IMG/VR virus record: IMGVR_UViG_3300021133_000001
Location: 1-64,000 of that record
DNA length: 64,000 nt
DNA from: a virus
Taxonomy: Duplodnaviria > Caudoviricetes
Strand: one strand, 5' to 3'
Shown here: positions 1-64,000 of the stretch, in pieces
Layout of the letters: each line of letters starts with the position of its first letter
How positions within the stretch are numbered: position 1 is the first letter of the stretch
Translations under genes and position numbers: made by a program
Notes under the pieces: model-generated
The model's database searches: none
Told to the model about the DNA's origin: nothing
What the model saw: only the letters and a program-made list of their open reading frames with translations

Positions 1-82
1 TTTTAACCTCTCCAATATAACCTTCTTCTATTTCTTTAACTAAATCTACTTTTTTATTAACTAAATCTATTTTTATTATCAT
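1..82 (-). CDS. Partial small protein, C-free coding strand (MIIKIDLVNKKVDLVKEIEEGYIGEVK...), runs off the window edge
   Basis: Translated by hand; ATG at 82 preceded by AAAGGAG Shine-Dalgarno; no stop before position 1. Confidence 0.7.
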   Translation of the reverse strand, partial: MIIKIDLVNKKVDLVKEIEEGYIGEVK

Positions 83-103
83 AATATTACTCCTTTATTA
101 TTT

Positions 104-271
104 TTAATCTAAATAACTACCTAATAATTCATCTACATCTTCTTTATTATCTAAACTCCATAATTTATCTAACCCATTTAACCCAAAATCTTCTTCATAA
201 TTCTCTAATATTTCTTTACTATAACTACTCTCTACATAATCTCTTACATTAAATACTTCTTTATTTTTCAT
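104..271 (-). CDS. 55-aa acidic protein, C-free coding strand (MKNKEVFNVRDYVESSYSKEILENYEEDFGLNGLDKLWSLDNKEDVDELLGSYLD)
   Basis: Translated by hand; own promoter; paralog at 3235-3384. Confidence 0.85.
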   Translation of the reverse strand: MKNKEVFNVRDYVESSYSKEILENYEEDFGLNGLDKLWSLDNKEDVDELLGSYLD

Positions 272-277
272 AATATT

Positions 278-306
278 AATATACTAACTTTTTATTATTT
301 AATCAA
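278..306 (-). promoter_or_regulatory. sigma70-like promoter TTGATT-N17-TATATT, 6 nt before ATG (leaderless)
   Basis: Read directly; near-identical copy at 475-503. Confidence 0.75.
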
Positions 307-324
307 CACTAAAATTAAATTATT

Positions 325-468
325 TTAACCTTTTAACTCTATAAAAATACCATCTTTATTAACACCTATAATATTAAACTCATAATTAAAATCATAAATC
401 TTAATATTTTTTCTACCTTTTTTCTCAACTTCTTCTAATAATTCTATTAATTCTCTAATTTTTTGCAT
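325..468 (-). CDS. 47-aa protein with a single C in its coding strand (MQKIRELIELLEEVEKKGRKNIKIYDFNYEFNIIGVNKDGIFIELKG)
   Basis: Translated by hand; promoter directly upstream. Confidence 0.75.
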   Translation of the reverse strand: MQKIRELIELLEEVEKKGRKNIKIYDFNYEFNIIGVNKDGIFIELKG

Positions 469-474
469 ATTATT

Positions 475-503
475 AATATATCTACTTTTATTATTTTAAT
501 CAA
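475..503 (-). promoter_or_regulatory. sigma70-like promoter TTGATT-N17-TATATT, 6 nt before ATG
   Basis: Read directly. Confidence 0.75.
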
Positions 504-511
504 CTATATTA

Positions 512-658
512 TTATAAATCTAATATTAAATCTTTTAAATTATAAATAAAATTCTCATAACTACCTTCATCTTCTACACTCATTTCACCTTTCTCCATTT
601 TATCTTTTAACTCAAATAATAACTCTTCTATTAATTTTATTTTATCTTTATTATTCAT
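512..658 (-). CDS. 48-aa acidic helical protein, C-free (MNNKDKIKLIEELLFELKDKMEKGEMSVEDEGSYENFIYNLKDLILDL)
   Basis: Translated by hand; fills the gap between promoter units. Confidence 0.75.
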   Translation of the reverse strand: MNNKDKIKLIEELLFELKDKMEKGEMSVEDEGSYENFIYNLKDLILDL

Positions 659-840
659 TTTATTTTTATATTTTATTATTATATTATTAAATAATAATAT
701 TATTATATTTTTATAATATATTTTTTTTATTAATATTTTTATAAGAGTTTTAATAATATTTTTTATTTAATTTATAATATTAATATATATATTTTATTAT
801 AAAGTACAAGTTAAAAATAATATTATTTTAATCCTTTTTA
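657..840. other. Extremely A/T-rich tract (657-744 contains only A and T)
   Basis: Base composition read directly. Confidence 0.9.
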
Positions 841-844
841 GCTT

Positions 845-1010
845 GCCTATTAATAAGGGAGCCGTTAACCTAAGCGTATAAACACACGAGGACCCGAGCA
901 ACGTAGTGTTGAACACGTACCCGGGTCCTGTGATGATAAAACCGGCGGTTGAAAAATAAAGAAAGACCGCGCGGGAAATTGGTAGCCGATTTATTAAGCG
1001 ATCGGCTAAA
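845..1010. ncRNA. Candidate structured RNA or cis element with several hairpins
   Basis: Inverted repeats AGGACCCG/CGGGTCCT, GTGTT/AACAC, GCGGT/ACCGC, TAGCCGAT/ATCGGCTA in a GC-rich island. Confidence 0.4.
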
Positions 1011-1021
1011 CGCTATACTAG

Positions 1022-1291
1022 TTAGGCTTTAGTATTACGACGGCCTTCACGGCTGACGTAGTTCTTTTGTAGAGCCTCTAATGATCCGTGCTTTGCAATA
1101 ACCTTGTCAATGTAGCTAGCGGATGTGTACTTTACTGACTTACCGGTAACCTTACAAGTAAGGACTAATGGTAATGTATAGCCACGGGTAGCAGCTTTCT
1201 CATCACGCTTTGTAGCGATAGTAGCTGAACGCTTAGCCTTTGCTTCGGCTGTTTGTGTTGCACTGATGTTTGTATTAGTATCTGTATTCAT
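1022..1291 (-). CDS. Small basic hypothetical protein, paralog of 61639-61908
   Basis: Shared RGxxLPLxLxCxVT..KYTSxxYIxKxIAKHGSxE..KNYVSxEG. Confidence 0.85.
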   Translation of the reverse strand: MNTDTNTNISATQTAEAKAKRSATIATKRDEKAATRGYTLPLVLTCKVTGKSVKYTSASYIDKVIAKHGSLEALQKNYVSREGRRNTKA

Positions 1292-1397
1292 TTTATTATT
1301 TTAGTTTTAGTTTTTTTTAGGTTTAAGTTTTATTAACTTATAAGATCTATTATGGATTAAGTTCCGATTTATGCAAGCTTTTTTTCCGATTATTTTA

Positions 1398-1610
1398 TCA
1401 AACACCGGGTGTTTGAATCTTAACGGGGGTTTGAATACCCGTAGGAATCACTTCTGCCTTTAGCTCTGCTTCGTTGATTAACTGCTTCATAAAGGTCTTA
1501 AATGCCTCCGGATTGGTTACCTTGAACCCAGGAGTGTTAACGAAGTTTGGTATTGATACCATCGTGCCCTCTAATAGGCCTGATAGTCTTGCGTAGTTAA
1601 TCATTTTCAT
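1398..1610 (-). CDS. Hypothetical protein
   Basis: ORF with promoter TTGCCT-N17-CATTAT upstream. Confidence 0.7.
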   Translation of the reverse strand: MKMINYARLSGLLEGTMVSIPNFVNTPGFKVTNPEAFKTFMKQLINEAELKAEVIPTGIQTPVKIQTPGV

Positions 1611-1647
1611 ATTAGTATAATGGATTAAGTTCCGTTAAAAGGCAAGC

Positions 1648-1836
1648 TTAAATCTTCTGGATTCTAAACAAGCAACCTAATGAGTTAAACTCCTTTTCAA
1701 GCTTATTCATAAGCTTTGTAGCTTGCTCCTTTGTTAACTCTTTCACTTGCTTAGGAGTAATATCACTTGTAGTGTTTAAGTTAAACGCATTCCAGTTATT
1801 GGAATCATGTGTTTTAATTTGTATTGTATAATTCAT
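1648..1836 (-). CDS. Hypothetical protein
   Basis: ORF with promoter TTGCAC-N17-CATTAT upstream. Confidence 0.7.
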   Translation of the reverse strand: MNYTIQIKTHDSNNWNAFNLNTTSDITPKQVKELTKEQATKLMNKLEKEFNSLGCLFRIQKI

Positions 1837-1875
1837 TGTTTAAATATAATGGTAACTTTATTAACAAAGTGCAAT

Positions 1876-1909
1876 AAAAAAGGGATATACCGTTAAGATA
1901 TATCCCTTT
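1876..1909 (-). terminator. Intrinsic terminator
   Basis: AAAGGGATATA/TATATCCCTTT stem plus U-tract after the 1916 stop. Confidence 0.75.
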
Positions 1910-1915
1910 GAAATG

Positions 1916-2209
1916 TTAATCAACCTGAACAATACTGAAGTTAGCTACGAAATAAGAATCAGCAAAGATTGCATTATTTCTATCACTCTCTCCTAAATCC
2001 AACTCAGTGTAGAAGTACTCATCACTATCTTTATCTAAAGCTTGTTTAATCTCATTTGGACCCCAAAGAGCTAACTTACCACAAGCTTTGATGATATTAG
2101 ATCTACTCCACGAAGGTATTTGTACCTCACATGTATTAGAACCAGCTAATGAAGCGTGTTCCCCTACTAATGAATCATCTCTATACACATATTGAATATG
2201 AATTTTCAT
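1916..2209 (-). CDS. Hypothetical protein
   Basis: ORF; promoter TTGACT-N17-CATAAT near 2256-2284. Confidence 0.75.
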   Translation of the reverse strand: MKIHIQYVYRDDSLVGEHASLAGSNTCEVQIPSWSRSNIIKACGKLALWGPNEIKQALDKDSDEYFYTELDLGESDRNNAIFADSYFVANFSIVQVD

Positions 2210-2530
2210 AGAACATTATAATAATGAAACGTGATTGTTTCTTTATTATCTATACATTATGGGTACTTTATTGAATAAAGTCAATTCAAAAAAATCCCTT
2301 TTTGAAGCTTTTTAGCTTGACTTCAACAGGAACTTAAACTACAATATTATTATAAGGGGGGGTTATGGACATAGCTAGAAGGAGATATATAATCCTTTGA
2401 TCAATCCAACAGTAGTGATATCTCCCTTGAATGATATAGATTTTGAAATATAACCCGATAAAACTGGATATAATGGGAGCAAACTTTAAGCTTGCACTTA
2501 AGTTTAATGTACGCTATACTATATAGTTAA

Positions 2531-2689
2531 ATGAGAGACTCTACTTATATAAACTTTTTGGCAAGGCTAAAAACCCGGTTCACACCCTTTATTGGCAAGG
2601 TTTGGGTATACGCCGAGGTAACAGCGACATTACTCTACACCGTATTGATCGGGTACGTTGTGTACCTAGCCTATAAAGCACCGAGATGA
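2531..2689 (+). CDS. 52-aa single-pass membrane protein (MRDSTYINFLARLKTRFTPFIGKVWVYAEVTATLLYTVLIGYVVYLAYKAPR)
   Basis: Translated by hand; promoter TTGCAC-N17-TATACT at 2492-2520; hydrophobic C-terminal half. Confidence 0.6.
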   Translation: MRDSTYINFLARLKTRFTPFIGKVWVYAEVTATLLYTVLIGYVVYLAYKAPR

Positions 2690-2875
2690 TCTATAAGGTC
2701 TATAGAACCTATATCACTCTAGGTAGACACGGTGCTATTACACGTAGAGAGAGCAGACGCACCCAGTACTCCAGTACACGGCCCTTGCTAATAAACCTGG
2801 TCACGCTGAGTCGACTAGGTCTAATAGGCCGACTGGGGTGTTTGGAATGACGGGGTTACTATAGATAACTAGGGA

Positions 2876-2899
2876 TTTGAATCCCCCCGGGGGTTTGAA
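2876..2899 (+). repeat. TTTGAA-N12-TTTGAA direct-repeat pair; also at 1412-1435 and inverted at 3196-3219
   Basis: Three copies with identical 18-bp period and G/C-run flanks. Confidence 0.7.
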
Positions 2900-2990
2900 T
2901 CTGCACGTACTGGGATTTTTGCGCAAAAAAAATTGCGAAAAAAATTGGATTGGGACTAAGTGTAATACGGATTTATTTACCAGCTACTAC

Positions 2991-3161
2991 TTATTTTATA
3001 TCCGTCTTCTTCTTATCCTCTTTCAGGCGTGCTAGTAGCTCGTCCGTACGTTTATGTTCCTCCTCTAGGTACTTGACGATGTCCTTTACTTGCCATCTTC
3101 TACCGCGAAAGTCGCAGTAATGTTCTTGTGGTAGTTTCTTATAGTCTTCTAAGGTTACCAT
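2991..3161 (-). CDS. Hypothetical protein (start revised to MVTLEDY)
   Basis: TAAGTA late-type motif just upstream of ATG 3161. Confidence 0.65.
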   Translation of the reverse strand: MVTLEDYKKLPQEHYCDFRGRRWQVKDIVKYLEEEHKRTDELLARLKEDKKKTDIK

Positions 3162-3234
3162 ATAGTAGTACTTACTTACACCCGACTGCTGGGTGTTCAA
3201 ATCCCCACGGGGGTTCAAATCCCTGCATGGGGAG

Positions 3235-3384
3235 TTAGTACTTGGCTAATACATCATCTACTTCATCTTGTGTTAAGCTATATAGATATAATGTAGATTC
3301 TATACCGTATTCTTCTACGAACATATCTACTATCTCTTCACCGTAGTTATCTAGTATATATTGTTTACAGTTAAAGGTACTCAT
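3235..3384 (-). CDS. 49-aa acidic protein (MSTFNCKQYILDNYGEEIVDMFVEEYGIESTLYLYSLTQDEVDDVLAKY), normal-composition paralog of 104-271
   Basis: Translated by hand; aligns over its full length with 104-271. Confidence 0.8.
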   Translation of the reverse strand: MSTFNCKQYILDNYGEEIVDMFVEEYGIESTLYLYSLTQDEVDDVLAKY

Positions 3385-3387
3385 ATA

Positions 3388-3660
3388 TTAATCGTTATAC
3401 TGTTCTTGTACCTTCTTTAGATCGTTTAGTAGGTTTGCTTTTTCTTCACCTTCTATTACTCTTTCCAATCTTTGAGAACCCCCTACATATAGTCTATCCT
3501 TCCATACCTCTTTCCAGCTTTCTCCTCCGGCAAATATCCTACCCTCCTCTCCATTAAACTCTACTATCTTTCTTACTGGTATTACTCCATTATCCTCAAA
3601 GTAAAACCCGTCGCATATAAACTTACCCTTTAGTATTAACCAATCGTTTCTGATTTCCAT
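3388..3660 (-). CDS. Hypothetical protein
   Basis: ORF track; purine-rich coding strand. Confidence 0.7.
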   Translation of the reverse strand: MEIRNDWLILKGKFICDGFYFEDNGVIPVRKIVEFNGEEGRIFAGGESWKEVWKDRLYVGGSQRLERVIEGEEKANLLNDLKKVQEQYND

Positions 3661-3759
3661 ATTATATTCCCTTTTCTAGTTTAGTGTTTAGTATTTGTAT
3701 TGAATTTTTATATGTCATACAGTGATTATACTACGTACCTTATCGGTTTAGTGCAAGCT

Positions 3760-3993
3760 TTATTCTACCCCGTCGTTGCCTATCGCTTCTACTGGACAAC
3801 CTTGTAATGCTTCTTCACACTCTTCTACCTCTTTATCGGTAGTAGGTTGTTTATACACAATAGAATATCCACCGTCATCTCTTTTAAAGTTTAACGGTGC
3901 TACCTCTCTACATAAGTCGCAATCAATGCACTGCTGATCTACATAGTACTTGCCTGCAATGTTACCAGGCCATTTATCAGTTAGTATAGCCAT
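3760..3993 (-). CDS. Single-cluster ferredoxin (3Fe-4S/4Fe-4S)
   Basis: YVDxxCIDCDLC...CPVEAIG motif. Confidence 0.92.
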   Translation of the reverse strand: MAILTDKWPGNIAGKYYVDQQCIDCDLCREVAPLNFKRDDGGYSIVYKQPTTDKEVEECEEALQGCPVEAIGNDGVE

Positions 3994-3999
3994 TATATA

Positions 4000-5010
4000 T
4001 TAACCGAACACATCGGTTGGGTCTACATTAGCTTGTTCCATGCCCTTGAATACAGAGTTCCATAACTCCTCTTTTACATCTTCTGGCATTGGTTGGGTAG
4101 GGTTGTATTGTTTCCATTCTGCTTCTAGCTCTAACCAATAAGCTCTTATCACTTCTAAAATACTATCATGACTTCTATCAGTCATATCCAGTTTAGCTCT
4201 TATACCTGCTGCTACTCTATCCTCACTATTATTAGATCTATCATCCCAGGGTTCCATTATCTCTCTTACTTGCTTGGTACCACCTAATGGCTTACCGTTA
4301 CATAGACCATCTGGAGTGACCTCTACTACTGAATAGGCCGAACGTTTTTTCCTTACCATGACTGCTGTCTTTGTTTGCTGGTCTTGTGGTATTTGACCGG
4401 TTTTGATCCAATCGTGTCCGGTCCTTATCCATTGACTAAATTCGTAGCCTATATCAAATAGACGATTGATAGACTGTTTCTGTTCTGGTGGGATAGTTGG
4501 AGGTGGTGCATCTCTTGTACCATAAGGATCAGTGTCCTCATTCTGATGATACTGAGTGTACCTATCTGGGTCTGCACTAACCATATCAAGAGCAAAGGCC
4601 TTAGCTGCTTGTAACAGTTTAGGGTCTGTAGCTACATTACCATTAATGTCCATTACCTGTAACCATTCTGTATCTACTGCACGGTCCCCATTCCATACAA
4701 ACTTGGCCTGCACCTCATAAGGCGTACCATTATATTCAAAGTCGTTGTCGTTCATGAACTCTACATCTCTAGGACTTGTTTCTTTTACCTCTTGATTAGG
4801 TTCTGATTTAGGCTCCGGTATACCAGCTGCCTTATGTGCTGCAGCACTGGTGCGCCAGTCCTGCCTCTTACCCCACTTAGTCAAGGACTTATAAGCCGTT
4901 GTACCATCTGCATGTGTGTAAGGCGTTACCTTGGGGGTACCTGGTTGACGACCTTCTTCTTTTACCTCTTGTTCGTACTTCTCGGCTAAGATCTTATATT
5001 GATTGCGCAT
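4000..5010 (-). CDS. Late multi-domain hypothetical protein, possible internal virion protein
   Basis: TATAAATA upstream of ATG 5010; N-terminal ILAEKY motif. Confidence 0.7.
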   Translation of the reverse strand: MRNQYKILAEKYEQEVKEEGRQPGTPKVTPYTHADGTTAYKSLTKWGKRQDWRTSAAAHKAAGIPEPKSEPNQEVKETSPRDVEFMNDNDFEYNGTPYEVQAKFVWNGDRAVDTEWLQVMDINGNVATDPKLLQAAKAFALDMVSADPDRYTQYHQNEDTDPYGTRDAPPPTIPPEQKQSINRLFDIGYEFSQWIRTGHDWIKTGQIPQDQQTKTAVMVRKKRSAYSVVEVTPDGLCNGKPLGGTKQVREIMEPWDDRSNNSEDRVAAGIRAKLDMTDRSHDSILEVIRAYWLELEAEWKQYNPTQPMPEDVKEELWNSVFKGMEQANVDPTDVFG

Positions 5011-5033
5011 AGATATATTTATAAAAACATCCA

Positions 5034-5070
5034 CCCTAATAGGAACCCTAATACGATACCTAATAGGAAT
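5034..5070. repeat. Three ~12-bp tandem repeats CCTAATA(G/C)GA
   Basis: Read directly. Confidence 0.7.
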
Positions 5071-5104
5071 ATTTTGATTGCTTGGTTAACGAATTTGTTC
5101 TTTG

Positions 5105-5332
5105 TCATGATATCCAATTAAAGGCATCTTCTAATTCTAAATTTTTGACTTCTTTAAATTTGGTTTCTGTGTTCAGGTATTTGATTAAAATCTTTCCATC
5201 TTCTAAGAACTCTACCGAACGGGCAATTGATTTACCGTTCGTTCTTGTGTACTTAATATCATCGGATGTCTTATAGCCTTGAAACTTAAGCATCCATTTT
5301 ATATCTCTTAGTTGTTGTTCCCGGGTATTCAT
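5105..5332 (-). CDS. Hypothetical protein
   Basis: ORF track. Confidence 0.65.
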   Translation of the reverse strand: MNTREQQLRDIKWMLKFQGYKTSDDIKYTRTNGKSIARSVEFLEDGKILIKYLNTETKFKEVKNLELEDAFNWIS

Positions 5333-5424
5333 TAGTATTATTAGTATGTCTAGTACTCTCGCCTGTGCAACTCTTATTTACCTTTATATTATACTTGGAT
5401 ATAATAAAGGTAATACGGATTTAA

Positions 5425-5622
5425 TTAGTGTTTTATATTAGGTATTATCTTGTTCCAAACACGTTCGTGTACATAATACAACGCTATCTTACCTAAGAAC
5501 TCTAGAACGGATATGCCTAGCGATATCTTAAAGCTTTTTGTCATTAGCCAACTTATCAGGAACGTAGATATACTACCGAGCAAACGATAGGTAATGGCTT
5601 TATAAAGAGCTATAAGTTTCAT
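5425..5622 (-). CDS. DUF2061-like small membrane protein
   Basis: KAITYR..GS.ST...E..K..LYYVHERVW pattern. Confidence 0.8.
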   Translation of the reverse strand: MKLIALYKAITYRLLGSISTFLISWLMTKSFKISLGISVLEFLGKIALYYVHERVWNKIIPNIKH

Positions 5623-5711
5623 TTCTTTTTCTTTTTCTTTAATCTCTTACGCGTTAGTACTGCCATATAATACTCTTCATCTACTTGTACTTTTATTTCT
5701 TTTCGTCTCAT
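5619..5711 (-). CDS. 30-aa basic peptide (MRRKEIKVQVDEEYYMAVLTRKRLKKKKKK)
   Basis: Translated by hand; ATGA overlaps with both neighbours. Confidence 0.55.
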   Translation of the reverse strand: MRRKEIKVQVDEEYYMAVLTRKRLKKKKKK

Positions 5712-5896
5712 TTTACGTACTCCATCCAAGCATCCATTCTTTGTCGCCACTCTTTATATTGAGCTACTGCTTCTCTACTTTCATCGGTTATATGTTCGTA
5801 CGAGGCTTCTAAAGCCTCTACAGCTTTAACGACATTACCTTTTGTATAGTTTTCGGCAAAGTATTGGATATATTTAAATGCTTCTAATAATGTCAT
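5708..5896 (-). CDS. Hypothetical protein
   Basis: ORF track. Confidence 0.65.
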   Translation of the reverse strand: MTLLEAFKYIQYFAENYTKGNVVKAVEALEASYEHITDESREAVAQYKEWRQRMDAWMEYVK

Positions 5897-5922
5897 AATA
5901 ATATTATATGATTAATTAAATG

Positions 5923-6234
5923 TTATGCTACTAATTGTGCATATTTTTTTCTAGCTTGTTCGTGAGTCTCGCCGGATAGTCTAACGTAAGTGCCGTGATT
6001 CTCATTACCACCTTCTTTATCTATATCAATGGTAATGTGGTAAGGGCAATAACCCTGACATTCACTATTTGTTAATAGGTCCCAGGTATGATCTGAAAAG
6101 TAATCATAACTAAAGTGCCAAGGCAGTTTTACGTTGTTCTCTTTACACTTTAGGTAACATTCATAATGGTCATCCATTAAGTAGTAACCGCGTAGTTGTG
6201 TATAGATAAGGGAAGAAAGGGTAGTTTTATTCAT
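5923..6234 (-). CDS. Hypothetical protein
   Basis: ORF; promoter TTGACT-N17-TACTAT suggests start at 6234. Confidence 0.65.
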   Translation of the reverse strand: MNKTTLSSLIYTQLRGYYLMDDHYECYLKCKENNVKLPWHFSYDYFSDHTWDLLTNSECQGYCPYHITIDIDKEGGNENHGTYVRLSGETHEQARKKYAQLVA

Positions 6235-6275
6235 AGAGTACAATAGTAGTACCTCTATGTTATTAAGTCAAGCTT

Positions 6276-6695
6276 TTATTCGTGACAGTTCCACTTACGT
6301 AATGCTAGAGCCTTACGAGTTGGTTTACCGTTTGGCTTCTTCATTGGACCCTTTACACCAGACATTCTAGCACAGAAACTCTTGCGACGTTTAGCTGCTT
6401 TACTACCAGCTTTTAATTTGCTCGGTTTAGTAGTAACAGCCATTGATAAATGAGAGCCTGGATGCTGTCTACGATAGCTATTGATACCTTTCTGGTTTAA
6501 ACCACCAGAAGGTGACTTACCGGCTTTCTTCTGCCAGGTAGGTGCATGCCCCTCTTTTGGTACACAATTAGGAACAGTCTTACCGTTCTTCTTTTTAGTA
6601 CCCACTGGATGATAGCCTGTCCAGCAAGGATTGTCTTTAGGATCTTTTAGTCCTTCTAGTATTAAATTGACAGCAGCATCAAACTTATTAAACAT
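6276..6695 (-). CDS. Basic phage protein, DUF6321-like
   Basis: CWxGY...VPNCVP and GGLNxKG...RRKSFCARMxG...RKWNC motifs; TAAGTA upstream. Confidence 0.75.
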   Translation of the reverse strand: MFNKFDAAVNLILEGLKDPKDNPCWTGYHPVGTKKKNGKTVPNCVPKEGHAPTWQKKAGKSPSGGLNQKGINSYRRQHPGSHLSMAVTTKPSKLKAGSKAAKRRKSFCARMSGVKGPMKKPNGKPTRKALALRKWNCHE

Positions 6696-6699
6696 ACTA

Positions 6700-7011
6700 T
6701 TACTTATAAATCTGATACATCTCTTTCATCTCTCTTATCCACTTATTGGATTGTAGAAGTGCCTGACTCTCACTCTTACATAACTTGCCATACTTCTTAA
6801 AGAACTCTCTAGTAGTCTTATATGTATAGCACTTACCATTGCCTTGCCATAATAGTAATGTACCTTTATAATCTTCTTCATCTGCTTCAAGATATAGTGG
6901 TTCGTACTCTTTAATAGCAGATATACGACCCTCCATTAGATCGTCATCATTAAGCCAGGTCCTTACATCTACAAAACCTTCATCTATTAAATACTGCAAA
7001 TAGTCTTTCAT
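6700..7011 (-). CDS. Hypothetical protein
   Basis: ORF track. Confidence 0.7.
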   Translation of the reverse strand: MKDYLQYLIDEGFVDVRTWLNDDDLMEGRISAIKEYEPLYLEADEEDYKGTLLLWQGNGKCYTYKTTREFFKKYGKLCKSESQALLQSNKWIREMKEMYQIYK

Positions 7012-7181
7012 TGTAACTTAATTAATTTAAATGAACCATCTTTTTGTTCTTCCCAAAGCATTCTATCTCCTTCTTTAATATCAAGACGTTCAAGCATTTC
7101 ACGAGGAAACTCTATGTACAGATCATCAGTTGTTTTATCTGTTTGTACCTCAACAAGCCAACTGACTTTAAGTTTCTTCAT
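7008..7181 (-). CDS. AbrB/MazE/SpoVT-like DNA-binding protein (57 aa)
   Basis: Translated by hand: ...DLYIEFPREMLERLDIKEGDRMLWEEQKDGSFKLIK; ATGA overlaps on both sides. Confidence 0.75.
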   Translation of the reverse strand: MKKLKVSWLVEVQTDKTTDDLYIEFPREMLERLDIKEGDRMLWEEQKDGSFKLIKLQ

Positions 7182-7381
7182 AACTTAATATTATTTATTA
7201 ATTTTATTTCCTTTTTAGCTTCTACTTGCTTCTCTGTAATAAATTTTATTGTAGTGCCTTCTCTCTTGAGACCATCTAGTACTACCTCTACCCACTCATC
7301 ACCGTACTTGCCTTTAAGATAAGCATTACCATATAGGTTGTTAAACTGTTCTTTGGTTACTTCGATTATTTTTTGTCTCAT
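7178..7381 (-). CDS. Hypothetical protein
   Basis: ORF track; coupled overlaps. Confidence 0.65.
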   Translation of the reverse strand: MRQKIIEVTKEQFNNLYGNAYLKGKYGDEWVEVVLDGLKREGTTIKFITEKQVEAKKEIKLINNIKL

Positions 7382-7692
7382 TTAAATTCCTTTCTATCAT
7401 CCATTTCTGGTTTGTTCTTTTCTGTCCACATCATACACATTATGTTCCATACAGCAGCTGCAGCATGGTCTTCGTTATTCTCTCCCTGCCAATACTTCAT
7501 TAAATGTCTCTGTGCACTATCATAATAGACAGAAGTGTTCATACCTTTCTTCCAATTGTTAAAGCCATACTTCTGACCACCTGATACAAAGTGACTAGCC
7601 ACTCTCATTAACTCTTCATGAGGTACTAAGCTTAGTCTTGGTTTACCAACATCTGTATCTCTTTGTGCGCCTGTATCAAATTGTCTTTTCAT
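7378..7692 (-). CDS. dATP/dGTP diphosphohydrolase-domain (DUF5664-like) protein
   Basis: GAQRD.D.GKPR..L.P...GxxKYGxxNWxKG...YDSAxRHL...EDH.AA..WN. Confidence 0.85.
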   Translation of the reverse strand: MKRQFDTGAQRDTDVGKPRLSLVPHEELMRVASHFVSGGQKYGFNNWKKGMNTSVYYDSAQRHLMKYWQGENNEDHAAAAVWNIMCMMWTEKNKPEMDDRKEFK

Positions 7693-7763
7693 TGTGTATT
7701 ATTATGTAATTATTTGTTATTAAATCAAGCTTTATTTAAGACGGGGTATAAATATTTTTAACA

Positions 7764-8639
7764 CTACTTAACCCAATTGCTTAACGCTCTATCTAACGCT
7801 TCGTGTACCTCTGTTAATTTGATACCTGTATTAAGTATCTTATTATTATCAAGCACGCAATTGCTACGAGGTGTCTTAGCAGCTACTTTCATAAACTCTG
7901 ACTCATCTTTAAAGAACTTGAACTCTTTATCAGATACTTTATTCTTTTTAATAAGCTCTACTACTTCTTGAGTTGTTACTTTACCTGGGTTAGTAACGTT
8001 GTATATACCATAAGGTATCTTATTAAGATAGCTATCTAAACAAGCATTAACAAATTCATTTAAGTCTGATAAACTATTAGTAGCATCTAATAGAGTATTA
8101 TAGTTCATTAACTTACTAAGGTAGTTTCTCTTATTGTTAACATTATCAAATGGAATGCGTAAGCGCCAAATATAAACATTATCATAATCAGCTAGCACCT
8201 CCTCTCCTAAACCTTTTGTACCACTATACCAGGAACAACCACCCTTACTTCTAAAAGTGAAGTTAGGTTTATCTTCTTCAGTCCATCCATTAGAACGCCA
8301 CACATACCCGCTACCTGTATATATACATCCAGAAGATACATGCCCCCAAGGTATATCTAGCGTTTGACAGGCACGCGCTATAATGCCTGGTAGTACGGCA
8401 TTACCTAACAAGCACTCATCTTTATCTACCTCACAAGCATCAACGTTTGGCTTGCCGGTATAACCAGCACAATTAATTAAAAATTCTGGCTTATCAGTAC
8501 ACATCTGGTTGAAGAGTTTGTTAGGTGAATAGTAGTCAAGTTCTTTTCGACTAATACTCTTATAAGGTATACCTCTAGCCTTTAGCTGAGATTGAAACAC
8601 ACTTCCAACATAGCCTGTACCGCCTAGTAAATAAATCAT
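7764..8639 (-). CDS. RmlD-like NDP-sugar reductase/epimerase
   Basis: GGTGYVG, INCAGYTGKPNVDACE, SSGCIY, YSGTK (YxxxK). Confidence 0.9.
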   Translation of the reverse strand: MIYLLGGTGYVGSVFQSQLKARGIPYKSISRKELDYYSPNKLFNQMCTDKPEFLINCAGYTGKPNVDACEVDKDECLLGNAVLPGIIARACQTLDIPWGHVSSGCIYTGSGYVWRSNGWTEEDKPNFTFRSKGGCSWYSGTKGLGEEVLADYDNVYIWRLRIPFDNVNNKRNYLSKLMNYNTLLDATNSLSDLNEFVNACLDSYLNKIPYGIYNVTNPGKVTTQEVVELIKKNKVSDKEFKFFKDESEFMKVAAKTPRSNCVLDNNKILNTGIKLTEVHEALDRALSNWVK

Positions 8640-8681
8640 AATAAATATTATATCTTATTAATGCTTAAATTCAAGAAATTA

Positions 8682-9410
8682 TTAAGAATAATAATAGTCC
8701 CAGTCGTGATTATGAAATAAAGTTTCAGGTATAATAGGATCCCATTTTCCTTTTACAAGAGCTTCTTTTATGTGCTGTGCTACTAATACGTTTATTTCTT
8801 CTGTAAGATGGCAGTAAACATTTTCCTCTGCATTACATTTTATATAACCATCTTTTTTAAATGTTTCTAAATAATCCGGTTTCAAACTCCTTACAGCAAG
8901 TTCTTGATAATTTCTAAACATTGCACCACCTTGATTTAATGCAGGAAGCACAGAAATTAATATACAATCAGGTCGTATTTCTTTTATTTCCTTTAACATT
9001 AATCTGCATATATCTTTATACACAATATCACTATAAATATGAGTATAATAATATTCAAGAGCTTGTAGTTTAAGTAAAGCTTCATCTGATAACCATTGCT
9101 TATTAACATTTTTAAATTGCTCTACTGTAGTGGTAGAATTCATACCATACAGCAAACCATTGTACTCTATCATATTATTAAGACAACGGCCATGATCTGT
9201 TGCAACAAAGACGACTTTATCAAACTTAGAATGCGTATCTAAAAATTTACGATAACTATAATGCACATCACTGCCTGGTAAGCCATAATTAGTTACGTTA
9301 AAATCTTTTTTTAAATGATATGACCATTCTTTTTCAGATAATAACCTTTCTTTACCATCGTGCTTCCAATCCTTAGCAAAGGAATCTCCGTATATGCCTA
9401 ATGTTTCCAT
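8682..9410 (-). CDS. SGNH-like hydrolase/acyltransferase
   Basis: YGDSF, NYGLPGS, C-terminal His. Confidence 0.7.
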   Translation of the reverse strand: METLGIYGDSFAKDWKHDGKERLLSEKEWSYHLKKDFNVTNYGLPGSDVHYSYRKFLDTHSKFDKVVFVATDHGRCLNNMIEYNGLLYGMNSTTTVEQFKNVNKQWLSDEALLKLQALEYYYTHIYSDIVYKDICRLMLKEIKEIRPDCILISVLPALNQGGAMFRNYQELAVRSLKPDYLETFKKDGYIKCNAEENVYCHLTEEINVLVAQHIKEALVKGKWDPIIPETLFHNHDWDYYYS

Positions 9411-9417
9411 ATTAATA

Positions 9418-10053
9418 TTAAGGGTTACAACCTCGATAAGCCACTACATCGAGATACTCTCCTTGGCTTATCGTATGACCAGTTGTACTATAACCCGCTT
9501 TAATTAACAAGGGTACTGCAGTACCTCCTTTACCTTCCCAGTTGATATCTGGTCTGTTATAAAAGTTTTTAAAAGTATCATCGTATATAAATATGCTCTG
9601 CTCTTGCATATAAGGTAAACAGTATTGGGTTTGTAGTTTATGCTCGAGTTTGCAGTTATCGTTATTAAGGGTAACACCCTGTGCTGCGTACTCTTGTATG
9701 AGTTGTTGTGTGGGTATATCTGGTTTACCATTTACGTATGAACAAGGCCAAATTATATCAAAGTTATCCAAATATAGTACTTTAATCTTTTTATTTAGAG
9801 TAGGTAATACATTTCTACACCAGTTTGATCCGCTATCAACCACTCTATAGTCTATTAAAGCAGGATTGTATGAACTAGCTGCACTTGTAACATCAATAGA
9901 AATAAATTTAAGACCTCGCTCTAAAGCCCAGTTATGTAGAAACACACTTGACCCATCACCTCGTTCACTACCTATCTCCAATACAATATCTTCGTTAGTA
10001 AACGTAAGATCTTTAAACTTTTCTTCTAATATAAGATATGGCTTAGTACCCAT
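9418..10053 (-). CDS. Class I SAM-dependent methyltransferase-like protein
   Basis: VLEIGSERGDGS, SIDV, LYLDNFD, YDDT, GKG. Confidence 0.7.
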   Translation of the reverse strand: MGTKPYLILEEKFKDLTFTNEDIVLEIGSERGDGSSVFLHNWALERGLKFISIDVTSAASSYNPALIDYRVVDSGSNWCRNVLPTLNKKIKVLYLDNFDIIWPCSYVNGKPDIPTQQLIQEYAAQGVTLNNDNCKLEHKLQTQYCLPYMQEQSIFIYDDTFKNFYNRPDINWEGKGGTAVPLLIKAGYSTTGHTISQGEYLDVVAYRGCNP

Positions 10054-10780
10054 CTCCGTAGTAATGTTCCCAATTGTACTTATGTGGTAAGGTTTGAGGT
10101 ATAGTTACTTCTTTCTTCAGTAACATTTGTTCCATATGTTCAGCTACAAGCACATTAACCTCTTCAGTAAAGTGGCATACTATATTCTTTTCTACATAAG
10201 GTATAAAATTGTTTGCTTTAAATTTATCTAACAAATCAAGCTTTAAGCTGCGCACCATTAACTCCTGATAGTCTTGCATGAGTAAGCTTGGTAGAGTGTT
10301 TCTAGTACTTTCAGTCTCTTCTTTATGTACACAAATAAATACTGTATTAGACTTTATACTTAAAAGCTTTTCTATCATAAGAGTGTGCATATCTAAATCA
10401 ATAGAATAATCACTTAAATGTGCATAATAATATTTTAAATACTCTAAATGATACTCCAACTCTACATCGATATTTTTTTTACTTTTAAGAAAAGCCTCAA
10501 CTGTTGAAAGATTATTAAACCCGTACAAGTTACCTTTATGTTCAAATACATTTTTAGGAGCCCTACCACAAGGTGTAACTATAAAAATACATTTGTCATG
10601 CTTATTATAGGTGTTAAGATAGTTTTTATAACTATAGTACAAACTACTACCACCAACTCCATAATTGGTTACATTATAAGAACGTTTAAGTAAATTAGGC
10701 CATCCCTTTGCAGCCATTTCAGCAGTATACTGACTACCTATACCTACAAAAGAAGCTCCATATATGCCTAGTGATTCCAT
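10043..10780 (-). CDS. SGNH-like protein, paralog of 8682-9410
   Basis: YGASF, NYGVGGSS, CHFTEEVN. Confidence 0.7.
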   Translation of the reverse strand: MESLGIYGASFVGIGSQYTAEMAAKGWPNLLKRSYNVTNYGVGGSSLYYSYKNYLNTYNKHDKCIFIVTPCGRAPKNVFEHKGNLYGFNNLSTVEAFLKSKKNIDVELEYHLEYLKYYYAHLSDYSIDLDMHTLMIEKLLSIKSNTVFICVHKEETESTRNTLPSLLMQDYQELMVRSLKLDLLDKFKANNFIPYVEKNIVCHFTEEVNVLVAEHMEQMLLKKEVTIPQTLPHKYNWEHYYGDGY

Positions 10781-10999
10781 TTAGTTATTTTTAGCTAGCA
10801 ACATACCTTCAAGTACTAATTGTTTAATTCTTTTGTATGGTACTTCTGGATAATTAGCAGCAGCAACATCATTAATATAACTTACATTAGCCTCTCCTGT
10901 ACGTACCATATCTCTAGCTACCATCCTAACCTCTGTTTCCATTATTAACCAGTGTTGTTTGCTGTCTGGATCAGGCTTAGGGTTATTAAAAGAGTACAT
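10781..10999 (-). CDS. Hypothetical protein
   Basis: ORF track. Confidence 0.65.
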   Translation of the reverse strand: MYSFNNPKPDPDSKQHWLIMETEVRMVARDMVRTGEANVSYINDVAAANYPEVPYKRIKQLVLEGMLLAKNN

Positions 11000-11001
11000 T
11001 A

Positions 11002-11625
11002 TTACGTCCAGAGAAGATCTCTATTCTGAATTACCCAGATACATAGTTCTGTATCTTTATCCTTAATCTCTTTGTTTATTGCATCTACTCTACTATAGCG
11101 AGTTTCATCTGTTATGTCGGTTATCTCTACTCGTTCATAAGCCATAGTAAGCTTCTCTAATAAGAACGGACGCTCGTACTTAACATAATTGTAGAGCTCT
11201 TTAAGCTTACTTCCTTTTTCAGCTACCCCTTCTCCTACCCACTCTGTTGTTTCAAATGTCTTTTCTACTTCTACAAACTCAATAATAGTTTGAAAGTGAA
11301 AGTGCGGTACAAGGTCTACTAGGTCCATATACTGTGCAGAGAATACAGCATTGCGCATTCTACGACGAGGGTTAACAATGTAACGCTTTAACCCTTTAAT
11401 GGTACGGTAGTAACGTCTAAATGTATATTGAAAGTTCTCTCTTAACCAATGCTGAATAGGGTACTCTTTCTTTATATGCTTCTCCCAATTATCCCAATCA
11501 TTCATCATCATAGCAAAAGGAGCTTCATACCAGCCCGTAAGCCAGTACCACTTACGAGGTACCCTTTCTTTACGAGGTAACTTCAACCACTCTTCAGTTG
11601 TAATAGCTATCTGTTTTTTGTTCAT
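11002..11625 (-). CDS. Hypothetical phage protein
   Basis: ORF track. Confidence 0.75.
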   Translation of the reverse strand: MNKKQIAITTEEWLKLPRKERVPRKWYWLTGWYEAPFAMMMNDWDNWEKHIKKEYPIQHWLRENFQYTFRRYYRTIKGLKRYIVNPRRRMRNAVFSAQYMDLVDLVPHFHFQTIIEFVEVEKTFETTEWVGEGVAEKGSKLKELYNYVKYERPFLLEKLTMAYERVEITDITDETRYSRVDAINKEIKDKDTELCIWVIQNRDLLWT

Positions 11626-12079
11626 TTTTCTTTTCCGTTGCTACTTCAGCATACCGTACTATTCCTTCTGTATAGTTATGATATCTTTGTAATGCAGCAA
11701 CTAACTGTGGGTACTTTTTGGTTTGTAGTAAATACTTTATATCATCATTATACTCTAAACGATAATAAAAGCGTAACGTGTTGTACTTTTCTTTTACCTG
11801 ATCAGCTATTACCTGTGGGCAGTATAAACTATAGACGTAACAATCTTCATCATTATGTCTGACTGGTTTTATACCTAAATGTTCAGCATCTTCTTTATCT
11901 ATATCTAAGTAGGTAGAGTAGGTATTAGTTAAAGCTTGACATAAAGTATCAATAATGTCGTACCAATCATCAGGCGTCTCAATGCCCCAGCACATAGCGG
12001 TCTCTTTCATTGATTTATCTTTATCAGCAAATATCTTTGGATACTTGTTGTATAACTGTTCTTCTAGTTCAGGAGTCAC
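11594..12079 (-). CDS. Conserved hypothetical phage protein
   Basis: WGIE..D.W..II and QVKEKxxTLRFY motifs recalled from many phage proteins. Confidence 0.75.
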   Translation of the reverse strand: MTPELEEQLYNKYPKIFADKDKSMKETAMCWGIETPDDWYDIIDTLCQALTNTYSTYLDIDKEDAEHLGIKPVRHNDEDCYVYSLYCPQVIADQVKEKYNTLRFYYRLEYNDDIKYLLQTKKYPQLVAALQRYHNYTEGIVRYAEVATEKKNEQKTDSYYN

Positions 12080-12651
12080 AGGTTATCCCATTTAGGGTTC
12101 CAAGGCGTGTTAGGGTCTGTTTGTGGTTTATACTTTTCACCATACTGACCGTATTTTGCCTTAAACTCATCTGTAGTGCAAGCTTGTTTTGGGCCTGTTT
12201 GCCAGTCTGAGCTTGGAGTCCAGTTTTTATTTAAACTATCCAATGCTTTTTGTAATTTTATTCGATCTATTTCCTCATTAGTTGGTGCATCAGCTAAATC
12301 TAGATCGTTAAACCGTCTCTCGACCCCCCATTTCGTTTGAAAATAGAGTTGATCTCTGCCGTATTGTACACCTTCCATAAACCAATCTTTTGAATTAAGA
12401 ATATTATTATTTGTTTCAATTTTTCGCTGAAAATATTCATCAGCAAGTTCTTCCCAACGTTCTTTTTTTGGTATGGGTGGAATTTCAGGTATTTGTGCAG
12501 GCGTCCAAGCTTTTATTTTAACCCATTCAATAGAAGATGGTTCTCTTAACAGTTCAACAGTATATATACTGTGGTCATCTAATACTGCCCATATGGGAAA
12601 ATCAAGCGGCATAGGTTGAGTAATAGTATTCCAGAAAGTATTTGCGCTCAT
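12076..12651 (-). CDS. Hypothetical protein
   Basis: ORF track. Confidence 0.7.
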   Translation of the reverse strand: MSANTFWNTITQPMPLDFPIWAVLDDHSIYTVELLREPSSIEWVKIKAWTPAQIPEIPPIPKKERWEELADEYFQRKIETNNNILNSKDWFMEGVQYGRDQLYFQTKWGVERRFNDLDLADAPTNEEIDRIKLQKALDSLNKNWTPSSDWQTGPKQACTTDEFKAKYGQYGEKYKPQTDPNTPWNPKWDNL

Positions 12652-12685
12652 AATGTAATATTAACTTATATTATGAATAAGTCAA

Positions 12686-13843
12686 CTATTTTAAAGAGTT
12701 TAAGAAAGCGGTAACCTGTTCAATATCTTTTAGTTTAACTTTACTATGCAAACCTATATATAAGCCGTTATAATGTAAAGTATCACTATTATTAAAGTGC
12801 TGAGTAAAGTATTGCTTCAAGCACGTCTGACGTAATATGTTACCAGATACTATCGGTCTATTTTCAATACCATTCTCGTTGCAATACCTTTGAAAGGTAT
12901 CTCGTAACTCAGTACTAACAAACAGTATTGGTATCGAAAAGGGAACATCTATATAATTTTGTATTTGTCCTATGTTCCATAACATTAGGTTAGAGTTATT
13001 AACTCTTTTATAAAACTCTTTATATAAACCAACGCGCTTGTTACTATATTGGTTTATTCTTTTAAAATCTAACAAACCAATATATGCATTTATATTTGTG
13101 TTTCTTAAATTGTTACCAAGTATATTAAAATCAAAGCGAGAATCAACATCTGGGTTTTCATATTTTTTACTATTAACAAGACTTCGAGTCATGCCATGAT
13201 TACGAGCCATTAAGAAGTACTCATACTCTTCATCATTATTGGTAAAGATAAAACCTCCTTCTACACTTTGTGTTAAATGGCCAAAGTATGTACTTGTAGT
13301 AGAGGTGAAATAGCTTGAAATATTCTTATTGTTATATGTACTAAACGTACTCTCGCAATTATCTAGCATCACCCTTACTCCGTACTTAAGTTCAATTTCT
13401 TTCAACTTAACTATATTCGGAGAGAACCCTAATAAACTTGTAACAAATACAGCTGCAACATCTCTGTTATTATACTTTAAGTACTCTTCTAAATCTATTA
13501 AACTCATTGATAAGTCATGTAGCTCTATATCAATAAATACAGGCTTAAAGCCTTCCCGTATAAAAGGTGCAACAGATGTTATCCACGTGGTTGAAGGTAG
13601 AACTACTATACTTTTATCTTTGCAAGTATCTTTTGAATACATAGCTAGTAACGTATTAGCAGCTGAACCACTAGATACATATACTGCATGCTTAACTCCT
13701 ACATACCGTTTCATAGCTGTCTCATATTCAGCTACGTAGTTTGACATTGTCCAAAAGTTATTTTTATTAAGAAAAAACTTACAAAGCTTAAGTCTATCTA
13801 ACCAAGTAAAGTTAGACTCGTTGAGTTTCCATTTAAGCTTCAT
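12686..13843 (-). CDS. DegT/DnrJ/EryC1/StrS-family PLP enzyme, His-type (ColD/E1-like NDP-sugar 3-dehydratase)
   Basis: VSSGSAAN, DNCES, STYFGHLTQSVEGG (His where aminotransferases have Lys), RNHG, RPIVSGN. Confidence 0.85.
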   Translation of the reverse strand: MKLKWKLNESNFTWLDRLKLCKFFLNKNNFWTMSNYVAEYETAMKRYVGVKHAVYVSSGSAANTLLAMYSKDTCKDKSIVVLPSTTWITSVAPFIREGFKPVFIDIELHDLSMSLIDLEEYLKYNNRDVAAVFVTSLLGFSPNIVKLKEIELKYGVRVMLDNCESTFSTYNNKNISSYFTSTTSTYFGHLTQSVEGGFIFTNNDEEYEYFLMARNHGMTRSLVNSKKYENPDVDSRFDFNILGNNLRNTNINAYIGLLDFKRINQYSNKRVGLYKEFYKRVNNSNLMLWNIGQIQNYIDVPFSIPILFVSTELRDTFQRYCNENGIENRPIVSGNILRQTCLKQYFTQHFNNSDTLHYNGLYIGLHSKVKLKDIEQVTAFLNSLK

Positions 13844-13891
13844 GCATAAACTTATCAGTGTCATTCTTTTATTCTACTCATAAATACCATT

Positions 13892-14545
13892 ATGGATACG
13901 TTTCATTTATATGCATGTAGTTGTGGTAAAAACGGATACATGCTTGGTCATGGAAAACCAGGCCTGTTGTTTCAAGATGAGGGGTCGTTTGGAAAAGTTT
14001 TAGCTGAGAAATTAAACCTACAGTCAAAGAATAACAGCTGGGTAGGGGCTTGTAACTTTCAAATATTTAAACTCGTAATGGAGGATATTAACAATAATGA
14101 TACAATAAAAAATACTGATACGGTAATGGTACAGTGGACGTACATAGATAGAGCTTACGGTACTAAAGTATTTCCTATGCCCTACTTAATGAATGATCCG
14201 TTAGTCAGGTCCTATTACGAAAATTTACATGATGACTTTCAAGCTCTTTATCAATTGATATGTTTTAATAGCTATATTAAAAGCAAACTCAAATGTAAGT
14301 ATTATTTCTCTTTTGTAGATAATTATAATCTTTTCAAAAAAATAGATGAAAGACTTTTTAATGAATTAATAAATGATAAAAGCTTTATACACGTATGTGA
14401 AAATATGTCAGTAGGCGAATATATAAGATCTTTAAACGATGATAAAAATATGTACTACTACCCATGGGATATGAATCATTTTTCTCCTAAAGCTCATAGC
14501 ATTATAGCACAAAATTACTATAATTGTATTACTAATAAGCAATGA
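13892..14545 (+). CDS. SGNH-like protein
   Basis: YACS, N.S..GACN, VQWTYIDR, DMNHFS. Confidence 0.65.
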   Translation: MDTFHLYACSCGKNGYMLGHGKPGLLFQDEGSFGKVLAEKLNLQSKNNSWVGACNFQIFKLVMEDINNNDTIKNTDTVMVQWTYIDRAYGTKVFPMPYLMNDPLVRSYYENLHDDFQALYQLICFNSYIKSKLKCKYYFSFVDNYNLFKKIDERLFNELINDKSFIHVCENMSVGEYIRSLNDDKNMYYYPWDMNHFSPKAHSIIAQNYYNCITNKQ

Positions 14546-15231
14546 GTACATTACATTTTTATGGTGGTTGTTTTGGTAAGTACGGGTCTGTGGGTGTAAA
14601 TGGATATAGTGGCGTACCGTTTACTTCATCTAGTGGTAATTCTTATATAGAAATACTATCTAAAAAATTAGGATTAGAGTTAAAAAATAGAAGTAAAACA
14701 GGAGCAAGTAACTTTACTGTATTTGAGCATATACTAATCGATATTGAAAACGGGTTCTTTAAAGAAGACGATATAGTTTTTTGGGAGCTAACTGATACGT
14801 CTATTACATGGTCCTCTATAGGAGCAGATATACAAATGAACGTAGTACCAGATCAAATATTAAAGTATTACCCACAAATGATGGTACTAAGAAACATGTA
14901 TCATAAATTTTTTTACAATGAACAACAATCAGTTGTAAATTCTGCAGGGCTTGTATACTATCTTAAGGCAGTACTCAAGTGTAAGTTTTATTTCTCTTTT
15001 CTAGAAGACTTTGAGAATATTAAACGCATAAGCCCGGCTATATTTAATAGCATGGTTACAGATAAATGCTTCATATCTAGTGAAGGTAAGAGTGTGTATC
15101 AATATGTTAAGTCTTTACCTAATAAAGAAGAACTGTTTTTTTACCCTTATGATATGGTACATCCTTCTATAGAAGGACACAAGATAATGGCTGATGAGTA
15201 CTATAAAGCTATACAGTCAAAGACTCTTTAA
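14542..15231 (+). CDS. SGNH-like protein with Cys at the catalytic-Ser position
   Basis: FYGGCF, NRSKTGASN, DMVHPSIEGH. Confidence 0.65.
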   Translation: MSTLHFYGGCFGKYGSVGVNGYSGVPFTSSSGNSYIEILSKKLGLELKNRSKTGASNFTVFEHILIDIENGFFKEDDIVFWELTDTSITWSSIGADIQMNVVPDQILKYYPQMMVLRNMYHKFFYNEQQSVVNSAGLVYYLKAVLKCKFYFSFLEDFENIKRISPAIFNSMVTDKCFISSEGKSVYQYVKSLPNKEELFFYPYDMVHPSIEGHKIMADEYYKAIQSKTL

Positions 15232-16456
15232 TACATAATAACTCGGGCATAACCTTGTAGGTGTCTTCTCCTCTAATACTATCGAGCTTTTCAGTATACT
15301 CTACAAACCTTTGAGCAAGTTTAATGTCTTGAGGCTCATTTAATACATTTAATATAAGTTTAAGCTTACTTGATAAGTCACAACCGGTACGTTCTTTAAA
15401 CTCTTTTATAAAGTTTATTATTTTCTCTTTAGTTTTTACTTTAAACTCTTCTGGTAATACTTTTATACTAACATAGTAAGGTATGTAAACGTTACCTATA
15501 GTAAAGTTTAAATACTTCGATTCTTCACTGAGCACTTTAGCTTCGTATAAATAGTTTATAAGTTCAGGTATACGGTTAACGTTCATTGCATTAACAGTAA
15601 TATTAGGTCTCATTTTTATACCCTCTCTAATAAGAGTGCTGAGATTTGCTTCTATGTCTTTCCATACAGTACCACATCTTAATAGCTCTGCTCGTTCTCC
15701 TGTTTCATCTATACTTGGCCATACTGTAAGTTTATCTCTAGGCCATTGCTTCCACATCTCTATTACGTTCCAATCTTTATACTGAAGCTTACTTAAATTG
15801 GTATGATAGGTTAATGTACAAAAGTTATTATTAGTTATTAGATGCTCAAGTAACTCATAGTGTTCATCCATTATAAGAGGCTCTCCACCTGCAAACTGTA
15901 TACGTTCTACCTTGCTTGCGTTTTCTTTTAAGTACTCTAAACTTGACTTACCATCAATATTTTCATGCTGAGCTAACTTTTGTATTTCTTTCTCATCGTT
16001 AGTTAACTTGCGTGCATCTGGTACCCAAGCTGAACTAGAAAGAGGGCCACACATTCTACATTTAAAGTTACATTTATTACTAAACCTTACATCCCAAAAT
16101 ATTAAATTAAAGTCGTTATAAGTACCATCTGATTCTGTATCGGTTATAGCCTTGTCTATTTGAGTTTTAAAGAAGTCGTTCATGTGCTCTCTACTACTCT
16201 TTTCTCCGCTTGCTTCTTTATCGTAACACTTTACACAAACATCTACTGGCTTACCTTCAATCATATCTTTTCGATATTGTTTCATTAAAGGACTGTTCCA
16301 CATCTCTTTTAAGGTAGATGTCTTTGTATTACCTAGCACAGTACTCTTTCTACGATGCTGCATTATACAACAAGGAGTCACATCTCCGTTACATTCAAAC
16401 ATTAAATGCGTCCAGAGCCTTACACAAAAAGACTTATTATTGGTAATATCTACCAT
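15209..16456 (-). CDS. Radical SAM protein with N-terminal SPASM/twitch-like domain
   Basis: C..LW...PCC...CVKC; CNFKCRMC; FAGGEPL. Confidence 0.92.
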   Translation of the reverse strand: MVDITNNKSFCVRLWTHLMFECNGDVTPCCIMQHRRKSTVLGNTKTSTLKEMWNSPLMKQYRKDMIEGKPVDVCVKCYDKEASGEKSSREHMNDFFKTQIDKAITDTESDGTYNDFNLIFWDVRFSNKCNFKCRMCGPLSSSAWVPDARKLTNDEKEIQKLAQHENIDGKSSLEYLKENASKVERIQFAGGEPLIMDEHYELLEHLITNNNFCTLTYHTNLSKLQYKDWNVIEMWKQWPRDKLTVWPSIDETGERAELLRCGTVWKDIEANLSTLIREGIKMRPNITVNAMNVNRIPELINYLYEAKVLSEESKYLNFTIGNVYIPYYVSIKVLPEEFKVKTKEKIINFIKEFKERTGCDLSSKLKLILNVLNEPQDIKLAQRFVEYTEKLDSIRGEDTYKVMPELLCIKESLTV

Positions 16457-16481
16457 CCTACTACTTACCTAGTAGAGGCAA

Positions 16482-16844
16482 TTAACCAAGTCGACTACCT
16501 AAATCACCAAACGAACCTTTTTTATCCTTGAGTTTATTAATAAGCGGATTCTTTTTAAAAGGTTCCTTCTTAGTTGATTTCTTTTCTTCTAAAGCCATCT
16601 GAGGATTAATTGTAGGAGCTCCTGCAGGTTGTCCACTCTCTGCTGGTGAAGGTACATCAATTGATATCTTACATGTATCACCTTCCATCCATATTTCGTA
16701 CACTTTAAGAGGTTTAGCACCATGAGCTGTTTCTACTAGTATGTTTCTAGTTTTAGCAAACCCCTCTGGTAGTCTTATAGAACTCTCAGATTCTTTGATT
16801 GCTTCATACTTCTCAGCTAGTAATTTGGATGTTAAGTCTTTCAT
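16482..16844 (-). CDS. Late hypothetical protein with LLAEKY N-terminus
   Basis: TAAATA upstream. Confidence 0.7.
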   Translation of the reverse strand: MKDLTSKLLAEKYEAIKESESSIRLPEGFAKTRNILVETAHGAKPLKVYEIWMEGDTCKISIDVPSPAESGQPAGAPTINPQMALEEKKSTKKEPFKKNPLINKLKDKKGSFGDLGSRLG

Positions 16845-16872
16845 GTTATAATATTTAGTAATTTATAATGTA

Positions 16873-17547
16873 TTATAGTAACTTATTTAACTCCGGTGCA
16901 AGCCAATTATCTACAAGTTCTTTATGAGAATCCGGACCATAATGACCGCCATCTACATAAGGATGCTTTCTTTCTTGTAACCAATTATGTGCACAACCAG
17001 GTACCCATTTAAATTTTTCTTTTAACCAAGTATACTCTGGTATAAAATGGCTCTCCATTGTAGCAAACCAAGACCATACAATAAAAGGAGTATTAAACTC
17101 TTTACATAAGCTTTGCATTATGTATATATCTTGCATAGCTTTATAATCTATCCACCTACTAGTAGCTATATGGTTAATCCATAATTCATCTATCTTAGTG
17201 TCTAAACCAAATTGATTTTTAAAGTTCTTTTCATTATTGACATGATTCCAAGTATAACAATTAATATCGTTAAACTTCTGCCCGCTGTTTAGATCATCAA
17301 TTCCGATATATGTTTGAGTGCTTTCCATACCCAATACTATTCTATTTGGAGAGGTAAGCTGTATTACAACTAAATCAGGCTTTTTATATTTTAATATGTA
17401 ATGTAGTTTTTCTATATAAAAACTGTTACCCGCTCCCGAACTACTGGCCCGAATTAAATTCCAACCGTATTTTTCTGTAAGAAAATCCGGCCAGCTTTTA
17501 CCACACAAAAGACTACTATGACTATCTCCAATTGCAGCTACGTTCAT
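16873..17547 (-). CDS. SGNH-like protein
   Basis: IGDSH, GAGN, VIQLTSPNR, DGGHYG. Confidence 0.75.
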   Translation of the reverse strand: MNVAAIGDSHSSLLCGKSWPDFLTEKYGWNLIRASSSGAGNSFYIEKLHYILKYKKPDLVVIQLTSPNRIVLGMESTQTYIGIDDLNSGQKFNDINCYTWNHVNNEKNFKNQFGLDTKIDELWINHIATSRWIDYKAMQDIYIMQSLCKEFNTPFIVWSWFATMESHFIPEYTWLKEKFKWVPGCAHNWLQERKHPYVDGGHYGPDSHKELVDNWLAPELNKLL

Positions 17548-17587
17548 ATGTATTGATTTACTTTACATTAACATTAAATATACGTAT

Positions 17588-17737
17588 ATGACACCTGAAC
17601 AAGCATTAAATGTATTAGCACAAGTAGCAGCAGCACATCTCTGCAACAAGCAAGATCGCTTAGTTATCGATCAATCTCTCGAAACACTAGCGAAACTTGT
17701 TAGCCAGCAATCGACTGATACTAAGACGTCAAGCTAA
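17588..17737 (+). CDS. 49-aa hypothetical protein (MTPEQALNVLAQVAAAHLCNKQDRLVIDQSLETLAKLVSQQSTDTKTSS)
   Basis: Translated by hand; TAAATA upstream; abuts next gene. Confidence 0.65.
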   Translation: MTPEQALNVLAQVAAAHLCNKQDRLVIDQSLETLAKLVSQQSTDTKTSS

Positions 17738-17738
17738 T

Positions 17739-18404
17739 ATGTCGATACCGGTTGACGGTTTCTTTCGTTACAAGAACGTACCGGTGCATCAAAACACTGA
17801 GTGTTTAGACATATTTAAAGCTTTCCTTTTAGAAAAACGCTTCACCCATATACTTGAAATAGGTACTGGGTTCGGAGGCTTTGCTATGTTTCTTAAAGAT
17901 ACTTTGCCAGAAGCAAAACTTATAACATATGATATTGAACGTAAAGATTCCTACAACCTATTATGGAATTATGGTGTAGATGCAAAACTTAGACAAGTGT
18001 TTAGTGAAGATATTAACTTAACAGATCACAATATATGCTATCAACAATTAGATGCTAATACTGTTAACTGTTACCCTGAAGCTAAATTAGTTGATATAGA
18101 AGCTAGAGACTTTTTAGCTGAGCCTGGACGTAAGCTAATATTATGTGATGGTGGTCATAAAGTAAGTGAGTTTAAGTGCTTGGCAGCTTTCCTCAAACCT
18201 GGTGACTTTATAATGGCTCACGATTATGCTGAGTCTTACGATAAGTTTAATGCAGAGATACGAAACAAGTACTGGGACTGGTGTGAGATAGAAGAAAAAT
18301 ATATAGAAGAACCAAGTAAGATGTACGGGTTAGAGTTCTATCAACAGTCTTTATTTGAAGAGATTGCTTGGGTATGCAAAAGAAAAAGCCTTACCGAAAA
18401 GTAA
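17739..18404 (+). CDS. SAM-dependent methyltransferase (CmcI/Methyltransf_24-like)
   Basis: ILEIGTGFGG, TYDI, LCDGGHK, IMAHDY; start revised to 17739. Confidence 0.8.
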   Translation: MSIPVDGFFRYKNVPVHQNTECLDIFKAFLLEKRFTHILEIGTGFGGFAMFLKDTLPEAKLITYDIERKDSYNLLWNYGVDAKLRQVFSEDINLTDHNICYQQLDANTVNCYPEAKLVDIEARDFLAEPGRKLILCDGGHKVSEFKCLAAFLKPGDFIMAHDYAESYDKFNAEIRNKYWDWCEIEEKYIEEPSKMYGLEFYQQSLFEEIAWVCKRKSLTEK

Positions 18405-18413
18405 GGCTTTTTT
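18383..18413. terminator. Bidirectional intrinsic terminator
   Basis: AAAAAGCCTTAC/GTAAGGCTTTTT between convergent genes. Confidence 0.85.
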
Positions 18414-18421
18414 GTTAATTG

Positions 18422-18691
18422 TTATTTCTTAACTGGCAGGGCTTCCTGTTTAGTTTTACCAGCTTTTTCTTTGTGTTTTTTGTGCTTAGCTACTTTTGGC
18501 TTTGCACCGTGTTTATGATGCTTTGCAGATTTGCATTTGCATTGAGTATCGCGATGTTGTAGCATCGCTGGTGGTTGTGGTAACCGTGCAAGGGCTGGAC
18601 GCTGTACAGCACCAAAGTGATGTCCTGCGCCATATGCTACGACGAGTGCCCCTACGACTGCTAATACTTTGAGGTATTTTTTGTAGTCCAT
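18422..18691 (-). CDS. Membrane-anchored His/Lys-rich small protein
   Basis: N-terminal hydrophobic helix, basic tail; TAAATA upstream. Confidence 0.65.
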   Translation of the reverse strand: MDYKKYLKVLAVVGALVVAYGAGHHFGAVQRPALARLPQPPAMLQHRDTQCKCKSAKHHKHGAKPKVAKHKKHKEKAGKTKQEALPVKK

Positions 18692-18745
18692 AGTCGTATA
18701 ATATTTACTTAACTTCCGAACCACTTCATCAGAAATTCAGGTACT

Positions 18746-19117
18746 TTATTCACTCGGATGTGTTGAGCGTATCCCACCATTGTTAAGCGGTACCCAACCA
18801 GCTCTTTTTAATTTATCCAGTTCGTTTTCTTGAGTAGGTGGAGTATATGTATTAGTAGAGGTATTGGTTGTAGGTTGTGGATAACCTCTAGCAGCTATTA
18901 CTGCTGCTTGATAGTGCATATTCTGAGTCTGAGTCTTTGTAGAGCTATTATCTTGCTCCATAAGTTTAATTAGTTGTTCAGCCTTATCCTTATTAGTAGT
19001 ATAGTACTCTACTAGCATTTGTCTCATCATATTAAACTCGCCTTTTACATTAGCTGAGTTAATATTGTTGCTTTTGCTAGCTAGAATCTTTACATAATCT
19101 CCTACATCGGTAAACAT
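18746..19117 (-). CDS. Hypothetical protein
   Basis: ORF track; TAAGTA upstream. Confidence 0.7.
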   Translation of the reverse strand: MFTDVGDYVKILASKSNNINSANVKGEFNMMRQMLVEYYTTNKDKAEQLIKLMEQDNSSTKTQTQNMHYQAAVIAARGYPQPTTNTSTNTYTPPTQENELDKLKRAGWVPLNNGGIRSTHPSE

Positions 19118-19172
19118 TCATATACTTAAAAGGCTTGCATTGATTTACAAGACCCTTATATTAATTAATTAC

Positions 19173-20030
19173 ATGTCAAAATTACTTAAACATCCTTCCG
19201 AAATGAAAGGCTCTTCTAGAAAAATCAACAAAGAGCTTAACGTAGCAATTGTATCGTACTGGAGGACAGGCACTACTAAATTAGGATTGTGGCTTAATGA
19301 AAACGGCTTTCTGTTTTTAGATGAACCTTACAGTGACTTCTATCAAGAATATCATTACCCTAGAATAGACCCTATTACTTTGACAAGTAGGAATATATTT
19401 ATTGCTAATAAAAAAATAGATGCTTGGATGCTTAATATGATACGTCATGCACCAGTGCCTACCTGTATTAAGATACAATTACCTCATATTTACAATACAT
19501 ATGAAAGAACCACGTTAATTGATAAAGTGTTCTTGTATAATTGCTTTCCTAATGCTTTATGCTTATATAGAAAAGACGTACACGAAATAGTAACTTCTAA
19601 TTTACTTGCTAAAATTAAAAATGCTTGGACGTCTCAAGATGTAGAAAGGAACAAGAATTATAACGACCCTGTTACTATACCTTTAAGTGATTATACAGAA
19701 GAACTTAAAGGCTTGTATAGACAGTGGAGTGAGTATTTATATGTGCCTAGTTTTACCGCTAACAACGAAATGTGGTTAACTTATGAGGATGATATTTTAC
19801 CACTACAAATATCTAAAGAACAAAAACCAATGCCGGATAAGACTAAGATTATCGCTAATTGGGATGAACTGGTTAGCTTTTACAATGAAAATGGAGCAGA
19901 AGACTTTAACGCTTTAACTGAATTAGTTATGGATTATAGAGAGCGTACTAAAGACAACTGGGCAGCGTTTAAAGCTAGAGTAGAGAACTATGGAGAGCTT
20001 TATAAAGAACTAGAAGAAAAGGTAACTTAA
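19173..20030 (+). CDS. Sulfotransferase-like protein (Stf0-like fold)
   Basis: WRTGTT PAPS-binding loop, LDEP, LYRKD..E..TS, TYED. Confidence 0.65.
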   Translation: MSKLLKHPSEMKGSSRKINKELNVAIVSYWRTGTTKLGLWLNENGFLFLDEPYSDFYQEYHYPRIDPITLTSRNIFIANKKIDAWMLNMIRHAPVPTCIKIQLPHIYNTYERTTLIDKVFLYNCFPNALCLYRKDVHEIVTSNLLAKIKNAWTSQDVERNKNYNDPVTIPLSDYTEELKGLYRQWSEYLYVPSFTANNEMWLTYEDDILPLQISKEQKPMPDKTKIIANWDELVSFYNENGAEDFNALTELVMDYRERTKDNWAAFKARVENYGELYKELEEKVT

Positions 20031-21316
20031 TCCCAGTCGTTTATTATTCTTTCTAAAAAATGATTACCATCTTGTAGGTGAGATACAAAAACATTATTGT
20101 TATAGTTCCACTCTAGAACAGGTAGCATATTGTATAGCATATCGTTAAGTTCTGCTTGAGACATGCTATAAATTTTTTTCACCACTTCCATTATTTTATC
20201 TAAACGTTCGATTTTATTAATAGTTTCATCATATGACTCATCTATAAAATTGCCGAAAGTTTTAAATCCCATATCTCTTAAAAGTCTTAAGCTAAACGGC
20301 TGACCTACTAAAATAAACGGTTGTAAACAGGTTATAGGTTTAAATATTTTTTCACTATAGTACATCCTAGTGGGGTCATGATCAAACCAGGTTTCAGTAA
20401 CCACATTAAAATAGCACTTTGTTTGAGCTTCAACATTTAAGTAGTTAGGATTTTCTTTTTTTATATCTTTTACATCATAAACAAGCGGTACATGCTTTTT
20501 TAAATACTCCACATCTATATTAAGGTGATAGGGAAAAGGATTAGACTTTAAACCAGCAACATTATCAATGTAGTCTACACCGCAGTGAGTCACTATAGCA
20601 TCTTCTACTAAATTATTTTTAAGCATTCTTTCAACTAGATAACCTCTATGCTCTCTAGGTGCACGATTAAAACATAAATACTTTTTAGGTCTAGATACTT
20701 TATTAATTATATTATTTTTTATTTCATTATATTTTTCTGGGGTAACGTAATCTATATTATAGTACTTTGCACTTTGAAAAACATTATAATAATAACCCTT
20801 TATATTAAATTGTTTTAAATGCGCCTCGCACAACACATTACCATCTGCATACACAATACCATGCTGTGGTAAGCCGTTATTTTTGATCATGTTCTGTATA
20901 TATGTGATGACAGGATCAAACTGAATAGGTGCAAACCCTGTACCTTCATAGCCTATAAATATAACTATTCTCGCTTTATTGTTTTTTACATCATTTAGTA
21001 TTAATTTGGGTATAGTAAAAAAATTATCGTATTTAAACATTTGCGGGTAGTTCCAAGGTTTCGATATATCTAAAAAATACAAATACTTTTCATCTTTAGG
21101 TAAGACCCCTGATTCAAGCTCTTTGTAATGGAACAGTTTTACATTATCTGACTTTGTACCGTTGCGAAAAATTATATGTAAATTATACCCGCCAGGCCCG
21201 AGTTGAAAATAACAAAGATTGTATTTTTCTTGATCATTTTTTTCTATACCGTTAGGCCATACAAGATCTGTTTTATCTTCATTTAAATGTTCAAATACTA
21301 TATTAATGTTTTGCAT
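20027..21316 (-). CDS. GT-B glycosyltransferase-like protein (GT10/exostosin-like)
   Basis: NRxPRxHR, VVTET, SEKIFKPI, QPF..VG, GFKTF..DESYD. Confidence 0.65.
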   Translation of the reverse strand: MQNINIVFEHLNEDKTDLVWPNGIEKNDQEKYNLCYFQLGPGGYNLHIIFRNGTKSDNVKLFHYKELESGVLPKDEKYLYFLDISKPWNYPQMFKYDNFFTIPKLILNDVKNNKARIVIFIGYEGTGFAPIQFDPVITYIQNMIKNNGLPQHGIVYADGNVLCEAHLKQFNIKGYYYNVFQSAKYYNIDYVTPEKYNEIKNNIINKVSRPKKYLCFNRAPREHRGYLVERMLKNNLVEDAIVTHCGVDYIDNVAGLKSNPFPYHLNIDVEYLKKHVPLVYDVKDIKKENPNYLNVEAQTKCYFNVVTETWFDHDPTRMYYSEKIFKPITCLQPFILVGQPFSLRLLRDMGFKTFGNFIDESYDETINKIERLDKIMEVVKKIYSMSQAELNDMLYNMLPVLEWNYNNNVFVSHLQDGNHFLERIINDWD

Positions 21317-21317
21317 G

Positions 21318-22550
21318 TTACCAATTGTTGAGTATAGAATGTGCGAGTACTACACAATTGTAATTCGATGACACAATTTGTTCATGAGTGTTGTAATTGT
21401 GTTCTAAAATCGGATACATACTATATAATAAATCAGTTAATTGTTGAGAGGATAGGCTTTGTATGTATTTAATTACTTCAATAATTTTATCCAACCTAAC
21501 TTTACTATCTATAATGCTATCATAAGACTCGTCAATAAAACCCTCAAACGTTTTATATCCCATATCTCTTAAGTATTTTAAGTAATAAGGTTGACCTACT
21601 ATTACAAAAGGCTGTAAACAAACTATTGACTTAAAAACCTTTTCACTGTAGAACATTCTAGTACTATCGTGATCAAAATAAGTTTCTGTTATTATGTTAA
21701 AAGTAGCCTCTGTTTGTAGTGTGGGGTCAGGCTGAGTGATATCAGCTGTAGGGTTTAAAATATTGTTCTGATCATGTATTAGAGGCATACGCTCCTTTAA
21801 TTTTTCTAACTTACTTTCGTAGCAATTACTAAGATCGGTAGTGAATCTCTCTGGAAAAGTAACAATATTGTCTTTTATCATATCAAGCTCTAACAATCGA
21901 TTAACCATCCAAGCTCTATGCGCAACCGGTTTTCGATTAAGACAGATAGCTTTTTTGGGTCTATGTTTTTTGTTAAGTATTGCTTCTTTTATATCACTAA
22001 CTATTGGAGTTATTATATTTCTGTAAAACAGAGTATGCTGCCAAAAGCTTAAATACTCTCCTTGTATGCCTTCTTTATTTAAAATAGTAGGGGCTAAGTA
22101 ATTTGAATCAACGTATATAAATCTACTTAACGGTATATTATAAAATAGAGATTGATTTTTAATTAATTTAATTTTATGCTTAGTACAGTTCATAGGGTTA
22201 CTATCATCAGCAAACCCATCCCCTTCTGCACTATTGATAAACATAATTTTTGCTTTACCGTTTATTGTATCCTGTACTACCTGATCTGGTATGAATAGCT
22301 TAGAGTCTTTTTTTACTCTCCAAAACTGTACATTACTTGTTTCTATAGGGTATATATATTTCTCTGTATTTGTTAAACTGAATACCCCAGTTTGTATGCC
22401 TAATTTTAAAAAATGGTCTATTGAATAACCAAACGAATACACCATAGATTCAAAACCAGTATTATCATCTCTTTCAATACCGTTAGGCCAATCTGGTAGG
22501 TTTGTATCTTTATTTAAATATGTATACACTAACCCCAAACTATCATTCAT
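21318..22550 (-). CDS. GT10/exostosin-like protein, paralog
   Basis: NRKPVAHR, ITET, SEKVFK, GYKTF..DESYD. Confidence 0.65.
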   Translation of the reverse strand: MNDSLGLVYTYLNKDTNLPDWPNGIERDDNTGFESMVYSFGYSIDHFLKLGIQTGVFSLTNTEKYIYPIETSNVQFWRVKKDSKLFIPDQVVQDTINGKAKIMFINSAEGDGFADDSNPMNCTKHKIKLIKNQSLFYNIPLSRFIYVDSNYLAPTILNKEGIQGEYLSFWQHTLFYRNIITPIVSDIKEAILNKKHRPKKAICLNRKPVAHRAWMVNRLLELDMIKDNIVTFPERFTTDLSNCYESKLEKLKERMPLIHDQNNILNPTADITQPDPTLQTEATFNIITETYFDHDSTRMFYSEKVFKSIVCLQPFVIVGQPYYLKYLRDMGYKTFEGFIDESYDSIIDSKVRLDKIIEVIKYIQSLSSQQLTDLLYSMYPILEHNYNTHEQIVSSNYNCVVLAHSILNNW

Positions 22551-22971
22551 ATATTTCCGGATGCATCTTACCAAAGCTTCTCATTATAACTCCAGCTTTT
22601 GCATTAGCTTCGTTTTCAATATCGGAACCAGTTTCTCCAGACTGATTAATATTTTGATCGTTAATAACACCGCTTTCTTTTTGATGGTAATGTGTTAACT
22701 CATGCGCAATAGTACGTAAAACATCTGCAAGATTACGATTAGCACCAGCTACAACTATCTTGTTCTCCACAACATTGAAGTGACCAAATGTTTTATTTTT
22801 TGAACCAAACGCAGGATCACTATTAAGTATTATTTTAGGGTAAGGTTTATTTATACCTAGCTGCTCACATGCATAAGTTATAAATACCCCTATAACATGT
22901 TTACGTTGATCATGTTCTAACTTTTCTTCATTTAGAAGCTGAGAGTATTTTTCTTGTAAAACTTTATGCAT
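22543..22971 (-). CDS. Zincin-like metallopeptidase
   Basis: LRTIAHELTH (HExxH) and ExEAN; TATAAATA upstream; VLQEKY N-terminus. Confidence 0.75.
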   Translation of the reverse strand: MHKVLQEKYSQLLNEEKLEHDQRKHVIGVFITYACEQLGINKPYPKIILNSDPAFGSKNKTFGHFNVVENKIVVAGANRNLADVLRTIAHELTHYHQKESGVINDQNINQSGETGSDIENEANAKAGVIMRSFGKMHPEIYE

Positions 22972-22989
22972 TTTAATATTTATATAATA

Positions 22990-24366
22990 TTACCAGTTAT
23001 TATATATACCGTGTATGAGATCTAATACTGGCTTAACAGCCATATTACTCATACCCACTACCCTGTACCCTGTTTCATCATAATATCTTTCTTTAGTTAA
23101 CTTTTTAAACAAATCTTGATTATATTGACAGATAGGTTTCATTTGCTCTCTTATAGCTTTTAATTCGTCTACTGTCTTGTCCTTATATTTGTTTAAGTTA
23201 TTAACAATGATACTTATTTTTTCTTTTAAACTTATGGCTGTATCATATGATTCATCAAACCATTCACCATAAGTCTTAAAACCCAAGTTTCTTAGATACA
23301 TTAAAGTACCATTACCACCTAAAAGCATAAACGGTTGCCCGACCACGATCGGTTTCCATAATTTCTCTGATATAAACAGACTACCAGTCTCTACTATAGT
23401 CTCAGTAGTAATATATACGAATGTACGAGTACAGAGATCTAAGTTAATATTACCCGCTAAATTATCAGTAGAATCCACATCTACTATTTCGTATACATTG
23501 TTAAATAAACGCATAGCGCAATCTAATAATTTAGAATCATATAAGTTTATTACGTATTTAAATTGTTGTATATCTTTATACGAAGGGTTGCTACGCAGGT
23601 TATAACTATTTAATCCCTTGTCATATAAATTAGCGTATAGTAATTCCGATAACAGATATATTCTATGTACTCTAGGTATTCTGTTAAGATTTAAATAAAG
23701 AAATCTATCATCTTTAGGTAAGAATTCTACTATACTGTCGTAGTTAAAAGGATCGTTCCATGTTTCAAACGTAGTTACGCCTTCAACGTTATAAGGCACA
23801 GAGTTTTTCATAGCCTCAGAACAACATAGTAAATTACCGTTAATATAATAAACGTTTTTAGGTGGTAAGTTTACTTTAGTTATCCATTCATTAAGTATCT
23901 CAAAATCATTTGGTGCGATCTGAGTACGAGATGTTCCCTCTGTTGCCATTACCAGTACTATTTTAGCTTTATTATTCCTTACATCTTCTAACACTTGTGT
24001 AGAAATTTTACTAAAACCTATATCGTAATTGTGTTCAAAGTACATTACGGAATGGATATTAATTACATACAAATACTTCTTACAATCAGACGGTAAGTCT
24101 TTTACTTCATAATAGGTACAAAACCCTTGAAGGGGTAGAAAAGAGTTACCAGCTGCAATGGTGCGTAACGAGTCTTTTCGACTACCATCACCCCATTTAG
24201 CATTACTCCAACCAGTATACGTACCAGTACCTACAGTATGAAATGCACCATTTGCTGTATCAATATTATCCAAGTCTGCATTCTCAATTACGCAAATTAT
24301 ATCGTTGTATTTAGTACAAAAAATATTATGCGGCTTTTTTAAATCTTCCCAATTCGGCGTTACCAT
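22990..24366 (-). CDS. GT10/exostosin-like protein, paralog
   Basis: NRIPRVHR, TTET, SEKLWKPI, GFKTY..DESYD. Confidence 0.65.
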   Translation of the reverse strand: MVTPNWEDLKKPHNIFCTKYNDIICVIENADLDNIDTANGAFHTVGTGTYTGWSNAKWGDGSRKDSLRTIAAGNSFLPLQGFCTYYEVKDLPSDCKKYLYVINIHSVMYFEHNYDIGFSKISTQVLEDVRNNKAKIVLVMATEGTSRTQIAPNDFEILNEWITKVNLPPKNVYYINGNLLCCSEAMKNSVPYNVEGVTTFETWNDPFNYDSIVEFLPKDDRFLYLNLNRIPRVHRIYLLSELLYANLYDKGLNSYNLRSNPSYKDIQQFKYVINLYDSKLLDCAMRLFNNVYEIVDVDSTDNLAGNINLDLCTRTFVYITTETIVETGSLFISEKLWKPIVVGQPFMLLGGNGTLMYLRNLGFKTYGEWFDESYDTAISLKEKISIIVNNLNKYKDKTVDELKAIREQMKPICQYNQDLFKKLTKERYYDETGYRVVGMSNMAVKPVLDLIHGIYNNW

Positions 24367-24368
24367 TT

Positions 24369-25061
24369 TTATAAAGATAGAGTCGCGGTTGTATCAGCAA
24401 TGTTAGATGTAATTACTTTATATAATTCTGATGCAAACTTAACGTTCAGCTCATGAGTAAAATGATTACTTATTCTAGGATTTAAACCCTCTCTAGGTAC
24501 CTTATCTTCAGCTGCAACATATTCATTAAGTACGTTAGTAATAGTCACTCCCTTTTTAAATATGTTAATTTGATCGTCCCCAAACCTAAAACAATGTAAA
24601 TGTATTACCTTTTCAATATTATTGTTTACTACAATTTCAACTAGTTCATTAAACCAGGCTTGATTGGACCAATTATGAAAATCTACTGAATATAAATACT
24701 TGTAATAAAGAGCAGCAGCTTGGTTAAGGTCTTTACTATCTACGTAATCAGGCCCGGTTGTACTTTGTAAGTTAAAGTCTCTTTCTACACTTGCAAAGTT
24801 AATAGGTCTATTAAGATCGCTCCAAATTCGGTGAGCTTCAGTATGGCACAGTACCAATACTTTACAAGGCGCTTTTTTAAGCTCTAACAACAGTTCTTTC
24901 CTTACAGACCACCAAGACTGACCACCAAAGCCTTTACCGCGTGGTAATTCCTTTGTACCTGTTAATAGTTTAGTTAAATAAACAGGCCAATCTGTTTCTT
25001 TTTCTCTATGTACACAAAAGCTATCCCCCACTATAATTATATCTTCCGGTTTGTATGTCAT
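24369..25061 (-). CDS. SGNH-like protein
   Basis: VGDSF, GFGGQS, CHTExxR, SNHFT..N. Confidence 0.7.
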   Translation of the reverse strand: MTYKPEDIIIVGDSFCVHREKETDWPVYLTKLLTGTKELPRGKGFGGQSWWSVRKELLLELKKAPCKVLVLCHTEAHRIWSDLNRPINFASVERDFNLQSTTGPDYVDSKDLNQAAALYYKYLYSVDFHNWSNQAWFNELVEIVVNNNIEKVIHLHCFRFGDDQINIFKKGVTITNVLNEYVAAEDKVPREGLNPRISNHFTHELNVKFASELYKVITSNIADTTATLSL

Positions 25062-25065
25062 GATA

Positions 25066-26397
25066 TTATGCGTGTGCAAACTCTTCAGTATCGTCTGCTT
25101 TTTTTAATGGTGGTACGTCAATTAAAAATACATCATTCAGCTCTGGTATAACGTCATATGTTTTTTCATCTCTAATTTTATCGAGCTTTTCTGTCATTTC
25201 AATAAATGTCTTTTTAGCTTCTGCATTATGAGGTAAAGTTAATTGATGCTTAATATATGCAAACTTATCTGTATAATCAGCGTTATAAGTTTGTTTCATT
25301 TTTTCTATAAAAGCATTTAATTTATCAGTTATTTGCTGTCTAAAATTATCGCTTAATATAGAGACGTGATACTGTATAGGTGTTTCAAGTAAGTTAATAA
25401 ACCAGTTTTGATAGTTATGCTTCTCTTTAATAACGCCTATATATATTAAATGTTCAATCATTTCAGGTAATCTAAATACGTTAAATGCACTAATAGTCAT
25501 ACCAGGACGTACTTCAATGTCTAGTTCGGACATTGCTTTAAGATTTGCTTCTACATCAGCCCATATAGTACCTTTTCTGATTAGCTCAGCTCTAGGTCCA
25601 ATCTCGTCAATACTTGGCCATACTGAAATTTTATCTGGATCCCATTTGCGCCAGTAATCTAATACATTTTTACCTTTATACTTTAAGTTACTTGTATTAG
25701 TATTGTAGCATATGAATACATCTGTCCTGCCTTGTTCCAAAAGAGTATCAAGGATAAAATAATGTTCATCCATAATTAAAGGCTCACCACCTGCAAAATA
25801 TATTTTACGCACTTCTGCGGTATGTTTCTTTAAGAACTCAAAACGACTCTCATTATCAACGTTATCAGTCTTTTTAACCTTATTGACCCAGAGTTTCATT
25901 CCATCGTGCTCAGGCTTTGGTTCAATGCCACCATGATACAACTGCTTTGCATCTTCTACCCAAGCTGAACTATAAGTAGGTCCGCAAGATCTACATCTAA
26001 AATTACATTTATTACTGAACCTAAAATCCCAATACTTTAAGTCAATTTTACTACAAGAGCCGTCTTCAGCTGTAATCTCAGCTACCTCAGCTATTTTATC
26101 TCGGAAGTACCAATTGTGGTATACTCTGTTACTTTCACCTGGCGTAACTCTTTCTTTATCAAAACACTTACGACAAGCTTTAGGTTCTACACCTGCAAGC
26201 ATTTGCTTACGAAGAGTTTTCATATTATCACTATTCCATATCTCTTCAATAGACATAGTGTTAAGGTTACCTGCTTCGTAGTTCTGTTCAGCAGTCATAC
26301 AACAAGGTATAACCTTTCCATCTGGTTCAAAAGCTAAGTGTGTCCAGGGTATGGTACAAAAAGTTGGGCTCGGTGTATTGACTTCAGTAGTTGGCAT
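25066..26397 (-). CDS. Radical SAM protein with N-terminal SPASM/twitch-like domain
   Basis: CTIPW..PCC..CRKC; CNFRCRSC; FAGGEPL. Confidence 0.92.
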   Translation of the reverse strand: MPTTEVNTPSPTFCTIPWTHLAFEPDGKVIPCCMTAEQNYEAGNLNTMSIEEIWNSDNMKTLRKQMLAGVEPKACRKCFDKERVTPGESNRVYHNWYFRDKIAEVAEITAEDGSCSKIDLKYWDFRFSNKCNFRCRSCGPTYSSAWVEDAKQLYHGGIEPKPEHDGMKLWVNKVKKTDNVDNESRFEFLKKHTAEVRKIYFAGGEPLIMDEHYFILDTLLEQGRTDVFICYNTNTSNLKYKGKNVLDYWRKWDPDKISVWPSIDEIGPRAELIRKGTIWADVEANLKAMSELDIEVRPGMTISAFNVFRLPEMIEHLIYIGVIKEKHNYQNWFINLLETPIQYHVSILSDNFRQQITDKLNAFIEKMKQTYNADYTDKFAYIKHQLTLPHNAEAKKTFIEMTEKLDKIRDEKTYDVIPELNDVFLIDVPPLKKADDTEEFAHA

Positions 26398-26411
26398 TTT
26401 TAAAATATTTA

Positions 26412-27659
26412 TTAAGGTTGTTCAAGCATGCACTTTAATTCTGGTATAACTTCAAAGATATTTTCATTTCTAATTCCATCTAATTTTATATTAAACTCAA
26501 AAAACTTATCTTTGTATTCTGGATTATGAGGTTCATCTAATAATTTAAGAACATAATTAAATCTGGAAGTTAAATCGAAATCGGTTTTCTCCTTGAACTC
26601 AGTTAAAAAGTTCTCTATCTTTATTTTTGTTTTTAATTTAAATTCATCGGGTAACGCTGTAATATGTAAAGATTCAGGAGAGTCAATTACATTTATGTTA
26701 AAATTTAAGTAGGCCTGTTTTTTATCTAGTACGTCGTTTTTAAAGAAATATGCTATTATTTCTGGTAATCTGTATACATTTAACGCTCCGGTAGTTACAT
26801 TAGGTCTAATATGATAACCCTCTTTAACTAGCTTCTTTAAATTCATTTCTATTTTAAACCAATCTGAACCCTTTCTTACGAATTCTGCTCTTTCTCCTAT
26901 TTCATCAATACTAGGCCAGATTTGTAAATTTTTCTTTGGCCATTTATTCCAAAAGTCAATTACATTCCAGTTTTTATATACAAGTGTATTTAAATTAGTA
27001 TTATAATTTATATTACAATTAGTATTACCAGCTTCTAATAACATCTCTAACACCTCGTAGTGCTCGTCCATTATAAGAGGCTCTCCACCAGCAAAGTAAA
27101 TTTGCTTTACTTTACTCACATGTTCTTTAATAAAATCTAACTTCGTCTTACCCTCTACATTTTCTAGGTTTGTAAGTTTTTCTCTTTCTGTTATAGACAT
27201 GTCATGTGCCCAAAGCTTTTTAGCATCTGGTACCCAAGCTGAACTAAAGTTGGGTCCGCATGACCTACATCTTAAATTACATTTATTACTAAATCTGAAG
27301 TCCCAATATATAAGATCAAATTGCTCGTTATACCCGTCTTCTCTTGTATAATACTCTACGGCTTCTAGTTCTTTTTTAAATACATTATTATCTGCTGTAC
27401 GAGTAGAGGAGCCTGTACTCTCTTCTATTCTATAACATCTATCACACCAAGCTGGCTTTTTATCTTCCAGCATATCTTTTCTTAGTTGCATCATTGCAGG
27501 ACTATTCCATATCTCTTCCAAGGATTGAGTCTTAAGATTACCTACTATAGTCTTTTCTTCATCCATAATACAGCACGGACGCACGTTACCGTTAGGTAAA
27601 AAGTTTAAATGGGTCCAAGGTCTAATACAAATAGACTTATTTGAAGTACAAGAAGACAT
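26412..27659 (-). CDS. Radical SAM protein with N-terminal SPASM/twitch-like domain
   Basis: CIRPW..PCC..CDRC; CNLRCRSC; FAGGEPL. Confidence 0.92.
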   Translation of the reverse strand: MSSCTSNKSICIRPWTHLNFLPNGNVRPCCIMDEEKTIVGNLKTQSLEEIWNSPAMMQLRKDMLEDKKPAWCDRCYRIEESTGSSTRTADNNVFKKELEAVEYYTREDGYNEQFDLIYWDFRFSNKCNLRCRSCGPNFSSAWVPDAKKLWAHDMSITEREKLTNLENVEGKTKLDFIKEHVSKVKQIYFAGGEPLIMDEHYEVLEMLLEAGNTNCNINYNTNLNTLVYKNWNVIDFWNKWPKKNLQIWPSIDEIGERAEFVRKGSDWFKIEMNLKKLVKEGYHIRPNVTTGALNVYRLPEIIAYFFKNDVLDKKQAYLNFNINVIDSPESLHITALPDEFKLKTKIKIENFLTEFKEKTDFDLTSRFNYVLKLLDEPHNPEYKDKFFEFNIKLDGIRNENIFEVIPELKCMLEQP

Positions 27660-28978
27660 TATGTATAATTTATAGTGTTTTTTATTTTTTGCAATCCAGG
27701 TTTTAACCTAAATGCTGCAAGGCTACCTACATCCATTTTTTCATTGTCAAATATAGAATCTTTAATTATCTTAACAAACACTTCATGCTCTGGATGCTCT
27801 TTTAACCATATAGCTTTTTTAGCAAACAAATCCGTCTCTACTAATCTTAAATGGCCCCAATCAGCTATAGGGTTAAACCACACACTATATATAGTCTTAT
27901 ATTGAGAGTAATGTTTAGCGAAATCAGCCATTTCCTTGTAATTGTCTGCCTGTACTATGAAGTTAACATTCCAAGGCATATACTCAATTATCTTACCTTT
28001 GTCGTCTCGTTTAATACATTGACTGCCAATCTCAAGAGATTCTACTCTTTCATTAAGCCAGTGTACATTTTTCATTACTGATTCTAAGTTACCACGTTTT
28101 CTAATTTTAGAATACGTTTCAATAGTCATTGCATCAATTGAAATAGATATCCATTCAATTTTATTCCATAAGTTTTTAATTTTATTCATTCTTTCTGGAG
28201 TCATTAGTACTCCATTAGTTTGAAGCTTAATTCTTAATTTACTGTACTCTGGCTGCAATACTTTTTCATTCAACTCTAACAAGTAGTTCCAATACAAATC
28301 ACTAGCAAAAGGATCCCCAGAACCAGTTATGTTTAATGCGACAGTTTCAGCATCTTCCCTCTTCAATAATATCTCTACCATGTCTTCTATACGTTTTTGT
28401 ACTTTAGTAAGCTTTGCAAAGCCTTCTGGGTCTTTACTAGCTAGTACGTGTATAAATTCATTTCTACACGAAGGGCATTGCAAATTACAAGAACGGTCAT
28501 GGTTAAATATTATTACATAATCTCTTTTAGCTTTTCTTTTTAACCAACCTATACTTGTCTTACTAGTTATAGTGGTATATTTTGTAATTTTTTCTTCTGT
28601 TAATTTAGCCTTTTTCCAGTTACGGTTTATATACATTTTTTCCGGCTTAGTTACGGAATTGTCTAGAGTACTGACAGGCTGTTTTACGTCTCGAACTTGA
28701 TCACTCAAAAAAGATACTAAATTAGGGCAATAATCTGTACAGTAAGACCACTTACCTTCTTCCATATCTTTAACAATATGTTCAAGTATAGGAGAGCTAA
28801 GCACTTCTTCTGCAGTTTGAGTGTTAAAATTACCTATCTCTTTTCTCATCCACGATCTACAACATACTTCTACCCCACCGTCGTCATATACTTGAAACTG
28901 TAAGTACGGAAATATACAGACATGCGTCTTAAGACTGTCTAAGTTAAACTTACCTTCAGGGTTAACTTTGTATATCAT
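27659..28978 (-). CDS. Radical SAM protein, subtype 2
   Basis: CIFPY..VCC..CTDYCP; CNLQCPSC; GSGDPF; LQTNG. Confidence 0.9.
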   Translation of the reverse strand: MIYKVNPEGKFNLDSLKTHVCIFPYLQFQVYDDGGVEVCCRSWMRKEIGNFNTQTAEEVLSSPILEHIVKDMEEGKWSYCTDYCPNLVSFLSDQVRDVKQPVSTLDNSVTKPEKMYINRNWKKAKLTEEKITKYTTITSKTSIGWLKRKAKRDYVIIFNHDRSCNLQCPSCRNEFIHVLASKDPEGFAKLTKVQKRIEDMVEILLKREDAETVALNITGSGDPFASDLYWNYLLELNEKVLQPEYSKLRIKLQTNGVLMTPERMNKIKNLWNKIEWISISIDAMTIETYSKIRKRGNLESVMKNVHWLNERVESLEIGSQCIKRDDKGKIIEYMPWNVNFIVQADNYKEMADFAKHYSQYKTIYSVWFNPIADWGHLRLVETDLFAKKAIWLKEHPEHEVFVKIIKDSIFDNEKMDVGSLAAFRLKPGLQKIKNTINYT

Positions 28979-30168
28979 GACTTTGATCTAAATGTAGCGA
29001 GACTGCCTATATTAGCTTTTGGATGGTTGAATATAGGGTCTTTAAGTATTTCAATAAAATTATTATACTCAGGGTGTTCTTTTCTCCATACAGCCTTTCT
29101 ATTAAAAAGCCCTGCTTCAGCCATATCTAAATGGCCCCAATCATCAATAGGGTTAAGCCATACATTATGTATACTATTATAAGAAGTATACAGTTTAGTA
29201 AATTCAGCCATCTCTTTATAATTGTCTGTCTGTACTATAAAATTAACACACCATGGACATAAATCAGTCGATTCCGGTTCACCTATTTCCCTTGCTTCGA
29301 CTTTTTCATTTAACCATTTTACATTCTTCTGTACTGCTTCTAAATTTCCACGCTTTCTAACTATAGAGTATGTTTCTTGAGTAGCTGCGTCAATTGAAAT
29401 GGATATCCAGTTAATTCTTGGCCAGAGATTTTTAATTTTATCCATTCTTTCTGGAGTCATTAGTACTCCATTAGTTTGTAATTTTACACGTAGTTTACTG
29501 TACTCAGGTAACAATACCTTTTCATTTAATTCTAATAAATAATTCCAGTATAATTCGCTCGCGAAAGGATCTCCCGAACCTGTAATGTTAGCACAAACTG
29601 TACTAGCATCTTCTCTTAACATTAAAAGTTCAATCATCCTCTCTATCTCTTTTTGAACCTTGTAAAGTGTGTTATATTTTTCAGGATTCTTTTTAGAAGA
29701 AATATGTATGAATTCATTTCTGCAAGACGGGCATTGCAAGTTACATGATTGATCATGATTGAAAAAGATTACATAGTCTTTATATCTCAACCTCTCTCTT
29801 AAAGAATTATCAACCACAGAGTCTGTTCTTTCTTTTGGTGTAATAACTGTAAATTTAAGATCACCATTACCGCCATTTTCAGGTCTACTCTTTAAAAACC
29901 GCACCGCCAAAGGACATACATCAGTACAGTAAGACCAATTCCCTGCTTCCATATCTTCTATTATATCTTTTAATACAGGAGAATTGATAATTTCTTCTGC
30001 GGTTTGAGTAGCTAAATTACCAATCACTTTGTTCTTCATCCAAGACCTGCAGCATACTTCAACGTCAAAATCACTATAAACCTGAAACTGCATATATGGG
30101 TACATACAAACATGCGTTTTTAATCCGTCTAGGTTGTAGTTGTGATTAGGGTCTACTTCAAAAATCAT
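28975..30168 (-). CDS. Radical SAM protein, subtype 2, tandem paralog
   Basis: CMYPY..VCC..CTDVCP; CNLQCPSC; GSGDPF. Confidence 0.9.
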   Translation of the reverse strand: MIFEVDPNHNYNLDGLKTHVCMYPYMQFQVYSDFDVEVCCRSWMKNKVIGNLATQTAEEIINSPVLKDIIEDMEAGNWSYCTDVCPLAVRFLKSRPENGGNGDLKFTVITPKERTDSVVDNSLRERLRYKDYVIFFNHDQSCNLQCPSCRNEFIHISSKKNPEKYNTLYKVQKEIERMIELLMLREDASTVCANITGSGDPFASELYWNYLLELNEKVLLPEYSKLRVKLQTNGVLMTPERMDKIKNLWPRINWISISIDAATQETYSIVRKRGNLEAVQKNVKWLNEKVEAREIGEPESTDLCPWCVNFIVQTDNYKEMAEFTKLYTSYNSIHNVWLNPIDDWGHLDMAEAGLFNRKAVWRKEHPEYNNFIEILKDPIFNHPKANIGSLATFRSKS

Positions 30169-30277
30169 ACACTATATATTTATCTTTAATTATATAATAA
30201 GCAATAGATAATGCAAGCACGAGCATTCTAAAAACAAGTTGATAAGTTATTATAATAACATATAAATATTATAGTCT

Positions 30278-30763
30278 ATGAAAAACAAACTTATATTAAC
30301 CTTAATTGTATTAGCTTTAGCTATTCCAGCTCGAGCTCAAGAACACACAGCAGAAGGCGTTGCAGCTGGTGCTGTAGTTGGTGGTGTGATTGGTAATCAG
30401 TATCACCACAACGTCGTTGGTGGCGCTGTTGCTGGCGCTTTAATCGGTGGAATGATTGGCAATGCAGCTGATCATGCTAATGATCAGCCTAAAGTAATTG
30501 TTGTACAGTCTCCACCCCCACCTCCAGCACCTGTTCAAGTAGTAGTACAGGCACCACCACCCCCACCACCACCTGTTACTGTGCAGTATGTTTGGGGTCC
30601 ATTAGATCGTTGGGGCCACCCTCAATATGTATTCGTACAGGAATGGAATGGCGTACAATGGGTAACAACCTATTATGAATATAGAACGTTTCTAGGTTGG
30701 TATTATCATCACTACGGATATGCGTTTCGTGAAGATATGTACCGCCATCATTGGCATCGTTAA
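30278..30763 (+). CDS. Exported glycine-zipper protein with Pro-rich linker
   Basis: Signal peptide (ARA/Q), GAVVGGVIG and GALIGGMIG repeats; TATAAATA upstream. Confidence 0.8.
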   Translation: MKNKLILTLIVLALAIPARAQEHTAEGVAAGAVVGGVIGNQYHHNVVGGAVAGALIGGMIGNAADHANDQPKVIVVQSPPPPPAPVQVVVQAPPPPPPPVTVQYVWGPLDRWGHPQYVFVQEWNGVQWVTTYYEYRTFLGWYYHHYGYAFREDMYRHHWHR

Positions 30764-30780
30764 TTAATTTTTACTTAATA

Positions 30781-30814
30781 AAAGACCCGCTTATTGCTAA
30801 GCGGGTTTCTTTTT
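30781..30814 (+). terminator. Intrinsic terminator
   Basis: ACCCGCTTA/TAAGCGGGT stem plus T-tract. Confidence 0.85.
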
Positions 30815-30830
30815 GTTTTGTCTAGTAATT

Positions 30831-31835
30831 TTATAAGAAAAAATTGTTTATTTTACGCTCTTGTTCTTGTGCAAACTCAAAAAACCTTTTTCTATTTTTT
30901 AATAACCTAGGTTTAATTGCTTGATACATGCTAAGGGTATCTTGTTCAGATAACCACAGTAGTATGTTTATAATTTTATCTTGTATAGTATTTATATCGT
31001 CATCAACGTTAAATTTTTCTGGCCAAAGATCTTCAAAGGTATCGAACCCGTTGTTTTTTAAATAATGTAGCAAATACGTATCAGCATTGACAATAAACGG
31101 CCTCATACCTATAATAGGTTTATATATCTTTTCACTTACAAACAAATACGGTCTATATTCGTAAACCGTTTCACTTACTATATTAACAAAGTGACTTTGC
31201 CACACGTCTAATTTTCCTAAACTATAAACATCGTTAGGTGGGCCTGCATCCCCATTTACATCTTTAGCGCCATACTCAGTATAATCATTATTATCAGGTA
31301 TAGTGTATACTCGTTCATTTAAATGATTCCATTCTCTATCTGTATATCTACCTAAAGTAATAATGTTTTGCTCGTTTAATTTAGCTTTAAATAACTTATC
31401 AACTAAAGTCACTCTATACCAATGTGGTTTTCTATTATAAGATACAAACGTGTATTTTAATGTAGAGTATTCCAATTCTTGCTCGGTATAGGTCTTAAAA
31501 AACTTACTTGTAGCCAGTGCCCAGAAATCAAAACCATACTCTACCCCTATATAACCCGCTCCTTTAACTGTGCTTAAAGGTATAATTTTGTTTATATCAT
31601 CCGCAAAATATATAAACGGGTCTGTAGTATTTACAACTACTATGTTGTCGAGCTTTTGCTCTAAAGTATTTTTTAGATCATCTGTTACTCTAAACCAAGT
31701 AGAATTTAAAATTAAGTTATTCTCGTTAGGTCTACTTATATCTAAATTATTTTTTAAGATATTCAATATATCAGTTTCAAGCTTACCTGCTTTCCATTCA
31801 GAAGGAAACCCAGTATTTATTAAAGTGGTAGGCAT
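30831..31835 (-). CDS. GT10/exostosin-like protein
   Basis: NRKPHWYR, IVSET, SEKIYKPI, GFDTF. Confidence 0.65.
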   Translation of the reverse strand: MPTTLINTGFPSEWKAGKLETDILNILKNNLDISRPNENNLILNSTWFRVTDDLKNTLEQKLDNIVVVNTTDPFIYFADDINKIIPLSTVKGAGYIGVEYGFDFWALATSKFFKTYTEQELEYSTLKYTFVSYNRKPHWYRVTLVDKLFKAKLNEQNIITLGRYTDREWNHLNERVYTIPDNNDYTEYGAKDVNGDAGPPNDVYSLGKLDVWQSHFVNIVSETVYEYRPYLFVSEKIYKPIIGMRPFIVNADTYLLHYLKNNGFDTFEDLWPEKFNVDDDINTIQDKIINILLWLSEQDTLSMYQAIKPRLLKNRKRFFEFAQEQERKINNFFL

Positions 31836-31836
31836 A

Positions 31837-33261
31837 TTACTGAGACTTACTTATAAGTTTTAGTAAGTCATCTTCTTTAGTAGTAATAGTAGGTAATTTT
31901 TCTAGTAAAGGTTTTGCTAGAGTATGAAGCTTTGTGTTATTAACCGGTACAGTATAAGTTATAGTTAAAGTAGGTTGATTGGTCCAGGTGTTTTCTAATG
32001 TTACTAAGTCTAAATAGCCGTTATTATCAACATCAGCAACATCTACTGCTGCTACGTTTCTATATTGGTTGTTAGGGTAGTATGTTTGAGTAACATCATT
32101 AAATGTACCGTCAGATTTACCTAAAAACACTCTTATAAATTGACCGCATGTGGTACTATTACCAAAGCAAATTACATCTTGTATACCGTCATTATTAAGA
32201 TCTGCTACGATTATTTTAATTAAACCTATTTCATCTGGAGTAAAAACTATACCCGAATTAGATGAAACATCTGTAAAGGTATTATTACCGTTATTTTTAA
32301 GAACTTGTACAGCGCATAATGGACCACCATATGTGTCCCACAAATTAGTTGCAACAAGCAAATCATGCCGACCGTTAATTGTTATAGGTGCTATATAATC
32401 AGCCATAGAATTATCTCCTAAAATTCTAGGTGGTAAATAGTATCTATCTTTGTAATGACCCGTACCATCATTAATTAAAAGTATATTAGGATAATGAGTT
32501 TTCCAGCCGTCATACCCACCCCCTAAAACAATATCAGGATAGCCGTCGTTATTAGCGTCGATAAATGCACCTGAGTTCCATCCCGCTTGTGGGTTATTTT
32601 CAATATCACTTGGTAATCTACCCGGCGATTCAACAAGATGTCCTTTTTTATCGTTAATACATAAAACCGTTCCTTGGACAAGTCCGAAATTATTGAATAT
32701 CATATTAACTTCTAAAAAATCCATATAACCATCTTTATCGATATCAGCTATAGCCGCGCTATGAGTGTAATTAGGTACAGAGGGTGTTAAGGTTGTATCC
32801 CTCGTAACACCACCATACAGTGTTGGTTCAAGAACTTTACATACACTACCCGAAAAATCTCCTGTATCTATTCCTGCATCCTCAATAACTAACTCTTTTA
32901 TACCGTTATTGTTAAAATCAGCTATTAAAGAATCGCCTGCTGAAGTAGTACTAATACCTGTAACAGTAGGATCTGTAACAGGGAGAAATGTACCGCCGAT
33001 ATTTTTAAAAGCTAAAACAGGAGCAGGTGTCCAAGTACTACCATTGCACCCCCACACAACCAATCCTGGATAGTTATCATTGCTATAATCAAATAATCTA
33101 CCTTGACAAATATACTTTAACTCTTGATTATGATAAGGTAAATTAATAGTAACAGTGCTTAAAACAATATTACTGGTAGTGGTTGACGGTTTAACAGTTC
33201 GTGCTAGTAATGCTTTAGCGCACAACATAGCTAGTACTATCGCTTTAATATAAGCTTTCAT
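31837..33261 (-). CDS. Exported FG-GAP/VCBS-repeat (beta-propeller) protein
   Basis: Signal-like N-terminus; repeated DxNxDGxxD motifs (ADIDKDGYMD, DANNDGYPD, ADLNNDGIQD, ADVDNNGYLD). Confidence 0.88.
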   Translation of the reverse strand: MKAYIKAIVLAMLCAKALLARTVKPSTTTSNIVLSTVTINLPYHNQELKYICQGRLFDYSNDNYPGLVVWGCNGSTWTPAPVLAFKNIGGTFLPVTDPTVTGISTTSAGDSLIADFNNNGIKELVIEDAGIDTGDFSGSVCKVLEPTLYGGVTRDTTLTPSVPNYTHSAAIADIDKDGYMDFLEVNMIFNNFGLVQGTVLCINDKKGHLVESPGRLPSDIENNPQAGWNSGAFIDANNDGYPDIVLGGGYDGWKTHYPNILLINDGTGHYKDRYYLPPRILGDNSMADYIAPITINGRHDLLVATNLWDTYGGPLCAVQVLKNNGNNTFTDVSSNSGIVFTPDEIGLIKIIVADLNNDGIQDVICFGNSTTCGQFIRVFLGKSDGTFNDVTQTYYPNNQYRNVAAVDVADVDNNGYLDLVTLENTWTNQPTLTITYTVPVNNTKLHTLAKPLLEKLPTITTKEDDLLKLISKSQ

Positions 33262-33294
33262 AATATAATTAACTATTGGATATAACTAAGAGAT

Positions 33295-33486
33295 TTATTC
33301 TTTATTCTTATTATAATCTTCAGGTAACTCTCCTAACATTTGAGAGTGATCAACAGCTTCCATATGCTTATCTTTTTTGGATTTCTTTTCAGTGGATTTC
33401 TTACCCCAGTTAATCTGATCGTAATTATCAGCGTACTTTGAATAAGGTACAGCTAATGGTCTTGGTTTATCGCCTTTTCCGTTCAT
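33295..33486 (-). CDS. Hypothetical phage protein (GKGDKPRP type)
   Basis: ORF track. Confidence 0.65.
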   Translation of the reverse strand: MNGKGDKPRPLAVPYSKYADNYDQINWGKKSTEKKSKKDKHMEAVDHSQMLGELPEDYNKNKE

Positions 33487-33683
33487 TTTTTAAGTTTACC
33501 TTTCAGTCTTTTATTCTCTTTAATTAAAAGTTCTATCTTATCTCCTAACAATTCAGCAGGTACTTCTTCATCAGCACCTAAACTTACTCGCACATTTGCA
33601 ATAATATCAGCTTGCTTGTTAGCAATTGTTTGATAGAACGCTAAACGCTCTTTCATTGTAAATTTTTTCTTTTTAATTGGCAT
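33483..33683 (-). CDS. Hypothetical protein
   Basis: ORF track. Confidence 0.6.
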   Translation of the reverse strand: MPIKKKKFTMKERLAFYQTIANKQADIIANVRVSLGADEEVPAELLGDKIELLIKENKRLKGKLKK

Positions 33684-33686
33684 ATA

Positions 33687-34163
33687 TTATAATGTAAAAT
33701 ATTTTATGTCTAATTTAGAACAGTTAACCGCCCAGCTATCAGGAAATAAATCTAATGTGGTTTTTTTGTCCCAAAAACTTTGTTTTGAAATTTCACCTAT
33801 TATGTAAATTTTATTTTCCCATATACCTAGAAGTACAAACTTAGTTACCTTAGGGTTGCTGAACGAAAGACTATTTTTTTTAATTAAGAGGTCCAAGTAA
33901 GGAGGCTTACATTTATTATTAAGCTCTCTTGTCTTAACTTGAGCACCATCTAAAAAATCTATACCACCATCTCCTGTACCGCGATCGTAGCATTCGAAGT
34001 TAACTAACTGATTAGTAGCGAAGCCGTATGCGATTTCACCTTTAATACCTGTTATCCAGTTTTCTTTTTTGCCTCTTTTACCCTTTTTTTTCATTTCGAC
34101 AGCAAAATCTTCAGATTGATTACAATCTGCTTCTGTAAGTTGCTTAAGAGGTTTGAGTTTCAT
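33687..34163 (-). CDS. PD-(D/E)xK nuclease-like protein
   Basis: GEIA...DGGIDF...QVKT pattern. Confidence 0.5.
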   Translation of the reverse strand: MKLKPLKQLTEADCNQSEDFAVEMKKKGKRGKKENWITGIKGEIAYGFATNQLVNFECYDRGTGDGGIDFLDGAQVKTRELNNKCKPPYLDLLIKKNSLSFSNPKVTKFVLLGIWENKIYIIGEISKQSFWDKKTTLDLFPDSWAVNCSKLDIKYFTL

Positions 34164-34285
34164 TATAAAATAAGTGGCCCCGTTTTTATTGCGGTGGTCG
34201 GCCGACCCACAAGTTGTCGTAGTCCTTTGACGTTATCTCCAGTCCAGATAATACAATAGTAGGAACTTATCTTATAAAGTCAAGC

Positions 34286-34402
34286 TTAATTATAGATAAA
34301 AGGATCTCTTTTACGGATCTCTTCTAACATCTTCTTATGCTTACGCTTCAATTCGCGTTTCTTAAAAAAATCTTTAACGTATTTGTATAATTTAGTAAAC
34401 AT
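34286..34402 (-). CDS. 38-aa basic peptide ending RDPFIYN
   Basis: Translated by hand: MFTKLYKYVKDFFKKRELKRKHKKMLEEIRKRDPFIYN. Confidence 0.6.
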   Translation of the reverse strand: MFTKLYKYVKDFFKKRELKRKHKKMLEEIRKRDPFIYN

Positions 34403-34403
34403 G

Positions 34404-34772
34404 TTATATTTTATGTGATAGGTAATATCCGAGTATATTTACGTTCTTTTCATTGTATGGCAATAGATCTCCGTATACCTTACCATGCTCATCAATCCAA
34501 TCTCTATCAAAACCTTCTTGCTCTAAACGTTTAGCTTCCCCCACTTTAAATACAGCTGCACGTGCAGTATTCTTCTTAAAGTCCGGCCACACAACTACAA
34601 TACCTATATCGGAAGTTATAATAGCAGACGAAGCTTCCTCTGTTTCAGCTATATTAGCTGCTGGAGCAAAGTCTAAATCCACCTCGATATCAAACTTAGA
34701 TTGCTTGACAGCATTGACTATGTCATTAGCATAGTCTTTTACTGCTTTATCTACTTTAAAGTTGTGCTTCAT
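34404..34772 (-). CDS. Hypothetical protein
   Basis: ORF; TTGAAT..TATAAT promoter upstream. Confidence 0.7.
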   Translation of the reverse strand: MKHNFKVDKAVKDYANDIVNAVKQSKFDIEVDLDFAPAANIAETEEASSAIITSDIGIVVVWPDFKKNTARAAVFKVGEAKRLEQEGFDRDWIDEHGKVYGDLLPYNEKNVNILGYYLSHKI

Positions 34773-34807
34773 TACATTATTATAACGTTTAATTATATTT
34801 ATTCAAT

Positions 34808-34835
34808 AAAAAAAGCCTGTATTGCTACAGGCTTT
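34808..34835 (-). terminator. Intrinsic terminator after the autotransporter
   Basis: AAAGCCTGTA/TACAGGCTTT stem plus U-tract. Confidence 0.8.
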
Positions 34836-34855
34836 GTTGTAATATGTAAGTTGGA

Positions 34856-37189
34856 TTAGAACTTGAATGTGACGTCAGCTGTTAGGTTAGTATCAGTTAA
34901 CGTTGCTTGCTTTTGTTGACCAGCACCAATAGTACCGGAAATGTACTTTGTTGGAGTAGCTTGCAAGTTAAGCTTGTATGTTGTAATGCCATCAATACCC
35001 TTTGACTTAGTAGGTGTTAAGTAACCACCTTCAGCAATAACTCTGAAAGCATCCCCGAACTGATAGTCAAAGCGTAAGCCACCTTCTGCTGCAGCACGAG
35101 TTACCTTAGCAGCATCAAATGATTGAGCAGTATAAGCATCGCCTGTTTCAGTAATAGCATCAAGTGAGCTTGTTTCGAAACGACCACCAATGAAAGGAGC
35201 GAAACCAAAGTAACTCTTTGAATATAAACGCTCATTTAACCAGATGTCTTTACCATTACCCTTACCGGCATTAGCATAGTTTAGAGCAGCTAATGTATGA
35301 GTATTAGCAAAACGGTCATAAGCAAAACCAAGATCAGACTTTAATACTAATAGATTGTTAAACGTGGTTAAGTTATATAGACCTAAGTGATGCTTTTGTA
35401 ATGTACCAGTAGCTTGATCCCCGTTAATATTAGCATTAACAAAGTCATACTTTATACCGAATAGAACATCGGCTGTAACAAATGATTCAGCACCGATAGT
35501 AAATGTATTGCTTGAAGTTTTATACGTATCAGTCGTATTGCTACTTGTACGTGTATATGTTAAATAAGAGTTCCAACCATCATCTTTATTAGCATTCCAA
35601 GTACCGCCATAGTTGCGATCTAATGGATTAGAATCAACGAGCATATTATAACGACGGCTTGCAGCCTGTAGGTATGAATATTGATCGATACGAGTACCGT
35701 AATTAGCTACAGAACTTGTTACTGCTGTTGTGTTACCAGTAGTAACAATTTTAGCAGTTGATACTGAAGTATTTTCTGTAACTACTGGAGCACTATATGT
35801 TACTAATGTTGGTGTAGTGCCATCAGCATATACTGTAGTAGTAACAGCTGTATTAGTAGTAACATTAGTTACAGGTGTAACTGTTGTAGCAGTAGTTATT
35901 ACTGGTGTAACAGTAGTAACTGTAGTCGTCTTAGCGATGTTTAACACTTTAGTATCAGCTGACTTTGCTTTAGCTTGTGAATAAGCAGTGGTTGAAGCAG
36001 CTGTACCATTTACACTTGCATATGTGGTTGTTGGATTACCAAATACTGTTTGACTAGCAACGTTCTGGGTTGTTGTAGCTGTGCTGTATAAAGCATTAGC
36101 TGTTGTAACAACTGCATTGTTAACTACATTATCTGTAGTTGTTGGTGCACCGTAATATGTACTAATAAGATTACCATTAGCATCTTTAGTAACTGTAACA
36201 GGTGTAACTGTTGTAGCTGTATCTACTGGGGTAGTAGTTGTTGTAGTTGTTAGCTTATAAGTCTTAACTACTGGATTGTTACTTGCATCAACACTATTAG
36301 CAGTTGAATAAGCAATAGTAGCACCAACTACCGCGGTACCGTTTTTAGTAACTGTAGATGTTTGATTGGATGTAGTAGCTACTGTATAAAGAGAAGAGCT
36401 ATTAGCTGTTGAAACTGCAAATGATACATTTGTATTAGATGTTGGTGTACCATATACTGTACTAATAGTATTACCTGTACTATCTGCAATAACAGTCATC
36501 GGCGTCGTCACTGTAGTAGTAGCAACTGGAACTGTTGTAGTTGTTAATACGTTTAAGTTAGTAGTAACAATAGTTGAACCACCACTTGTAGTAGTAACAG
36601 GGGCATATGAATTAGCTAATGTTACGATAGGTGTTCCGTTTGATGTAGTTACAGCTACTGCATTAGTCGTAGTAGCAACTGTAGAAGGTGTTACTGCTGG
36701 TGTGGTAGTTACGACAGCGTTACCTGTTACAGATGTTGTTGCTCCGTTAACAGTTGTCCAGGTTGTCGGTGTAATTGTTGTTACTGTATCAAGATATGTT
36801 GTAGCAATAGTAGCACCATTAGCTGTTGATGTAACAGTGCGAGGTGCTGTTGATGTTGTAGTAACATTACCTGTTGTGACAGTCTGTACTGGTACTGTAC
36901 CATGGTTTACAGTGACAACTGGCGAGCCGTTTGTTGTTACTGAACTATTATCACTATATAAAGTGACTGTAGTAGGGATTGTCGTGGTAGTTGTATTAAC
37001 ATATGTATTATCAATAGAGAAACCGTAAGCGTTAGTTGCAACTACATCTACTGGAGTAGTTGTTACGGTTACTATTGGAGTGCCGTTTGTTGTACTAACA
37101 ACTGTTGGTGAGCCACCGCCCGCCATAAGTGAAGTACTAACTGCAAACGTCAATATAGTTAATGCGATTAGTTTTAGGATTTGTTTCAT
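34856..37189 (-). CDS. Autotransporter-like outer-membrane protein with Thr/Val-rich repetitive passenger
   Basis: Signal peptide from MKQILKL (37189); C-terminal amphipathic beta-strands ending in F; TATAAATA upstream. Confidence 0.8.
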   Translation of the reverse strand: MKQILKLIALTILTFAVSTSLMAGGGSPTVVSTTNGTPIVTVTTTPVDVVATNAYGFSIDNTYVNTTTTTIPTTVTLYSDNSSVTTNGSPVVTVNHGTVPVQTVTTGNVTTTSTAPRTVTSTANGATIATTYLDTVTTITPTTWTTVNGATTSVTGNAVVTTTPAVTPSTVATTTNAVAVTTSNGTPIVTLANSYAPVTTTSGGSTIVTTNLNVLTTTTVPVATTTVTTPMTVIADSTGNTISTVYGTPTSNTNVSFAVSTANSSSLYTVATTSNQTSTVTKNGTAVVGATIAYSTANSVDASNNPVVKTYKLTTTTTTTPVDTATTVTPVTVTKDANGNLISTYYGAPTTTDNVVNNAVVTTANALYSTATTTQNVASQTVFGNPTTTYASVNGTAASTTAYSQAKAKSADTKVLNIAKTTTVTTVTPVITTATTVTPVTNVTTNTAVTTTVYADGTTPTLVTYSAPVVTENTSVSTAKIVTTGNTTAVTSSVANYGTRIDQYSYLQAASRRYNMLVDSNPLDRNYGGTWNANKDDGWNSYLTYTRTSSNTTDTYKTSSNTFTIGAESFVTADVLFGIKYDFVNANINGDQATGTLQKHHLGLYNLTTFNNLLVLKSDLGFAYDRFANTHTLAALNYANAGKGNGKDIWLNERLYSKSYFGFAPFIGGRFETSSLDAITETGDAYTAQSFDAAKVTRAAAEGGLRFDYQFGDAFRVIAEGGYLTPTKSKGIDGITTYKLNLQATPTKYISGTIGAGQQKQATLTDTNLTADVTFKF

Positions 37190-37259
37190 ACTCGTATATT
37201 TATAAGCTCTTCTGAGAATATCTCCACTGTTAAGTTTAACTCTTTGGCAACAACAAGAT

Positions 37260-37288
37260 AAAAAAAGAGCTCCATTTCTGAAGCTCTT
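37260..37288 (-). terminator. Intrinsic terminator
   Basis: AAGAGCTTC/GGAGCTCTT stem plus U-tract, just after the -1 frame stop. Confidence 0.8.
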
Positions 37289-37329
37289 GAATATTAAAAC
37301 TTCCAACCTTTAACTGTGAAGTTCGAAAC

Positions 37330-37380
37330 CCAGCGTACCGCGCTTGTTGCTAAACGGGTTACGCTGGTTGTTATTTTCCC
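37330..37380 (-). other. Putative -1 programmed ribosomal frameshift signal
   Basis: G_GGA_AAA immediately before the stop, 6-nt spacer, stem CCAGCGTA...TACGCTGG. Confidence 0.75.
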
Positions 37381-38435
37381 AGCGTACCGAGTTGTGTTTC
37401 TACTGCAGTTAAACGATCCGCAATAGCATCAAGTGCTGGATCAGCTTGTACTGCATCAGCAACTTGTGCAACAACAGCAGGAGCAACTGTATCAACACCA
37501 GTAGCAGAAGCAACAACATTAGCAACAGCAGCTGTTACTTGGTCTTGTACTGCTGCAGCAGGAGCAGGTAGTGCAGCAACTGCATCAGTAATAGCAGCTG
37601 TTACAGCAACTGGATCAGTTACAGTAGCAGGGTCTGCATTAACAACAGCAGCAACAGCTGTCGATACAGCAGCAACAACATCAGGATGATCTGCTGCAGG
37701 TGCTTGTGCAACATCAGCAACAACGTTAGTTATAACAGTTGCAGCAGCAGGAACATCTGCGCTTGGGCTATCTGCTACTACGCTTGCAGCAACTGCTTGA
37801 GCTGTAGCTTCTGGTACTGGATCAGCTGCAACGATATCTGCAACTGTATTAGTTATTGGGCAAGCAGCAACTGCGTCAGCAACAGCGGCTGTAGTAGCAT
37901 CGCTTGGAGCTGTGCCTGTAGCAGCTGTAACAATAGCAGCAACAGCATCAGTAGCAGCTTGAGCTTGAACAGGATCTGTAATAGCAGGAGCAGCAGCAAC
38001 TGCATCAGTAATAGCTGCTGTAACTGCTACTGGATCTTGTACTGTAGCAGGATCAGCTGTAACTACAGCAGTAACTGCGGCACCAACAGCTGCAGCAACG
38101 TCTGGGTTAGCAACAGCAGGTGCAGCGGCTTGAGCAGCAACTACATCTGATACAATATCAGCAGCAGCAGGTACTGCAGCAGATGGACTTAAAGCGACGA
38201 CAGCATCAACTGGAGCTGGTGCTTGGGTAGCTGGAGCAACTACAATAGCAGCAACTGCATCAGCAGCTGGTTTTGTGACGAGATCGTTTACTGTTTTTTC
38301 AACAATAGTAAGACGAGTATCTAGTTCTTGGATGCTAGCAGCATCAACGCCAGGAGCCTGTAGGCCTGCCAGCGTGGTTAATTTGGTTTCTACCGCAGTT
38401 AAACGTGCGGCTAAGGATTCAATTGTGTTTGCCAT
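37371..38435 (-). CDS. Ala/Val/Asp/Pro-rich protein with two internal ~110-aa repeats and terminal coiled coils
   Basis: RLT(A/I)VE three times; no aromatic residues; TAAATA upstream. Confidence 0.85.
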   Translation of the reverse strand: MANTIESLAARLTAVETKLTTLAGLQAPGVDAASIQELDTRLTIVEKTVNDLVTKPAADAVAAIVVAPATQAPAPVDAVVALSPSAAVPAAADIVSDVVAAQAAAPAVANPDVAAAVGAAVTAVVTADPATVQDPVAVTAAITDAVAAAPAITDPVQAQAATDAVAAIVTAATGTAPSDATTAAVADAVAACPITNTVADIVAADPVPEATAQAVAASVVADSPSADVPAAATVITNVVADVAQAPAADHPDVVAAVSTAVAAVVNADPATVTDPVAVTAAITDAVAALPAPAAAVQDQVTAAVANVVASATGVDTVAPAVVAQVADAVQADPALDAIADRLTAVETQLGTLGK

Positions 38436-38540
38436 AGGTTCAAATAATATTTACACAAAAAAAAGCTCCGAGGGTGTCGGAACTTAAAAAAACTTAAACT
38501 ATTTTGCAAGGTTAATTTTTTTCACCTCCACCATTTACCA

Positions 38541-39299
38541 TTAGCGGTAAAACTTTGGCATTTGACGGTTACCATCCCAGTTTTCGCCCCACACAGGTGC
38601 ACGAGAACAGATATGATAAACGAAAGTAGCAGGTAGTAAGCGTCTCTTACTTTCAGGCCAGAGAGCTGAAAACATTGTATCGTCGTGAGCAGCTGAACCT
38701 AATGAGTAAGGATAGCTTTTCTGACAGCTTGCGTTCCATAATTGGAAATAACCGAGAGGTAGATAACCGTTTAATTGACTTACAAAGCGATGACCTACTT
38801 TACGGTCGATTTTTGGACCAGCTAAAAAAGTATGTTGATGTGAATCACCATCTAGTACTTGTTGTAATTCGTCTTTACCGATTACATCTATACGATCTGC
38901 ACCATATAAACAGGTACGATCGAGGTGCGTATGATTAAATAACATTCTCTTAAAGTTTTCAGGTAGAAGAATATCTGTATCTAAATGTAAGCGCCAACCG
39001 TGATACTGAAAATAATTCATGCCAGCATTAATAGCAGCTCCCTTATTAAAGTTACGGCCATTTTTTTGAAACAAATCTGTTGGTACGCAAATTGCACCGT
39101 GTTTGCGGCAGACGTTTTGGGTATCATAATCATCGTGAGCAGTCACAACAATAAATGTATCAGTCTGTTCAATATTTTCGTCAAGTGTAACATCAAGAAG
39201 GTCAGCAAAGCCAACCGACGTAGTGACCACTTCTAAACGAGTAGAATCTTGGTCGTATAAACTGGAATTACCAGTTGGATTATAATAGTAAGAGCTCAT
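38541..39299 (-). CDS. GT-A glycosyltransferase-like protein
   Basis: FNKGAAINAG, HLDTDI (DxD), GYFQL, DTMF. Confidence 0.75.
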   Translation of the reverse strand: MSSYYYNPTGNSSLYDQDSTRLEVVTTSVGFADLLDVTLDENIEQTDTFIVVTAHDDYDTQNVCRKHGAICVPTDLFQKNGRNFNKGAAINAGMNYFQYHGWRLHLDTDILLPENFKRMLFNHTHLDRTCLYGADRIDVIGKDELQQVLDGDSHQHTFLAGPKIDRKVGHRFVSQLNGYLPLGYFQLWNASCQKSYPYSLGSAAHDDTMFSALWPESKRRLLPATFVYHICSRAPVWGENWDGNRQMPKFYR

Positions 39300-39342
39300 A
39301 TATAGGAAATATTTATTAAACTTATAAAAAAAATAAATAATT

Positions 39343-39528
39343 CTACTTTATTTCTTTATTGTTATCTAACAATTTTTCAGTCTTCTCTAATATAGGACGT
39401 AAATAGTTTACTGTGAAGTACTCAGCTTCTTCGTTGCTACCTGCATATGCAACAACTTTAGCAACTTCACTAAGTTGGCGTAAGTTAAAATAAAGTTCGT
39501 CATTAGGGATGTGTTTAATGCGTTTCAT
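39343..39528 (-). CDS. Hypothetical protein
   Basis: ORF; start revised to MKRIKH after promoter. Confidence 0.6.
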   Translation of the reverse strand: MKRIKHIPNDELYFNLRQLSEVAKVVAYAGSNEEAEYFTVNYLRPILEKTEKLLDNNKEIK

Positions 39529-39560
39529 AGTACCTATTATCGGTACTTTACACATAAACA

Positions 39561-40565
39561 TCAAGCTTTATTTTTAAGATAAGCTTCTATTTTTAGCATT
39601 GATTGCTTGACTGCCATCCACATATCAAGATAGGTGTATGTTGCTAATCTACCTGTAAAAATAACGTTATCTTCTACATCTGCAAGCTTTTTATATTTTG
39701 CATACAACTCCCCACCAGGTCCAAACGGCATCGGATAAAAAGGTATATTACTTTCATTGTGCTCAATGGATCGCTCGGAAGTAATAATCGTAGGTCCTTT
39801 ATGATTAACTGTAAAGTAGCTATGATCATACATTCTAGTAAACTGAACGTCCGCAGTATTAAAGTTAGTAACACAATTATTTAACCTTTTATACGAAAAC
39901 TGATGTATAAATTCCAACGATCTATATGGTAATCTACCGAACTTATAACCGTAAAACTCATCTATCTTACCTGTATAAACTGTAAGATCTGCTTTCTTAG
40001 TCATCCAAGTATACTGACTAACACCTAAATGTACTTTGATACCTTTAAGCATCTTTTCAAACATCTTTGTATACCCTTCTGCTGGCATGCATTGATACTT
40101 TTGACCTTCATACCAAGTAGGGTCTTCACAGTCTTTAGTTTTAGGTACCCTATTAGTAATTGATTTAGGTATTTGATCGAATGGAACACCCCATTGCTTT
40201 TCAGAATAGTCTTTAAAGATGTATTTTATTATTTCTTCTTGAGTCAACTCTCTACCAATATCTTTTACTGTCTTTTTGCTGTATGGTAAAGATATGGTAC
40301 CTAGCTCAGTTACACCTTTAGGTTTATTATCAAATGGAAACCATTCTGTGTATCTACTTAAGAACAAATACACTTCTTCATCGTCAGTATGAAAGAAGTG
40401 AGGGCCATAGCTATGTACTAAGGTACCGGCTACGTTAGAATCATAGCAATTACCACCAATGTGGTTACGTGTTTCATATATATCTACCTTATAACCGGCT
40501 TCTTTTAATAAAATAGCAGCAGTTACACCAGATAACCCACATCCAACTATCTTAGCAGTTTTCAT
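39561..40565 (-). CDS. glf: UDP-galactopyranose mutase
   Basis: VGCGLSG, HIGGNCYD, YGPHFFHT, YSEKQWG, LPYRSL, GRLATYTYLDM. Confidence 0.95.
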   Translation of the reverse strand: MKTAKIVGCGLSGVTAAILLKEAGYKVDIYETRNHIGGNCYDSNVAGTLVHSYGPHFFHTDDEEVYLFLSRYTEWFPFDNKPKGVTELGTISLPYSKKTVKDIGRELTQEEIIKYIFKDYSEKQWGVPFDQIPKSITNRVPKTKDCEDPTWYEGQKYQCMPAEGYTKMFEKMLKGIKVHLGVSQYTWMTKKADLTVYTGKIDEFYGYKFGRLPYRSLEFIHQFSYKRLNNCVTNFNTADVQFTRMYDHSYFTVNHKGPTIITSERSIEHNESNIPFYPMPFGPGGELYAKYKKLADVEDNVIFTGRLATYTYLDMWMAVKQSMLKIEAYLKNKA

Positions 40566-41695
40566 TTTAACTTAGCTTCAAGAAAGCTCTTATTAGCAAT
40601 AAGTCTTTCTTTCCAATCAGCAAACTCAGGATCATCAATAATTTCGTTAACTAGATCTAAACCTTCTTGGTATCTACCTGTCCAGTAACATGATACAGAT
40701 AACTCATCGTTAACGTATTTTCCGTATACTTTTTCGTTGACAAACAATACATATTTTGTGTTAACTAATGCTAAAGACTTAGACTTACTTTCTTTTAAGT
40801 GTTTATAGCCTTCTTCCCACATTTGCAAATTGTTTAAGTACCTACCTAATATATAATGCGGTTCAGATCTATCCGGAAACATATTAATAGCAAGCTGCAT
40901 TTCGTATTTTATTTGATCAACAGGCGCTTTTAATTCTATTAAACATTGAGCTACTCTCATTTGAGATTCAAAGCATTCTTCTATCCAAGTATTTTTTAAT
41001 TTCAAGTATAGTCTATACCATTGCATAGACTCTTTCCACATACTACTGTCAAAGTAGCTTTGAGCAGTATAAAATGCAGAACGATTATTAAGACCATCTG
41101 GATCATCTATTAATGTCTCAAAAAATTGCTTAGTTAAACGTTCAGCATCATAAAAATATTTCTTAGGATCAAATGCTCTTGAGCCTATAGGGTCGCATCT
41201 AATGTAGAAGTCTTTATCAGATAAATCTCCTGCACTAAAATTTGGGTTTTCGACACATTTAATAATAGTGTGTGCAACCCCACAAAACCTCCAAGTATAT
41301 TTGCCACTATATAATATAGTAGTTTTAAAAGAAGAGGAGCCTCTTCTATTTAACAGGTAGTATGCATCTTTATTATCATCTGGTAATTCAATATCTCCAA
41401 ACAACAAATCATCTGCATCTATATGTAAAATGTAATCAGCTTTGCCTCTAGCACGTGCCATCATTAAGCACTTGTTTTTATCAAAGCCCTGCCAAGCATC
41501 TACAAAGAGCTCTCCTGGTATGTTTTTTTCTTTAAAGAAATCTCTTACAATATCACAAGTTCTATCGGTTGAACCTGTATCGCAAACGATCCAGTAATCA
41601 ATAGATTTATAAACAGACTCAAGAGTCTTTTGAATACAGTGTTCTTCGTTCTTGCACATTGTTGCAAAAACGATTGTGGGTCTTGTTTTAGTCAT
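40562..41695 (-). CDS. GT2 glycosyltransferase with TPR-like C-terminus
   Basis: KNEE, DTGSTD, HIDADD, helical repeats. Confidence 0.88.
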   Translation of the reverse strand: MTKTRPTIVFATMCKNEEHCIQKTLESVYKSIDYWIVCDTGSTDRTCDIVRDFFKEKNIPGELFVDAWQGFDKNKCLMMARARGKADYILHIDADDLLFGDIELPDDNKDAYYLLNRRGSSSFKTTILYSGKYTWRFCGVAHTIIKCVENPNFSAGDLSDKDFYIRCDPIGSRAFDPKKYFYDAERLTKQFFETLIDDPDGLNNRSAFYTAQSYFDSSMWKESMQWYRLYLKLKNTWIEECFESQMRVAQCLIELKAPVDQIKYEMQLAINMFPDRSEPHYILGRYLNNLQMWEEGYKHLKESKSKSLALVNTKYVLFVNEKVYGKYVNDELSVSCYWTGRYQEGLDLVNEIIDDPEFADWKERLIANKSFLEAKLK

Positions 41696-42720
41696 TATTC
41701 TTTTACGTTAAAGAAGTACAGATGAAATAATCTACCGTTTTCTTTTGTGTCTCCATAGTAGCCTGTTGCAGCATGTAACGCACGAGCGTTAAATATGACT
41801 AACCTATTATATACATTTGCTACTGTATCGACTATTTCAAAGTTATTTACATCATAGAAATTATTACCATTAAAGCTTAAAGAGTCTAAATCTTCTTTAG
41901 TACGCTCTAAGCGTTTTGCATCTTCATCTGTTGCAGCTGTCATTAAACCAGTAATTTTACTTTTTAATGTGCGGGTACCGGTTTGTAGTGGTGCATCTGG
42001 TGATAGATAGACCATCGCTGCGTACTGTTGTGTATCGTAGTGATAAACTACATTGTCTTTAGCGACACAATATTGAAATACTCCAGTTGCTCCAACAAAT
42101 TCAGTTACCTCCTTATTAAGCAATCTACTAAACTCTGCTTTTACCCAACTAGGTATATATTGTCTTTCTGTACGAGCACCTTTGTGATATTTTTCGTTAT
42201 GCTTAAATTCTTGTTGTAAAACGTAATCTCTAACAGCGTCTGGGTTTGCATAAAAGTTATCTACAACAATTAAATCTGGCCCTTTATATTTGTTAAGAGT
42301 AATAACACTATCTACAGGATCAGTAGGTTTAGTAATATGTATAACAGGAGATACTACTGTGATTGTAAATACATTATTACCCCTAACAGTAATTGAATAT
42401 GTTCCTGGTAAAGCATCAAATACTAATTCGAATCCACTTTTAAGAAATTTTTCTGAACTATTATATAAATAGTACTCCTTAACGTCTAGACGGTCAACAA
42501 CATTTATCCCGTATGTAACACGTGTGCCTGGTGTTTGACCTGTTATTCTAATATCATCAGCTGTAATTAGCGTGTCAGTACTAGTATCAACTACCCACCC
42601 TGTTACACGGCAACCTATACCTGTAGGATTAGTATTTTTGTTCATATCGTTAACATAACCGTTAACGTTACTTTGTGTATCAATATATCCTATAAAGTTT
42701 TTATTGTTTGTCTCGTGCAT
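41695..42720 (-). CDS. DUF6445-like 2OG-Fe(II) oxygenase-fold protein with extra N-terminal domain
   Basis: VVDNFYANPD, HYD, YNRLVIF...HAA, RLF. Confidence 0.7.
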   Translation of the reverse strand: MHETNNKNFIGYIDTQSNVNGYVNDMNKNTNPTGIGCRVTGWVVDTSTDTLITADDIRITGQTPGTRVTYGINVVDRLDVKEYYLYNSSEKFLKSGFELVFDALPGTYSITVRGNNVFTITVVSPVIHITKPTDPVDSVITLNKYKGPDLIVVDNFYANPDAVRDYVLQQEFKHNEKYHKGARTERQYIPSWVKAEFSRLLNKEVTEFVGATGVFQYCVAKDNVVYHYDTQQYAAMVYLSPDAPLQTGTRTLKSKITGLMTAATDEDAKRLERTKEDLDSLSFNGNNFYDVNNFEIVDTVANVYNRLVIFNARALHAATGYYGDTKENGRLFHLYFFNVKE

Positions 42721-42734
42721 ATAAATATTTAAGG

Positions 42735-43946
42735 TTAGATCTCGGTTACTCCAGGTATAATGTATCTAAGTTGGTCGTTTTTAATAGCGGTTAAATGTGC
42801 AGTTACATACTCTATTTTATTCTGTTTATGGTAATCTGACGGACACCAATCTTTTACATAAGTGGATTGAAATTTCACTTTAGTATTGATAAAGTTTGCA
42901 AAAGTTTTTTTAGTATAATACCAAAATGAATTAGCGTTCCAATACGACGCATGTGTAGGGTCCTGAAAAGCTCCTCTACCATCTGTAGAAGGTGTACTTG
43001 AAAGTAACATACCACCGTGAGCAAGTAATCTCCACATTCTTTCCATCGATTTAACAGGATCTTTATATAACTGTAAAGCATCATCTGCTAATATAAGACC
43101 TACTGAATCTTCTTTAATTGTACCAATTGTATCTAAATCAATTTTAACGCAATCAGGTTTAGTATAACGTTTACTAATATCTACTATTAGTAAATTATTA
43201 TCTTTGCACCATCTACGCATCATCTGTTCAATATACTTTTCGTATAGTACCCAAGTATATTCTTGTATCCATTTGTTTAGTTCTTGTGAAGCAAAAGAAT
43301 TAGTAGCATGATAATAATACACATACAGTACTTTTTCTATTTTATACATCTTACCTTCAATATAAGTACGACACATTAAGTCTTGATCATCTAGCGCCTT
43401 TAATGTTTTATCGTGACCACCTAAACGTTTATAAAAATCTCTATTCCATACTCTAATATGATTAGGTGCAAACCAAATACGCGATACAGACTGAGGGGTA
43501 GGTAAGAACGTTCTGTTAATAGTGTATACTATGCCTTTATATGTATACGGATAATAAGCCCAGTTATTGTTAGAATTGAATACATTAGCTGTATTACCGG
43601 GCATTAAATCTATACCATCAGAATATATAAAATCACATACGTTTTCTTTAGCTGCTTTTAATATCTCTTCTACACAGTCTGGTGTAATTTCATCATCATG
43701 ATCAACTTCAGCTAGCCACTCTCCTAAACCTTGATTGAATGCATAGTTCTTAATTGCACCAATTAATTTACTATCTTCTAAGTACGGTACAATACGTATC
43801 CAATCTTCTTTAGGTAAAAAAGAAACATCAGCACTATTGTTGGGTACCACTACCCATTCAAAATCTTTACACGTCTGTATTTTAAGAGACTCGTAAAGTC
43901 TCATTAAATAGTCAGGTTTATGAGTTGGTGTTATTATTGATAACAT
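42735..43946 (-). CDS. GT2 plus degenerate methyltransferase fusion
   Basis: SIITPT, EVDHDD, DDQDL; C-terminal R.L.HGG...TPSTDGRGAFQDPTH. Confidence 0.85.
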   Translation of the reverse strand: MLSIITPTHKPDYLMRLYESLKIQTCKDFEWVVVPNNSADVSFLPKEDWIRIVPYLEDSKLIGAIKNYAFNQGLGEWLAEVDHDDEITPDCVEEILKAAKENVCDFIYSDGIDLMPGNTANVFNSNNNWAYYPYTYKGIVYTINRTFLPTPQSVSRIWFAPNHIRVWNRDFYKRLGGHDKTLKALDDQDLMCRTYIEGKMYKIEKVLYVYYYHATNSFASQELNKWIQEYTWVLYEKYIEQMMRRWCKDNNLLIVDISKRYTKPDCVKIDLDTIGTIKEDSVGLILADDALQLYKDPVKSMERMWRLLAHGGMLLSSTPSTDGRGAFQDPTHASYWNANSFWYYTKKTFANFINTKVKFQSTYVKDWCPSDYHKQNKIEYVTAHLTAIKNDQLRYIIPGVTEI

Positions 43947-44637
43947 GTTTCTTTTTAAATCGTTCAAATATTTCTTCTGTGCGTCTACCCCCGTTACCTA
44001 CCCCTTTTACTGTATATGTAAAACAAGCTTCCGGGTTTTTAATAATACGGTAACCCGCTTTAGAGATACGCACCCAGTAGTCCCAGTCTTCTATACTGTT
44101 GAGTGTAGGGTCAAAATAACCTACTTCCTTAATACATTCTTTTTTATGTATTACCCCTGAAACGAAGATAAAATTACCTCTAATGAGCTCTTCTGTGCCT
44201 GGAAACGTTTCTGGGTTTGATATACCAAAAGGTACTGCTACTGTACCATCTAAAAAACGGTGACGTACAGCAGAGTAAACCATGTCTGGTTTTTCTCTAT
44301 CTATTACTGCCATTTGCTTTTTAAGATAGTCTGAATCCCATACATCATCACTATCACAGTATGCTATGTATTCAAAATCTAAAGAATGATTTATAATATT
44401 AAGTGCTTGGTTACGCGCTGTACTGACCCCGCCATTTTCTTTAATTATAGTACACATTTTCATTTGATCAAAACCAAGCCCGCTTAAAGAACGTACTAAG
44501 CTGTTCTCAGATTTAGATCCGTCATCAACTATAAATAATGTCCAGTCTTTATACGTCTGTGCAAACACAGCTTGTACAGATTTAACGAGAAGGTCTTTCT
44601 CGTTATAATATGGCATTACTATAGCTACTCTACTCAC
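43918..44637 (-). CDS. GT2 glycosyltransferase
   Basis: VMPYYN, VDDGS, NGGVSTARN, CDSDD, EDWDYW. Confidence 0.92.
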   Translation of the reverse strand: MSRVAIVMPYYNEKDLLVKSVQAVFAQTYKDWTLFIVDDGSKSENSLVRSLSGLGFDQMKMCTIIKENGGVSTARNQALNIINHSLDFEYIAYCDSDDVWDSDYLKKQMAVIDREKPDMVYSAVRHRFLDGTVAVPFGISNPETFPGTEELIRGNFIFVSGVIHKKECIKEVGYFDPTLNSIEDWDYWVRISKAGYRIIKNPEACFTYTVKGVGNGGRRTEEIFERFKKKHVINNNTNS

Positions 44638-45398
44638 TTAAGAATTTCGTTACGTATTTTAGTTGCTGATATTTCTTGTAGTTTCTTATCAAGATCAATC
44701 TGCTCAATCTTATAACCTACATCTCTACCATAAAATATGTTAGTGATATTAGGGACACGTATTATAGTGTATTTACCTTCATAATCAAGCATACCTTTAC
44801 GTATATTAGCTTCTACTTCTTCAAATGAGAAAGGATTCTTTTCATCTGTACCTTGTGTATCTCTAATAGCGATACAAACTTGCCCGACCCGATTAATACC
44901 CTCTACAATTAAAGCTTTGTGGCCATCGTGGAATGGTTGATATCGACCGAGCATAAATGCTGTAGGTGCTTTCGAATTAAACGTAGGAATAAGTTGCTTT
45001 TTAATTTTAGTAGCCCAATACAAAGGCGAACCCTCATCAGTCACCACTACATCTGGATCATCTGGTGGTACAAATAGCTTAGTTGTATCGGCAAAGTCTC
45101 TAACCGGTGTTCTATTTACCCAAACTATAAATGCGTCCCCAAAAGCAGCTCTCGTTTCAGGAATAGGGCAAACAAAATCAGCCACAGCAAATTGCCCAGA
45201 ACGAGTAACGATATCACAAAGCAATCCCATTCTTCGGGCTTGCTCCAATCGATCCTCCACGGAAAACTTAAGATCCTTATTAATTTCTTTGCGTATTTCA
45301 TCAGCGTTAAAATGTACAGCGTTTAGTAACTTTGCTAATTCTAAAGCAAGAGTTGTTTTACCAGCGCCGGGTAATCCCATTATTAAGATCTTCTTCAT
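44634..45398 (-). CDS. cysC: Adenylylsulfate kinase-like P-loop domain fused to an HxGH nucleotidyltransferase
   Basis: GLPGAGKT, NADEIR, FSxEDR, FVCP; then GRYQPFHDGH and ISATKIR. Confidence 0.8.
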   Translation of the reverse strand: MKKILIMGLPGAGKTTLALELAKLLNAVHFNADEIRKEINKDLKFSVEDRLEQARRMGLLCDIVTRSGQFAVADFVCPIPETRAAFGDAFIVWVNRTPVRDFADTTKLFVPPDDPDVVVTDEGSPLYWATKIKKQLIPTFNSKAPTAFMLGRYQPFHDGHKALIVEGINRVGQVCIAIRDTQGTDEKNPFSFEEVEANIRKGMLDYEGKYTIIRVPNITNIFYGRDVGYKIEQIDLDKKLQEISATKIRNEILK

Positions 45399-45432
45399 AC
45401 ATATACATAAGAAGAAACCTTAAGAAATCAAG

Positions 45433-46074
45433 TTACATTTTATCGAACTTACTTGCTAATCCTGCTATATCAGATTGTTGAAACTTGAATGCTAATGTTG
45501 CACCTGCAGGTCCTAATAATGCTATTAAACCTGATGGTAAATGAGTAGACAACGCACCTAAATGGGGTATAACATATGATTGTATCATTGGTATTGCTGC
45601 TACTGCTGCTGATATAAGAAATGCTTTAGACTTGGCAATGTTAACTTTTTTAATTTGATCTTTACAACGTTCTTTATGAACCTTCATTAATGTTGCGCTA
45701 ATAGCAGCATCTGCCATAATCATTTTGTTATATGCTTCTCGGTCAAAGTAAGCAATCTTAACTGGCGTTTTAGCCTTAACAGTAGCGTTGCGTGGTGCAC
45801 CAGATACTAAAGCTCCTTCTCCAACGAACACTCCCGGTGGCAAGGTTGCAAGAAACACTTCCTTATCTCCTGCTTGTTTAACGACATCAACTTGCCCGGA
45901 TAGAACCACAAACATGAACTCTCCGATGTCGCCCTCTTTAATGATAACCTCACCAGCTGGGTGCTCTTTTGCGGTTGGAAAGGTAGCAATCTTTTTTACA
46001 ATCTTTGGTGGAACACCAGCAAATAAAGCAGATGCTTGAATCTCTTCAAATTTAACTTTTAGTTTCTTAGCCAT
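45433..46074 (-). CDS. Cyclic-nucleotide-binding domain protein with two C-terminal hydrophobic segments
   Basis: IIKEGDxG, GEGALVSGAPRNATV phosphate-binding cassette; no HTH. Confidence 0.9.
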   Translation of the reverse strand: MAKKLKVKFEEIQASALFAGVPPKIVKKIATFPTAKEHPAGEVIIKEGDIGEFMFVVLSGQVDVVKQAGDKEVFLATLPPGVFVGEGALVSGAPRNATVKAKTPVKIAYFDREAYNKMIMADAAISATLMKVHKERCKDQIKKVNIAKSKAFLISAAVAAIPMIQSYVIPHLGALSTHLPSGLIALLGPAGATLAFKFQQSDIAGLASKFDKM

Positions 46075-46258
46075 TATCTACTGGTACAAGCACTGAGCCC
46101 TCAGAAGTATCAGCTAACACGTACATTTGGTTCTGTTTAGAGCGTAATTTGCTTGCTGGTATATCAGTCAATAAGATTTTATTGTCTGGTTGAAGGACTG
46201 TCATAAAGTCTTTGGAAGGGAAGTATACGGGTAAGGTTTTGACAAATGCTTCGTTCAT
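46067..46258 (-). CDS. Hypothetical protein
   Basis: ORF; TAAGTA upstream; overlaps the cNMP gene start. Confidence 0.65.
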   Translation of the reverse strand: MNEAFVKTLPVYFPSKDFMTVLQPDNKILLTDIPASKLRSKQNQMYVLADTSEGSVLVPVDNG

Positions 46259-46284
46259 ATAGTATTACTTAGCTAAATATAGAT

Positions 46285-46743
46285 ATGAAATACCTGCTAT
46301 TATTAGCATTTATGGCAAGTCTTGCCAACGCAACACAACAGACTTTCGCATTTAAGTCATCAGCTTTCCAAACTAACGGGTCATTTTCTGGCTACGAGTT
46401 AACTTTAGAAAACACCGGTTACAATAGACAGCAAACTATTATAGCTACTCAGGAAGCTGCTGCTTCTACAGCTGCTGCTGCTGCACAAAACACCCCTATC
46501 AATCAGTTTATTAGTGGTTTACAGGCACGTATCTATTCACAAATTGCTGCTAATTTAACTTCTCAATTGTTTTCTACTACTGCTACACAAGGTACATTTA
46601 ATTTGCCTTCAGGTGCTACAGTTAACTGGGTAGAGAATAAAGGCATTGCTACTTTACAGATTTACGATCCAACTACTAACACAACAACATCTATACAAAT
46701 ACCTGTAGGTACGTTATTAGCAGCTGGTGCTACTGGAGGTTAA
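46285..46743 (+). CDS. csgF: Curli assembly protein CsgF-like
   Basis: Signal peptide, F.FKSSAF, F.SGLQARIYSQIA, YDPTT.TTTSIQIP; upstream of csgG. Confidence 0.75.
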   Translation: MKYLLLLAFMASLANATQQTFAFKSSAFQTNGSFSGYELTLENTGYNRQQTIIATQEAAASTAAAAAQNTPINQFISGLQARIYSQIAANLTSQLFSTTATQGTFNLPSGATVNWVENKGIATLQIYDPTTNTTTSIQIPVGTLLAAGATGG

Positions 46744-46744
46744 T

Positions 46745-47545
46745 ATGAAATACGTTTTACTACTTTGCTTACTTTTAACAGGGTGCCAGACTTACAAAAT
46801 GGCTGTACATCCTTATGAAGCTCAAGATAAACCTGTATTACAGGAGAGTCCTTTAGTTAAGCAGTTAAGAGCACTGCCACCTTTAGATGCACCACAAATG
46901 ACTATTGCTGTGTATAAGTTTAGCGACTTAACCGGACAGCGTAAAACGTCAAACAATTTAGCTCTATTCAGTTCTGCTGTTACCCAGGGTGCTGAGTCAT
47001 ATTTGGTAGAAAGTTTACAGGCAGCAAACAACGGCGGCTATTTTAAGGTATTAGAGCGTACAGGGCTTGATGATATTGTTAAAGAGCGTCAAATGTTAAG
47101 GCAGGCGAAAGAAGACTTTGAAAATACTAAATCACCTGGTACGTTACCTCTATTGTTTGCGGGGGTATTGGTTGAGGGCGGTATCATTGGGTACGATTCA
47201 GACATTATTACAGGGGGTATTGGTGCAAATGTACTCAACATTGGTGCACAAGAACAATACAGCAAAGATGTAGTAACTGTTACGTTACGATTGGTAAGTG
47301 TAAATACTTCGGAAGTTTTATTGAGCGTTACCACCACCAAGACTGTATTTTCCGTTAATATAAATGGCAATTTAATGAGTTGGTACTCAAATGGAACAAA
47401 ATATTCTGAAGGAGAGCTTGGATTCGCAAATAATGAATCCGGTAACGTTGCTGTTAGAGCTGCTATTGATCAAGCAGTTATAGAGCTAATCCATAAGGGT
47501 GAGAAGCAAGGATTGTGGAAGTTTAAGGGTAATAGTAAAAACTAA
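46745..47545 (+). CDS. csgG: Curli secretion channel CsgG-like lipoprotein
   Basis: Lipobox LTGC; AVYKFSDLTGQRK, SAVTQGA, VLERxGL..ERQ, EGGIIGYD. Confidence 0.93.
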   Translation: MKYVLLLCLLLTGCQTYKMAVHPYEAQDKPVLQESPLVKQLRALPPLDAPQMTIAVYKFSDLTGQRKTSNNLALFSSAVTQGAESYLVESLQAANNGGYFKVLERTGLDDIVKERQMLRQAKEDFENTKSPGTLPLLFAGVLVEGGIIGYDSDIITGGIGANVLNIGAQEQYSKDVVTVTLRLVSVNTSEVLLSVTTTKTVFSVNINGNLMSWYSNGTKYSEGELGFANNESGNVAVRAAIDQAVIELIHKGEKQGLWKFKGNSKN

Positions 47546-47589
47546 TAATCTTATATAAAAATAGTAAGTATAGACAACACCCAAAGTCT

Positions 47590-48333
47590 ATGAAACACCT
47601 TACTAAAACTATAGCTATATTCCTACTAATCGGATTAGCACGCGCGTTTGGGCAAAACGCTTTATATGTACAACAGATTTCAACTTCAGCCATTGTCAAT
47701 GTCTTACAAGCCGGTGGCGCTAACCGTATTGGTAGCTCTGGTTTGAACTCTATTTTTAACGGTGATACAGCTTTTATAGACATTAAGCAGGTAGGTAATG
47801 GTAATGCTCTTGATTTTAATTTTACAAGTGCATCAAATACTAACTTAAAAATATATAATACCGGAGACAGCAACACTCAAGGTCTATATATTAATGGTGG
47901 TAGTAACACGTTTGATTTAGAGTTTACCGGTTCAAGCAATACTATGGTATTTAATAGTGATGCAAGTAACTCTGGTACAACACAGGCTAATGTCTCCCAC
48001 GGTACCTATACATTTACAGTTGGTGGTAATAGTAATGCGTTTAATATCGGTACTGATACTGGAACATATAACTCTTTAAACTACACAGTTGCTGGTAATA
48101 GTAACGTATTTAACATTTTACAAGACGGAGCAGTAAGTGGTACTTCAGGTCACAATCAAACAGTGATAGTTGATGGTAGTAGCAATAATGTGTATATTAA
48201 TCAGAACGGTACAAGTGCTAATAGCTTATACTACAAGTTAACAGGCTCAAGTACCAATACTTCTATTACACAAGGACCTACAGGTACAACACCACTTAAT
48301 ATCGCTACTACTGCTGGTATCACGCATCCTTAA
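47590..48333 (+). CDS. Curlin-like exported beta-repeat protein
   Basis: Signal peptide; QxGxxN and GxSN repeats; follows csgG. Confidence 0.7.
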   Translation: MKHLTKTIAIFLLIGLARAFGQNALYVQQISTSAIVNVLQAGGANRIGSSGLNSIFNGDTAFIDIKQVGNGNALDFNFTSASNTNLKIYNTGDSNTQGLYINGGSNTFDLEFTGSSNTMVFNSDASNSGTTQANVSHGTYTFTVGGNSNAFNIGTDTGTYNSLNYTVAGNSNVFNILQDGAVSGTSGHNQTVIVDGSSNNVYINQNGTSANSLYYKLTGSSTNTSITQGPTGTTPLNIATTAGITHP

Positions 48334-48338
48334 TATGT

Positions 48339-49313
48339 ATGAAAAAGAGTGAAAAGCTTTTATTCACTCTTCTTGTCATTTTAATTTTTTTGCTATGGTG
48401 TAGCCTCGTATATGGTTCAGCTGGACAGGTAACAGAGATAACCGGCCCCACTCAAATTACGAGAGGGTCGGATAAAATTATAGCTGCTCTTAAAACCGGT
48501 ATTGAAAGTAATGATCGGGTAGAGACACTCAACAGTAAGACCGGTATTACCTTTGCGGATGAAACTCACGTTACAATAAGTGAACATAGTAAATTACTGG
48601 TGGACGATTTTGTGTATGATCCTAAAAGTAGTTCAGGTAAAATAGGATTAAAAGCACCTCTCGGTACAGTTAGATACTTTTCTGGTAAAATAGCGCACAA
48701 TAATCATAACAACGTAAATGTGCAAACGCCTACAGCGAGTATAGCTGTTCGTGGTACTGACTTCTCTATGACTGTAGATGAAATGGGTAAGAGTTTAGTT
48801 ATTTTATTACCAACTAAGATAGGCAATCGTTATGTGGTTGGTAAGATTGATGTTACTACAATGGCTGGTACTGTTACTTTAGATAAAGCATTTGAAGGTA
48901 CATTTGTTAGTACTAACTTTACAATGCCCACACCCCCCACTATATTCAGATTAGATGAAGGTGGTGTTAATAATAACCTGTTACTGGACTCTCCTAAATC
49001 AGCTGCTTCAGAAGCTGCTGAAAAAGCTGATAAAGCTGCAGCAGAACAACAGCTACAACAGGCTGCAGCGGTGGCACAGTTATATGCTACTGCTCAGGCT
49101 ATACAAAAAATTGATAGCGCTACATTTGTATTTAAACAAGACGATGCAGACGCTTCTAAAAATAAGCTTAAGAGTAACTTTAAAGGCAATGTAATAAACA
49201 TTATTATACCGAATGGAGAAAACGTTACTGTTAACTATGTTTATCAGGGCGGCAAAGTATCAGCTAAGAATGGTACTGGCACCGGGGTAATAATGAATAT
49301 CGAGCAAAGGTAG
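48339..49313 (+). CDS. FecR-domain protein
   Basis: N-terminal TM, ITFAD.T.V.I.E.S, TPTASIAVRGTDF. Confidence 0.88.
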   Translation: MKKSEKLLFTLLVILIFLLWCSLVYGSAGQVTEITGPTQITRGSDKIIAALKTGIESNDRVETLNSKTGITFADETHVTISEHSKLLVDDFVYDPKSSSGKIGLKAPLGTVRYFSGKIAHNNHNNVNVQTPTASIAVRGTDFSMTVDEMGKSLVILLPTKIGNRYVVGKIDVTTMAGTVTLDKAFEGTFVSTNFTMPTPPTIFRLDEGGVNNNLLLDSPKSAASEAAEKADKAAAEQQLQQAAAVAQLYATAQAIQKIDSATFVFKQDDADASKNKLKSNFKGNVINIIIPNGENVTVNYVYQGGKVSAKNGTGTGVIMNIEQR

Positions 49314-49359
49314 TTATCTTAAACGTTTACTCTTAACGAACAAGTTCTGTAGATAATAG

Positions 49360-49440
49360 TTAATCTCTTGGTAGGTATTTTATTAAAGCTGCTATAATTA
49401 AAGCAACTACTACTAATGCTACTATATAAGAAACAACCAT
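49360..49440 (-). CDS. 26-aa membrane peptide (MVVSYIVALVVVALIIAALIKYLPRD)
   Basis: Translated by hand; abuts the upstream gene. Confidence 0.45.
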   Translation of the reverse strand: MVVSYIVALVVVALIIAALIKYLPRD

Positions 49441-49441
49441 A

Positions 49442-49675
49442 TTAGTTTTCTAACGTTTGTTTAAGTTCTTTGGAAAGTTTATCGTACTTTAATGATTGTA
49501 GTTGTACTGTAACACACCAAGTATTCATTGCTATACATAGTACATCAAAAAACAGATCAAAGTAGCTATGTTGTATTATATGATATATACCAAATGCAAT
49601 ATAACTAACTACTATAACCGAACTAACAGCTATAAGCGCATATACAAAATTACGAAACGTAAAGATCATATTCAT
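49442..49675 (-). CDS. Small two-TM membrane protein inserted antisense in the cluster
   Basis: Two hydrophobic segments; own sigma70-like promoter. Confidence 0.65.
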   Translation of the reverse strand: MNMIFTFRNFVYALIAVSSVIVVSYIAFGIYHIIQHSYFDLFFDVLCIAMNTWCVTVQLQSLKYDKLSKELKQTLEN

Positions 49676-49721
49676 ACAAGTATTATCAGGTATTCTATAT
49701 AAAAATCAACTAAATAAGTTA

Positions 49722-51776
49722 ATGAAGCACACGTATAAAATACTGCTTACTGGGTTAGCTATCCTTGCCAGTCTTGTAGTATTAAGAATAAAGGACCCAT
49801 TCTTTATTGAAACAGCCCGCTTAAAAGGATTAGATTACTATCAAAGGCAACAAAGTAAAGTAAAAAGTAATAATATTGTTGTAGTAACCATAGACGAGGC
49901 GTCGTTAGACAGGTTTGGCCAGTTCCCCTGGTCCAGAGCAGTATTAAGCGAAGGTTTGGAAAAAGCATTTAATAGTGGTGCGCAAGTTGTAGTTATGCCT
50001 ATTCTATTTTCTGAAAAAGATAGATTAGGTGGTGATACTATATTTAATATGACTTTGCAGAAATATCCAGTAATAACTGCACAATCAGCTGCACAAAAAG
50101 GCAAAGGACAGCCTGTACCAAGAGGCTTGGCTACTATAGGTGACGGGTTAGGAGATTGGTTGTTTACGTACCCTGCTGCTATTGGTCCTACTAAAGAAAT
50201 AGGGCAATCATCTGCCGGGGTCGGTATGTTACTAACTACCCCTGAACTTGATGCTGTTACAAGACGTTTACCTTTAGTGGTTAAAGTAAAGGGAGAGGTA
50301 TACCCCACTATACCTTTAGAAGCATTGCGTTTATTTGGTGGTGAAGAGTCTTATCAAGCTAAAGTAGATGAAGCAGGAGTACAAGCTATTAGAGTTAAAG
50401 GTACCCCGCCTATTACTACTGATGCTAATGGTAGAGTGTGGATAAACTTTAAATATACATTTGATTCGGTTTCATTTGCAGATGCTAACTGGTCTATTGT
50501 TAAAGATAAGATAGTATTCATTGCCTTAACCGCAGAAGGCCTAAATAATACTGTAGCTACTCCTGTTGGTATTTCACAAGGATACGAGATATCTGCTCAA
50601 ACCTTGCAAATGTTAATAGATAATAGCAGATTACAAAGACCTTCAACATTCGATCTATATGAACTTACAGGTGGTGTTATACTTGCTATTATTCTTATTG
50701 TTGCTGCTTGTTATTTGGGGTATATCCTAAATGGTATACTAATCACTACATTTTTATGTGTACCTTATTTTATTGGATCTCGTTTATTTGTTAATCACGG
50801 ATATCTTACGGATTATACCTGGCCTACCTTAGCGGTATTATTACCCTGGGTAGGTGCTATATTCTTTAGATTTGTAATGGAGTTTAAGTTAAAGCAGCAG
50901 ATCAAGAAGCAATTTGGTACTTATTTAAGTGCAGCATTAGTAGAGAAACTACAAAAAAATCCAGGTTTGTTAAAGCTTGGTGGAGATGAAAGAGAGTTAT
51001 CTATTATGTTTACTGATGTAAGAGGCTTCACAACTATATCAGAGCATTATGGTAAAGACGTACAAGGTCTGACAATGATAATGAATCGTTATATGACTGC
51101 TATGACTCAAGCCATATTAGATAACGACGGTACCCTCGACAAATATATTGGTGACGCACAAATGGCTTTCTGGAACGCTCCTTTAGATGATCCAGATCAT
51201 GCTCGTAATGCTGTTAAGACTGCTATGCAAATGCTAAAGAGACTTGACACGTTTAATGAAGAAATAACTAAAGAAGGTATACCAGCATTTGGTATGGGTT
51301 TAGGTATTAATACAGCTTCTGTAGTAGTAGGTAATATGGGTAGTACTCAGCGATTTGACTATACTTGCTTAGGTGATGGTGTTAATTTGGCTTCTCGTCT
51401 AGAAGGACAATCAAAACCATACGGGGTACGTATTATTGTTGGACCAGTAACACACGAGTACGTAAAGAATGACTACCAATGTTTTGAGCTTGATTGTATA
51501 GCAGTTAAGGGTAAAAAAGAAGGTGTTAGAATTTACACTATATTAGAAAATAGCTTAATCGAGATGGTTACAGAAGTAAACAGAATGCATGAAGCATTCT
51601 TAATAGATTATAGAACTCAAAAATGGGATGAAGCTGTACAACTAGCTACAGCATTAAAGAAGTATAATCCTGAACTTAAAAAATACTACGAGGCTATGCT
51701 AGAGAGAATAAAAGAGCTCCAAGGAGCTAACCTTGGAGCTGATTGGGACGGAGTTTATAGAGCTACGTCGAAATAA
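49722..51776 (+). CDS. CHASE2-domain class III adenylate cyclase
   Basis: IDEASL..GQFPWSR (CHASE2), 3 TM, FTDVRGFT, DKYIGDA, YTCLGDGVNLASRLE. Confidence 0.95.
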   Translation: MKHTYKILLTGLAILASLVVLRIKDPFFIETARLKGLDYYQRQQSKVKSNNIVVVTIDEASLDRFGQFPWSRAVLSEGLEKAFNSGAQVVVMPILFSEKDRLGGDTIFNMTLQKYPVITAQSAAQKGKGQPVPRGLATIGDGLGDWLFTYPAAIGPTKEIGQSSAGVGMLLTTPELDAVTRRLPLVVKVKGEVYPTIPLEALRLFGGEESYQAKVDEAGVQAIRVKGTPPITTDANGRVWINFKYTFDSVSFADANWSIVKDKIVFIALTAEGLNNTVATPVGISQGYEISAQTLQMLIDNSRLQRPSTFDLYELTGGVILAIILIVAACYLGYILNGILITTFLCVPYFIGSRLFVNHGYLTDYTWPTLAVLLPWVGAIFFRFVMEFKLKQQIKKQFGTYLSAALVEKLQKNPGLLKLGGDERELSIMFTDVRGFTTISEHYGKDVQGLTMIMNRYMTAMTQAILDNDGTLDKYIGDAQMAFWNAPLDDPDHARNAVKTAMQMLKRLDTFNEEITKEGIPAFGMGLGINTASVVVGNMGSTQRFDYTCLGDGVNLASRLEGQSKPYGVRIIVGPVTHEYVKNDYQCFELDCIAVKGKKEGVRIYTILENSLIEMVTEVNRMHEAFLIDYRTQKWDEAVQLATALKKYNPELKKYYEAMLERIKELQGANLGADWDGVYRATSK

Positions 51777-51777
51777 C

Positions 51778-52476
51778 TTAGTAACCTAAGAGATACTTGC
51801 GGCGCTTTGTTGGGCCTTCTACTTTATAACCTACTGGGGTTAATGTGACAGCTTGTGCGCCGCCACCGTTACTACCTGTAGCAGGTACTGTAAATTCAAA
51901 GCAAGAATAATCATGCTTTTGTAAATACATTTTGTGAGCTACTGGAGACGAAAATGTTACTGTAGCAGAACCTGGGTTAGCATAACCTGAACCTGTGTTA
52001 GTGATTTGTACGCCAATAATGTTACCGTTACCAACAATAGGCACACCAGTTGCGCGATTTGAACCGGATTGTGGAGCTGAGAAAGTACAAGTTACTGCAC
52101 CATCATTACCTGGACCCCAATAACCTAATCCACCATTCGTGATTACAACACCGCTAATGCTTTGTGTATATGTACCACCCGCTTGATAGGATACTGTACC
52201 GGTTGCTGTAGTGCATTGATAAGCACCGTCAACAAATATGGAACCTGTACCAGATGAAAGACCTTCTACGCCGGTATTATTAGCCGTATTCACGTAATTT
52301 AAAGTAAAGTTTGCTTGTGCACTACCTGTACCAGATAAACTGTTAGAGACACTAGGAATTACGTTAAAAAGTATAGCAGCTCTGTTATCGCTGATATTGC
52401 AATCAATACCTTGATATGTAGTAGGATCGTTGCCAACTTGATTTTGTGTTACTTGAGAATTGAAGTAGGTAGCCAT
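51778..52476 (-). CDS. Putative virion structural (tail/baseplate-type) protein
   Basis: ITNGGLGY and ITNTGSGY repeats, Gly/Thr-rich; TAAATA upstream. Confidence 0.6.
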   Translation of the reverse strand: MATYFNSQVTQNQVGNDPTTYQGIDCNISDNRAAILFNVIPSVSNSLSGTGSAQANFTLNYVNTANNTGVEGLSSGTGSIFVDGAYQCTTATGTVSYQAGGTYTQSISGVVITNGGLGYWGPGNDGAVTCTFSAPQSGSNRATGVPIVGNGNIIGVQITNTGSGYANPGSATVTFSSPVAHKMYLQKHDYSCFEFTVPATGSNGGGAQAVTLTPVGYKVEGPTKRRKYLLGY

Positions 52477-52503
52477 ATATGTTATTATTTAGTAATTTTT
52501 GAC

Positions 52504-52803
52504 TCAAAAACCTGTATCGTTATATTTACCAAGCATATTACCCATAGGTTCGTCTTCTTCTTTAGCTACTTGTGTCTGTTGGTTTAATAAATTAGCTGCA
52601 GCTTGTTTAATATTGCTATCTGTAGAATTAACTAATGAAAGTAGTAAAGCGTTAAAAGCAGTAGATAAATCCTTACTCTCCAAGGGGTTATTGCCTTGTG
52701 CGACTATCAGTTCTTTTACTTTTGCAAGTAAACTAGCAGTGTCATTACTTTCTTTAACAAGAATAGAGTGATATTTTTCAATAAGGAGTTTATCTGAACG
52801 CAT
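52504..52803 (-). CDS. Late hypothetical protein with LLIEKY N-terminus
   Basis: TAAGTA upstream. Confidence 0.7.
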   Translation of the reverse strand: MRSDKLLIEKYHSILVKESNDTASLLAKVKELIVAQGNNPLESKDLSTAFNALLLSLVNSTDSNIKQAAANLLNQQTQVAKEEDEPMGNMLGKYNDTGF

Positions 52804-52811
52804 TATTATAC

Positions 52812-53441
52812 TTATTCTTCTGAAGTCAAAGCTTCTGCTAACGTAAACATTCCTTTAACATGCGTTCTTTCATTAACTAATTCTAACTTAATATATGTAG
52901 GTTGGTTCTTTATTATTGATTCCATTAATTCCCCTGTAATCTCTACTTCATCTAATGTGTAAAAGAGCTTAAATGCGTTTATTGTTTGCTCAATATTGTA
53001 ACGGATACTATCTTCTTCTTGTTTTTGTGCTTCTATCTGCTCTCTAGTTTTATAAGGTACTACTCTCCACTCACTGTAAAAATAAAATTTTATCTCTATA
53101 GGTGCACCTGGTTCAGCGGCACTATCACTAAAACTAAAGGCCTGGCCAGGTTTTATAAACTTCGGTATCATATTTTTTTTTAAACATTTATCAATAAGTT
53201 CTCTAGCTGTTACACCTGGCACAAGGTTAAAACTAGTACCTGAACTACGTTCAATAGCTATAGCACAACAATTTAAATGTTCAACGTTAAGTATGCCTTT
53301 TATACGACTGGCACCGGCATATCTAAAAGATGCTACTGGAGATGTCCTATACTTATTATATGATAGGAACCCTTCGTAGCTAAAGCCTTCTGGGTCATTA
53401 AACTGGTCTTGTAATTCTTTTACGTTAATCGGTTCTTTCAT
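52812..53441 (-). CDS. Hypothetical protein
   Basis: ORF track. Confidence 0.7.
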   Translation of the reverse strand: MKEPINVKELQDQFNDPEGFSYEGFLSYNKYRTSPVASFRYAGASRIKGILNVEHLNCCAIAIERSSGTSFNLVPGVTARELIDKCLKKNMIPKFIKPGQAFSFSDSAAEPGAPIEIKFYFYSEWRVVPYKTREQIEAQKQEEDSIRYNIEQTINAFKLFYTLDEVEITGELMESIIKNQPTYIKLELVNERTHVKGMFTLAEALTSEE

Positions 53442-53442
53442 A

Positions 53443-54954
53443 TTATGGATACTGGTCTTTACAATCTAAATAAAATCTTGTCATTTCTGGGAACACACTT
53501 AAAAAGCTTGTACCACGACGAGAATCACACTCATCAATAAACTGGTGAAACGCTCTACGTATTACTGCAATGTCTGAACGACCAATACCTTCTACAATAG
53601 CTTTTTTCATTACTTCTAATACACGTTCCATTTCTTGTGCACAAAGTTCTGGAAAACCAGGCTTAGTAACTCTATAACCACCAGGTATGTGTACATCTAC
53701 TTCAACTTTGCGTATACGCTCGTTCATATACTGTACACACTCTTCCATATAGCGTAAATAATCTTCAGTTAATATCCAAGCACTCATATACTCAGGTTGT
53801 CTAAGATATGGTATACTAATAACTAAAGGTTGCACTCTATCAAGCGATCTAGTATGTTTCTCAATTAAATAGTAACTGTCTGTTAAAAAGTCTTTAAACG
53901 AAGTAACAGACATTGCATTATATGTGCACATGAATACCATTTCTACTTTAGGGCATTCAGTGAATATACGATCAACGTTTTCATACCAAGTTTTATAATT
54001 CAAGCCTGCACGTATATATTCACCTCTCTTACCATAAGCTTCACCACTTGTATAAACTGTAATACGTTTAGCAGCGTTTGCTTCTGCAATTCTGTTTAGA
54101 TATGTTATAAGCTTATCTATATAGAGTTTAGGTGCACCTAAGTTAGTATTAACACTGAACATCATCTCAGGTTGAGGATGTTCAATAAAGTAATCCATCA
54201 ACTTAAATGTGTTTTTACTGAGTAGTGGTTCTCCACCGGTTAATCTTAATTCTCGTAATTCTCCACTAGCTATAATACCAGGAAACCATTCCCAAAAAGC
54301 CTTAATGTAAGGGTTACTATCTTCATCTTCAATTGGTAACCTAGACTCCATTTCTAACTGCTTTAGAGAGTTAGTTATAAATGCACCAGCGTGTATGGAA
54401 CCGTGTTCTCTAATTTCTTTCGTCCAGGTAGACGAATAAGCTGGTGTACAATACAAACACTTAAAGTTACACGCATTTGAAAAGTCTAATTCTAAAGACT
54501 TCGGTATAATATCTACATCCCAAGGCATCTGAGGTACTGTATTAATACGATCATCATTCCAAGATGTAGCACTCTTTCTTACCCTATCACTAAACAAATT
54601 CGGGTTATTTAAATCTTCAATACGCCAACAAAAATTACACTCTTCCGGACGCTTACCCTCAAGCATCATTTTACGTTTTTCTTTTTTATCGTTAGTATTG
54701 TGTAAAGCAGAAACGTTCTTCTTAAGCTCGTCTAACGGTATCTTGTGTGGTGGACAATGATGACAGCTATGAGTGGTACCGTTAGTAAGGTGTATAGTTA
54801 CTTGATTCCATTTAGCTAAACAAAAGCTTGTACTAGTGGCATCTAGTTTGTCTTTTACAGCTTGGAGTCTCTGTACAGCATTAGCTGCTTCAGCATTCAA
54901 TGGCTTACCATCAGCTGATTTGGGTGAAATCTTGTTCTCGGTGTCTGTAGACAT
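53443..54954 (-). CDS. Radical SAM protein, subtype 3
   Basis: CLAKW..HSCHHC..CNFCW; CNFKCLYC; LTGGEPL. Confidence 0.92.
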   Translation of the reverse strand: MSTDTENKISPKSADGKPLNAEAANAVQRLQAVKDKLDATSTSFCLAKWNQVTIHLTNGTTHSCHHCPPHKIPLDELKKNVSALHNTNDKKEKRKMMLEGKRPEECNFCWRIEDLNNPNLFSDRVRKSATSWNDDRINTVPQMPWDVDIIPKSLELDFSNACNFKCLYCTPAYSSTWTKEIREHGSIHAGAFITNSLKQLEMESRLPIEDEDSNPYIKAFWEWFPGIIASGELRELRLTGGEPLLSKNTFKLMDYFIEHPQPEMMFSVNTNLGAPKLYIDKLITYLNRIAEANAAKRITVYTSGEAYGKRGEYIRAGLNYKTWYENVDRIFTECPKVEMVFMCTYNAMSVTSFKDFLTDSYYLIEKHTRSLDRVQPLVISIPYLRQPEYMSAWILTEDYLRYMEECVQYMNERIRKVEVDVHIPGGYRVTKPGFPELCAQEMERVLEVMKKAIVEGIGRSDIAVIRRAFHQFIDECDSRRGTSFLSVFPEMTRFYLDCKDQYP

Positions 54955-54965
54955 ATATTAATTTA

Positions 54966-55085
54966 CTAGTCGTATATGTGTTTATCCAGCTTGTTACTCT
55001 CTATAGCAAGCTTAATCATACGCTTTCTTTGCCATTTTTTATACCAGGATTTTACTGTTTTAAATAAGTTTTTTATTAAAGTCAT
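54966..55085 (-). CDS. 39-aa basic peptide ending LDKHIYD, resembling 34286-34402
   Basis: Translated by hand. Confidence 0.5.
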   Translation of the reverse strand: MTLIKNLFKTVKSWYKKWQRKRMIKLAIESNKLDKHIYD

Positions 55086-56070
55086 ATGTTTTGTATAGGT
55101 TGTAATAAGCTTCAGCTAGTTCATTCATATAGCTAAGTCCAGCATGTGTACCGTCCCTAGCTCTATCGTCTTTTCTTACTTTTATTATCTTTAGTCCTTC
55201 ATCTTCTAACATTGTATTAGATGTAAAGAATTTTTCAATAGTTTCTTTCTTTAATTTAAAGAATGTTTCATCCCAAATATACCACATCCATTTTATGTTT
55301 CTGGATTCAAGTGTTTCTTTAATAAGAGTAAAGGCTGTAACCATTTCGTAAAAACTATGCATACATGAAGTATAGTCATAATACTGTATATCCTTAGCTT
55401 TCGGATCGTTATGATAATCATCACACTTATATCTTCCGTTTCTAGTAGCTTCTATATCAGGTTCTGTGTTTATGTTATACGAGGTATTTCTAGTTATTAA
55501 ACCATCATCAATATTACCTATATATTCTTTTCTAAAAATCATCGGAAAGTCAAACACCACTAAATCAGGATAATCTTCTTTTTTAAGAGTGCTTATAATT
55601 TGATAACACACTCGCGCAATAGTATCTATACCAACCCCGCCTATTCCGTAGTTTTTTAAGTTCCACTTACCTAATTTATTAGCTAATAAATACGGCCACG
55701 TGTGTTCGTCAGGTAAAGAAACACCAAACGTAAAACTACAACCGAATGTAAAGAGTTTACGAGGATCTTCAGGTTTATAGTTAGGATACTCTCTAAAGCA
55801 ATTCTCGCCAAATGTGTAAAGTATTTTTGTATCTAGATATGTAGGAGTTACAGCTGGACCTTCATGAGTCAGTCGTTCTATTTGTTTGTTTCTATTTTTC
55901 AACCCGTCTGTTGGTGCAAGCGGAAATGTTCTAGGATCCCAAATAGTAGAAATAATCCTATCCCAATCACTACTAGGTTTAATATGTAGTAGATCAGATT
56001 CCGGTAAAGACATTCTCGCACATTTATTAATAAGCGGTGCTCTATTTAATTCTGCTCTGAAATCTTTCAT
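55060..56070 (-). CDS. SGNH-like protein
   Basis: FGCSFTFG, TWPYLL, NYGIGG, RARDGTHAG. Confidence 0.75.
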   Translation of the reverse strand: MKDFRAELNRAPLINKCARMSLPESDLLHIKPSSDWDRIISTIWDPRTFPLAPTDGLKNRNKQIERLTHEGPAVTPTYLDTKILYTFGENCFREYPNYKPEDPRKLFTFGCSFTFGVSLPDEHTWPYLLANKLGKWNLKNYGIGGVGIDTIARVCYQIISTLKKEDYPDLVVFDFPMIFRKEYIGNIDDGLITRNTSYNINTEPDIEATRNGRYKCDDYHNDPKAKDIQYYDYTSCMHSFYEMVTAFTLIKETLESRNIKWMWYIWDETFFKLKKETIEKFFTSNTMLEDEGLKIIKVRKDDRARDGTHAGLSYMNELAEAYYNLYKTYDFNKKLI

Positions 56071-57035
56071 TGTTTTAAATAAAGTTTGGCAAAACCGTTT
56101 GCAATTTGCTCCATAGGCTCAAAACCAAAATGACTACTATCACGAGATTTTCTATCTGTATGTTTCAATACCATTAAGCCATCTCCATCCATTAGTGTAT
56201 TGTTCGTGGTTAAATACTTTTCCAGAGCAGGTTTTTCAAGTTGACAGTAGTTGAAAGACCATGAATACCAGTACCATGGTAAATTACGAGCATTACAACT
56301 TTCTCTTATAATATTAAAAAAACGTAAACCATGCATAAATGCCTCTACCATAGAGGTATACGCATAATGTTTTAATCTAACATGAGCAGAATTGTAAGAA
56401 CGGTATACTGGTCCTATTTTTATATTTTCTCCTACCGGATGTTTATAAAAATTATCTCTCTCCTCATCGTATGTAGTTAAGAAGTTATAGTTATATATTA
56501 TACTCGTTTCTATAGGCTTACTTTCAATATTACCTAGATAATAATCTCTCATTATTTCGGGCAATAAAAAGAAAACTGCATCAGGATAATCTTCTTTAGG
56601 TGTAGTAGTAATGACTTGATAAAAAATTTCAGTCATCGCTTGTATAGAAACACCCTGTTTACCAAAGTTATACACTTCCCATTCAGGTCCTAATTTTTTA
56701 GCTAATAGATATGGCCAGGTATGCTCATCTGGTAAACCGTGTCCTAAGGTAAAACTACAGCCAAAACAATATAGCTTTTTAGTTTTTTTATCAGTAGTAT
56801 TTTTTATTCCAGGGTAGTATCTGTAACCATCTTTATTTATATGGTATTTTATTTCTACATCTTTATATACGGGATTAACATTTTGCTTGTTTTCATTAGG
56901 CATCCAGTCTAATACTACGTCATTACCTAAATAGGTTTGCACTGGAAAACAATTAGTCCAGTGCAAACCATAAAACGAAATATTATCTTCTAAGATTTTA
57001 TTAAAGTCTTTTCGTTCTCTAACTAGACTTTCCAT
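56067..57035 (-). CDS. SGNH-like protein, tandem paralog
   Basis: FGCSFTLG, TWPYLL, NFGKQG, SRDSSHFG. Confidence 0.75.
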   Translation of the reverse strand: MESLVRERKDFNKILEDNISFYGLHWTNCFPVQTYLGNDVVLDWMPNENKQNVNPVYKDVEIKYHINKDGYRYYPGIKNTTDKKTKKLYCFGCSFTLGHGLPDEHTWPYLLAKKLGPEWEVYNFGKQGVSIQAMTEIFYQVITTTPKEDYPDAVFFLLPEIMRDYYLGNIESKPIETSIIYNYNFLTTYDEERDNFYKHPVGENIKIGPVYRSYNSAHVRLKHYAYTSMVEAFMHGLRFFNIIRESCNARNLPWYWYSWSFNYCQLEKPALEKYLTTNNTLMDGDGLMVLKHTDRKSRDSSHFGFEPMEQIANGFAKLYLKQ

Positions 57036-58500
57036 ATATTTTTAATTTAGTATGGCTAAACTCTTCAATATGGTTAGCATTATTTAAGAGCGGCTTACCT
57101 TTAATGTTTAAGCTAGTATTAAGTAAAATAGGACATCCAGTTTTATCGTACCATTTCTTTAGTACTTGATGTATAAAAGGTGTATTAACATCTACAGTTT
57201 GCACTCTAGAACTACAATCTACATGCACTACACCTGGATACAAATCAGGACGTTTGCAAATATGTGTGTATTGCATGTATGGGTAAGAATCGTGTTTACC
57301 CTTATTAACGAACAAATCGTTAAAGTGTTCTTTTAACACGATAGGGGCAAAAGGTCTAAATTTTTCTCTACCTTTTACTTCATTAACAATATCTTTAATA
57401 TTTGATACTCTAGGATCAGCTAATATAGAACGATGACCGAGAGCTCTTGGGCCAAATTCTGCTTTACCGAATATTACCCCAGCCATCTTTTCTTTGTCTA
57501 AATAATCTACTAAATCATCAATATCGACATTAGTACCTGCATCGTGACCGAGATATAAATTATTCATCTCGACTGGTTGACCATAATAAGCTAGTGCTGC
57601 TCCTACTGAGGAACCTGAATCTCCTGGGTTAGGAAATATCCACATATCATCTACTAACTCTAAAAGGTAGCTATTAGCAGTGCAGTTAAGTGTACAACCA
57701 CCTGAAAGTACGAGTTTTGTATAGCCTGTCTTTTTTAAATACTCTTTAGCAATATCTACTACTATATCTTCGTATATTTTTTGAGCTGCTAAAGCTATAT
57801 CAAATTTATTAGCTTCAATTTCTTCTTTAGTAAATAAACCCCTACAACCCCTACGTAAGTCTAATGCTAAGTTACAATCATCATCAAATAGATTTTCTAG
57901 TATGTAGTTATAGTACTTTAAATAATTGGAAGTACCATAAGAAGCCATACCCATCATAATATACTCTTCTTCTTGTGGTTTTAAACCGAGCATATCAGTC
58001 ATAGAAGAATAGAATAAACCTAATGAGTTAGGATAACCGCGAGAGTGAATACATTTATATGTACCATTACTAATGTCCCATACAGATAAGGTTTTAAATT
58101 CGCCTACTGAATCTACTACTAATCCTAATGTTTTATCCGTGTTGAACGGTGCTGTATATAGAGATGCACATAGATGTGATACGTGATGATCTACATACTG
58201 GATTGGTGCATTAACACCATACATATTAAATACGTTCTTAACACTGTAAGGTTGCCATTGCTTATCTACTACTAAGCGTCTTAAAAACTTTTTAAAAGGC
58301 TTTTCGTACCACACAATTACATCTGGTTCTCCATACTCTAATGCATCTGCAATTAACTCTATATTAAAATTAGGATCGTTTTTAACTCGAGAGTAACGTT
58401 CAGCAGAAGATGCAAATACTATTTTACCATCGACAATAACTGCAATTGCTGCATCATGAGATAAACCAGATGCACCCCATATTATTTGGTTTTTTGCCAT
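57019..58500 (-). CDS. Carbamoyltransferase (NodU/CmcH/TobZ family)
   Basis: SHDAA, ERYSRVK, HHVSH, SLGLFY, EFGPRALGHRS, FRPFAP, LLNTSLN. Confidence 0.95.
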   Translation of the reverse strand: MAKNQIIWGASGLSHDAAIAVIVDGKIVFASSAERYSRVKNDPNFNIELIADALEYGEPDVIVWYEKPFKKFLRRLVVDKQWQPYSVKNVFNMYGVNAPIQYVDHHVSHLCASLYTAPFNTDKTLGLVVDSVGEFKTLSVWDISNGTYKCIHSRGYPNSLGLFYSSMTDMLGLKPQEEEYIMMGMASYGTSNYLKYYNYILENLFDDDCNLALDLRRGCRGLFTKEEIEANKFDIALAAQKIYEDIVVDIAKEYLKKTGYTKLVLSGGCTLNCTANSYLLELVDDMWIFPNPGDSGSSVGAALAYYGQPVEMNNLYLGHDAGTNVDIDDLVDYLDKEKMAGVIFGKAEFGPRALGHRSILADPRVSNIKDIVNEVKGREKFRPFAPIVLKEHFNDLFVNKGKHDSYPYMQYTHICKRPDLYPGVVHVDCSSRVQTVDVNTPFIHQVLKKWYDKTGCPILLNTSLNIKGKPLLNNANHIEEFSHTKLKIYGKSS

Positions 58501-58501
58501 T

Positions 58502-59107
58502 TTATAAAATTTGATCAGGTGTTAGCTTTTTAAGAATTAATAACTTATCTGAACTTAGTACTTCAAATTTACCTGCATATAGTCTTTGTAAGAACAGTAG
58601 TGCTTCTTTATAGTGTACTGCAACCCCGCCTAACAAATTAATTTTATGCTCAGAATCATAGTTATTAACAACTAATATACCATCGTCTTTTAAGAGTAAA
58701 CTAAAAGCCATAGAAATGATATTTAATGCATCAATACTATTAGTCGTGTAATTGTAATGTATTACTTTAAATTTGTTCCAGCCAGTTTCTTTAATAGCTA
58801 GTTCACATAGTATATGAGGTATACTACCTTTCATTTTAACTACTCTATGAGACCAACCACTATCTGCAACGTTATAATCGAACTTGCGTTCAATCTCTCG
58901 TTGCCACCAACTGTCAATACTGTATACTTTTGATTTAGGGTGATCTACTAGTGTTTCAGCGAGCCATATAGTTGCAGGACCTTCTCCAGCACCAATATCT
59001 AGTATATTAGTGCGGCTATGAACAAAAGACTCTCTATAAGGTTCATCTAATACTTTTTCCCAAATAGGTAAGTTTTTAGTAAATGTATCTAATGTAAATG
59101 TAGGCAT
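58502..59107 (-). CDS. Methyltransferase-like protein
   Basis: ILDIGAGEG, SIDSW; later motifs degenerate. Confidence 0.7.
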   Translation of the reverse strand: MPTFTLDTFTKNLPIWEKVLDEPYRESFVHSRTNILDIGAGEGPATIWLAETLVDHPKSKVYSIDSWWQREIERKFDYNVADSGWSHRVVKMKGSIPHILCELAIKETGWNKFKVIHYNYTTNSIDALNIISMAFSLLLKDDGILVVNNYDSEHKINLLGGVAVHYKEALLFLQRLYAGKFEVLSSDKLLILKKLTPDQIL

Positions 59108-59108
59108 A

Positions 59109-60947
59109 TTATTGTGGAATTCCTTTCAGTATTGTACCATCTTCACGTCTATCGAAGAAATACTTTTGTATCATCTTTAACCAAGTATCTGGCACGTTCT
59201 TTAATTCAAGTATACCTTTACCGTTAATAAAGATTTGCTTAGAAGGATTATACCAGGTCATTAAGAAAGCTCTATCAACATAGCTACGGTTAAATATATC
59301 GCCGTGCCATTCATGGAAGCAATTGCCTTGTGCATATGTTACTAGCTTTTTAGCACCCTTACCTTCACCAGAACCTACAGGTTTGCCCGCAGCCCAATCG
59401 ATAATGTTATTAACCCACTTGTGGTAAGGGGCAAAGTCTGGACAGTTATTTAAACCTAAACCAATTTCAGAGTGTACAGAAAGAGGTGTTTCAAATATAC
59501 CATACATAAACGCTGTATCTCCATGCCCTAATGGACAATAAGGATATAAGCCACCTATTTCTGGTTGCCACATATCTCTTTGTGCAGCTATACCGAAACC
59601 AGGATGCCCAGTCCAGCGTTCATTATTTGGCGGGAACTTACACATAGCCGGTAACTCTTTACCAATTGTACCTACTTCTGTAGTCCAATAACAATGTTCA
59701 AATACTTGACAAACTTTATGATTATCTAAAGCAAATGATGTTTCATCATACCAAGAATTGTTATCTAAGAATACATCGTGGTCAAACCAAGCTATTTTAG
59801 TGTATTTTTCAGGTACTAACTTTTCTGCTAAATTTAATAAACACTCTTTTTGGAATAAGATATTATACTGATTGCCTTTAATGCGAAGCCAATTGTCATT
59901 ACCTTCTGTACTGAAATGATCAGATAAAGATACTTCAACCCCGTACACCGGAATCTGCAATGATTCCATATAACGTAAAAACCTATTTAAGTTAGCTACC
60001 GGTCTCTTGTAACCAGACCAGTTAAAATGACTTGTAATAACAGCCATATCATTACGGTGACGTAGAGTAGGTTTTTTCTTACGCCATTCTTTAAGAAACT
60101 TAACTTCTAGAGTTTCTAAAGATTTAGCTTGATCACTAAATTTAGCTTCTAATTTTACAAAATGTAAAGCCTCTATCATGTTGTGGTGATCTATATCGAT
60201 TTCGTACCACATTTTTGCTATTTGACCACGTACTTTTTGTATAGGTATATTTTTAAGAATTAACATTCTATACAAATCTAAACCTTCATAACGATTGCCT
60301 ATAAAGTTTTCATCCATACCACCTTCATCTAAAAAGCGTTGCTTTCTATAAACAAAAGAATGATCTCCAAACACTGTTTCAAATTGACCTAACGGGTCAT
60401 TATAATCTATAGTAACTTTTTCTCTATTTAGAATCTTAACTGTAGTCTCTTCATCTAATACTTTACATTGGCTGTAGGGTAATATAAAATCATAAACCGG
60501 GTCAAACCAGGAAAATAAACTGTCCCATTTTGTTAAAGCGCATGGATCGTTAACCCATACCCATTCAGTATTAATATGAAACTGAGTAATATAATTAATT
60601 AAAGCTGTACGATGAAATTCTTTATTAACTCCGTCATCAAACTTTTTAGGCCACATTACATACTCAACATTAGGTAGACCTTTAATTAACTCTGAAACAG
60701 TAGAAGGAGTGGGTGTATCAGTTTGTTCTGCTATTACTACTTTACACCCTGTTGCCGCAATAGACGGCAAAATAAACATGAAATTTTTAAGCGCAGATCC
60801 TTTAAGTTTATAAAACGGTATAACAAAAGTAAAGTCTTTCTTGTCAACTCTGTCAACTTGCTCAGGTTCAGCTGGTTGTAGCAGCTCGAGCTCTATATTA
60901 CTTTTGCTAGAATCTAATAACGCAGGTGTTTCGGTTTTTTCTCTCAT
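59109..60947 (-). CDS. Two-domain glycosyltransferase-like protein
   Basis: N-terminal GT-A-like (FVIPF, GGMDENFIG); C-terminal QKECLLN..KIAWFDHD..GHPGF..GHGD. Confidence 0.65.
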   Translation of the reverse strand: MREKTETPALLDSSKSNIELELLQPAEPEQVDRVDKKDFTFVIPFYKLKGSALKNFMFILPSIAATGCKVVIAEQTDTPTPSTVSELIKGLPNVEYVMWPKKFDDGVNKEFHRTALINYITQFHINTEWVWVNDPCALTKWDSLFSWFDPVYDFILPYSQCKVLDEETTVKILNREKVTIDYNDPLGQFETVFGDHSFVYRKQRFLDEGGMDENFIGNRYEGLDLYRMLILKNIPIQKVRGQIAKMWYEIDIDHHNMIEALHFVKLEAKFSDQAKSLETLEVKFLKEWRKKKPTLRHRNDMAVITSHFNWSGYKRPVANLNRFLRYMESLQIPVYGVEVSLSDHFSTEGNDNWLRIKGNQYNILFQKECLLNLAEKLVPEKYTKIAWFDHDVFLDNNSWYDETSFALDNHKVCQVFEHCYWTTEVGTIGKELPAMCKFPPNNERWTGHPGFGIAAQRDMWQPEIGGLYPYCPLGHGDTAFMYGIFETPLSVHSEIGLGLNNCPDFAPYHKWVNNIIDWAAGKPVGSGEGKGAKKLVTYAQGNCFHEWHGDIFNRSYVDRAFLMTWYNPSKQIFINGKGILELKNVPDTWLKMIQKYFFDRREDGTILKGIPQ

Positions 60948-60999
60948 ACAGGTTATAATATAATTTAACCTATATTAGAGAATTATCAATATGTAAATC

Positions 61000-61266
61000 T
61001 CAATTATAACCAGCAGACTGGAATATCCACCTTAAATCACCACTAGAATCTTTAGATTTATCTTTCGAATTGAAACTTGTATTGTACGTAATAAGATCTA
61101 ACCCGGTACCGTTAACACCATTATAACGCGCATTTAAGTCTTGCGCACCTGAATTAGTATACAAGCCAGTAGCAGCAGCATTTGGACCTGGACGTACGCC
61201 CGTGCCTATTGCTCTAAATATTGTGTCTAGATCTCCGTGACCGCTTACTCCGTAATTTGATGCCAT
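61000..61266 (-). CDS. Small late protein, possibly virion-associated
   Basis: TATAAATA upstream; Gly/Ser/Asn-rich. Confidence 0.65.
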   Translation of the reverse strand: MASNYGVSGHGDLDTIFRAIGTGVRPGPNAAATGLYTNSGAQDLNARYNGVNGTGLDLITYNTSFNSKDKSKDSSGDLRWIFQSAGYN

Positions 61267-61286
61267 GGTTGTATATATTTATAAGA

Positions 61287-61598
61287 TTAAGATGCAGTAT
61301 ATGTACTATATTTTACGTAATTTGGCCAACCTGGTTTAGCAGGATTGTAATACGCTGAAACACCAACTACATTACCAGCTGATAATGTACCAGCAGCGAG
61401 GTTAACAGATGCACTTACACCTGCAACTACCGTATAAACCGCACCAGGTGTACCCCCTGTTGCATTAATAACAATAGGGGTATAGTCTCCAGCATTTAAG
61501 AAAGCAGCACTAACATTACCGCTACCATCATACAAAAATGCTAGTTGGTTGCATGTTAAATTGCCAACTTTATTTACTGGTACTGCTGATAAGCTCAT
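61287..61598 (-). CDS. Small late protein, possibly virion-associated
   Basis: TAAGTA upstream; Ala/Gly/Val-rich. Confidence 0.65.
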   Translation of the reverse strand: MSLSAVPVNKVGNLTCNQLAFLYDGSGNVSAAFLNAGDYTPIVINATGGTPGAVYTVVAGVSASVNLAAGTLSAGNVVGVSAYYNPAKPGWPNYVKYSTYTAS

Positions 61599-61638
61599 TA
61601 TGTATACTTATCCTAAAGACCTTAAATCTGCATTAACT

Positions 61639-61908
61639 TTACTTACTATTTTGCAGTTTTTTACCCTCTGCAGAAACATAGTTTTTCTTAACATTCTCTA
61701 TAGAACCATGCTTAGCAATAAGCTTACGTATATATGCTAAAGATGTGTATTTGTTGGTTTTATTAGTTACAGGGCAAACAAGGTATAAAGGTAGAGGAAA
61801 TCCGCGAGATTCTTCTTTTTGAGCTTTAGTTGCTGCGCGTTTTGCCGATGGAGCACGACGTTTCTTTTCTACTTGTTGTACAGTGGATTGGTTAATTGTA
61901 TCGTCCAT
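61639..61908 (-). CDS. Small basic protein, paralog of 1022-1291
   Basis: Alignment by eye. Confidence 0.8.
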   Translation of the reverse strand: MDDTINQSTVQQVEKKRRAPSAKRAATKAQKEESRGFPLPLYLVCPVTNKTNKYTSLAYIRKLIAKHGSIENVKKNYVSAEGKKLQNSK

Positions 61909-61931
61909 AATATTAAATTTATTAAGTTACT

Positions 61932-62252
61932 TCAAGAATTCAATTTAAAAATAATATTTGCATTCATATTTTGAGATGTCACCTCAGCTTTAGGATAGAA
62001 AGTGAGTACAGTTCTAGTAATATGTTCCACTATTTGTTGTGATCTACCCCATACCTCTAATCCTTGATTTGGCTTATTTTTATTAAGTTTAGAGTAATTG
62101 CACCAGAGTAGTAAATCCGATTCATCTTTCTTAAAGTGCACATCGACATTATTAGTCTTTAACACATGAATCATGTCCGGGTTCGGAAAGTTTTTAGAAA
62201 CTTGTTCGTTTTTTGGTTCGGGTGTAGTTGGTTTTTCGTTTTTGGACTTCAT
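61932..62252 (-). CDS. Hypothetical protein
   Basis: ORF track. Confidence 0.65.
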   Translation of the reverse strand: MKSKNEKPTTPEPKNEQVSKNFPNPDMIHVLKTNNVDVHFKKDESDLLLWCNYSKLNKNKPNQGLEVWGRSQQIVEHITRTVLTFYPKAEVTSQNMNANIIFKLNS

Positions 62253-62272
62253 ACCAACACTTATATTAAGTG

Positions 62273-62896
62273 TTAATTAAATCCAGCAGCATGTAATGCT
62301 TTTAACCCTTTATTCTTATCAATTATATCCATTCTAACGGATTCAGAGTTATTAGGTCTATAATCATACCAATATAACCAACCATCTGCAATCCCCTCAG
62401 TTTTAAGTAAAGGTTTTAAAGCTTGTGAATAGAATTTATCCTCTCCATAATACAAATCAGGAAAAGGGCATTGTAATGCTAACTTTCTTTTAACCGGATT
62501 AATATGGTTGGTAGGTTTAACAACTAAATTGTTATGTGTTTCGTTCCATTGCTTTTCCCCGTACTGCATTGAACATTCAAAATATTTCAAGTCAGTTAAA
62601 TCAGTAGTTTGAAAACCTCTTATACCAACAGTATCTGGGTTGCTCTTTAAAGCTTCAAGCACATTTCGTACATAATAACGACTGATACGATCATCATCAT
62701 CAATATAAACGATGTAGTCACCAGTAGCCGTTTGTTTTAAGATTTCTCTTTTAGCTCCAATAGTAAGTTGGCCGCTATCACAATAAGGTATAAACTGTAC
62801 CTCTGGGGTAAGCTGTCTGTTAATTTTCTTATAAAGAGAATCGAAGAAATGCTTACGAGAAGTAAGCGTACAAACTAATATAGAAAGTTTAGGCAT
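62273..62896 (-). CDS. GT2 glycosyltransferase
   Basis: LSILVCT, IGAKR, YIDDDD, GED. Confidence 0.85.
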   Translation of the reverse strand: MPKLSILVCTLTSRKHFFDSLYKKINRQLTPEVQFIPYCDSGQLTIGAKREILKQTATGDYIVYIDDDDRISRYYVRNVLEALKSNPDTVGIRGFQTTDLTDLKYFECSMQYGEKQWNETHNNLVVKPTNHINPVKRKLALQCPFPDLYYGEDKFYSQALKPLLKTEGIADGWLYWYDYRPNNSESVRMDIIDKNKGLKALHAAGFN

Positions 62897-63425
62897 GTGA
62901 TTTAATTTCGTCTATAATACTATCTATTAACGCATGTGTAAAGCCTTCTTCTTTGTTACCATAAAAAGCAGGCACTTGAACATAACCGCTTCTACCAAAT
63001 CTTTTAATAAAAGTTATCTTTTCAAAGTTATCTTTAACATCTAGATCGTCAATAAGAAAGTTTCTACCATGACCTACACCGGTTGGTATGTTATATTTTG
63101 GTTTCTCAATAAACTTCCTATCAAATATTCTATCTTCATTAAAACCAAAGTTAAAAGCTTTGTTCATTGCTATAGCATAGTCTTTAGTAGCTCTTGTAAG
63201 CATATAAAGTTTACCAAAGTCTCTTAAAGCAAATAACAGGTAATTAGCACCAGGGCGTAATACTGTTACGTATTGTTCTTTCTTGCTTAAAGCAATAGTT
63301 ACAGGTTTATCGCAAAGATTAGATTCATCACCAAGATCTCCTGCAATAGTTTTCATACCAAGGGTATGAATTAAGGTTTCGTCTAAATCGACGAATATGT
63401 TTATTGTTTCAGAGGGCATTGGCAA
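62889..63425 (-). CDS. HAD-superfamily NIF/FCP1-like phosphatase
   Basis: DLDETL (DxDxT), LRPG, T.A..DYA, LIDD. Confidence 0.85.
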   Translation of the reverse strand: MPMPSETINIFVDLDETLIHTLGMKTIAGDLGDESNLCDKPVTIALSKKEQYVTVLRPGANYLLFALRDFGKLYMLTRATKDYAIAMNKAFNFGFNEDRIFDRKFIEKPKYNIPTGVGHGRNFLIDDLDVKDNFEKITFIKRFGRSGYVQVPAFYGNKEEGFTHALIDSIIDEIKSHA

Positions 63426-63946
63426 ATATCGTAATACTTACAACCGTGACAATCATCATCAAGATAGATATGAGGCATTAAACAAGCTTCAGCAGTAGTA
63501 GCTGCTAAATCTGTATACGCTGGTTCGCTTCTAAAATAATCTGGGTTACCAGTCCAAGGATACGTGCGTACTCTCTCTTCTTTACCTTCTTCGTTGATTA
63601 CAACTACTGAAGTTTCTGCATGAGAAGCCAGCCTCTTTTTACGCTCTTTTTTAGGCATATTAGGGTGCTTCTTAAGCTTAACATTAATCTTTGGCAGCTT
63701 ATTATTTTTACATTTAGAAGCTAGATCTCTAATCTGTTCTTTTGAGTAACCAGCTTCAAGATACTTCTTAGTTTCTCTTGTAATGTACTCATTAACAAAC
63801 CTTTCAACACTGCCACCGTATTTCTCGGTGACAGTCTTTTTGAAGTAGTCAATAGGAGCAAACGTTTTATGTCCAGAGATATGATCTACTGGATAAACGT
63901 ATTTGCCGTCTTTAGATACGGCTATAAGATTAGTATCAATGTTCAT
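63401..63946 (-). CDS. Hypothetical protein, distant relative of the 1022/61639 family, with C-terminal Cys cluster
   Basis: KYGGSVERF.NEYITRE segment; C...CHGC..YDICQC; promoter TTGCAT-N17-CATACT. Confidence 0.7.
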   Translation of the reverse strand: MNIDTNLIAVSKDGKYVYPVDHISGHKTFAPIDYFKKTVTEKYGGSVERFVNEYITRETKKYLEAGYSKEQIRDLASKCKNNKLPKINVKLKKHPNMPKKERKKRLASHAETSVVVINEEGKEERVRTYPWTGNPDYFRSEPAYTDLAATTAEACLMPHIYLDDDCHGCKYYDICQCPLKQ

Positions 63947-64000
63947 AGGTACAGTATGGTACCTTAACTGTTAATATGCAAGCTTATTGTATAGGTGTTT

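Follow-up and report, generated by a model that had tools for sequence, protein, structure and literature searches.

Genes and features at the left end of the window

The window, a stretch of 64,000 nucleotides of viral DNA, starts at base 1 of a 140,180-bp viral contig with a CheckV completeness of 44%. Base counts agree with the preliminary description of its left end: the + strand holds a single G in positions 1-744, at position 465, further G residues follow at 745, 747, 804 and 810, and an ordinary G frequency is found from 841 onwards. Given the G frequency of 0.170 in the contig, the probability of one G or fewer in 744 nt is 1.3e-58, and no other G-free or C-free run of at least 100 nt was found within the 140,180-bp contig. 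The + strand is also without C at positions 657-806. The four - strand ORFs reported earlier were recovered as described (2-82, which the contig end cuts, 104-271, 325-468 and 512-658). Within the window their serine codons are AGT only (7/7) and their arginine codons AGA only (3/3), as had been claimed, and AGG occurs twice elsewhere in the island to which these genes belong. The lone C was seen where it had been placed, in the CAA codon for Gln2 of ORF 325-468 (window G465), and this cytosine is invariant across every strain contig compared. The acidity claimed for two of the three complete products was borne out (pI 4.17 and 4.39), and the third has a pI of 6.2. The features are as follows, C-free referring to the sense strand.

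1..82, - strand: gene A, C-free, 5' part with 27 of 48 codons; the full gene lies at L004:3490-3636
95-90, - strand: putative Shine-Dalgarno AAGGAG of gene A, replacing a promoter cassette of its own; the sole such island gene here
104..271, - strand: gene B, C-free, 55 aa, pI 4.2; C-free homologue at L041:1330-1491
272..306, - strand: predicted gene B promoter cassette (TTGATT at 306-301, 17 nt, TATATT at 283-278, 6 nt, ATG)
325..468, - strand: gene C, C-free bar one, 47 aa; CAA (Gln2) holds the only sense-strand C of the arm
469..503, - strand: predicted gene C promoter cassette (TTGATT at 503-498, 17 nt, TATATT at 480-475, 6 nt, ATG)
512..658, - strand: gene D, C-free, 48 aa, pI 4.4; first gene of the arm
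659..806, no strand: A/T-only arm head, without G or C except for sense C at 745 and 747
744-739 and 720-715: candidate promoter 1 in the arm head (TTATAA, 18 nt, TATATT)
809-804 and 787-782: candidate promoter 2 in the arm head (TTGTAC, 16 nt, TATATT)
841..1021, no strand: island boundary, where normal G+C content returns
3235..3387, - strand: gene B paralogue of normal composition, 31% identity over 48 aa, E 1e-8
7008-7181: MazE-like domain protein
7378..7692, - strand: protein of 104 aa with a PF18909 dATP/dGTP diphosphohydrolase N-terminal domain (1e-25) and a predicted early-type promoter

A near-identical TTGATT-N17-TATATT-N6-ATG cassette is found ahead of 10 of the 13 island genes and reads as a sigma-70-type promoter that would give a leaderless message; for gene B, the spacing of the cassette predicts such a message. 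Nearby early genes of normal composition have the same promoter type, many with the ATG 6-8 nt past the -10 element. Promoters, leaderless starts and the "early" class are sequence-based predictions throughout. Taken together, an association of the C-free composition with intact small genes behind putative sigma-70-type promoters is supported.

An island of two convergent gene arrays

An exact protein lookup in public assemblies returned 14 ENA/JGI lake-metagenome contigs reaching beyond the left end of the window. Independent contigs extend the block by about 2.9 kb to a conserved island of 3.7 kb, of which window 1-744 is the left arm, cut short by the contig end; the phage is T4-like, uncultured and from freshwater. 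The contig L004 (9,692 bp), which is 99.8% identical to window 1-3571, contains the whole island. Two convergent arrays of five and eight small genes are separated there by a G+C-containing bidirectional terminator. The five genes of the first array lie on one strand (48, 47, 55, 48 and 83 aa; L004 sense 2828-3941, with one C), and the eight of the second on the opposite strand (58, 101, 104, 59, 81, 80, 73 and 73 aa; L004:4095-6501, with no C on the sense strand), so that the sense strand of the arrays has one C in about 3.5 kb. The encoded 13 proteins (47-104 aa, 910 residues) contain no Ala, Pro, Thr or His and a single Gln, and are thus built from 15 amino acids; 12 of the 13 are acidic.

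The island centre, 150 bp of normal G+C content with many C and G, contains a promoter-like TTGCCA-N17-TATAAT, three copies of TTTGAACAC and the bidirectional terminator hairpin GAAGCCTCCCC TAAA GGGAGGCTTC, which is the only terminator-like hairpin of the island. It also holds the palindromes AAGCTT, AGTACT and ACGCGT. The arms begin with A/T-only heads of about 90-150 nt, and the head at window 659..806 resembles that of the other arm (L004:6397-6599; about 81% identity, inverted orientation). In the arrays themselves, neither CG nor GATC nor any 6-mer palindrome containing G or C was found, as expected by the preliminary description of a G-less duplex, except that one GC does occur. No tRNA was detected by ARAGORN in L004 and L003, and nothing in them scored above the Rfam gathering score.

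Two further IMG/VR contigs, G002 from the same phage and G001 (76 kb) from a strain 86-96% identical, also end inside the island, and the repeated cassettes and inverted heads are probably the cause of these contig breaks. In L011 and L012, genes of both arms are joined in a new order; these are short contigs, in which a repeat-driven assembly chimera is possible.

For the block as a whole, an assembly chimera or library artefact was rejected and keeps next to no probability: the block does lie at a contig end beside a low-complexity A/T stretch, but independent assemblies cross the junction identically (window 622-922, 100% identical in contigs that come from two assembly pipelines and six or more samples), the reading frames are unbroken and conserved, and the property is common to relatives from other lakes. 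The question raised earlier of a chimera or deamination artefact at this boundary is thereby answered with neither. Of the words sampled from window 1-2000, a fraction of 0.66 or more was present in each of 17 DNA runs from 2016-2023. The RNA runs X18-X21 contained 6-12% of the sampled words and were given no weight either way.

The source is a distant T4-type myophage from freshwater. Its tail sheath matches gp18 of T4-like phages, and G001 encodes gp46/47-like, clamp-loader-like and NrdAB-like ORFs (translations read by eye only), whereas the Pfam match for a DnaG-type primase is marginal, at or just under the curated cut-offs. No match among cultured phages was returned by blastn with window 1-6000 or by tblastn with two island proteins. 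Protein-pattern scans of IMG/VR with gene B and the 336-aa neighbour as queries found no relatives, PHROGs gave nothing significant for nine local proteins, and PF00303 (thymidylate synthase / dCMP hydroxymethylase) was not found in three contigs.

Selection against C on the sense strand

In both arrays, genes and spacers alike, purifying selection holds the sense strand free of C. In orthologous alignments of 11 contigs, C is among the sense-strand variants at 90 of 180 variable sites in the flanks and at 0 of 118 in the island (Fisher p 1.5e-25). The property is not genome-wide: the remaining ORFs of at least 60 aa in G000 and G001 have at least 7.9% sense C, with a mean of 16%, and a median skew of about 0.1.

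The same skew, which the preliminary description had proposed to look for in related phages, is indeed present there. Eight related islands, including L023 and spanning 41-70% protein identity, comprise 13,034 nt, about 44 genes and 3,591 aa without a single C, even though their G content reaches 32-35%. The five amino acids that depend on C are missing from homologues of the 104-aa protein at 68-70% identity, and every relative recovered by a metagenome scan at 41-53% identity, from other lakes, lies within a C-free block. The putative expression signals of these islands differ, with an extended -10 TGATATAAT, AAGGAG and 20-nt leaders. Gene content varies among relatives, and the translations of related islands, read by eye, include homologues of gene B and of the 58-, 59-, 101- and 104-aa genes.

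The ORFs are not only conserved at 41-70% identity but also evolve under constraint, with an omega (nonsynonymous versus synonymous rate, under a mutation model forbidding C) of about 0.30. An 88-aa family member has a predicted fold with a pLDDT of 91, for which Foldseek against PDB and BFVD found no match at E <= 0.001. Both the omega value and the confidently predicted fold indicate that the island genes are real.

Among 14 small cluster representatives of this family, 10 lack A, P, T, H and Q and two have one such residue each; the other two clearly contain C, at 13% in P0016 with its ordinary alphabet and at a low 6.8% in P0014, and both lie amid genes of ordinary composition. The family is found with normal composition in L051 and L054. 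Since such members and the normal-composition paralogue of gene B exist, the C-free composition is not a requirement of the proteins.

Two simple causes were rejected. Plain A+T richness does not account for the pattern, as relatives reach 33% G yet have no C. Sparing of tRNAs fails as well, given that the spacers are also constrained and that Lys, Asn, Asp and Tyr are abundant.

Level at which the constraint acts

An ORF cannot do without the A, U and G of its AUG and stop codons, and C is therefore the only letter that it can lose. It follows from the genetic code that only the sense strand could be the C-free one, so that orientation alone shows no RNA-level cause and does not separate RNA-level from DNA-level causes. 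The extent of the exclusion is more informative along the transcript. Spacers and cassettes, over which transcription would continue, are included in it, and C returns 3-51 nt past the last stop codon of an array. The centre keeps many C and G. Where the same cassette stands before genes with normal or low C content, in L023 and L042, those genes lie at the 3' end of an array and nowhere else. The return of C after the last stop and the C-containing genes at the 3' ends fit a cost imposed in the 5' to 3' direction of transcription and speak against local avoidance of restriction sites.

The near all-or-none pattern, reached at the expense of five amino acids, suggests a considerable cost for each C in place of a gentle bias. 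Nevertheless, C is not an absolute and unconditional block: the promoter type recurs in front of adjacent early genes with normal composition, the very same cassette can stand before C-containing genes, and a conserved C lies at +4 of a predicted leaderless message. In one relative, C is found within a predicted 5' leader.

A proposed cost of C in the message, and rival explanations

The reading we favour, though about evenly balanced between right and wrong, places the constraint at the nascent message, where C would be costly, or at the use of CTP. Each C of the RNA, that is, each step requiring CTP, would be penalised under some recurrent condition, such that early messages for host takeover or counter-defence could still be finished when ordinary C-containing messages fail. 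As the agent, chain-terminating CTP analogues (viperin-type ddhCTP) or a CTP shortage would rank first; a dead-end elongation complex would block the whole array and impose a strong cost per C, while a rare C in the first few nucleotides might lead to abortive cycling only. Blindness to Rho would rank second, Rho loading needing C-rich RNA; Rho prefers RNA with C over G that is pyrimidine-rich (PMC13323073). Elsewhere, however, avoidance of Rho has produced a modest bias and not a complete loss of C. A C-directed RNase or RNA-modifying enzyme would rank third.

Modified guanine in the template, an explanation offered before, has local genes on its side. The phage would carry G replaced by or modified to a 7-deazaguanine derivative, or host enzymes would damage G, and a G-free template would spare host RNA polymerase from stalling at the first genes of the injected DNA. 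QueC (2e-62) and an adjacent GATase are encoded on G001, a contig abutting the island, QueD (PF01242) lies 1.2 kb from the island in the relative L023, and the PF18909 dATP/dGTP diphosphohydrolase-like gene (window 7378-7692) is 7 kb away; a QueE-like protein on G001 has a weak radical-SAM match only. In the Campylobacter phage CP220 and the Cellulophaga phage phiST, G is reported to be completely replaced (PMC10516641), yet neither has a C-free run of at least 156 nt on either strand, and nor do the QueC-bearing phages KVP40, pf16 and Ep032. Moreover, the neighbouring early genes, including the PF18909 gene itself, have about 20% template G under the same promoter type, and no TGT/DpdA-type (PF01702) match was found in the 241 kb of G000, G001 and G002, a search that covers an incomplete genome and a divergent DpdA family. 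The closest QueC homologues are those of KVP40-like phages, in which the level of DNA modification is very low. Thus the G-free template gains the local QueC, QueD and PF18909 genes and loses generality, CP220 and phiST lacking such a block, and we regard it as unlikely.

Removal of the targets of a deaminase is about as unlikely. A cytosine deaminase would attack the non-template strand of very strongly transcribed early DNA, or the RNA, and selection would have purged every C. The depletion is strand-specific and matches the transcription units, no polymorphism involves C, and the only retained C is at a site where C-to-T makes a stop codon, all of which would be expected. However, both strands still have many C in the terminator and promoters between the arms, C-containing genes lie under the same promoter cassette, and the state is all or nearly none, rather than graded across the early genes. 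To our knowledge, no such cytosine deaminase has been reported for these hosts.

Messages free of structure are a less probable purpose than either of these. Without C there would be no G-C pairing, which could favour efficient initiation without leaders or with a weak RBS, and many genes here appear leaderless. Folding predictions give -0.08 kcal/mol per nt for the arrays and -0.19 for the flanks, a gap that comes partly from the lower G+C content (0.20 versus 0.37-0.39). Relatives nevertheless keep zero C despite a strong AAGGAG and 20-nt leaders, and a graded benefit is not expected to purge every C and five amino acids.

At the DNA level, a first-injected segment without G/C palindromes might be invisible to restriction, as had been suggested, and the arrays do lack CG, GATC and G/C-containing 6-mer palindromes, with one GC. 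This is very improbable. At least seven assemblies have the island in their interior, and a genome terminus or first-injected end is not supported, as the sequence continues past the window start in independent contigs; the leftward check asked for by the preliminary description thus found no terminus. AAGCTT, AGTACT and ACGCGT lie in the centre on which the arms converge, and the rest of the genome has ordinary sites, so that local avoidance would be useless unless this segment entered first and alone. A T5- or T7-like leading end would be free of palindromes throughout, unlike this centre. It would also be the physical leading end of the virion DNA; the island lies inside the contigs L004-L009.

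Comparison with known systems

The nearest counterparts of the island are the PeSL (promoter-early stem-loop) cassettes, which occupy hyperplastic regions of T4-type phages (PMC2839356). Both belong to T4-type phages and consist of arrays of small ORFs of unknown function with a repeated, putatively strong sigma-70-like promoter before each, and the island may share with them a cassette-mediated shuffling of genes between strains and relatives. On the other hand, PeSL cassettes include a stem-loop terminator, whereas none was seen in the cassettes here, which cannot form G-C stems because they have no C; nor are PeSL-flanked genes described as missing a nucleotide.

A purine bias that avoids Rho is known as a genome-wide and modest trend (54% purine) in species with runaway transcription; it acts on nascent RNA and follows transcription, not replication (PMC13323073). 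The arrays resemble it in the direction of the bias, towards purines and G over C on the sense strand, with a purine fraction of 0.64-0.65 and a C fraction of 0, compared with a purine fraction of 0.51-0.56 in the flanks, but the island shows a local and absolute exclusion of C that costs five amino acids.

Other sequences lack a letter or a motif by design or by selection. Synthetic G-less or C-less cassettes are transcribed without the matching NTP, the polymerase halting at the first occurrence of the missing letter. They are artificial, non-coding and a few hundred bases long, whereas the island is natural, protein-coding, 3.7 kb long and under selection. In ACA-less, MazF-resistant mRNAs and in the avoidance of restriction sites or PAMs, a nuclease target is purged at the price of coding freedom. 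There, a specific motif of 3-6 nt is removed, while the island has lost every C in any context. Full-text searches of the literature found no description of cytosine-free phage genes, in line with the earlier statement that no described phage gene cassette of such a build was known, and as far as these searches show, the C-free gene island is an undescribed phenomenon.

Implications

Genes written in three nucleotide letters and 15 amino-acid letters, kept so across kilobases and in diverged phages, imply an agent that penalises C. It would target every cytosine of the message or every guanine of the template. The island provides a ready test set, with at least 13 genes and counterparts of normal composition. 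The 88-aa model (predicted, pLDDT 91) suggests that stable folds are possible without Ala, Pro, Thr, His and Gln, and such genes may be of use for the design of reduced-alphabet proteins and of unstructured or CTP-independent RNA.

Returning to a cost of C in the message, a wider and more tentative reading, which we think rather doubtful, is that C-free islands could be a general "hardening" device of large phages, their messages needing no CTP. The messages of a reserve of counter-defence or takeover genes would then still be finished while host immunity depletes CTP, poisons it (viperin-type ddhCTP) or targets the C of RNA, and this would be the only possible device of its kind, because C is the sole letter that ORFs can lose. 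Whichever agent is responsible, its identification would uncover a further layer of bacterial immunity or else a host-takeover tactic not seen before.

Putative genes for 7-deazaguanine synthesis

Candidate genes of 7-deazaguanine metabolism were located as follows:
L018:3542-4919 and L017:18550-19356 (G001, contig of an 86-96% identical strain), QueC, a neighbouring glutamine amidotransferase and a weak QueE-like protein
window 7378-7692, dATP/dGTP diphosphohydrolase-like protein
L023:2577-3008, QueD, in a relative
This phage group is likely to synthesize a 7-deazaguanine base. A search of 241 kb of contigs for a DpdA-type gene found none.

Organization and variation of the C-free island

In two short JGI contigs (L011 and L012), genes of the two convergent arms were joined in a single orientation after gene A, which could reflect genuine shuffling of genes between the arms, mediated by the cassettes, or else chimeric assembly via the repeated cassette. 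Gene B (window 104-271) showed 10 nonsynonymous and no synonymous codon differences among strains, in contrast to an omega of ~0.3 across the full island, and may be under diversifying selection. An island-related protein was modelled from a relative:
L041:3063-3326, 88-aa protein, family of alignment A2
It uses 15 amino acids, and its predicted structure is a confident alpha/beta fold (pLDDT 91, pTM 0.82), for which no match was found in PDB or BFVD.

The arms converge on a centre just past the left end of the window:
L004:3942-4094 (independent contig spanning the island), island centre
Immediately 3′ of the last stop codon lies a promoter-like TTGCCA-N17-TATAAT. Downstream of it come TTTGAACAC, present three times, and a bidirectional terminator hairpin; the inverted repeat AAAAAGCTTGCC / GGCAAGCTCTTTTT encloses all of these elements. 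This centre, which hit no Rfam family at gathering score, may represent a small RNA or an array of binding sites for a regulator.

Repeated tRNA T-arm-like motifs (GGGATTTGAACCCCC, GGGGATTCAAATCCC) were found in:
window 2210-2990 (L003:7030-8070 in another contig), ~0.8-1 kb whose ORFs are all short and questionable as coding sequences
ARAGORN found no tRNA gene in this stretch. A C-free form of the motif, GTTTGAATTTTAGTG, lies upstream of most island cassettes.

Early genes outside the C-free island

Many early genes of normal composition (window 1400-8700, minus strand) carry AAGCTTGAYT-N17-(C)ATAAT promoters, with only 6-8 nt between the -10 element and the ATG and without a Shine-Dalgarno site, so this phage may make frequent use of leaderless messages. 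Also neighboured by early genes is:
window 7008-7181, minus strand, 57-aa protein, MazE/AbrB-type antitoxin domain (E 5e-6)
This protein may serve the phage as a decoy antitoxin, countering a MazF-type toxin of the host.

Follow-up and report, generated by a model that had tools for sequence, protein, structure and literature searches.

A freshwater, T4-like phage carries two distantly paralogous genes of one family of small, acidic proteins with a predicted four-helix fold. One of the two genes is devoid of cytosine on its sense strand, and this missing letter is a rule of the DNA or RNA of the cassette in which the gene lies, not of the protein that it encodes. Taken as a whole, our observations are best explained by a paralog that was recoded within a cytosine-free (C-free) cassette, the messages of which are kept free of C against an agent acting at C, a reading to which we assign a probability of roughly 60%. 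Both genes lie in the window, i.e., the whole stretch of 64,000 nt that was analyzed. Genome-wide searches covered a 140-kb fragment and were complemented with a related record, also of 140 kb; both are incomplete (44% and 65%).

RESULTS

Two distant paralogs, one of them without cytosine

The pair and the surroundings of its normal-composition member comprise the following features.

104..271, minus strand: cf1, the C-free family member, 55 aa, 0 C in 168 nt
3189..3232, minus strand: two GC-stem hairpins with ATTTGAA loops, directly 3' of the normal paralog, no T-run, folding z of -2.5
3235..3384, minus strand: paralog of normal composition, 49 aa, with 18 C among its 150 nt; it follows gene X in a two-gene operon
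3388..3660, minus strand: gene X, 90 aa, first gene of the X-paralog operon, its stop codon 3 nt before the ATG of the paralog
3728..3759, minus strand: second-class promoter-like motif (AAGCTTGCAC, 17 nt, TAGTAT), 5' of the X-paralog operon and listed as a lead only

Both open reading frames (ORFs) are present on the minus strand where the first-pass annotation had placed and aligned them, and the alignment is borne out by shuffling, genome-wide tblastn, and profile-profile comparison. cf1 and the normal paralog share 15 identities over 48 positions (31%, with 65% positives; BLASTP pairwise E of 1e-8). Their Smith-Waterman score of 83 was never reached in 2 x 20,000 composition-matched shuffles, which had a mean of 25, a standard deviation of 5, and a maximum of 58 (Gumbel p of 2-4e-7). 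When the 140-kb fragment was searched in six frames, each copy was the only significant match of the other (E of 4.8e-5 and 3.4e-5), and a profile search of the genome returned exactly these two members. Profile-profile comparison of the two ortholog sets gave a probability of 96.8% (E of 2.9e-10). A third candidate paralog at 52911 to 53054 lies within a 209-aa ORF and was rejected as no family member.

The two genes differ sharply in composition. Sense-strand C averages 16.3% in the genome, from which binomial arithmetic puts the chance of 168 nt with 0 C at about 1e-13. The cf1 protein contains no Ala, His, Pro, Gln, or Thr, and its NNY codons comprise 23 T-ending and 0 C-ending triplets, versus 11 and 7 in the normal paralog. 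Third-position C amounts to 18% in the latter (genome mean, 13%); therefore, the normal paralog uses C freely at synonymous sites, as had been claimed. Both proteins are acidic, with pI values of 4.2 and 4.1; that they might represent an immediate-early and a later form of a single acidic inhibitor, as the first-pass annotation suggested, is conjectural.

The first-pass annotation had further regarded the pair as a built-in control. This holds for composition but not for a before-and-after comparison, because cf1 is nearer to normal-composition members from other phages (29/50 and 28/53 identical residues) than to the paralog in its own genome (15/46). The two genes did not arise by a recent duplication; the normal paralog is an old, divergent relative, so that the recoding is not datable from the pair.

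In relatives, the cassettes carry homologs of gene X that are C-free. The second-class motif upstream of its operon recurs at 6274, 34286, and 63984 and fails a simple sigma-70 scan. The hairpin repeat is also found in the spacer between the two cassette arms described below, and no Rfam family or tRNA covers either the hairpin repeats or that spacer.

Conservation and predicted fold of the family

A profile search (E < 1e-3) delineated the family as 28 clusters of phage proteins of about 50 aa, mostly of normal composition. The positions proposed as conserved, i.e., the N-terminal F-N, two Tyr, a central Gly, L..SL, V-D, and the C-terminal L..Y, are invariant or nearly so in 27 sequences spanning both subfamilies. 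The median dN/dS of 0.33 evidences purifying selection, and one pair has a dN of 0.008 at a dS of 0.80. AlphaFold2 models derived from separate alignments reached pLDDT values of 86.5 and 86.4, with four helices at matching positions in both copies, and of the 50 best-ranked, weak PDB neighbors of each independently built model, at least 20 recur with the other, over the same chain segments. Both copies are thereby predicted to share a single four-helix fold. The dN/dS ratio, the motif running through 28 clusters, and the confident model all uphold the earlier proposal that the C-free ORF is a real protein under purifying selection.

It might be argued that the similarity arose by chance or that the C-free ORFs are not genes, since they are short, their A/T-rich DNA is of low complexity, and no known family matches them. 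This view is refuted by the shuffle, genome-wide, and profile statistics, and a dN/dS below 1, homologs in all those clusters, and two confident and concordant models leave it a negligible probability.

Pfam and PHROG yielded no match for either copy, gene X, the ten remaining cassette proteins, or P0053, a fused form of 478 aa; in particular, neither copy matches the curated models in these collections for Ocr, ArdA, anti-CRISPR, and similar small acidic inhibitors. Sequence profile searches of the PDB returned nothing below an E of 0.4, Foldseek searches of the PDB and viral libraries returned nothing below an E of 2, and a feature-based search of a protein atlas gave no usable match. VIA-align comparison with known folds produced weak best Z scores of 3.6 to 3.7, and the ESM Atlas produced only unnamed viral clusters (TM of about 0.5). 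Our guess is that the family protein is a small acidic binder of a host protein. Two sequences were discarded as members: the saposin-repeat protein P0052, which entered the profile search as a repeat artifact, and a C-free 51-aa protein of metagenome contig L007 (probability of 2.7%). In the family tree, the 54 columns of which are too few for counting state changes, well-supported branches force only one.

Layout and extent of the cytosine-free cassette

cf1 belongs to a cassette of 13 unrelated genes and their spacers, arranged as two convergent arms, each C-free on its own sense strand. The window begins inside the cassette, which metagenome contig L019 completes (L019:1-2979 equals window 2979-1 at 100% identity). 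Arm A, of 1,120 nt, comprises window positions 1 to 745 plus 360 nt past the contig end and has one internal C. Arm B, of 2,470 nt, is wholly beyond the contig end, is seen in L019, and has two Cs at its edges. The window part of arm A contains, besides cf1, the features listed here.

1..82, minus strand: 5' part of cf0, the fourth C-free gene (ATG at 82-80; ribosome-binding site AAGGAG at 95-90), which runs off the contig end; in full it encodes 48 aa (L019:2898-3044)
272..306, minus strand: promoter-like repeat before cf1 (TTGATT at 306-301, 17 nt, TATATT at 283-278, 6 nt to the ATG)
325..468, minus strand: cf2, C-free gene, 47 aa, with the only sense-strand C within arm A at 465 (codon 2, CAA)
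469..503, minus strand: promoter-like repeat before cf2 (TTGATT at 503-498, 17 nt, TATATT at 480-475, 6 nt to the ATG)
512..658, minus strand: cf3, C-free gene, 48 aa, first of arm A, with normal-composition homologs in relatives
659..806, no strand assigned: near-pure A/T region upstream of arm A, where sense-strand Cs at 745 and 747 bound the C-free zone on its upstream side

Within either arm, C is nearly missing from the sense strand over a stretch that opens about 85 nt before the first ATG and closes at the last stop codon; the promoter spacers within the cassette are likewise C-free. Cs reappear 8 to 13 nt past the last stop and are plentiful in the 3' region that extends to the shared terminator. 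The cassette proteins lack the same five amino acids as cf1 (Ala, His, Pro, Gln, and Thr). Across about 30 kb of distinct cassettes, the Cs other than those at segment edges fall into just three kinds, consistent with a cost for each single C.

Of the 13 genes in the cassette, 10 are headed by a repeat element of about 45 nt (TTGATT, 17 nt, TATATT) with the spacing of sigma-70-like -35 and -10 boxes; sigma-70-like matches are frequent in A/T-rich DNA (62 found versus 42 expected). No ribosome-binding site precedes cf1, so its message may be leaderless. We infer "early" and "leaderless" solely from the conserved sigma-70-like repeats 6 nt from the ATG.

The rule follows the locus

Orthologs of cf1 have 0 C in the gene at 26/26 loci, at dS values of up to 0.8. 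These loci, which are 67 to 100% identical and represent 11 distinct DNAs, this genome's own copies included, are embedded in stretches without C that reach 2,610 nt. Variable alignment columns involving C number 0 of 36 in the C-free clade versus 8 of 26 in the normal clade (Fisher p of about 5e-4), a polymorphism pattern that by itself cannot tell selection from an extreme C-to-T mutation bias. In a phage of higher G+C content, the cassette has 30 to 40% G and still no C for 885 nt. A scan of viral contigs found the C-free copy of the family nowhere except in metagenome contigs.

Six gene families, this one and five others, are known in both the C-free and the normal state; therefore, genes are recoded when placed in such cassettes. 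cf3 is 56% identical to L007:13766-13912, which has about 12% C (E of 9e-16), and of the well-supported sisters P0047 and P0061, which share 66% identity, one sits immediately within a cassette and the other immediately beyond it. In the cassette copy, C-ending codons are turned into T-ending ones, CTA into TTA, and Ala, Thr, and Gln residues are replaced, with fold and conserved motif kept. Among 64 positions occupied by C in normal homologs, the C-free copies carry T at 33 and A or G at the other 30. Replacements of the residues that require C are varied: Ala gives way to Gly, Lys, Arg, or Ser; Thr to Asn, Ser, Leu, or Glu; and Gln to Lys, Asp, or Glu. The recoded copy and the sense-strand rule therefore indicate that the constraint acts on the nucleic acid of the cassette, along the direction of transcription. 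That C avoidance belongs to the locus and not to the protein family, as the first reading of this DNA had it, is corroborated by the mostly normal composition of the family, by 13 unrelated neighbors and their spacers that are C-free, and by the five further two-state families.

DISCUSSION

Proposed cause and alternatives

According to our preferred reading, the cassette would hold small, probably early genes transcribed by the host RNA polymerase, with one promoter per gene, and its messages would be free of C so that an agent acting at every C could not stop their expression. The leading candidate for this agent, still tentative, is an arrest of RNA synthesis at C, brought about by a viperin-type chain-terminating CTP analogue or by CTP shortage. 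Viperin-type genes are rare, and a CTP analogue would poison the host too if the host polymerase reads the cassette. Chain termination is documented for viperin products (10.1101/2023.09.13.557418). A close second, also short of even odds, is that MazF-, ChpB-, or MqsR-like endoribonucleases, which depend on C, cleave the message; the C-rich stretch just past the last stop is awkward for this idea, given that a cut there would remove the 3' hairpin. A wider and more doubtful formulation conceives the cassette as a CTP-independent module. Its 13 genes could be transcribed by the host polymerase with CTP missing or poisoned, either by a chain-terminator defense of the host or by the phage's own cytosine-based shutoff, and phages would routinely shuttle genes in and out by recoding between 20- and 15-letter amino acid alphabets. 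Escape from Rho, the primary site of which binds YC dinucleotides (PMC12360218) and which limits T4 early transcripts (PMC2988021), ranks third among the candidate agents and is unlikely. The absence of C does leave the cassette message without any YC dinucleotide for this site, but several YC are needed, a purge to zero is unexplained, and Rho acts poorly on messages of 200 to 300 nt.

Causes of other kinds appear less probable than any of these. Deamination, the foremost of them, supposes C-to-U changes on the nontemplate strand or message, with Cs either erased as a scar or avoided as sites of damage or editing. It would account for a pattern that is strand specific relative to transcription, for every C counting, and for the T at 33 of 64 positions. 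However, the A or G at the other 30 and residue swaps well beyond C-to-T products, a transcribed 3' region that is C-rich past the last stop, and the loss of five amino acids with folds kept, which needs selection, all speak against it. The template strand could instead be the target if a modified guanine in virion DNA were unreadable by the host RNA polymerase and prereplication genes needed a G-free template. This idea accommodates the sense-strand rule of both arms and its end as well as the message-level one does, and a MazZ-like dATP/dGTP diphosphohydrolase domain (PF18909) is encoded at 7393 to 7668 and also in relatives. Nevertheless, neither the 140-kb fragment nor the related 140-kb record (incomplete, at 44% and 65%) has a queuine-tRNA-ribosyltransferase/DpdA-type gene (PF01702), PurZ and thymidylate-synthase-type genes were not found in the 140-kb fragment, and all other prereplication genes have ordinary G-containing templates, which makes a template-strand cause improbable and ranks it below deamination.

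Next in order, and more improbable, comes a phage-encoded cytosine-acting factor that shuts off host transcription and leaves the C-free cassette expressed. In T4, Alc terminates transcription specifically on DNA with unmodified dC (PMC2988021), this phage is T4-like, and its cassette carries 13 small genes of host-takeover type. On the other hand, no Alc-like family was recognized among the cassette proteins, and the rest of the C-containing genome would be shut off too. Protection of the DNA itself has the slimmest chance of all these causes. Once G and C no longer share a strand, all palindromic restriction sites containing G or C disappear, as a three-letter strand cannot hold a G/C palindrome, and the need for ATG explains why G, and not C, was retained. 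Yet the 150-nt inter-arm spacer holds AAGCTT twice and ACGCGT once, and the rule stops exactly at the last stop codon. Moreover, the T4-like terminase of this phage implies headful packaging, with no fixed leading end to protect, and in one relative the cassette sits inside a 140-kb contig.

Significance and comparison with known systems

If a phage keeps a gene set free of one nucleotide, then the infected cell would have an agent with single-base resolution on that nucleotide, and such an agent would amount either to an undescribed layer in the conflict between phage and host or to a known layer put to an undescribed use. Our literature search found no published account of natural cytosine-free phage genes or cassettes. 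In the paralog pair, as in the other five two-state families, one and the same protein is encoded with and without C, which enables tests by synonymous restoration of C. These pairs also show, in nature, a single fold being specified by 15 amino acids, which bears on reduced-alphabet protein design. For annotation, C-free genes are easily overlooked as low-complexity A/T-rich DNA.

T4 early regions and the SPO1 terminal module contain many unassigned genes of 50 to 100 aa, each with a strong host-type promoter. We know of no small-gene array of the T4 or SPO1 type reported to lack a nucleotide. The cassette resembles these arrays in its many small genes, most of them preceded by a promoter-like repeat (for T4 early promoters, see PMC2988021). 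Alc and hydroxymethylcytosine in T4 likewise make transcription depend on the cytosine status of the DNA in a T4-type phage (PMC2988021). However, T4 modifies all its cytosines, whereas in the present phage a single cassette lacks cytosine on one strand, and no homolog of Alc turned up.

Restriction-site avoidance in phages is a selective removal of short target sequences that is symmetric between strands and genome-wide. In contrast, the rule described here is strand specific and local, runs with the direction of transcription, and spares the palindromic sites of the spacer. MazF-based single protein production, with engineered ACA-less messages, provides a nearer parallel in that attack is evaded by synonymous loss of target letters. 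In the cassette, however, a whole nucleotide is absent instead of a triplet, and five amino acids have been given up; the arrangement is natural, embraces 13 genes and their spacers, and is kept in more than 20 independent assemblies, with a nuclease being only a candidate agent. A further parallel is offered by the synthetic G-less and C-less cassettes of in vitro work, units that can be transcribed completely in the absence of one nucleoside triphosphate, with synthesis halting at the first such base downstream. Those are noncoding laboratory tools, whereas the cassette of this phage is natural, protein coding, and under purifying selection.

A cytosine-free gene and its paralog of ordinary composition

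Near the start of the window lie two small related ORFs, one with a sense strand free of cytosine (C-free) and the other of ordinary composition:
104-271, minus strand: cf1, the C-free ORF (55 aa)
3235-3384, minus strand: the normal paralog (49 aa)

Their kinship, proposed in the first-pass annotation, was confirmed. The ORFs align over 47-48 residues with a single gap (31% identity, 65% positives), and the alignment score of 83 exceeded all of 40,000 shuffles (mean, 25; standard deviation, 5; maximum, 58; Gumbel p ~3e-7). When the whole genome was searched in six frames, the sole significant match of each ORF was the other (E 3-5e-5), and profile searches recovered exactly two family members in the genome and 28 clusters overall, of proteins of ~50-60 aa plus one 478-aa fusion. 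The two copies have separate metagenome orthologs, 69-98% identical for cf1 and 73-96% identical for the normal paralog, and comparison of these two sets gave a match with a probability of 96.8% (E 2.9e-10). AlphaFold2, run separately on each set, predicted four helices at matching positions in both copies (pLDDT, 86.5 and 86.4), and the two models had in common at least 20 of their 50 highest-ranking weak PDB neighbours, matched over the same chain segments. With a significant alignment and predicted folds that do not differ, the paralogy observation thus stands.

The further idea that the pair is a built-in control holds in part. It does provide a within-genome control for composition, but cf1 resembles normal-composition members from other phages more closely than it does the paralog in its own genome; the pair, judged by these sequence relationships, is old, and cf1 was probably acquired together with the cassette in which it lies.

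The two copies are coded differently. The normal paralog has 18 C in 150 nt, with third-position C (18%) above the genome mean (13%), whereas cf1 has 0 C in 168 nt. At five identical residues, a C-containing codon in the former is matched by a C-free synonym in the latter (AAC to AAT, TAC to TAT twice, CTA to TTA, AGC to AGT), and the aligned Thr, Gln and Ala residues are all replaced in cf1. NNY codons end in T 23 times and in C never in cf1, against 11 and 7 times in the normal paralog.

This state is conserved. The cf1 orthologs have 0 C in the gene at 26 of 26 loci, which sit in C-free runs as long as 2,610 nt and, with the copies of this genome counted in, represent 11 distinct DNAs. C occurs in none of 36 variable columns in the C-free clade versus 8 of 26 in the normal clade (p ~5e-4). 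Clade values of dN/dS are 0.33 (C-free) and 0.16 (normal), and one C-free pair has a dN of 0.008 at a dS of 0.80, in agreement with the earlier claim that the C-free ORF is under purifying selection. Across ~30 kb of distinct cassettes, the internal Cs amount to one CAA (codon 2) and two ACT codons; those remaining are found 77 nt or more upstream of a first ATG or 8 nt or more past a last stop codon. A sequencing artefact is excluded, the assemblies being drawn from many samples and three sources.

Anatomy and setting of the cassette

The viral contig of which the window forms the first 64 kb measures 140,180 bp (44% complete by CheckV) and encodes a T4-like large terminase with 34% identity to cyanomyovirus gp17; freshwater and bog-lake metagenomes are the source of related contigs. 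On the plus strand, G occurs just three times within bases 1-803 (465, 745 and 747), so that the ORF-carrying minus strand is almost C-free there. The metagenome contig L019, identical to window 2979-1, extends 3.6 kb beyond the window start and reveals the whole structure, in which two arms converge:
Arm A: five genes, namely cf3, cf2, cf1, cf0 (start in window) and an 83-aa gene beyond the contig end
Inter-arm spacer: 150 nt of ordinary composition, holding a bidirectional intrinsic terminator
Arm B: eight genes on the strand opposite to arm A

Both arms lack C on their respective sense strands, and each begins with an almost pure A/T stretch. A conserved ~45-nt element lacking a ribosome-binding site (TTGATT, 17 nt, TATATT, 6 nt, then ATG) precedes 10 of the 13 genes; cf0 instead has the ribosome-binding site AAGGAG. 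None of the 13 proteins matched any known family.

A second conserved promoter-like motif differs from the C-free TTGATT class used in the cassette. It consists of AAGCTTG(A/C)C and, ~12 nt further on, AGGTAC plus a TAnTAT box:
3759, 6274, 34286 and 63984, minus strand
2314 and 2489, plus strand

Hairpin repeats occur in clusters, with GGG/CCC stems closing an ATTTGAA loop, and resemble the T arm of a tRNA. They are confined to this early region and the inter-arm spacer, and had no Rfam family or tRNA match:
Window 1397-1445, 2835-2915 and 3189-3232
L019:3391-3440

Those in the spacer sit between a near-consensus putative promoter (TTGCCA, 17 nt, TATAAT) and the terminator, and hence may form a small RNA of ~90 nt. 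Between the cassette and the normal operon, G+C-rich stretches (40-49%) at 840-1020 and 2340-2990, devoid of convincing ORFs, may be RNA genes or regulatory elements. A MazZ-like dATP/dGTP diphosphohydrolase N-terminal domain (PF18909, E 1.7e-26) is encoded at 7393-7668 (minus strand) and recurs in three relatives (L009, L010 and L015) beside a carbamoyltransferase; genes for PurZ, DpdA and thymidylate synthase were not found in this fragment.

Families with two composition states

The first-pass annotation also assigned C avoidance to the locus and not to the protein family, with which the wider family agrees. Most members are of normal composition and contain Ala, His, Pro, Gln and Thr. Within the family, P0047 and P0061 form a well-supported sister pair (66% identical, E 3e-24) differing in C state: P0047, with three synonymous Cs, is the last gene in an 885-nt C-free run, and P0061, of normal composition, lies just outside a C-free stretch. 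Both states likewise occur in the families of cf3, of the arm-B gene B5, of a 51-aa gene of the related contig L007 and of gene X, which shares an operon with the normal paralog. On this evidence, the C-free rule is a property of the cassette, not of the protein.

Translational coupling links gene X (3388-3660, minus strand) to the normal paralog. Several relatives have C-free homologs of X (62 aa, 50% identical, E 4e-14) in their cassettes, adjacent to cf1 orthologs or close by:
L004:2713-2898
L018:943-1128
L026:2658-2855
L025:10215-10412
L023:2757-2572

Given this proximity within cassettes, X and the small-family gene seem to constitute a two-gene module existing in C-free and normal versions. 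C-obligate residues are scarce in gene X (6.7%, z -2.6), but its third-position C is normal, as if it had departed from a cassette long ago.

In two-state families, C of the normal versions corresponds in the C-free versions to T at 33 positions, A at 17 and G at 13, and C-obligate residues are swapped for many different ones. The many A and G besides T and the varied replacements make simple C-to-T decay an insufficient account of the C-free state.

Elsewhere, an unrelated freshwater phage of higher G+C carries a C-free cassette (L042:1642-2526) with 30-40% G and 0 C over 885 nt, its few synonymous Cs being in the last gene only; C avoidance is thus no by-product of A/T richness. Another phage holds two normal-composition copies ~840 nt apart (L037:9159-9305 and 10001-10147; same in L038), indicating that duplication of the small family is recurrent.

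Possible causes of cytosine avoidance

Both arms obey the rule along the direction of transcription, so it is no property of one DNA strand as such, and the spacers within the arms are C-free too, so codons are not what it acts on. The rule ends at the last stop codon, the transcribed 3' region being C-rich, which fits an effect relevant only while the coding sequence is still being made or read. The near-total purge implies a cost for every single C, and fits a chain terminator, CTP lack or a single-C nuclease better than Rho. These features do not amount to proof; we tentatively favour a stop of RNA synthesis at C, by a chain terminator or CTP lack (probability about 0.3). Close behind as a possible cause comes message cleavage at C, by a nuclease acting at single Cs. 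Escape from Rho is unlikely: Rho needs several YC dinucleotides (PMC12360218), and the loss of nearly every C fits this less well.

Cytosine deamination ranks below Rho and appears improbable. A modified guanine in the template strand is less probable still, a DpdA-type gene not having been found in two related, incomplete records, and for a self-made, cytosine-based shut-off of the host the chances look slim. Least credible is restriction avoidance, against which stand the palindromic sites in the inter-arm spacer and the T4-like terminase, implying headful packaging.

Full-text searches turned up no description of phage genes that naturally lack cytosine. The finding contributes a control within one genome and five more families that occur in both states.

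Follow-up and report, generated by a model that had tools for sequence, protein, structure and literature searches.

The window, by which we mean the whole 64,000-nt stretch of viral DNA that was analysed, contains on its minus strand an open reading frame (38435-37371) for a 354-aa protein. This protein was found to be rich in Ala, Val, Thr, Asp and Pro (A113, V63, T38, D31 and P27), to lack Phe, Trp and Tyr entirely, and to be acidic, with a pI of 4.05 and 37 Asp and Glu residues against 7 Lys and Arg residues. A TAAATA element (38448-38453, minus strand) lies 13 nt 5' of the ATG, and its sequence marks it as a candidate core of a T4-type late promoter; TTAAATA was observed at a comparable place in the relatives of the short clade described below. 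No Shine-Dalgarno sequence was found before the ATG. The gene ends in CTG GGA AAA TAA, in which the last two sense codons belong to the slippery heptamer G_GGA_AAA (37374-37380, minus strand), which reads X_XXY_YYZ in the 0 frame and is conserved in relatives. The 0-frame stop codon TAA (37371-37373, minus strand) follows directly and forms the first half of a 6-nt spacer, after which fold prediction placed a candidate stimulatory stem-loop (37330-37367, minus strand), its interrupted 15-bp stem made up of 8 outer pairs and 7 inner ones. Translation of the -1 frame gave an extension of 26 codons (37374-37297), K-ITTSVTRLATSAVRWVSNFTVKGWKF, closed by a TAA at 37296-37294 (whole feature 37294-37374, minus strand). 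An intrinsic-terminator-like hairpin with a T-run (37265-37288, minus strand) comes after this -1 stop. The original prediction had named the heptamer, the stem with its 6-nt spacer and a -1 frame ending at 37294 just ahead of the terminator, and each of these was present as claimed.

To characterize the 0-frame product, we analysed its predicted structure. The AlphaFold2 model was all-alpha, with a mean pLDDT of 84.2. Three helices of the chain carry an RLxxVE motif (RLTAVE at residues 11-16 and 341-346, RLTIVE at residues 41-46), of which the R, L, V and E are invariant or nearly so across the family and lie in heptad register. A three-copy model of a 214-aa relative, which unlike the calibration used three copies and its own alignment, scored 0.48 (best of three controls, 0.00). 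Of the calibration proteins, 20 of the 30 whose structures were solved as one-chain pairs reached that mark, compared with 1 of the 23 solved as single chains. At least 92% of the contacts were common to the model runs, and the partner pLDDT was at least 82. The C-terminal helix (residues 191-213) packed on the two N-terminal helices (residues 2-54) of the next copy, head to tail. The model suggests that the protein self-associates head to tail via three-helix bundles, rather than as a parallel homotrimer. A trimeric scaffold had been proposed originally from an R-h-x-x-h-E trimer motif; the motif held, in the form of RLTAVE, RLTIVE and RLTAVE, but the model contacts did not bear out a parallel homotrimer.

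Database searches placed the protein in a family of giant T4-like freshwater phages (300-525 kb) without a known family or fold match. No match was obtained in Pfam, PHROG or NCBIfam. Against cultured phage genomes, blastn returned only a 77-nt low-complexity match, and tblastn with the 214-aa relative returned none. Foldseek found nothing in the PDB at E <= 0.001, and the best hit of the wide VIA-align search (Z 7.0, rmsd 4.0 over 104 aligned residues) was under the noise level for helical models. The Atlas shape search returned only the protein's own family (TM 0.27 by query and 0.42 by that row), and the Atlas feature search produced no hit that could be used.

The predicted transframe product has 380 aa. 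Its tail has a pI of about 12, a net charge of +4, no acidic residue and a best 11-residue hydrophobic moment of 0.74, which fits a short C-terminal cationic amphipathic helix of the kind found in MinD/FtsA-type targeting sequences. The pI values of 4.05 and about 12 upheld the earlier description of an acidic body and a basic extension, and the body was free of aromatic residues as described. Stops a few codons 5' of the slip site shut the -1 frame, and no ATG, GTG or TTG is conserved in the tail, so the tail cannot be a gene with its own initiation.

We compared 50 distinct gene ends of homologs, taken from independent metagenome assemblies. They fall into two deep clades (long and short) at about 50% protein identity, and the window's 354-aa protein belongs to the long one. 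The canonical heptamer G_GGR_AAR/C stood immediately 5' of the stop codon in 42 of the 50 ends (one codon earlier in L002), and the stop directly after the heptamer was kept in nearly all homologs. In all 42 heptamer-bearing ends, the -1 frame ran open for 13-27 codons and its peptide followed one amphipathic pattern. Past the slip site, the -1 frame was open for at least 13 codons in 42/42 ends, compared with 13/42 for the 0 frame, 14/42 for the +1 frame and a chance expectation of 0.38. The codons of the heptamer region were also skewed: G was the third base of the last Leu codon in 43 of 47 ends, as opposed to 22% of the Leu codons of gene bodies, and the last Gly codon was GGR in 44 of 47 (24% in gene bodies). 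The tail was absent from all eight heptamer-less ends (TTA-, GGC- or GTA-type), where it was interrupted by nonsense codons (L050, L053 and L064), deleted (L043 and L049) or replaced by unrelated sequence (L019, L066 and L067). The broken states were scattered and required 5-6 changes on the protein tree, at least two of them forced by well-supported branches. The terminator of relatives likewise lay 3' of the -1 stop rather than of the 0-frame stop; in the tail-less L043, L066 and L067, it lay about 25 nt past the 0-frame stop. The signal and its conservation were observed, as was the fact that relatives lose heptamer and tail together; judged on the sequences of the 50 gene ends, the arrangement is more than chance. 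A loss of heptamer and stem from homologs, named beforehand as the finding that would count against recoding, was not what the comparison gave: heptamer and -1 ORF were retained, as was the stem in most lineages. One contig (L070) kept the heptamer while its gene end was frame-shifted and its -1 ORF was acidic and only 7 codons long. No homolog with an in-frame tail was found among 69 proteins from the first search and 38 further representatives. Apparent fusions to fragments of EF-Ts or glutamine synthetase looked like chimeric contigs and were set aside.

To evaluate conservation frame by frame, we aligned 15 tails of 18 codons with 63% nucleotide identity. The -1 frame contained no stop; it scored 2.36 per residue by BLOSUM62, and its hydrophobic/polar class conservation was 0.96. 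In the other two frames, we counted 4 and 25 stops; they scored 1.34 and 0.97 by BLOSUM62, and their class conservation was 0.79 and 0.86. Hydrophobic positions 1, 2, 5, 8, 9, 12 and 13 of the tail were encoded by many different codons, and Trp was exchanged for Phe in relatives (TGG to TTT). The mean best hydrophobic moment of the family tails was 0.70, compared with 0.47 +/- 0.15 for shuffled tails, and every hydrophobic residue of the 18-residue consensus fell inside a 140-degree arc of the helical wheel. Differences at codon positions 1, 2 and 3 numbered 656, 574 and 762, a modest third-position excess. The T-S-x-K-R-W part of the peptide is encoded in many lineages by the conserved stem arms CCAGCG/CGCUGG, which means that RNA constraint contributes to the apparent peptide conservation.

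The folding of the region 3' of the slip site was then compared among lineages. For the 60-nt segment with the stem, the folding energy was -20.9 kcal/mol, with z = -3.6 relative to dinucleotide-shuffled sequences, and all long-clade relatives had a stem of -16 to -24 kcal/mol with a spacer of 6. The outer 7 bp, CCAGCGU/ACGCUGG, were conserved in the long clade and were the only pairs kept by RNAalifold, which detected no compensatory changes in them. Most lineages, including most short-clade relatives, had a hairpin starting 4-9 nt 3' of the heptamer with stems of unrelated sequence, including CCAGCG/CGCUGG, CCAACG/CGUUGG, AAAAUCCAA/UUGGAUUUU, GCUUCC/GGAAGC, AUCAAAC/GUUUGAU and a separate stem of L069. 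A convincing hairpin was missing from about 8 heptamer-bearing lineages (L011, L013, L014, L015, L018, L028, L030 and L057). RNAalifold gave no single consensus structure for 29 short-clade ends, because their hairpins are out of register. Rfam matched only tRNAs at the loci of four relatives and nothing in the 3' region.

The stem's 5' arm also has a second potential partner. The 12-mer CGGTACGCTGGG occurs twice, once as the 3' arm of the stem (37329-37340, minus strand) and once upstream (37378-37389, minus strand), where sequence and folding indicate that it can pair with the 5' arm. The alternative hairpin has a predicted energy of -13.0 kcal/mol and holds the slip site and stop inside its loop. 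It folded at -9.6 to -13 kcal/mol in 5 of 6 long-clade lineages and was weak or absent in the short clade. Since the upstream arm would be inside the ribosome during decoding of the slip site, the competing pairing is excluded at that moment. The second copy of the 12-mer was present, as first noted, but the switch that it had been taken to suggest was not established, the pairing being conserved only within the long clade and its arm covered by the ribosome.

These results were weighed against explanations other than recoding. Technical causes were rejected. A sequencing error in an A-run does not fit a frame relation repeated in more than 40 independent assemblies, most of which have AAG and no homopolymer, and an A-run of merely 3-4 bases does not fit transcriptional slippage. 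It is also conceivable, though improbable, that the 3' region is a conserved structured 3' UTR, with an mRNA-stabilising or processing hairpin by the terminator and a -1 peptide that is a by-product of the RNA. The nucleotide conservation of the arms CCAGCG/CGCUGG, which encode T-S and R-W, would agree with this, as would a second conserved hairpin further downstream that persists in lineages with a broken heptamer and shows that RNA elements in the 3' region are under selection. However, a structured UTR leaves unexplained the skewed Leu and Gly codons inside the coding region, the 42/42 open -1 frames beside 13 and 14 of 42 in the others, and the decay of the tail ORF exactly where the heptamer was lost; nor does it account for an amphipathic pattern and an aromatic residue that were kept while stem sequences and registers differed.

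Two further explanations appear very unlikely. Reinitiation after the 0-frame stop could yield a free cationic peptide of 13-27 aa from a separate micro-ORF, given that its start would adjoin the stop codon and that small cationic amphipathic peptides are able to act alone. We consider this a slim prospect, since the first -1 codons are GTA or ATA followed by ATT, ATA or ATC, with none of the three start codons conserved (GTG appeared only in a few sequences with a TGA stop), the last codons hold no Shine-Dalgarno-like element, and a micro-ORF offers no reason for the conservation of the heptamer. Equally hard to credit is that the tail is a decaying, unexpressed relic of an ancestral in-frame C-terminus severed by a frameshift mutation. 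Decay is indeed evident in L050, L053, L064, L049 and L043, but the tail is open, amphipathic and linked to the heptamer in both deep clades despite their protein divergence, nucleotide identity falls to 63% even inside the short clade, and the fast decay after heptamer loss implies selection on the tail elsewhere.

Programmed -1 frameshifting is the reading that we prefer, and the comparative evidence strongly supports the original prediction that a shift on G_GGA_AAA, aided by the stem downstream, adds a basic, aromatic, amphipathic tail. With a probability of roughly 0.8, one mRNA would give both the 354-aa form and the tail-bearing 380-aa form; from the sequences, we infer that the transframe protein is actually synthesised. 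The majority of ribosomes would terminate at TAA 37373-37371 and release the acidic helical 354-aa protein. A fraction would slip back by one base on the heptamer while GGA is read by tRNA-Gly in the P site and AAA by tRNA-Lys in the A site; the hairpin 6 nt downstream and the adjacent stop codon probably favour this slip. The shifted ribosomes would then read 26 further codons in the -1 frame and produce the 380-aa form ending in a basic amphipathic helix with Trp and Phe. A minority of the self-associating subunits would probably be tethered by this tail, either to a partner protein or to the inner membrane.

The proposed signal can be compared with known systems. The -1 signal of E. coli dnaX pairs a heptamer that ends in AAG with a simple stem-loop that acts as its 3' stimulator about 6 nt further on, and the window's gene resembles it in having a heptamer, a similar spacer and a simple hairpin. 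The dnaX shift yields a shorter protein and is additionally helped by a Shine-Dalgarno-like stimulator upstream; no such stimulator was evident in the window's gene. MinD and FtsA carry C-terminal membrane-targeting amphipathic helices. The likeness to them lies in a short C-terminal tail with a Lys/Arg face opposite a Trp/Phe/Leu/Ile face on a self-associating cytoplasmic protein; there is no homology, the helix would be present here only on frameshifted chains, and its membrane binding is putative. Annotated phage frameshifts lie almost all in tail-chaperone genes, with a few in capsid genes, polymerases and transposases (PMC10885494; PMC5009743). G_GGA_AAG is reported to shift very readily in E. 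coli, and G_GGA_AAC and G_GGA_AAG are reported among viral g-t genes as shift sites (PMC5009743). The arrangement shares with lambda G/GT a slippery heptamer of the same class and two predicted products per mRNA at a set ratio, the longer with an added C-terminal part. Unlike lambda G/GT, the window protein has no sequence relation to that system (no Pfam, PHROG or NCBIfam match), its gene is not between the tail tube and tape-measure genes, the addition is a helix of 13-27 aa and not a domain, and the slip falls on the final pair of sense codons, with the stop immediately after. A minor form with an extended C-terminus, made by a -1 shift near the 3' end, is likewise found for gene 10 of T7 and T3 (10A/10B), the major head protein of phage A2 and Ig-like additions (PMC5009743). 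The T7/T3 and A2 proteins are capsid proteins, with extensions of at least 50 aa or whole domains, whereas the body here is an uncharacterised acidic helical protein of an accessory-gene region, extended by a short amphipathic helix.

In our literature search, no paper was found on this frameshift or on frameshift-added amphipathic tails in phages. The analysis adds a canonical -1 signal that is well conserved in a protein family without annotation, from T4-like phages of 300-525 kb, and whose predicted product is unusual, namely a short amphipathic helix of membrane-seeking type instead of a domain. It would also correct the gene model of the whole family, which gene callers always stop at ...LGK, and the naturally varied slip sites and hairpins of the family offer material for the study of -1 frameshifting beside a stop codon. 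The minority tethered isoform, if it exists, would be the first functional handle on a highly conserved phage protein by genes of phosphate starvation and envelope modification.

The neighbourhood of the gene was also considered. Its neighbours in the window are glycosyltransferases, a UDP-galactopyranose mutase, a 780-aa protein without a family match and radical SAM genes. These glycosyltransferase and accessory genes, together with the missing family match, confirmed the initial claim of a setting outside the usual tail-chaperone context. In 37 relatives, the gene adjoins an LpxH/PlcP-like metallophosphoesterase together with a glycosyltransferase of the GT4 or GT2 family, in some cases joined by PstS, and Pho-box-like direct repeats were observed 5' of the gene in relatives. 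The 140-kb record to which the window belongs yielded no PlcP-like phosphoesterase, and the window's gene is not preceded by a Pho-box-like repeat. The neighbours and repeats of the relatives resemble the PlcP-Agt lipid-renovation operon and Pho-regulated phage genes; the window's record differs in having neither phosphoesterase nor repeat, and the link to lipid remodelling is drawn from neighbourhood only.

From physicochemical resemblance and gene neighbourhood only, the tail is a putative membrane anchor. A membrane tether would fit the setting, a presumably late-expressed region that holds in relatives phosphate-starvation, lipid-remodelling and glycosyltransferase genes. More tentatively, and with considerable doubt, a fixed minority of chains with a membrane-targeting helix may tether the head-to-tail acidic protein of these giant T4-like phages to the host inner membrane and there organise the phage's glycosyltransferases and lipid-remodelling enzymes, or serve as their scaffold, in late infection or phosphate starvation. 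If this were true, frameshifting would be used to dose a membrane anchor, for which the literature search returned no paper. As for phage markers, Gp23 was identified in four complete relatives but not in the 140-kb fragment that holds the window.

The window gene encodes a 354-aa protein on the minus strand (38435-37371) in which Ala, Val, Thr, Asp and Pro are very abundant; it contains no Phe, Trp or Tyr and has a pI of 4.05. The gene ends CTG GGA AAA TAA, placing the slippery heptamer G_GGA_AAA in the X_XXY_YYZ register at 37380-37374. Folding identified an interrupted stem of 15 bp located 6 nt past the heptamer (37367-37330), and the 60-nt segment holding it yielded -20.9 kcal/mol, with z = -3.6 relative to dinucleotide shuffles. 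After the slip, translation in the -1 frame would give ITTSVTRLATSAVRWVSNFTVKGWKF up to a stop codon at 37296-37294, which is followed by a terminator-like hairpin with a T-run (37288-37265). The 12-mer CGGTACGCTGGG is present in two copies, at 37389-37378 and 37340-37329, on the same strand. The original prediction, which proposed that a programmed -1 frameshift adds a C-terminal tail to this protein, had described the ORF, heptamer, stem, -1 ORF, terminator and 12-mer repeat, and all of them were found where it placed them. The gene is a separate unit flanked by two terminators.

The window belongs to a 140-kb IMG/VR virus record with an estimated completeness of 44%. A profile search revealed 64 related loci on viral contigs of up to 525 kb. 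In four complete relatives (297-525 kb), the major capsid protein is a T4-type Gp23, and the family was therefore assigned to giant T4-like phages. It is so far known from metagenomes only, being absent from cultured phage genomes by blastn and by tblastn with a 214-aa relative. The family is small, with 39 representatives at 50% clustering among 1.84 billion proteins, and splits into two deep clades, a 214-aa form (short clade) and a 354-362-aa form with an internal duplication (long clade), which includes the window protein.

To compare the 3' signal across the family, we used 50 gene ends, comprising 47 distinct ends from the extracted loci and three from additional assemblies (L066, L067 and L069). 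G_GGA_AAG, G_GGA_AAA, G_GGG_AAG or G_GGA_AAC was located directly 5' of the stop in 42 of the 50 ends; in L002, the heptamer lies one codon earlier than in the others. An open -1 frame of 13-27 codons was observed in all 42 heptamer-bearing ends. An equally long open frame past the stop was found in 13/42 ends for the 0 frame and 14/42 for the +1 frame, where base composition predicts 0.38. Conservation of the heptamer and the -1 ORF in homologs, proposed as a check in the original prediction, was thus confirmed. The tail was missing in all eight ends lacking the heptamer: it is recognisable but interrupted by nonsense codons in L050, L053 and L064, its middle is deleted in L049, a terminator directly follows the stop in L043, L066 and L067, and the -1 frame of L019 is unrelated to it. 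Mapping the broken states onto a maximum-likelihood tree of 47 proteins required 5-6 changes, at least two of them forced by well-supported branches, indicating repeated joint loss of heptamer and tail. No other observation argues as strongly that the two form one functional unit. No in-frame tail was found among the 69 proteins of the first search and 38 further representatives, which removes a natural confirmation, yet is expected if both forms are needed.

Codon choice at the slip site was also biased. All homologs end in L(L)GK or L(L)GN; the last Leu codon ended in G in 43/47 ends, compared with 22% of gene-body Leu codons, and the last Gly codon was GGA or GGG in 44/47 ends, compared with 24% in gene bodies. 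Such constrained synonymous sites 5' of the stop cannot be explained by a 3'-UTR element. An aberrant end was observed in L070 (2000-2220), the contig encoding the homolog P0004, in which the reading frame changes by one base about 8 codons short of the usual end, giving a protein that ends in ...NRWENN. G_GGA_AAA is kept, and after it come an acidic -1 ORF of only 7 codons, a strong hairpin of 12 bp and a sequence resembling a tRNA; either the contig is misassembled or the copy is degenerate. In addition, a 312-aa subgroup (L019 and L049; proteins P0044, P0046, P0052 and P0070) carries an aromatic-rich insert of about 100 aa mid-protein, with no Pfam match. P0070 ends in LLGQ. In L019 and L049, the two members examined at the DNA level, the slip-site Gly is GGC and no intact tail is present, so the insert may take over the role of the tail.

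To evaluate the tail as a peptide, we compared fifteen 18-codon tails (63% nucleotide identity) in three frames. The -1 frame contained no stops, with a BLOSUM62 score of 2.36 per residue and a hydrophobic/polar class conservation of 0.96; the corresponding values were 4, 1.34 and 0.79 for the 0 frame and 25, 0.97 and 0.86 for the +1 frame. The tails follow the pattern V/I-I-x-x-h-(K/Q/R)-x-(W/F)-h-x-x-h-F-K-S/T-G/D-T/P-K/R, in which the hydrophobic positions use many different codons and the swap from Trp to Phe requires two base changes. Hydrophobic positions 1, 2, 5, 8, 9, 12 and 13 fall on one 140-degree arc of a helical wheel, and the mean best hydrophobic moment was 0.70, versus 0.47 +/- 0.15 for shuffled tails. 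The third-position excess in the tail codons is modest, and the conserved stem arms encode T-S and R-W of the tail in many lineages, so RNA constraint inflates the apparent peptide conservation.

The hairpins differed between the clades. Throughout the long clade, the spacer is exactly 6 nt and the stem folds at -16 to -24 kcal/mol, with conserved outer arms (CCAGCGU/ACGCUGG) and variable inner helices. Most short-clade lineages have a 5-9-bp hairpin beginning 4-9 nt past the heptamer, built from unrelated stems (CCAGCG/CGCUGG, CCAACG/CGUUGG, AAAAUCCAA/UUGGAUUUU, GCUUCC/GGAAGC, AUCAAAC/GUUUGAU and UCGAUUCAU/AUGGAUCGA); because these differ in sequence and register, RNAalifold found no common structure. 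The divergent L069 has its own distinct stem, and a convincing hairpin is missing in about 8 lineages. This pattern fits a stimulator, for which selection is expected to act on having some structure at the correct distance. The predicted competing partner for the 5' arm is present in the window (-13.0 kcal/mol), and most long-clade relatives share the predicted pairing (-9.6 to -12 kcal/mol), which the short clade does not; the switch is regarded as unproven because the upstream arm is covered while a ribosome decodes the slip site. Between the -1 stop and the terminator, L051 carries a second conserved hairpin, GCUGG-A(N2-5)CGU(A/G)A-CCAG(C/U), at 3702-3721; 25 other short-clade loci have it at the equivalent position, about 62 nt past the 0-frame stop, and the window lacks it. 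This second hairpin has no Rfam match, persists where the frameshift signal is broken (L019, L049, L050, L053 and L064), shows two compensatory pair changes in L058 (GUGGG/UCCAC) and was found once behind a different gene (L030:6036).

Several other explanations of the tail were considered. The many independent assemblies, and the heptamers that contain no homopolymer run, exclude sequencing error; transcriptional slippage is unlikely with an A run of only 3-4 residues. Separate initiation of the tail is likewise unlikely: stops close the -1 frame a few codons earlier, and the tail begins with GTA or ATA and has no conserved start codon. A remnant of an ancestral C-terminus should have decayed, as is seen wherever the heptamer was lost. 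From the sequence comparisons, we estimate a probability of about 0.8 that the transframe protein, made by ribosomes shifting -1 at the heptamer, is produced. The window signal is a textbook -1 signal of the heptamer class used by lambda-type g-t genes, which is reported to be highly shift-prone in E. coli (PMC5009743). C-terminal extension by frameshifting is likewise known for T7/T3 gene 10 and phage A2 (PMC5009743). New here are the gene family, the position of the slip at the final two codons, abutting the stop, and the kind of segment that is added; no published description of the family's frameshift was found in the literature on this frameshift and on frameshift-added amphipathic phage tails. 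The window extends the predicted frameshift to the long clade.

The AlphaFold2 model of the protein was all-helical (mean pLDDT 84.2), with no convincing structural match in the PDB or ESM Atlas and no family match in Pfam, PHROG or NCBIfam. Conservation across the family peaks at the three RLxxVE motifs, which lie in the C-terminal helix and two N-terminal ones. When a 214-aa relative was modelled in three copies, the score was 0.48 (best of 3 controls, 0.00), a value reached by 20/30 proteins solved as one-chain pairs and 1/23 solved as single chains, counts that hold only roughly here since three copies and an own alignment were used. At least 92% of contacts were shared between runs, with a partner pLDDT of at least 82, and the C-terminal helix (191-213) of one chain packed on the N-terminal helices (2-54) of the next. 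The model supports but does not show self-association. A trimeric scaffold was originally proposed from the motif, which is conserved; the modelled contacts suggest three-helix bundles assembled head to tail more than a parallel homotrimer. A frameshift tail would project from the end of the C-terminal helix, the one making this contact.

Neighbourhood checks covered domain content and the presence of repeats only. Upstream of the window gene are three GT2 glycosyltransferases, a DUF6445 protein, a UDP-galactopyranose mutase and an APS-kinase-like gene; downstream are a 780-aa protein, an FG-GAP protein and a run of four radical SAM/SPASM genes (397-443 aa; 25066-30168, minus strand). The immediate neighbours (780 aa, 34856-37198; 252 aa, 38541-39299; both minus) have no Pfam, PHROG or NCBIfam match. 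In 37 relatives, the gene adjoins an LpxH/PlcP-like metallophosphoesterase and a GT4 or GT2 glycosyltransferase, and in some cases PstS is also nearby. Such neighbours lend plausibility to a membrane-directed role of the tail without demonstrating it, and we consider a membrane tether a tentative, rather unlikely reading. Many short-clade genes (L051, L038, L036, L042, L058 and others) carry direct repeats with 11-bp spacing (TGTCAC-N5-TGTCAC or TGTAAT-N5-TGTAAT) 60-100 nt 5' of the ATG, then TTAAATA about 10 nt further on, a GC-rich 5' hairpin and AAGGAG; the repeats and TTAAATA look like a putative Pho box joined to a T4-type late promoter. Upstream of the window gene and in L002, the direct repeats and a Shine-Dalgarno sequence were absent; the window gene has a TAAATA element 13 nt 5' of the ATG (minus strand). 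In L003, a long-clade locus, the gene lies within a cluster of at least 8 tRNA genes (L003:2150-2696 and L003:4333-4502). With additional radical SAM genes at 15209-16456 and 53443-54954, the window has a radical SAM set that is unusually large for a phage.
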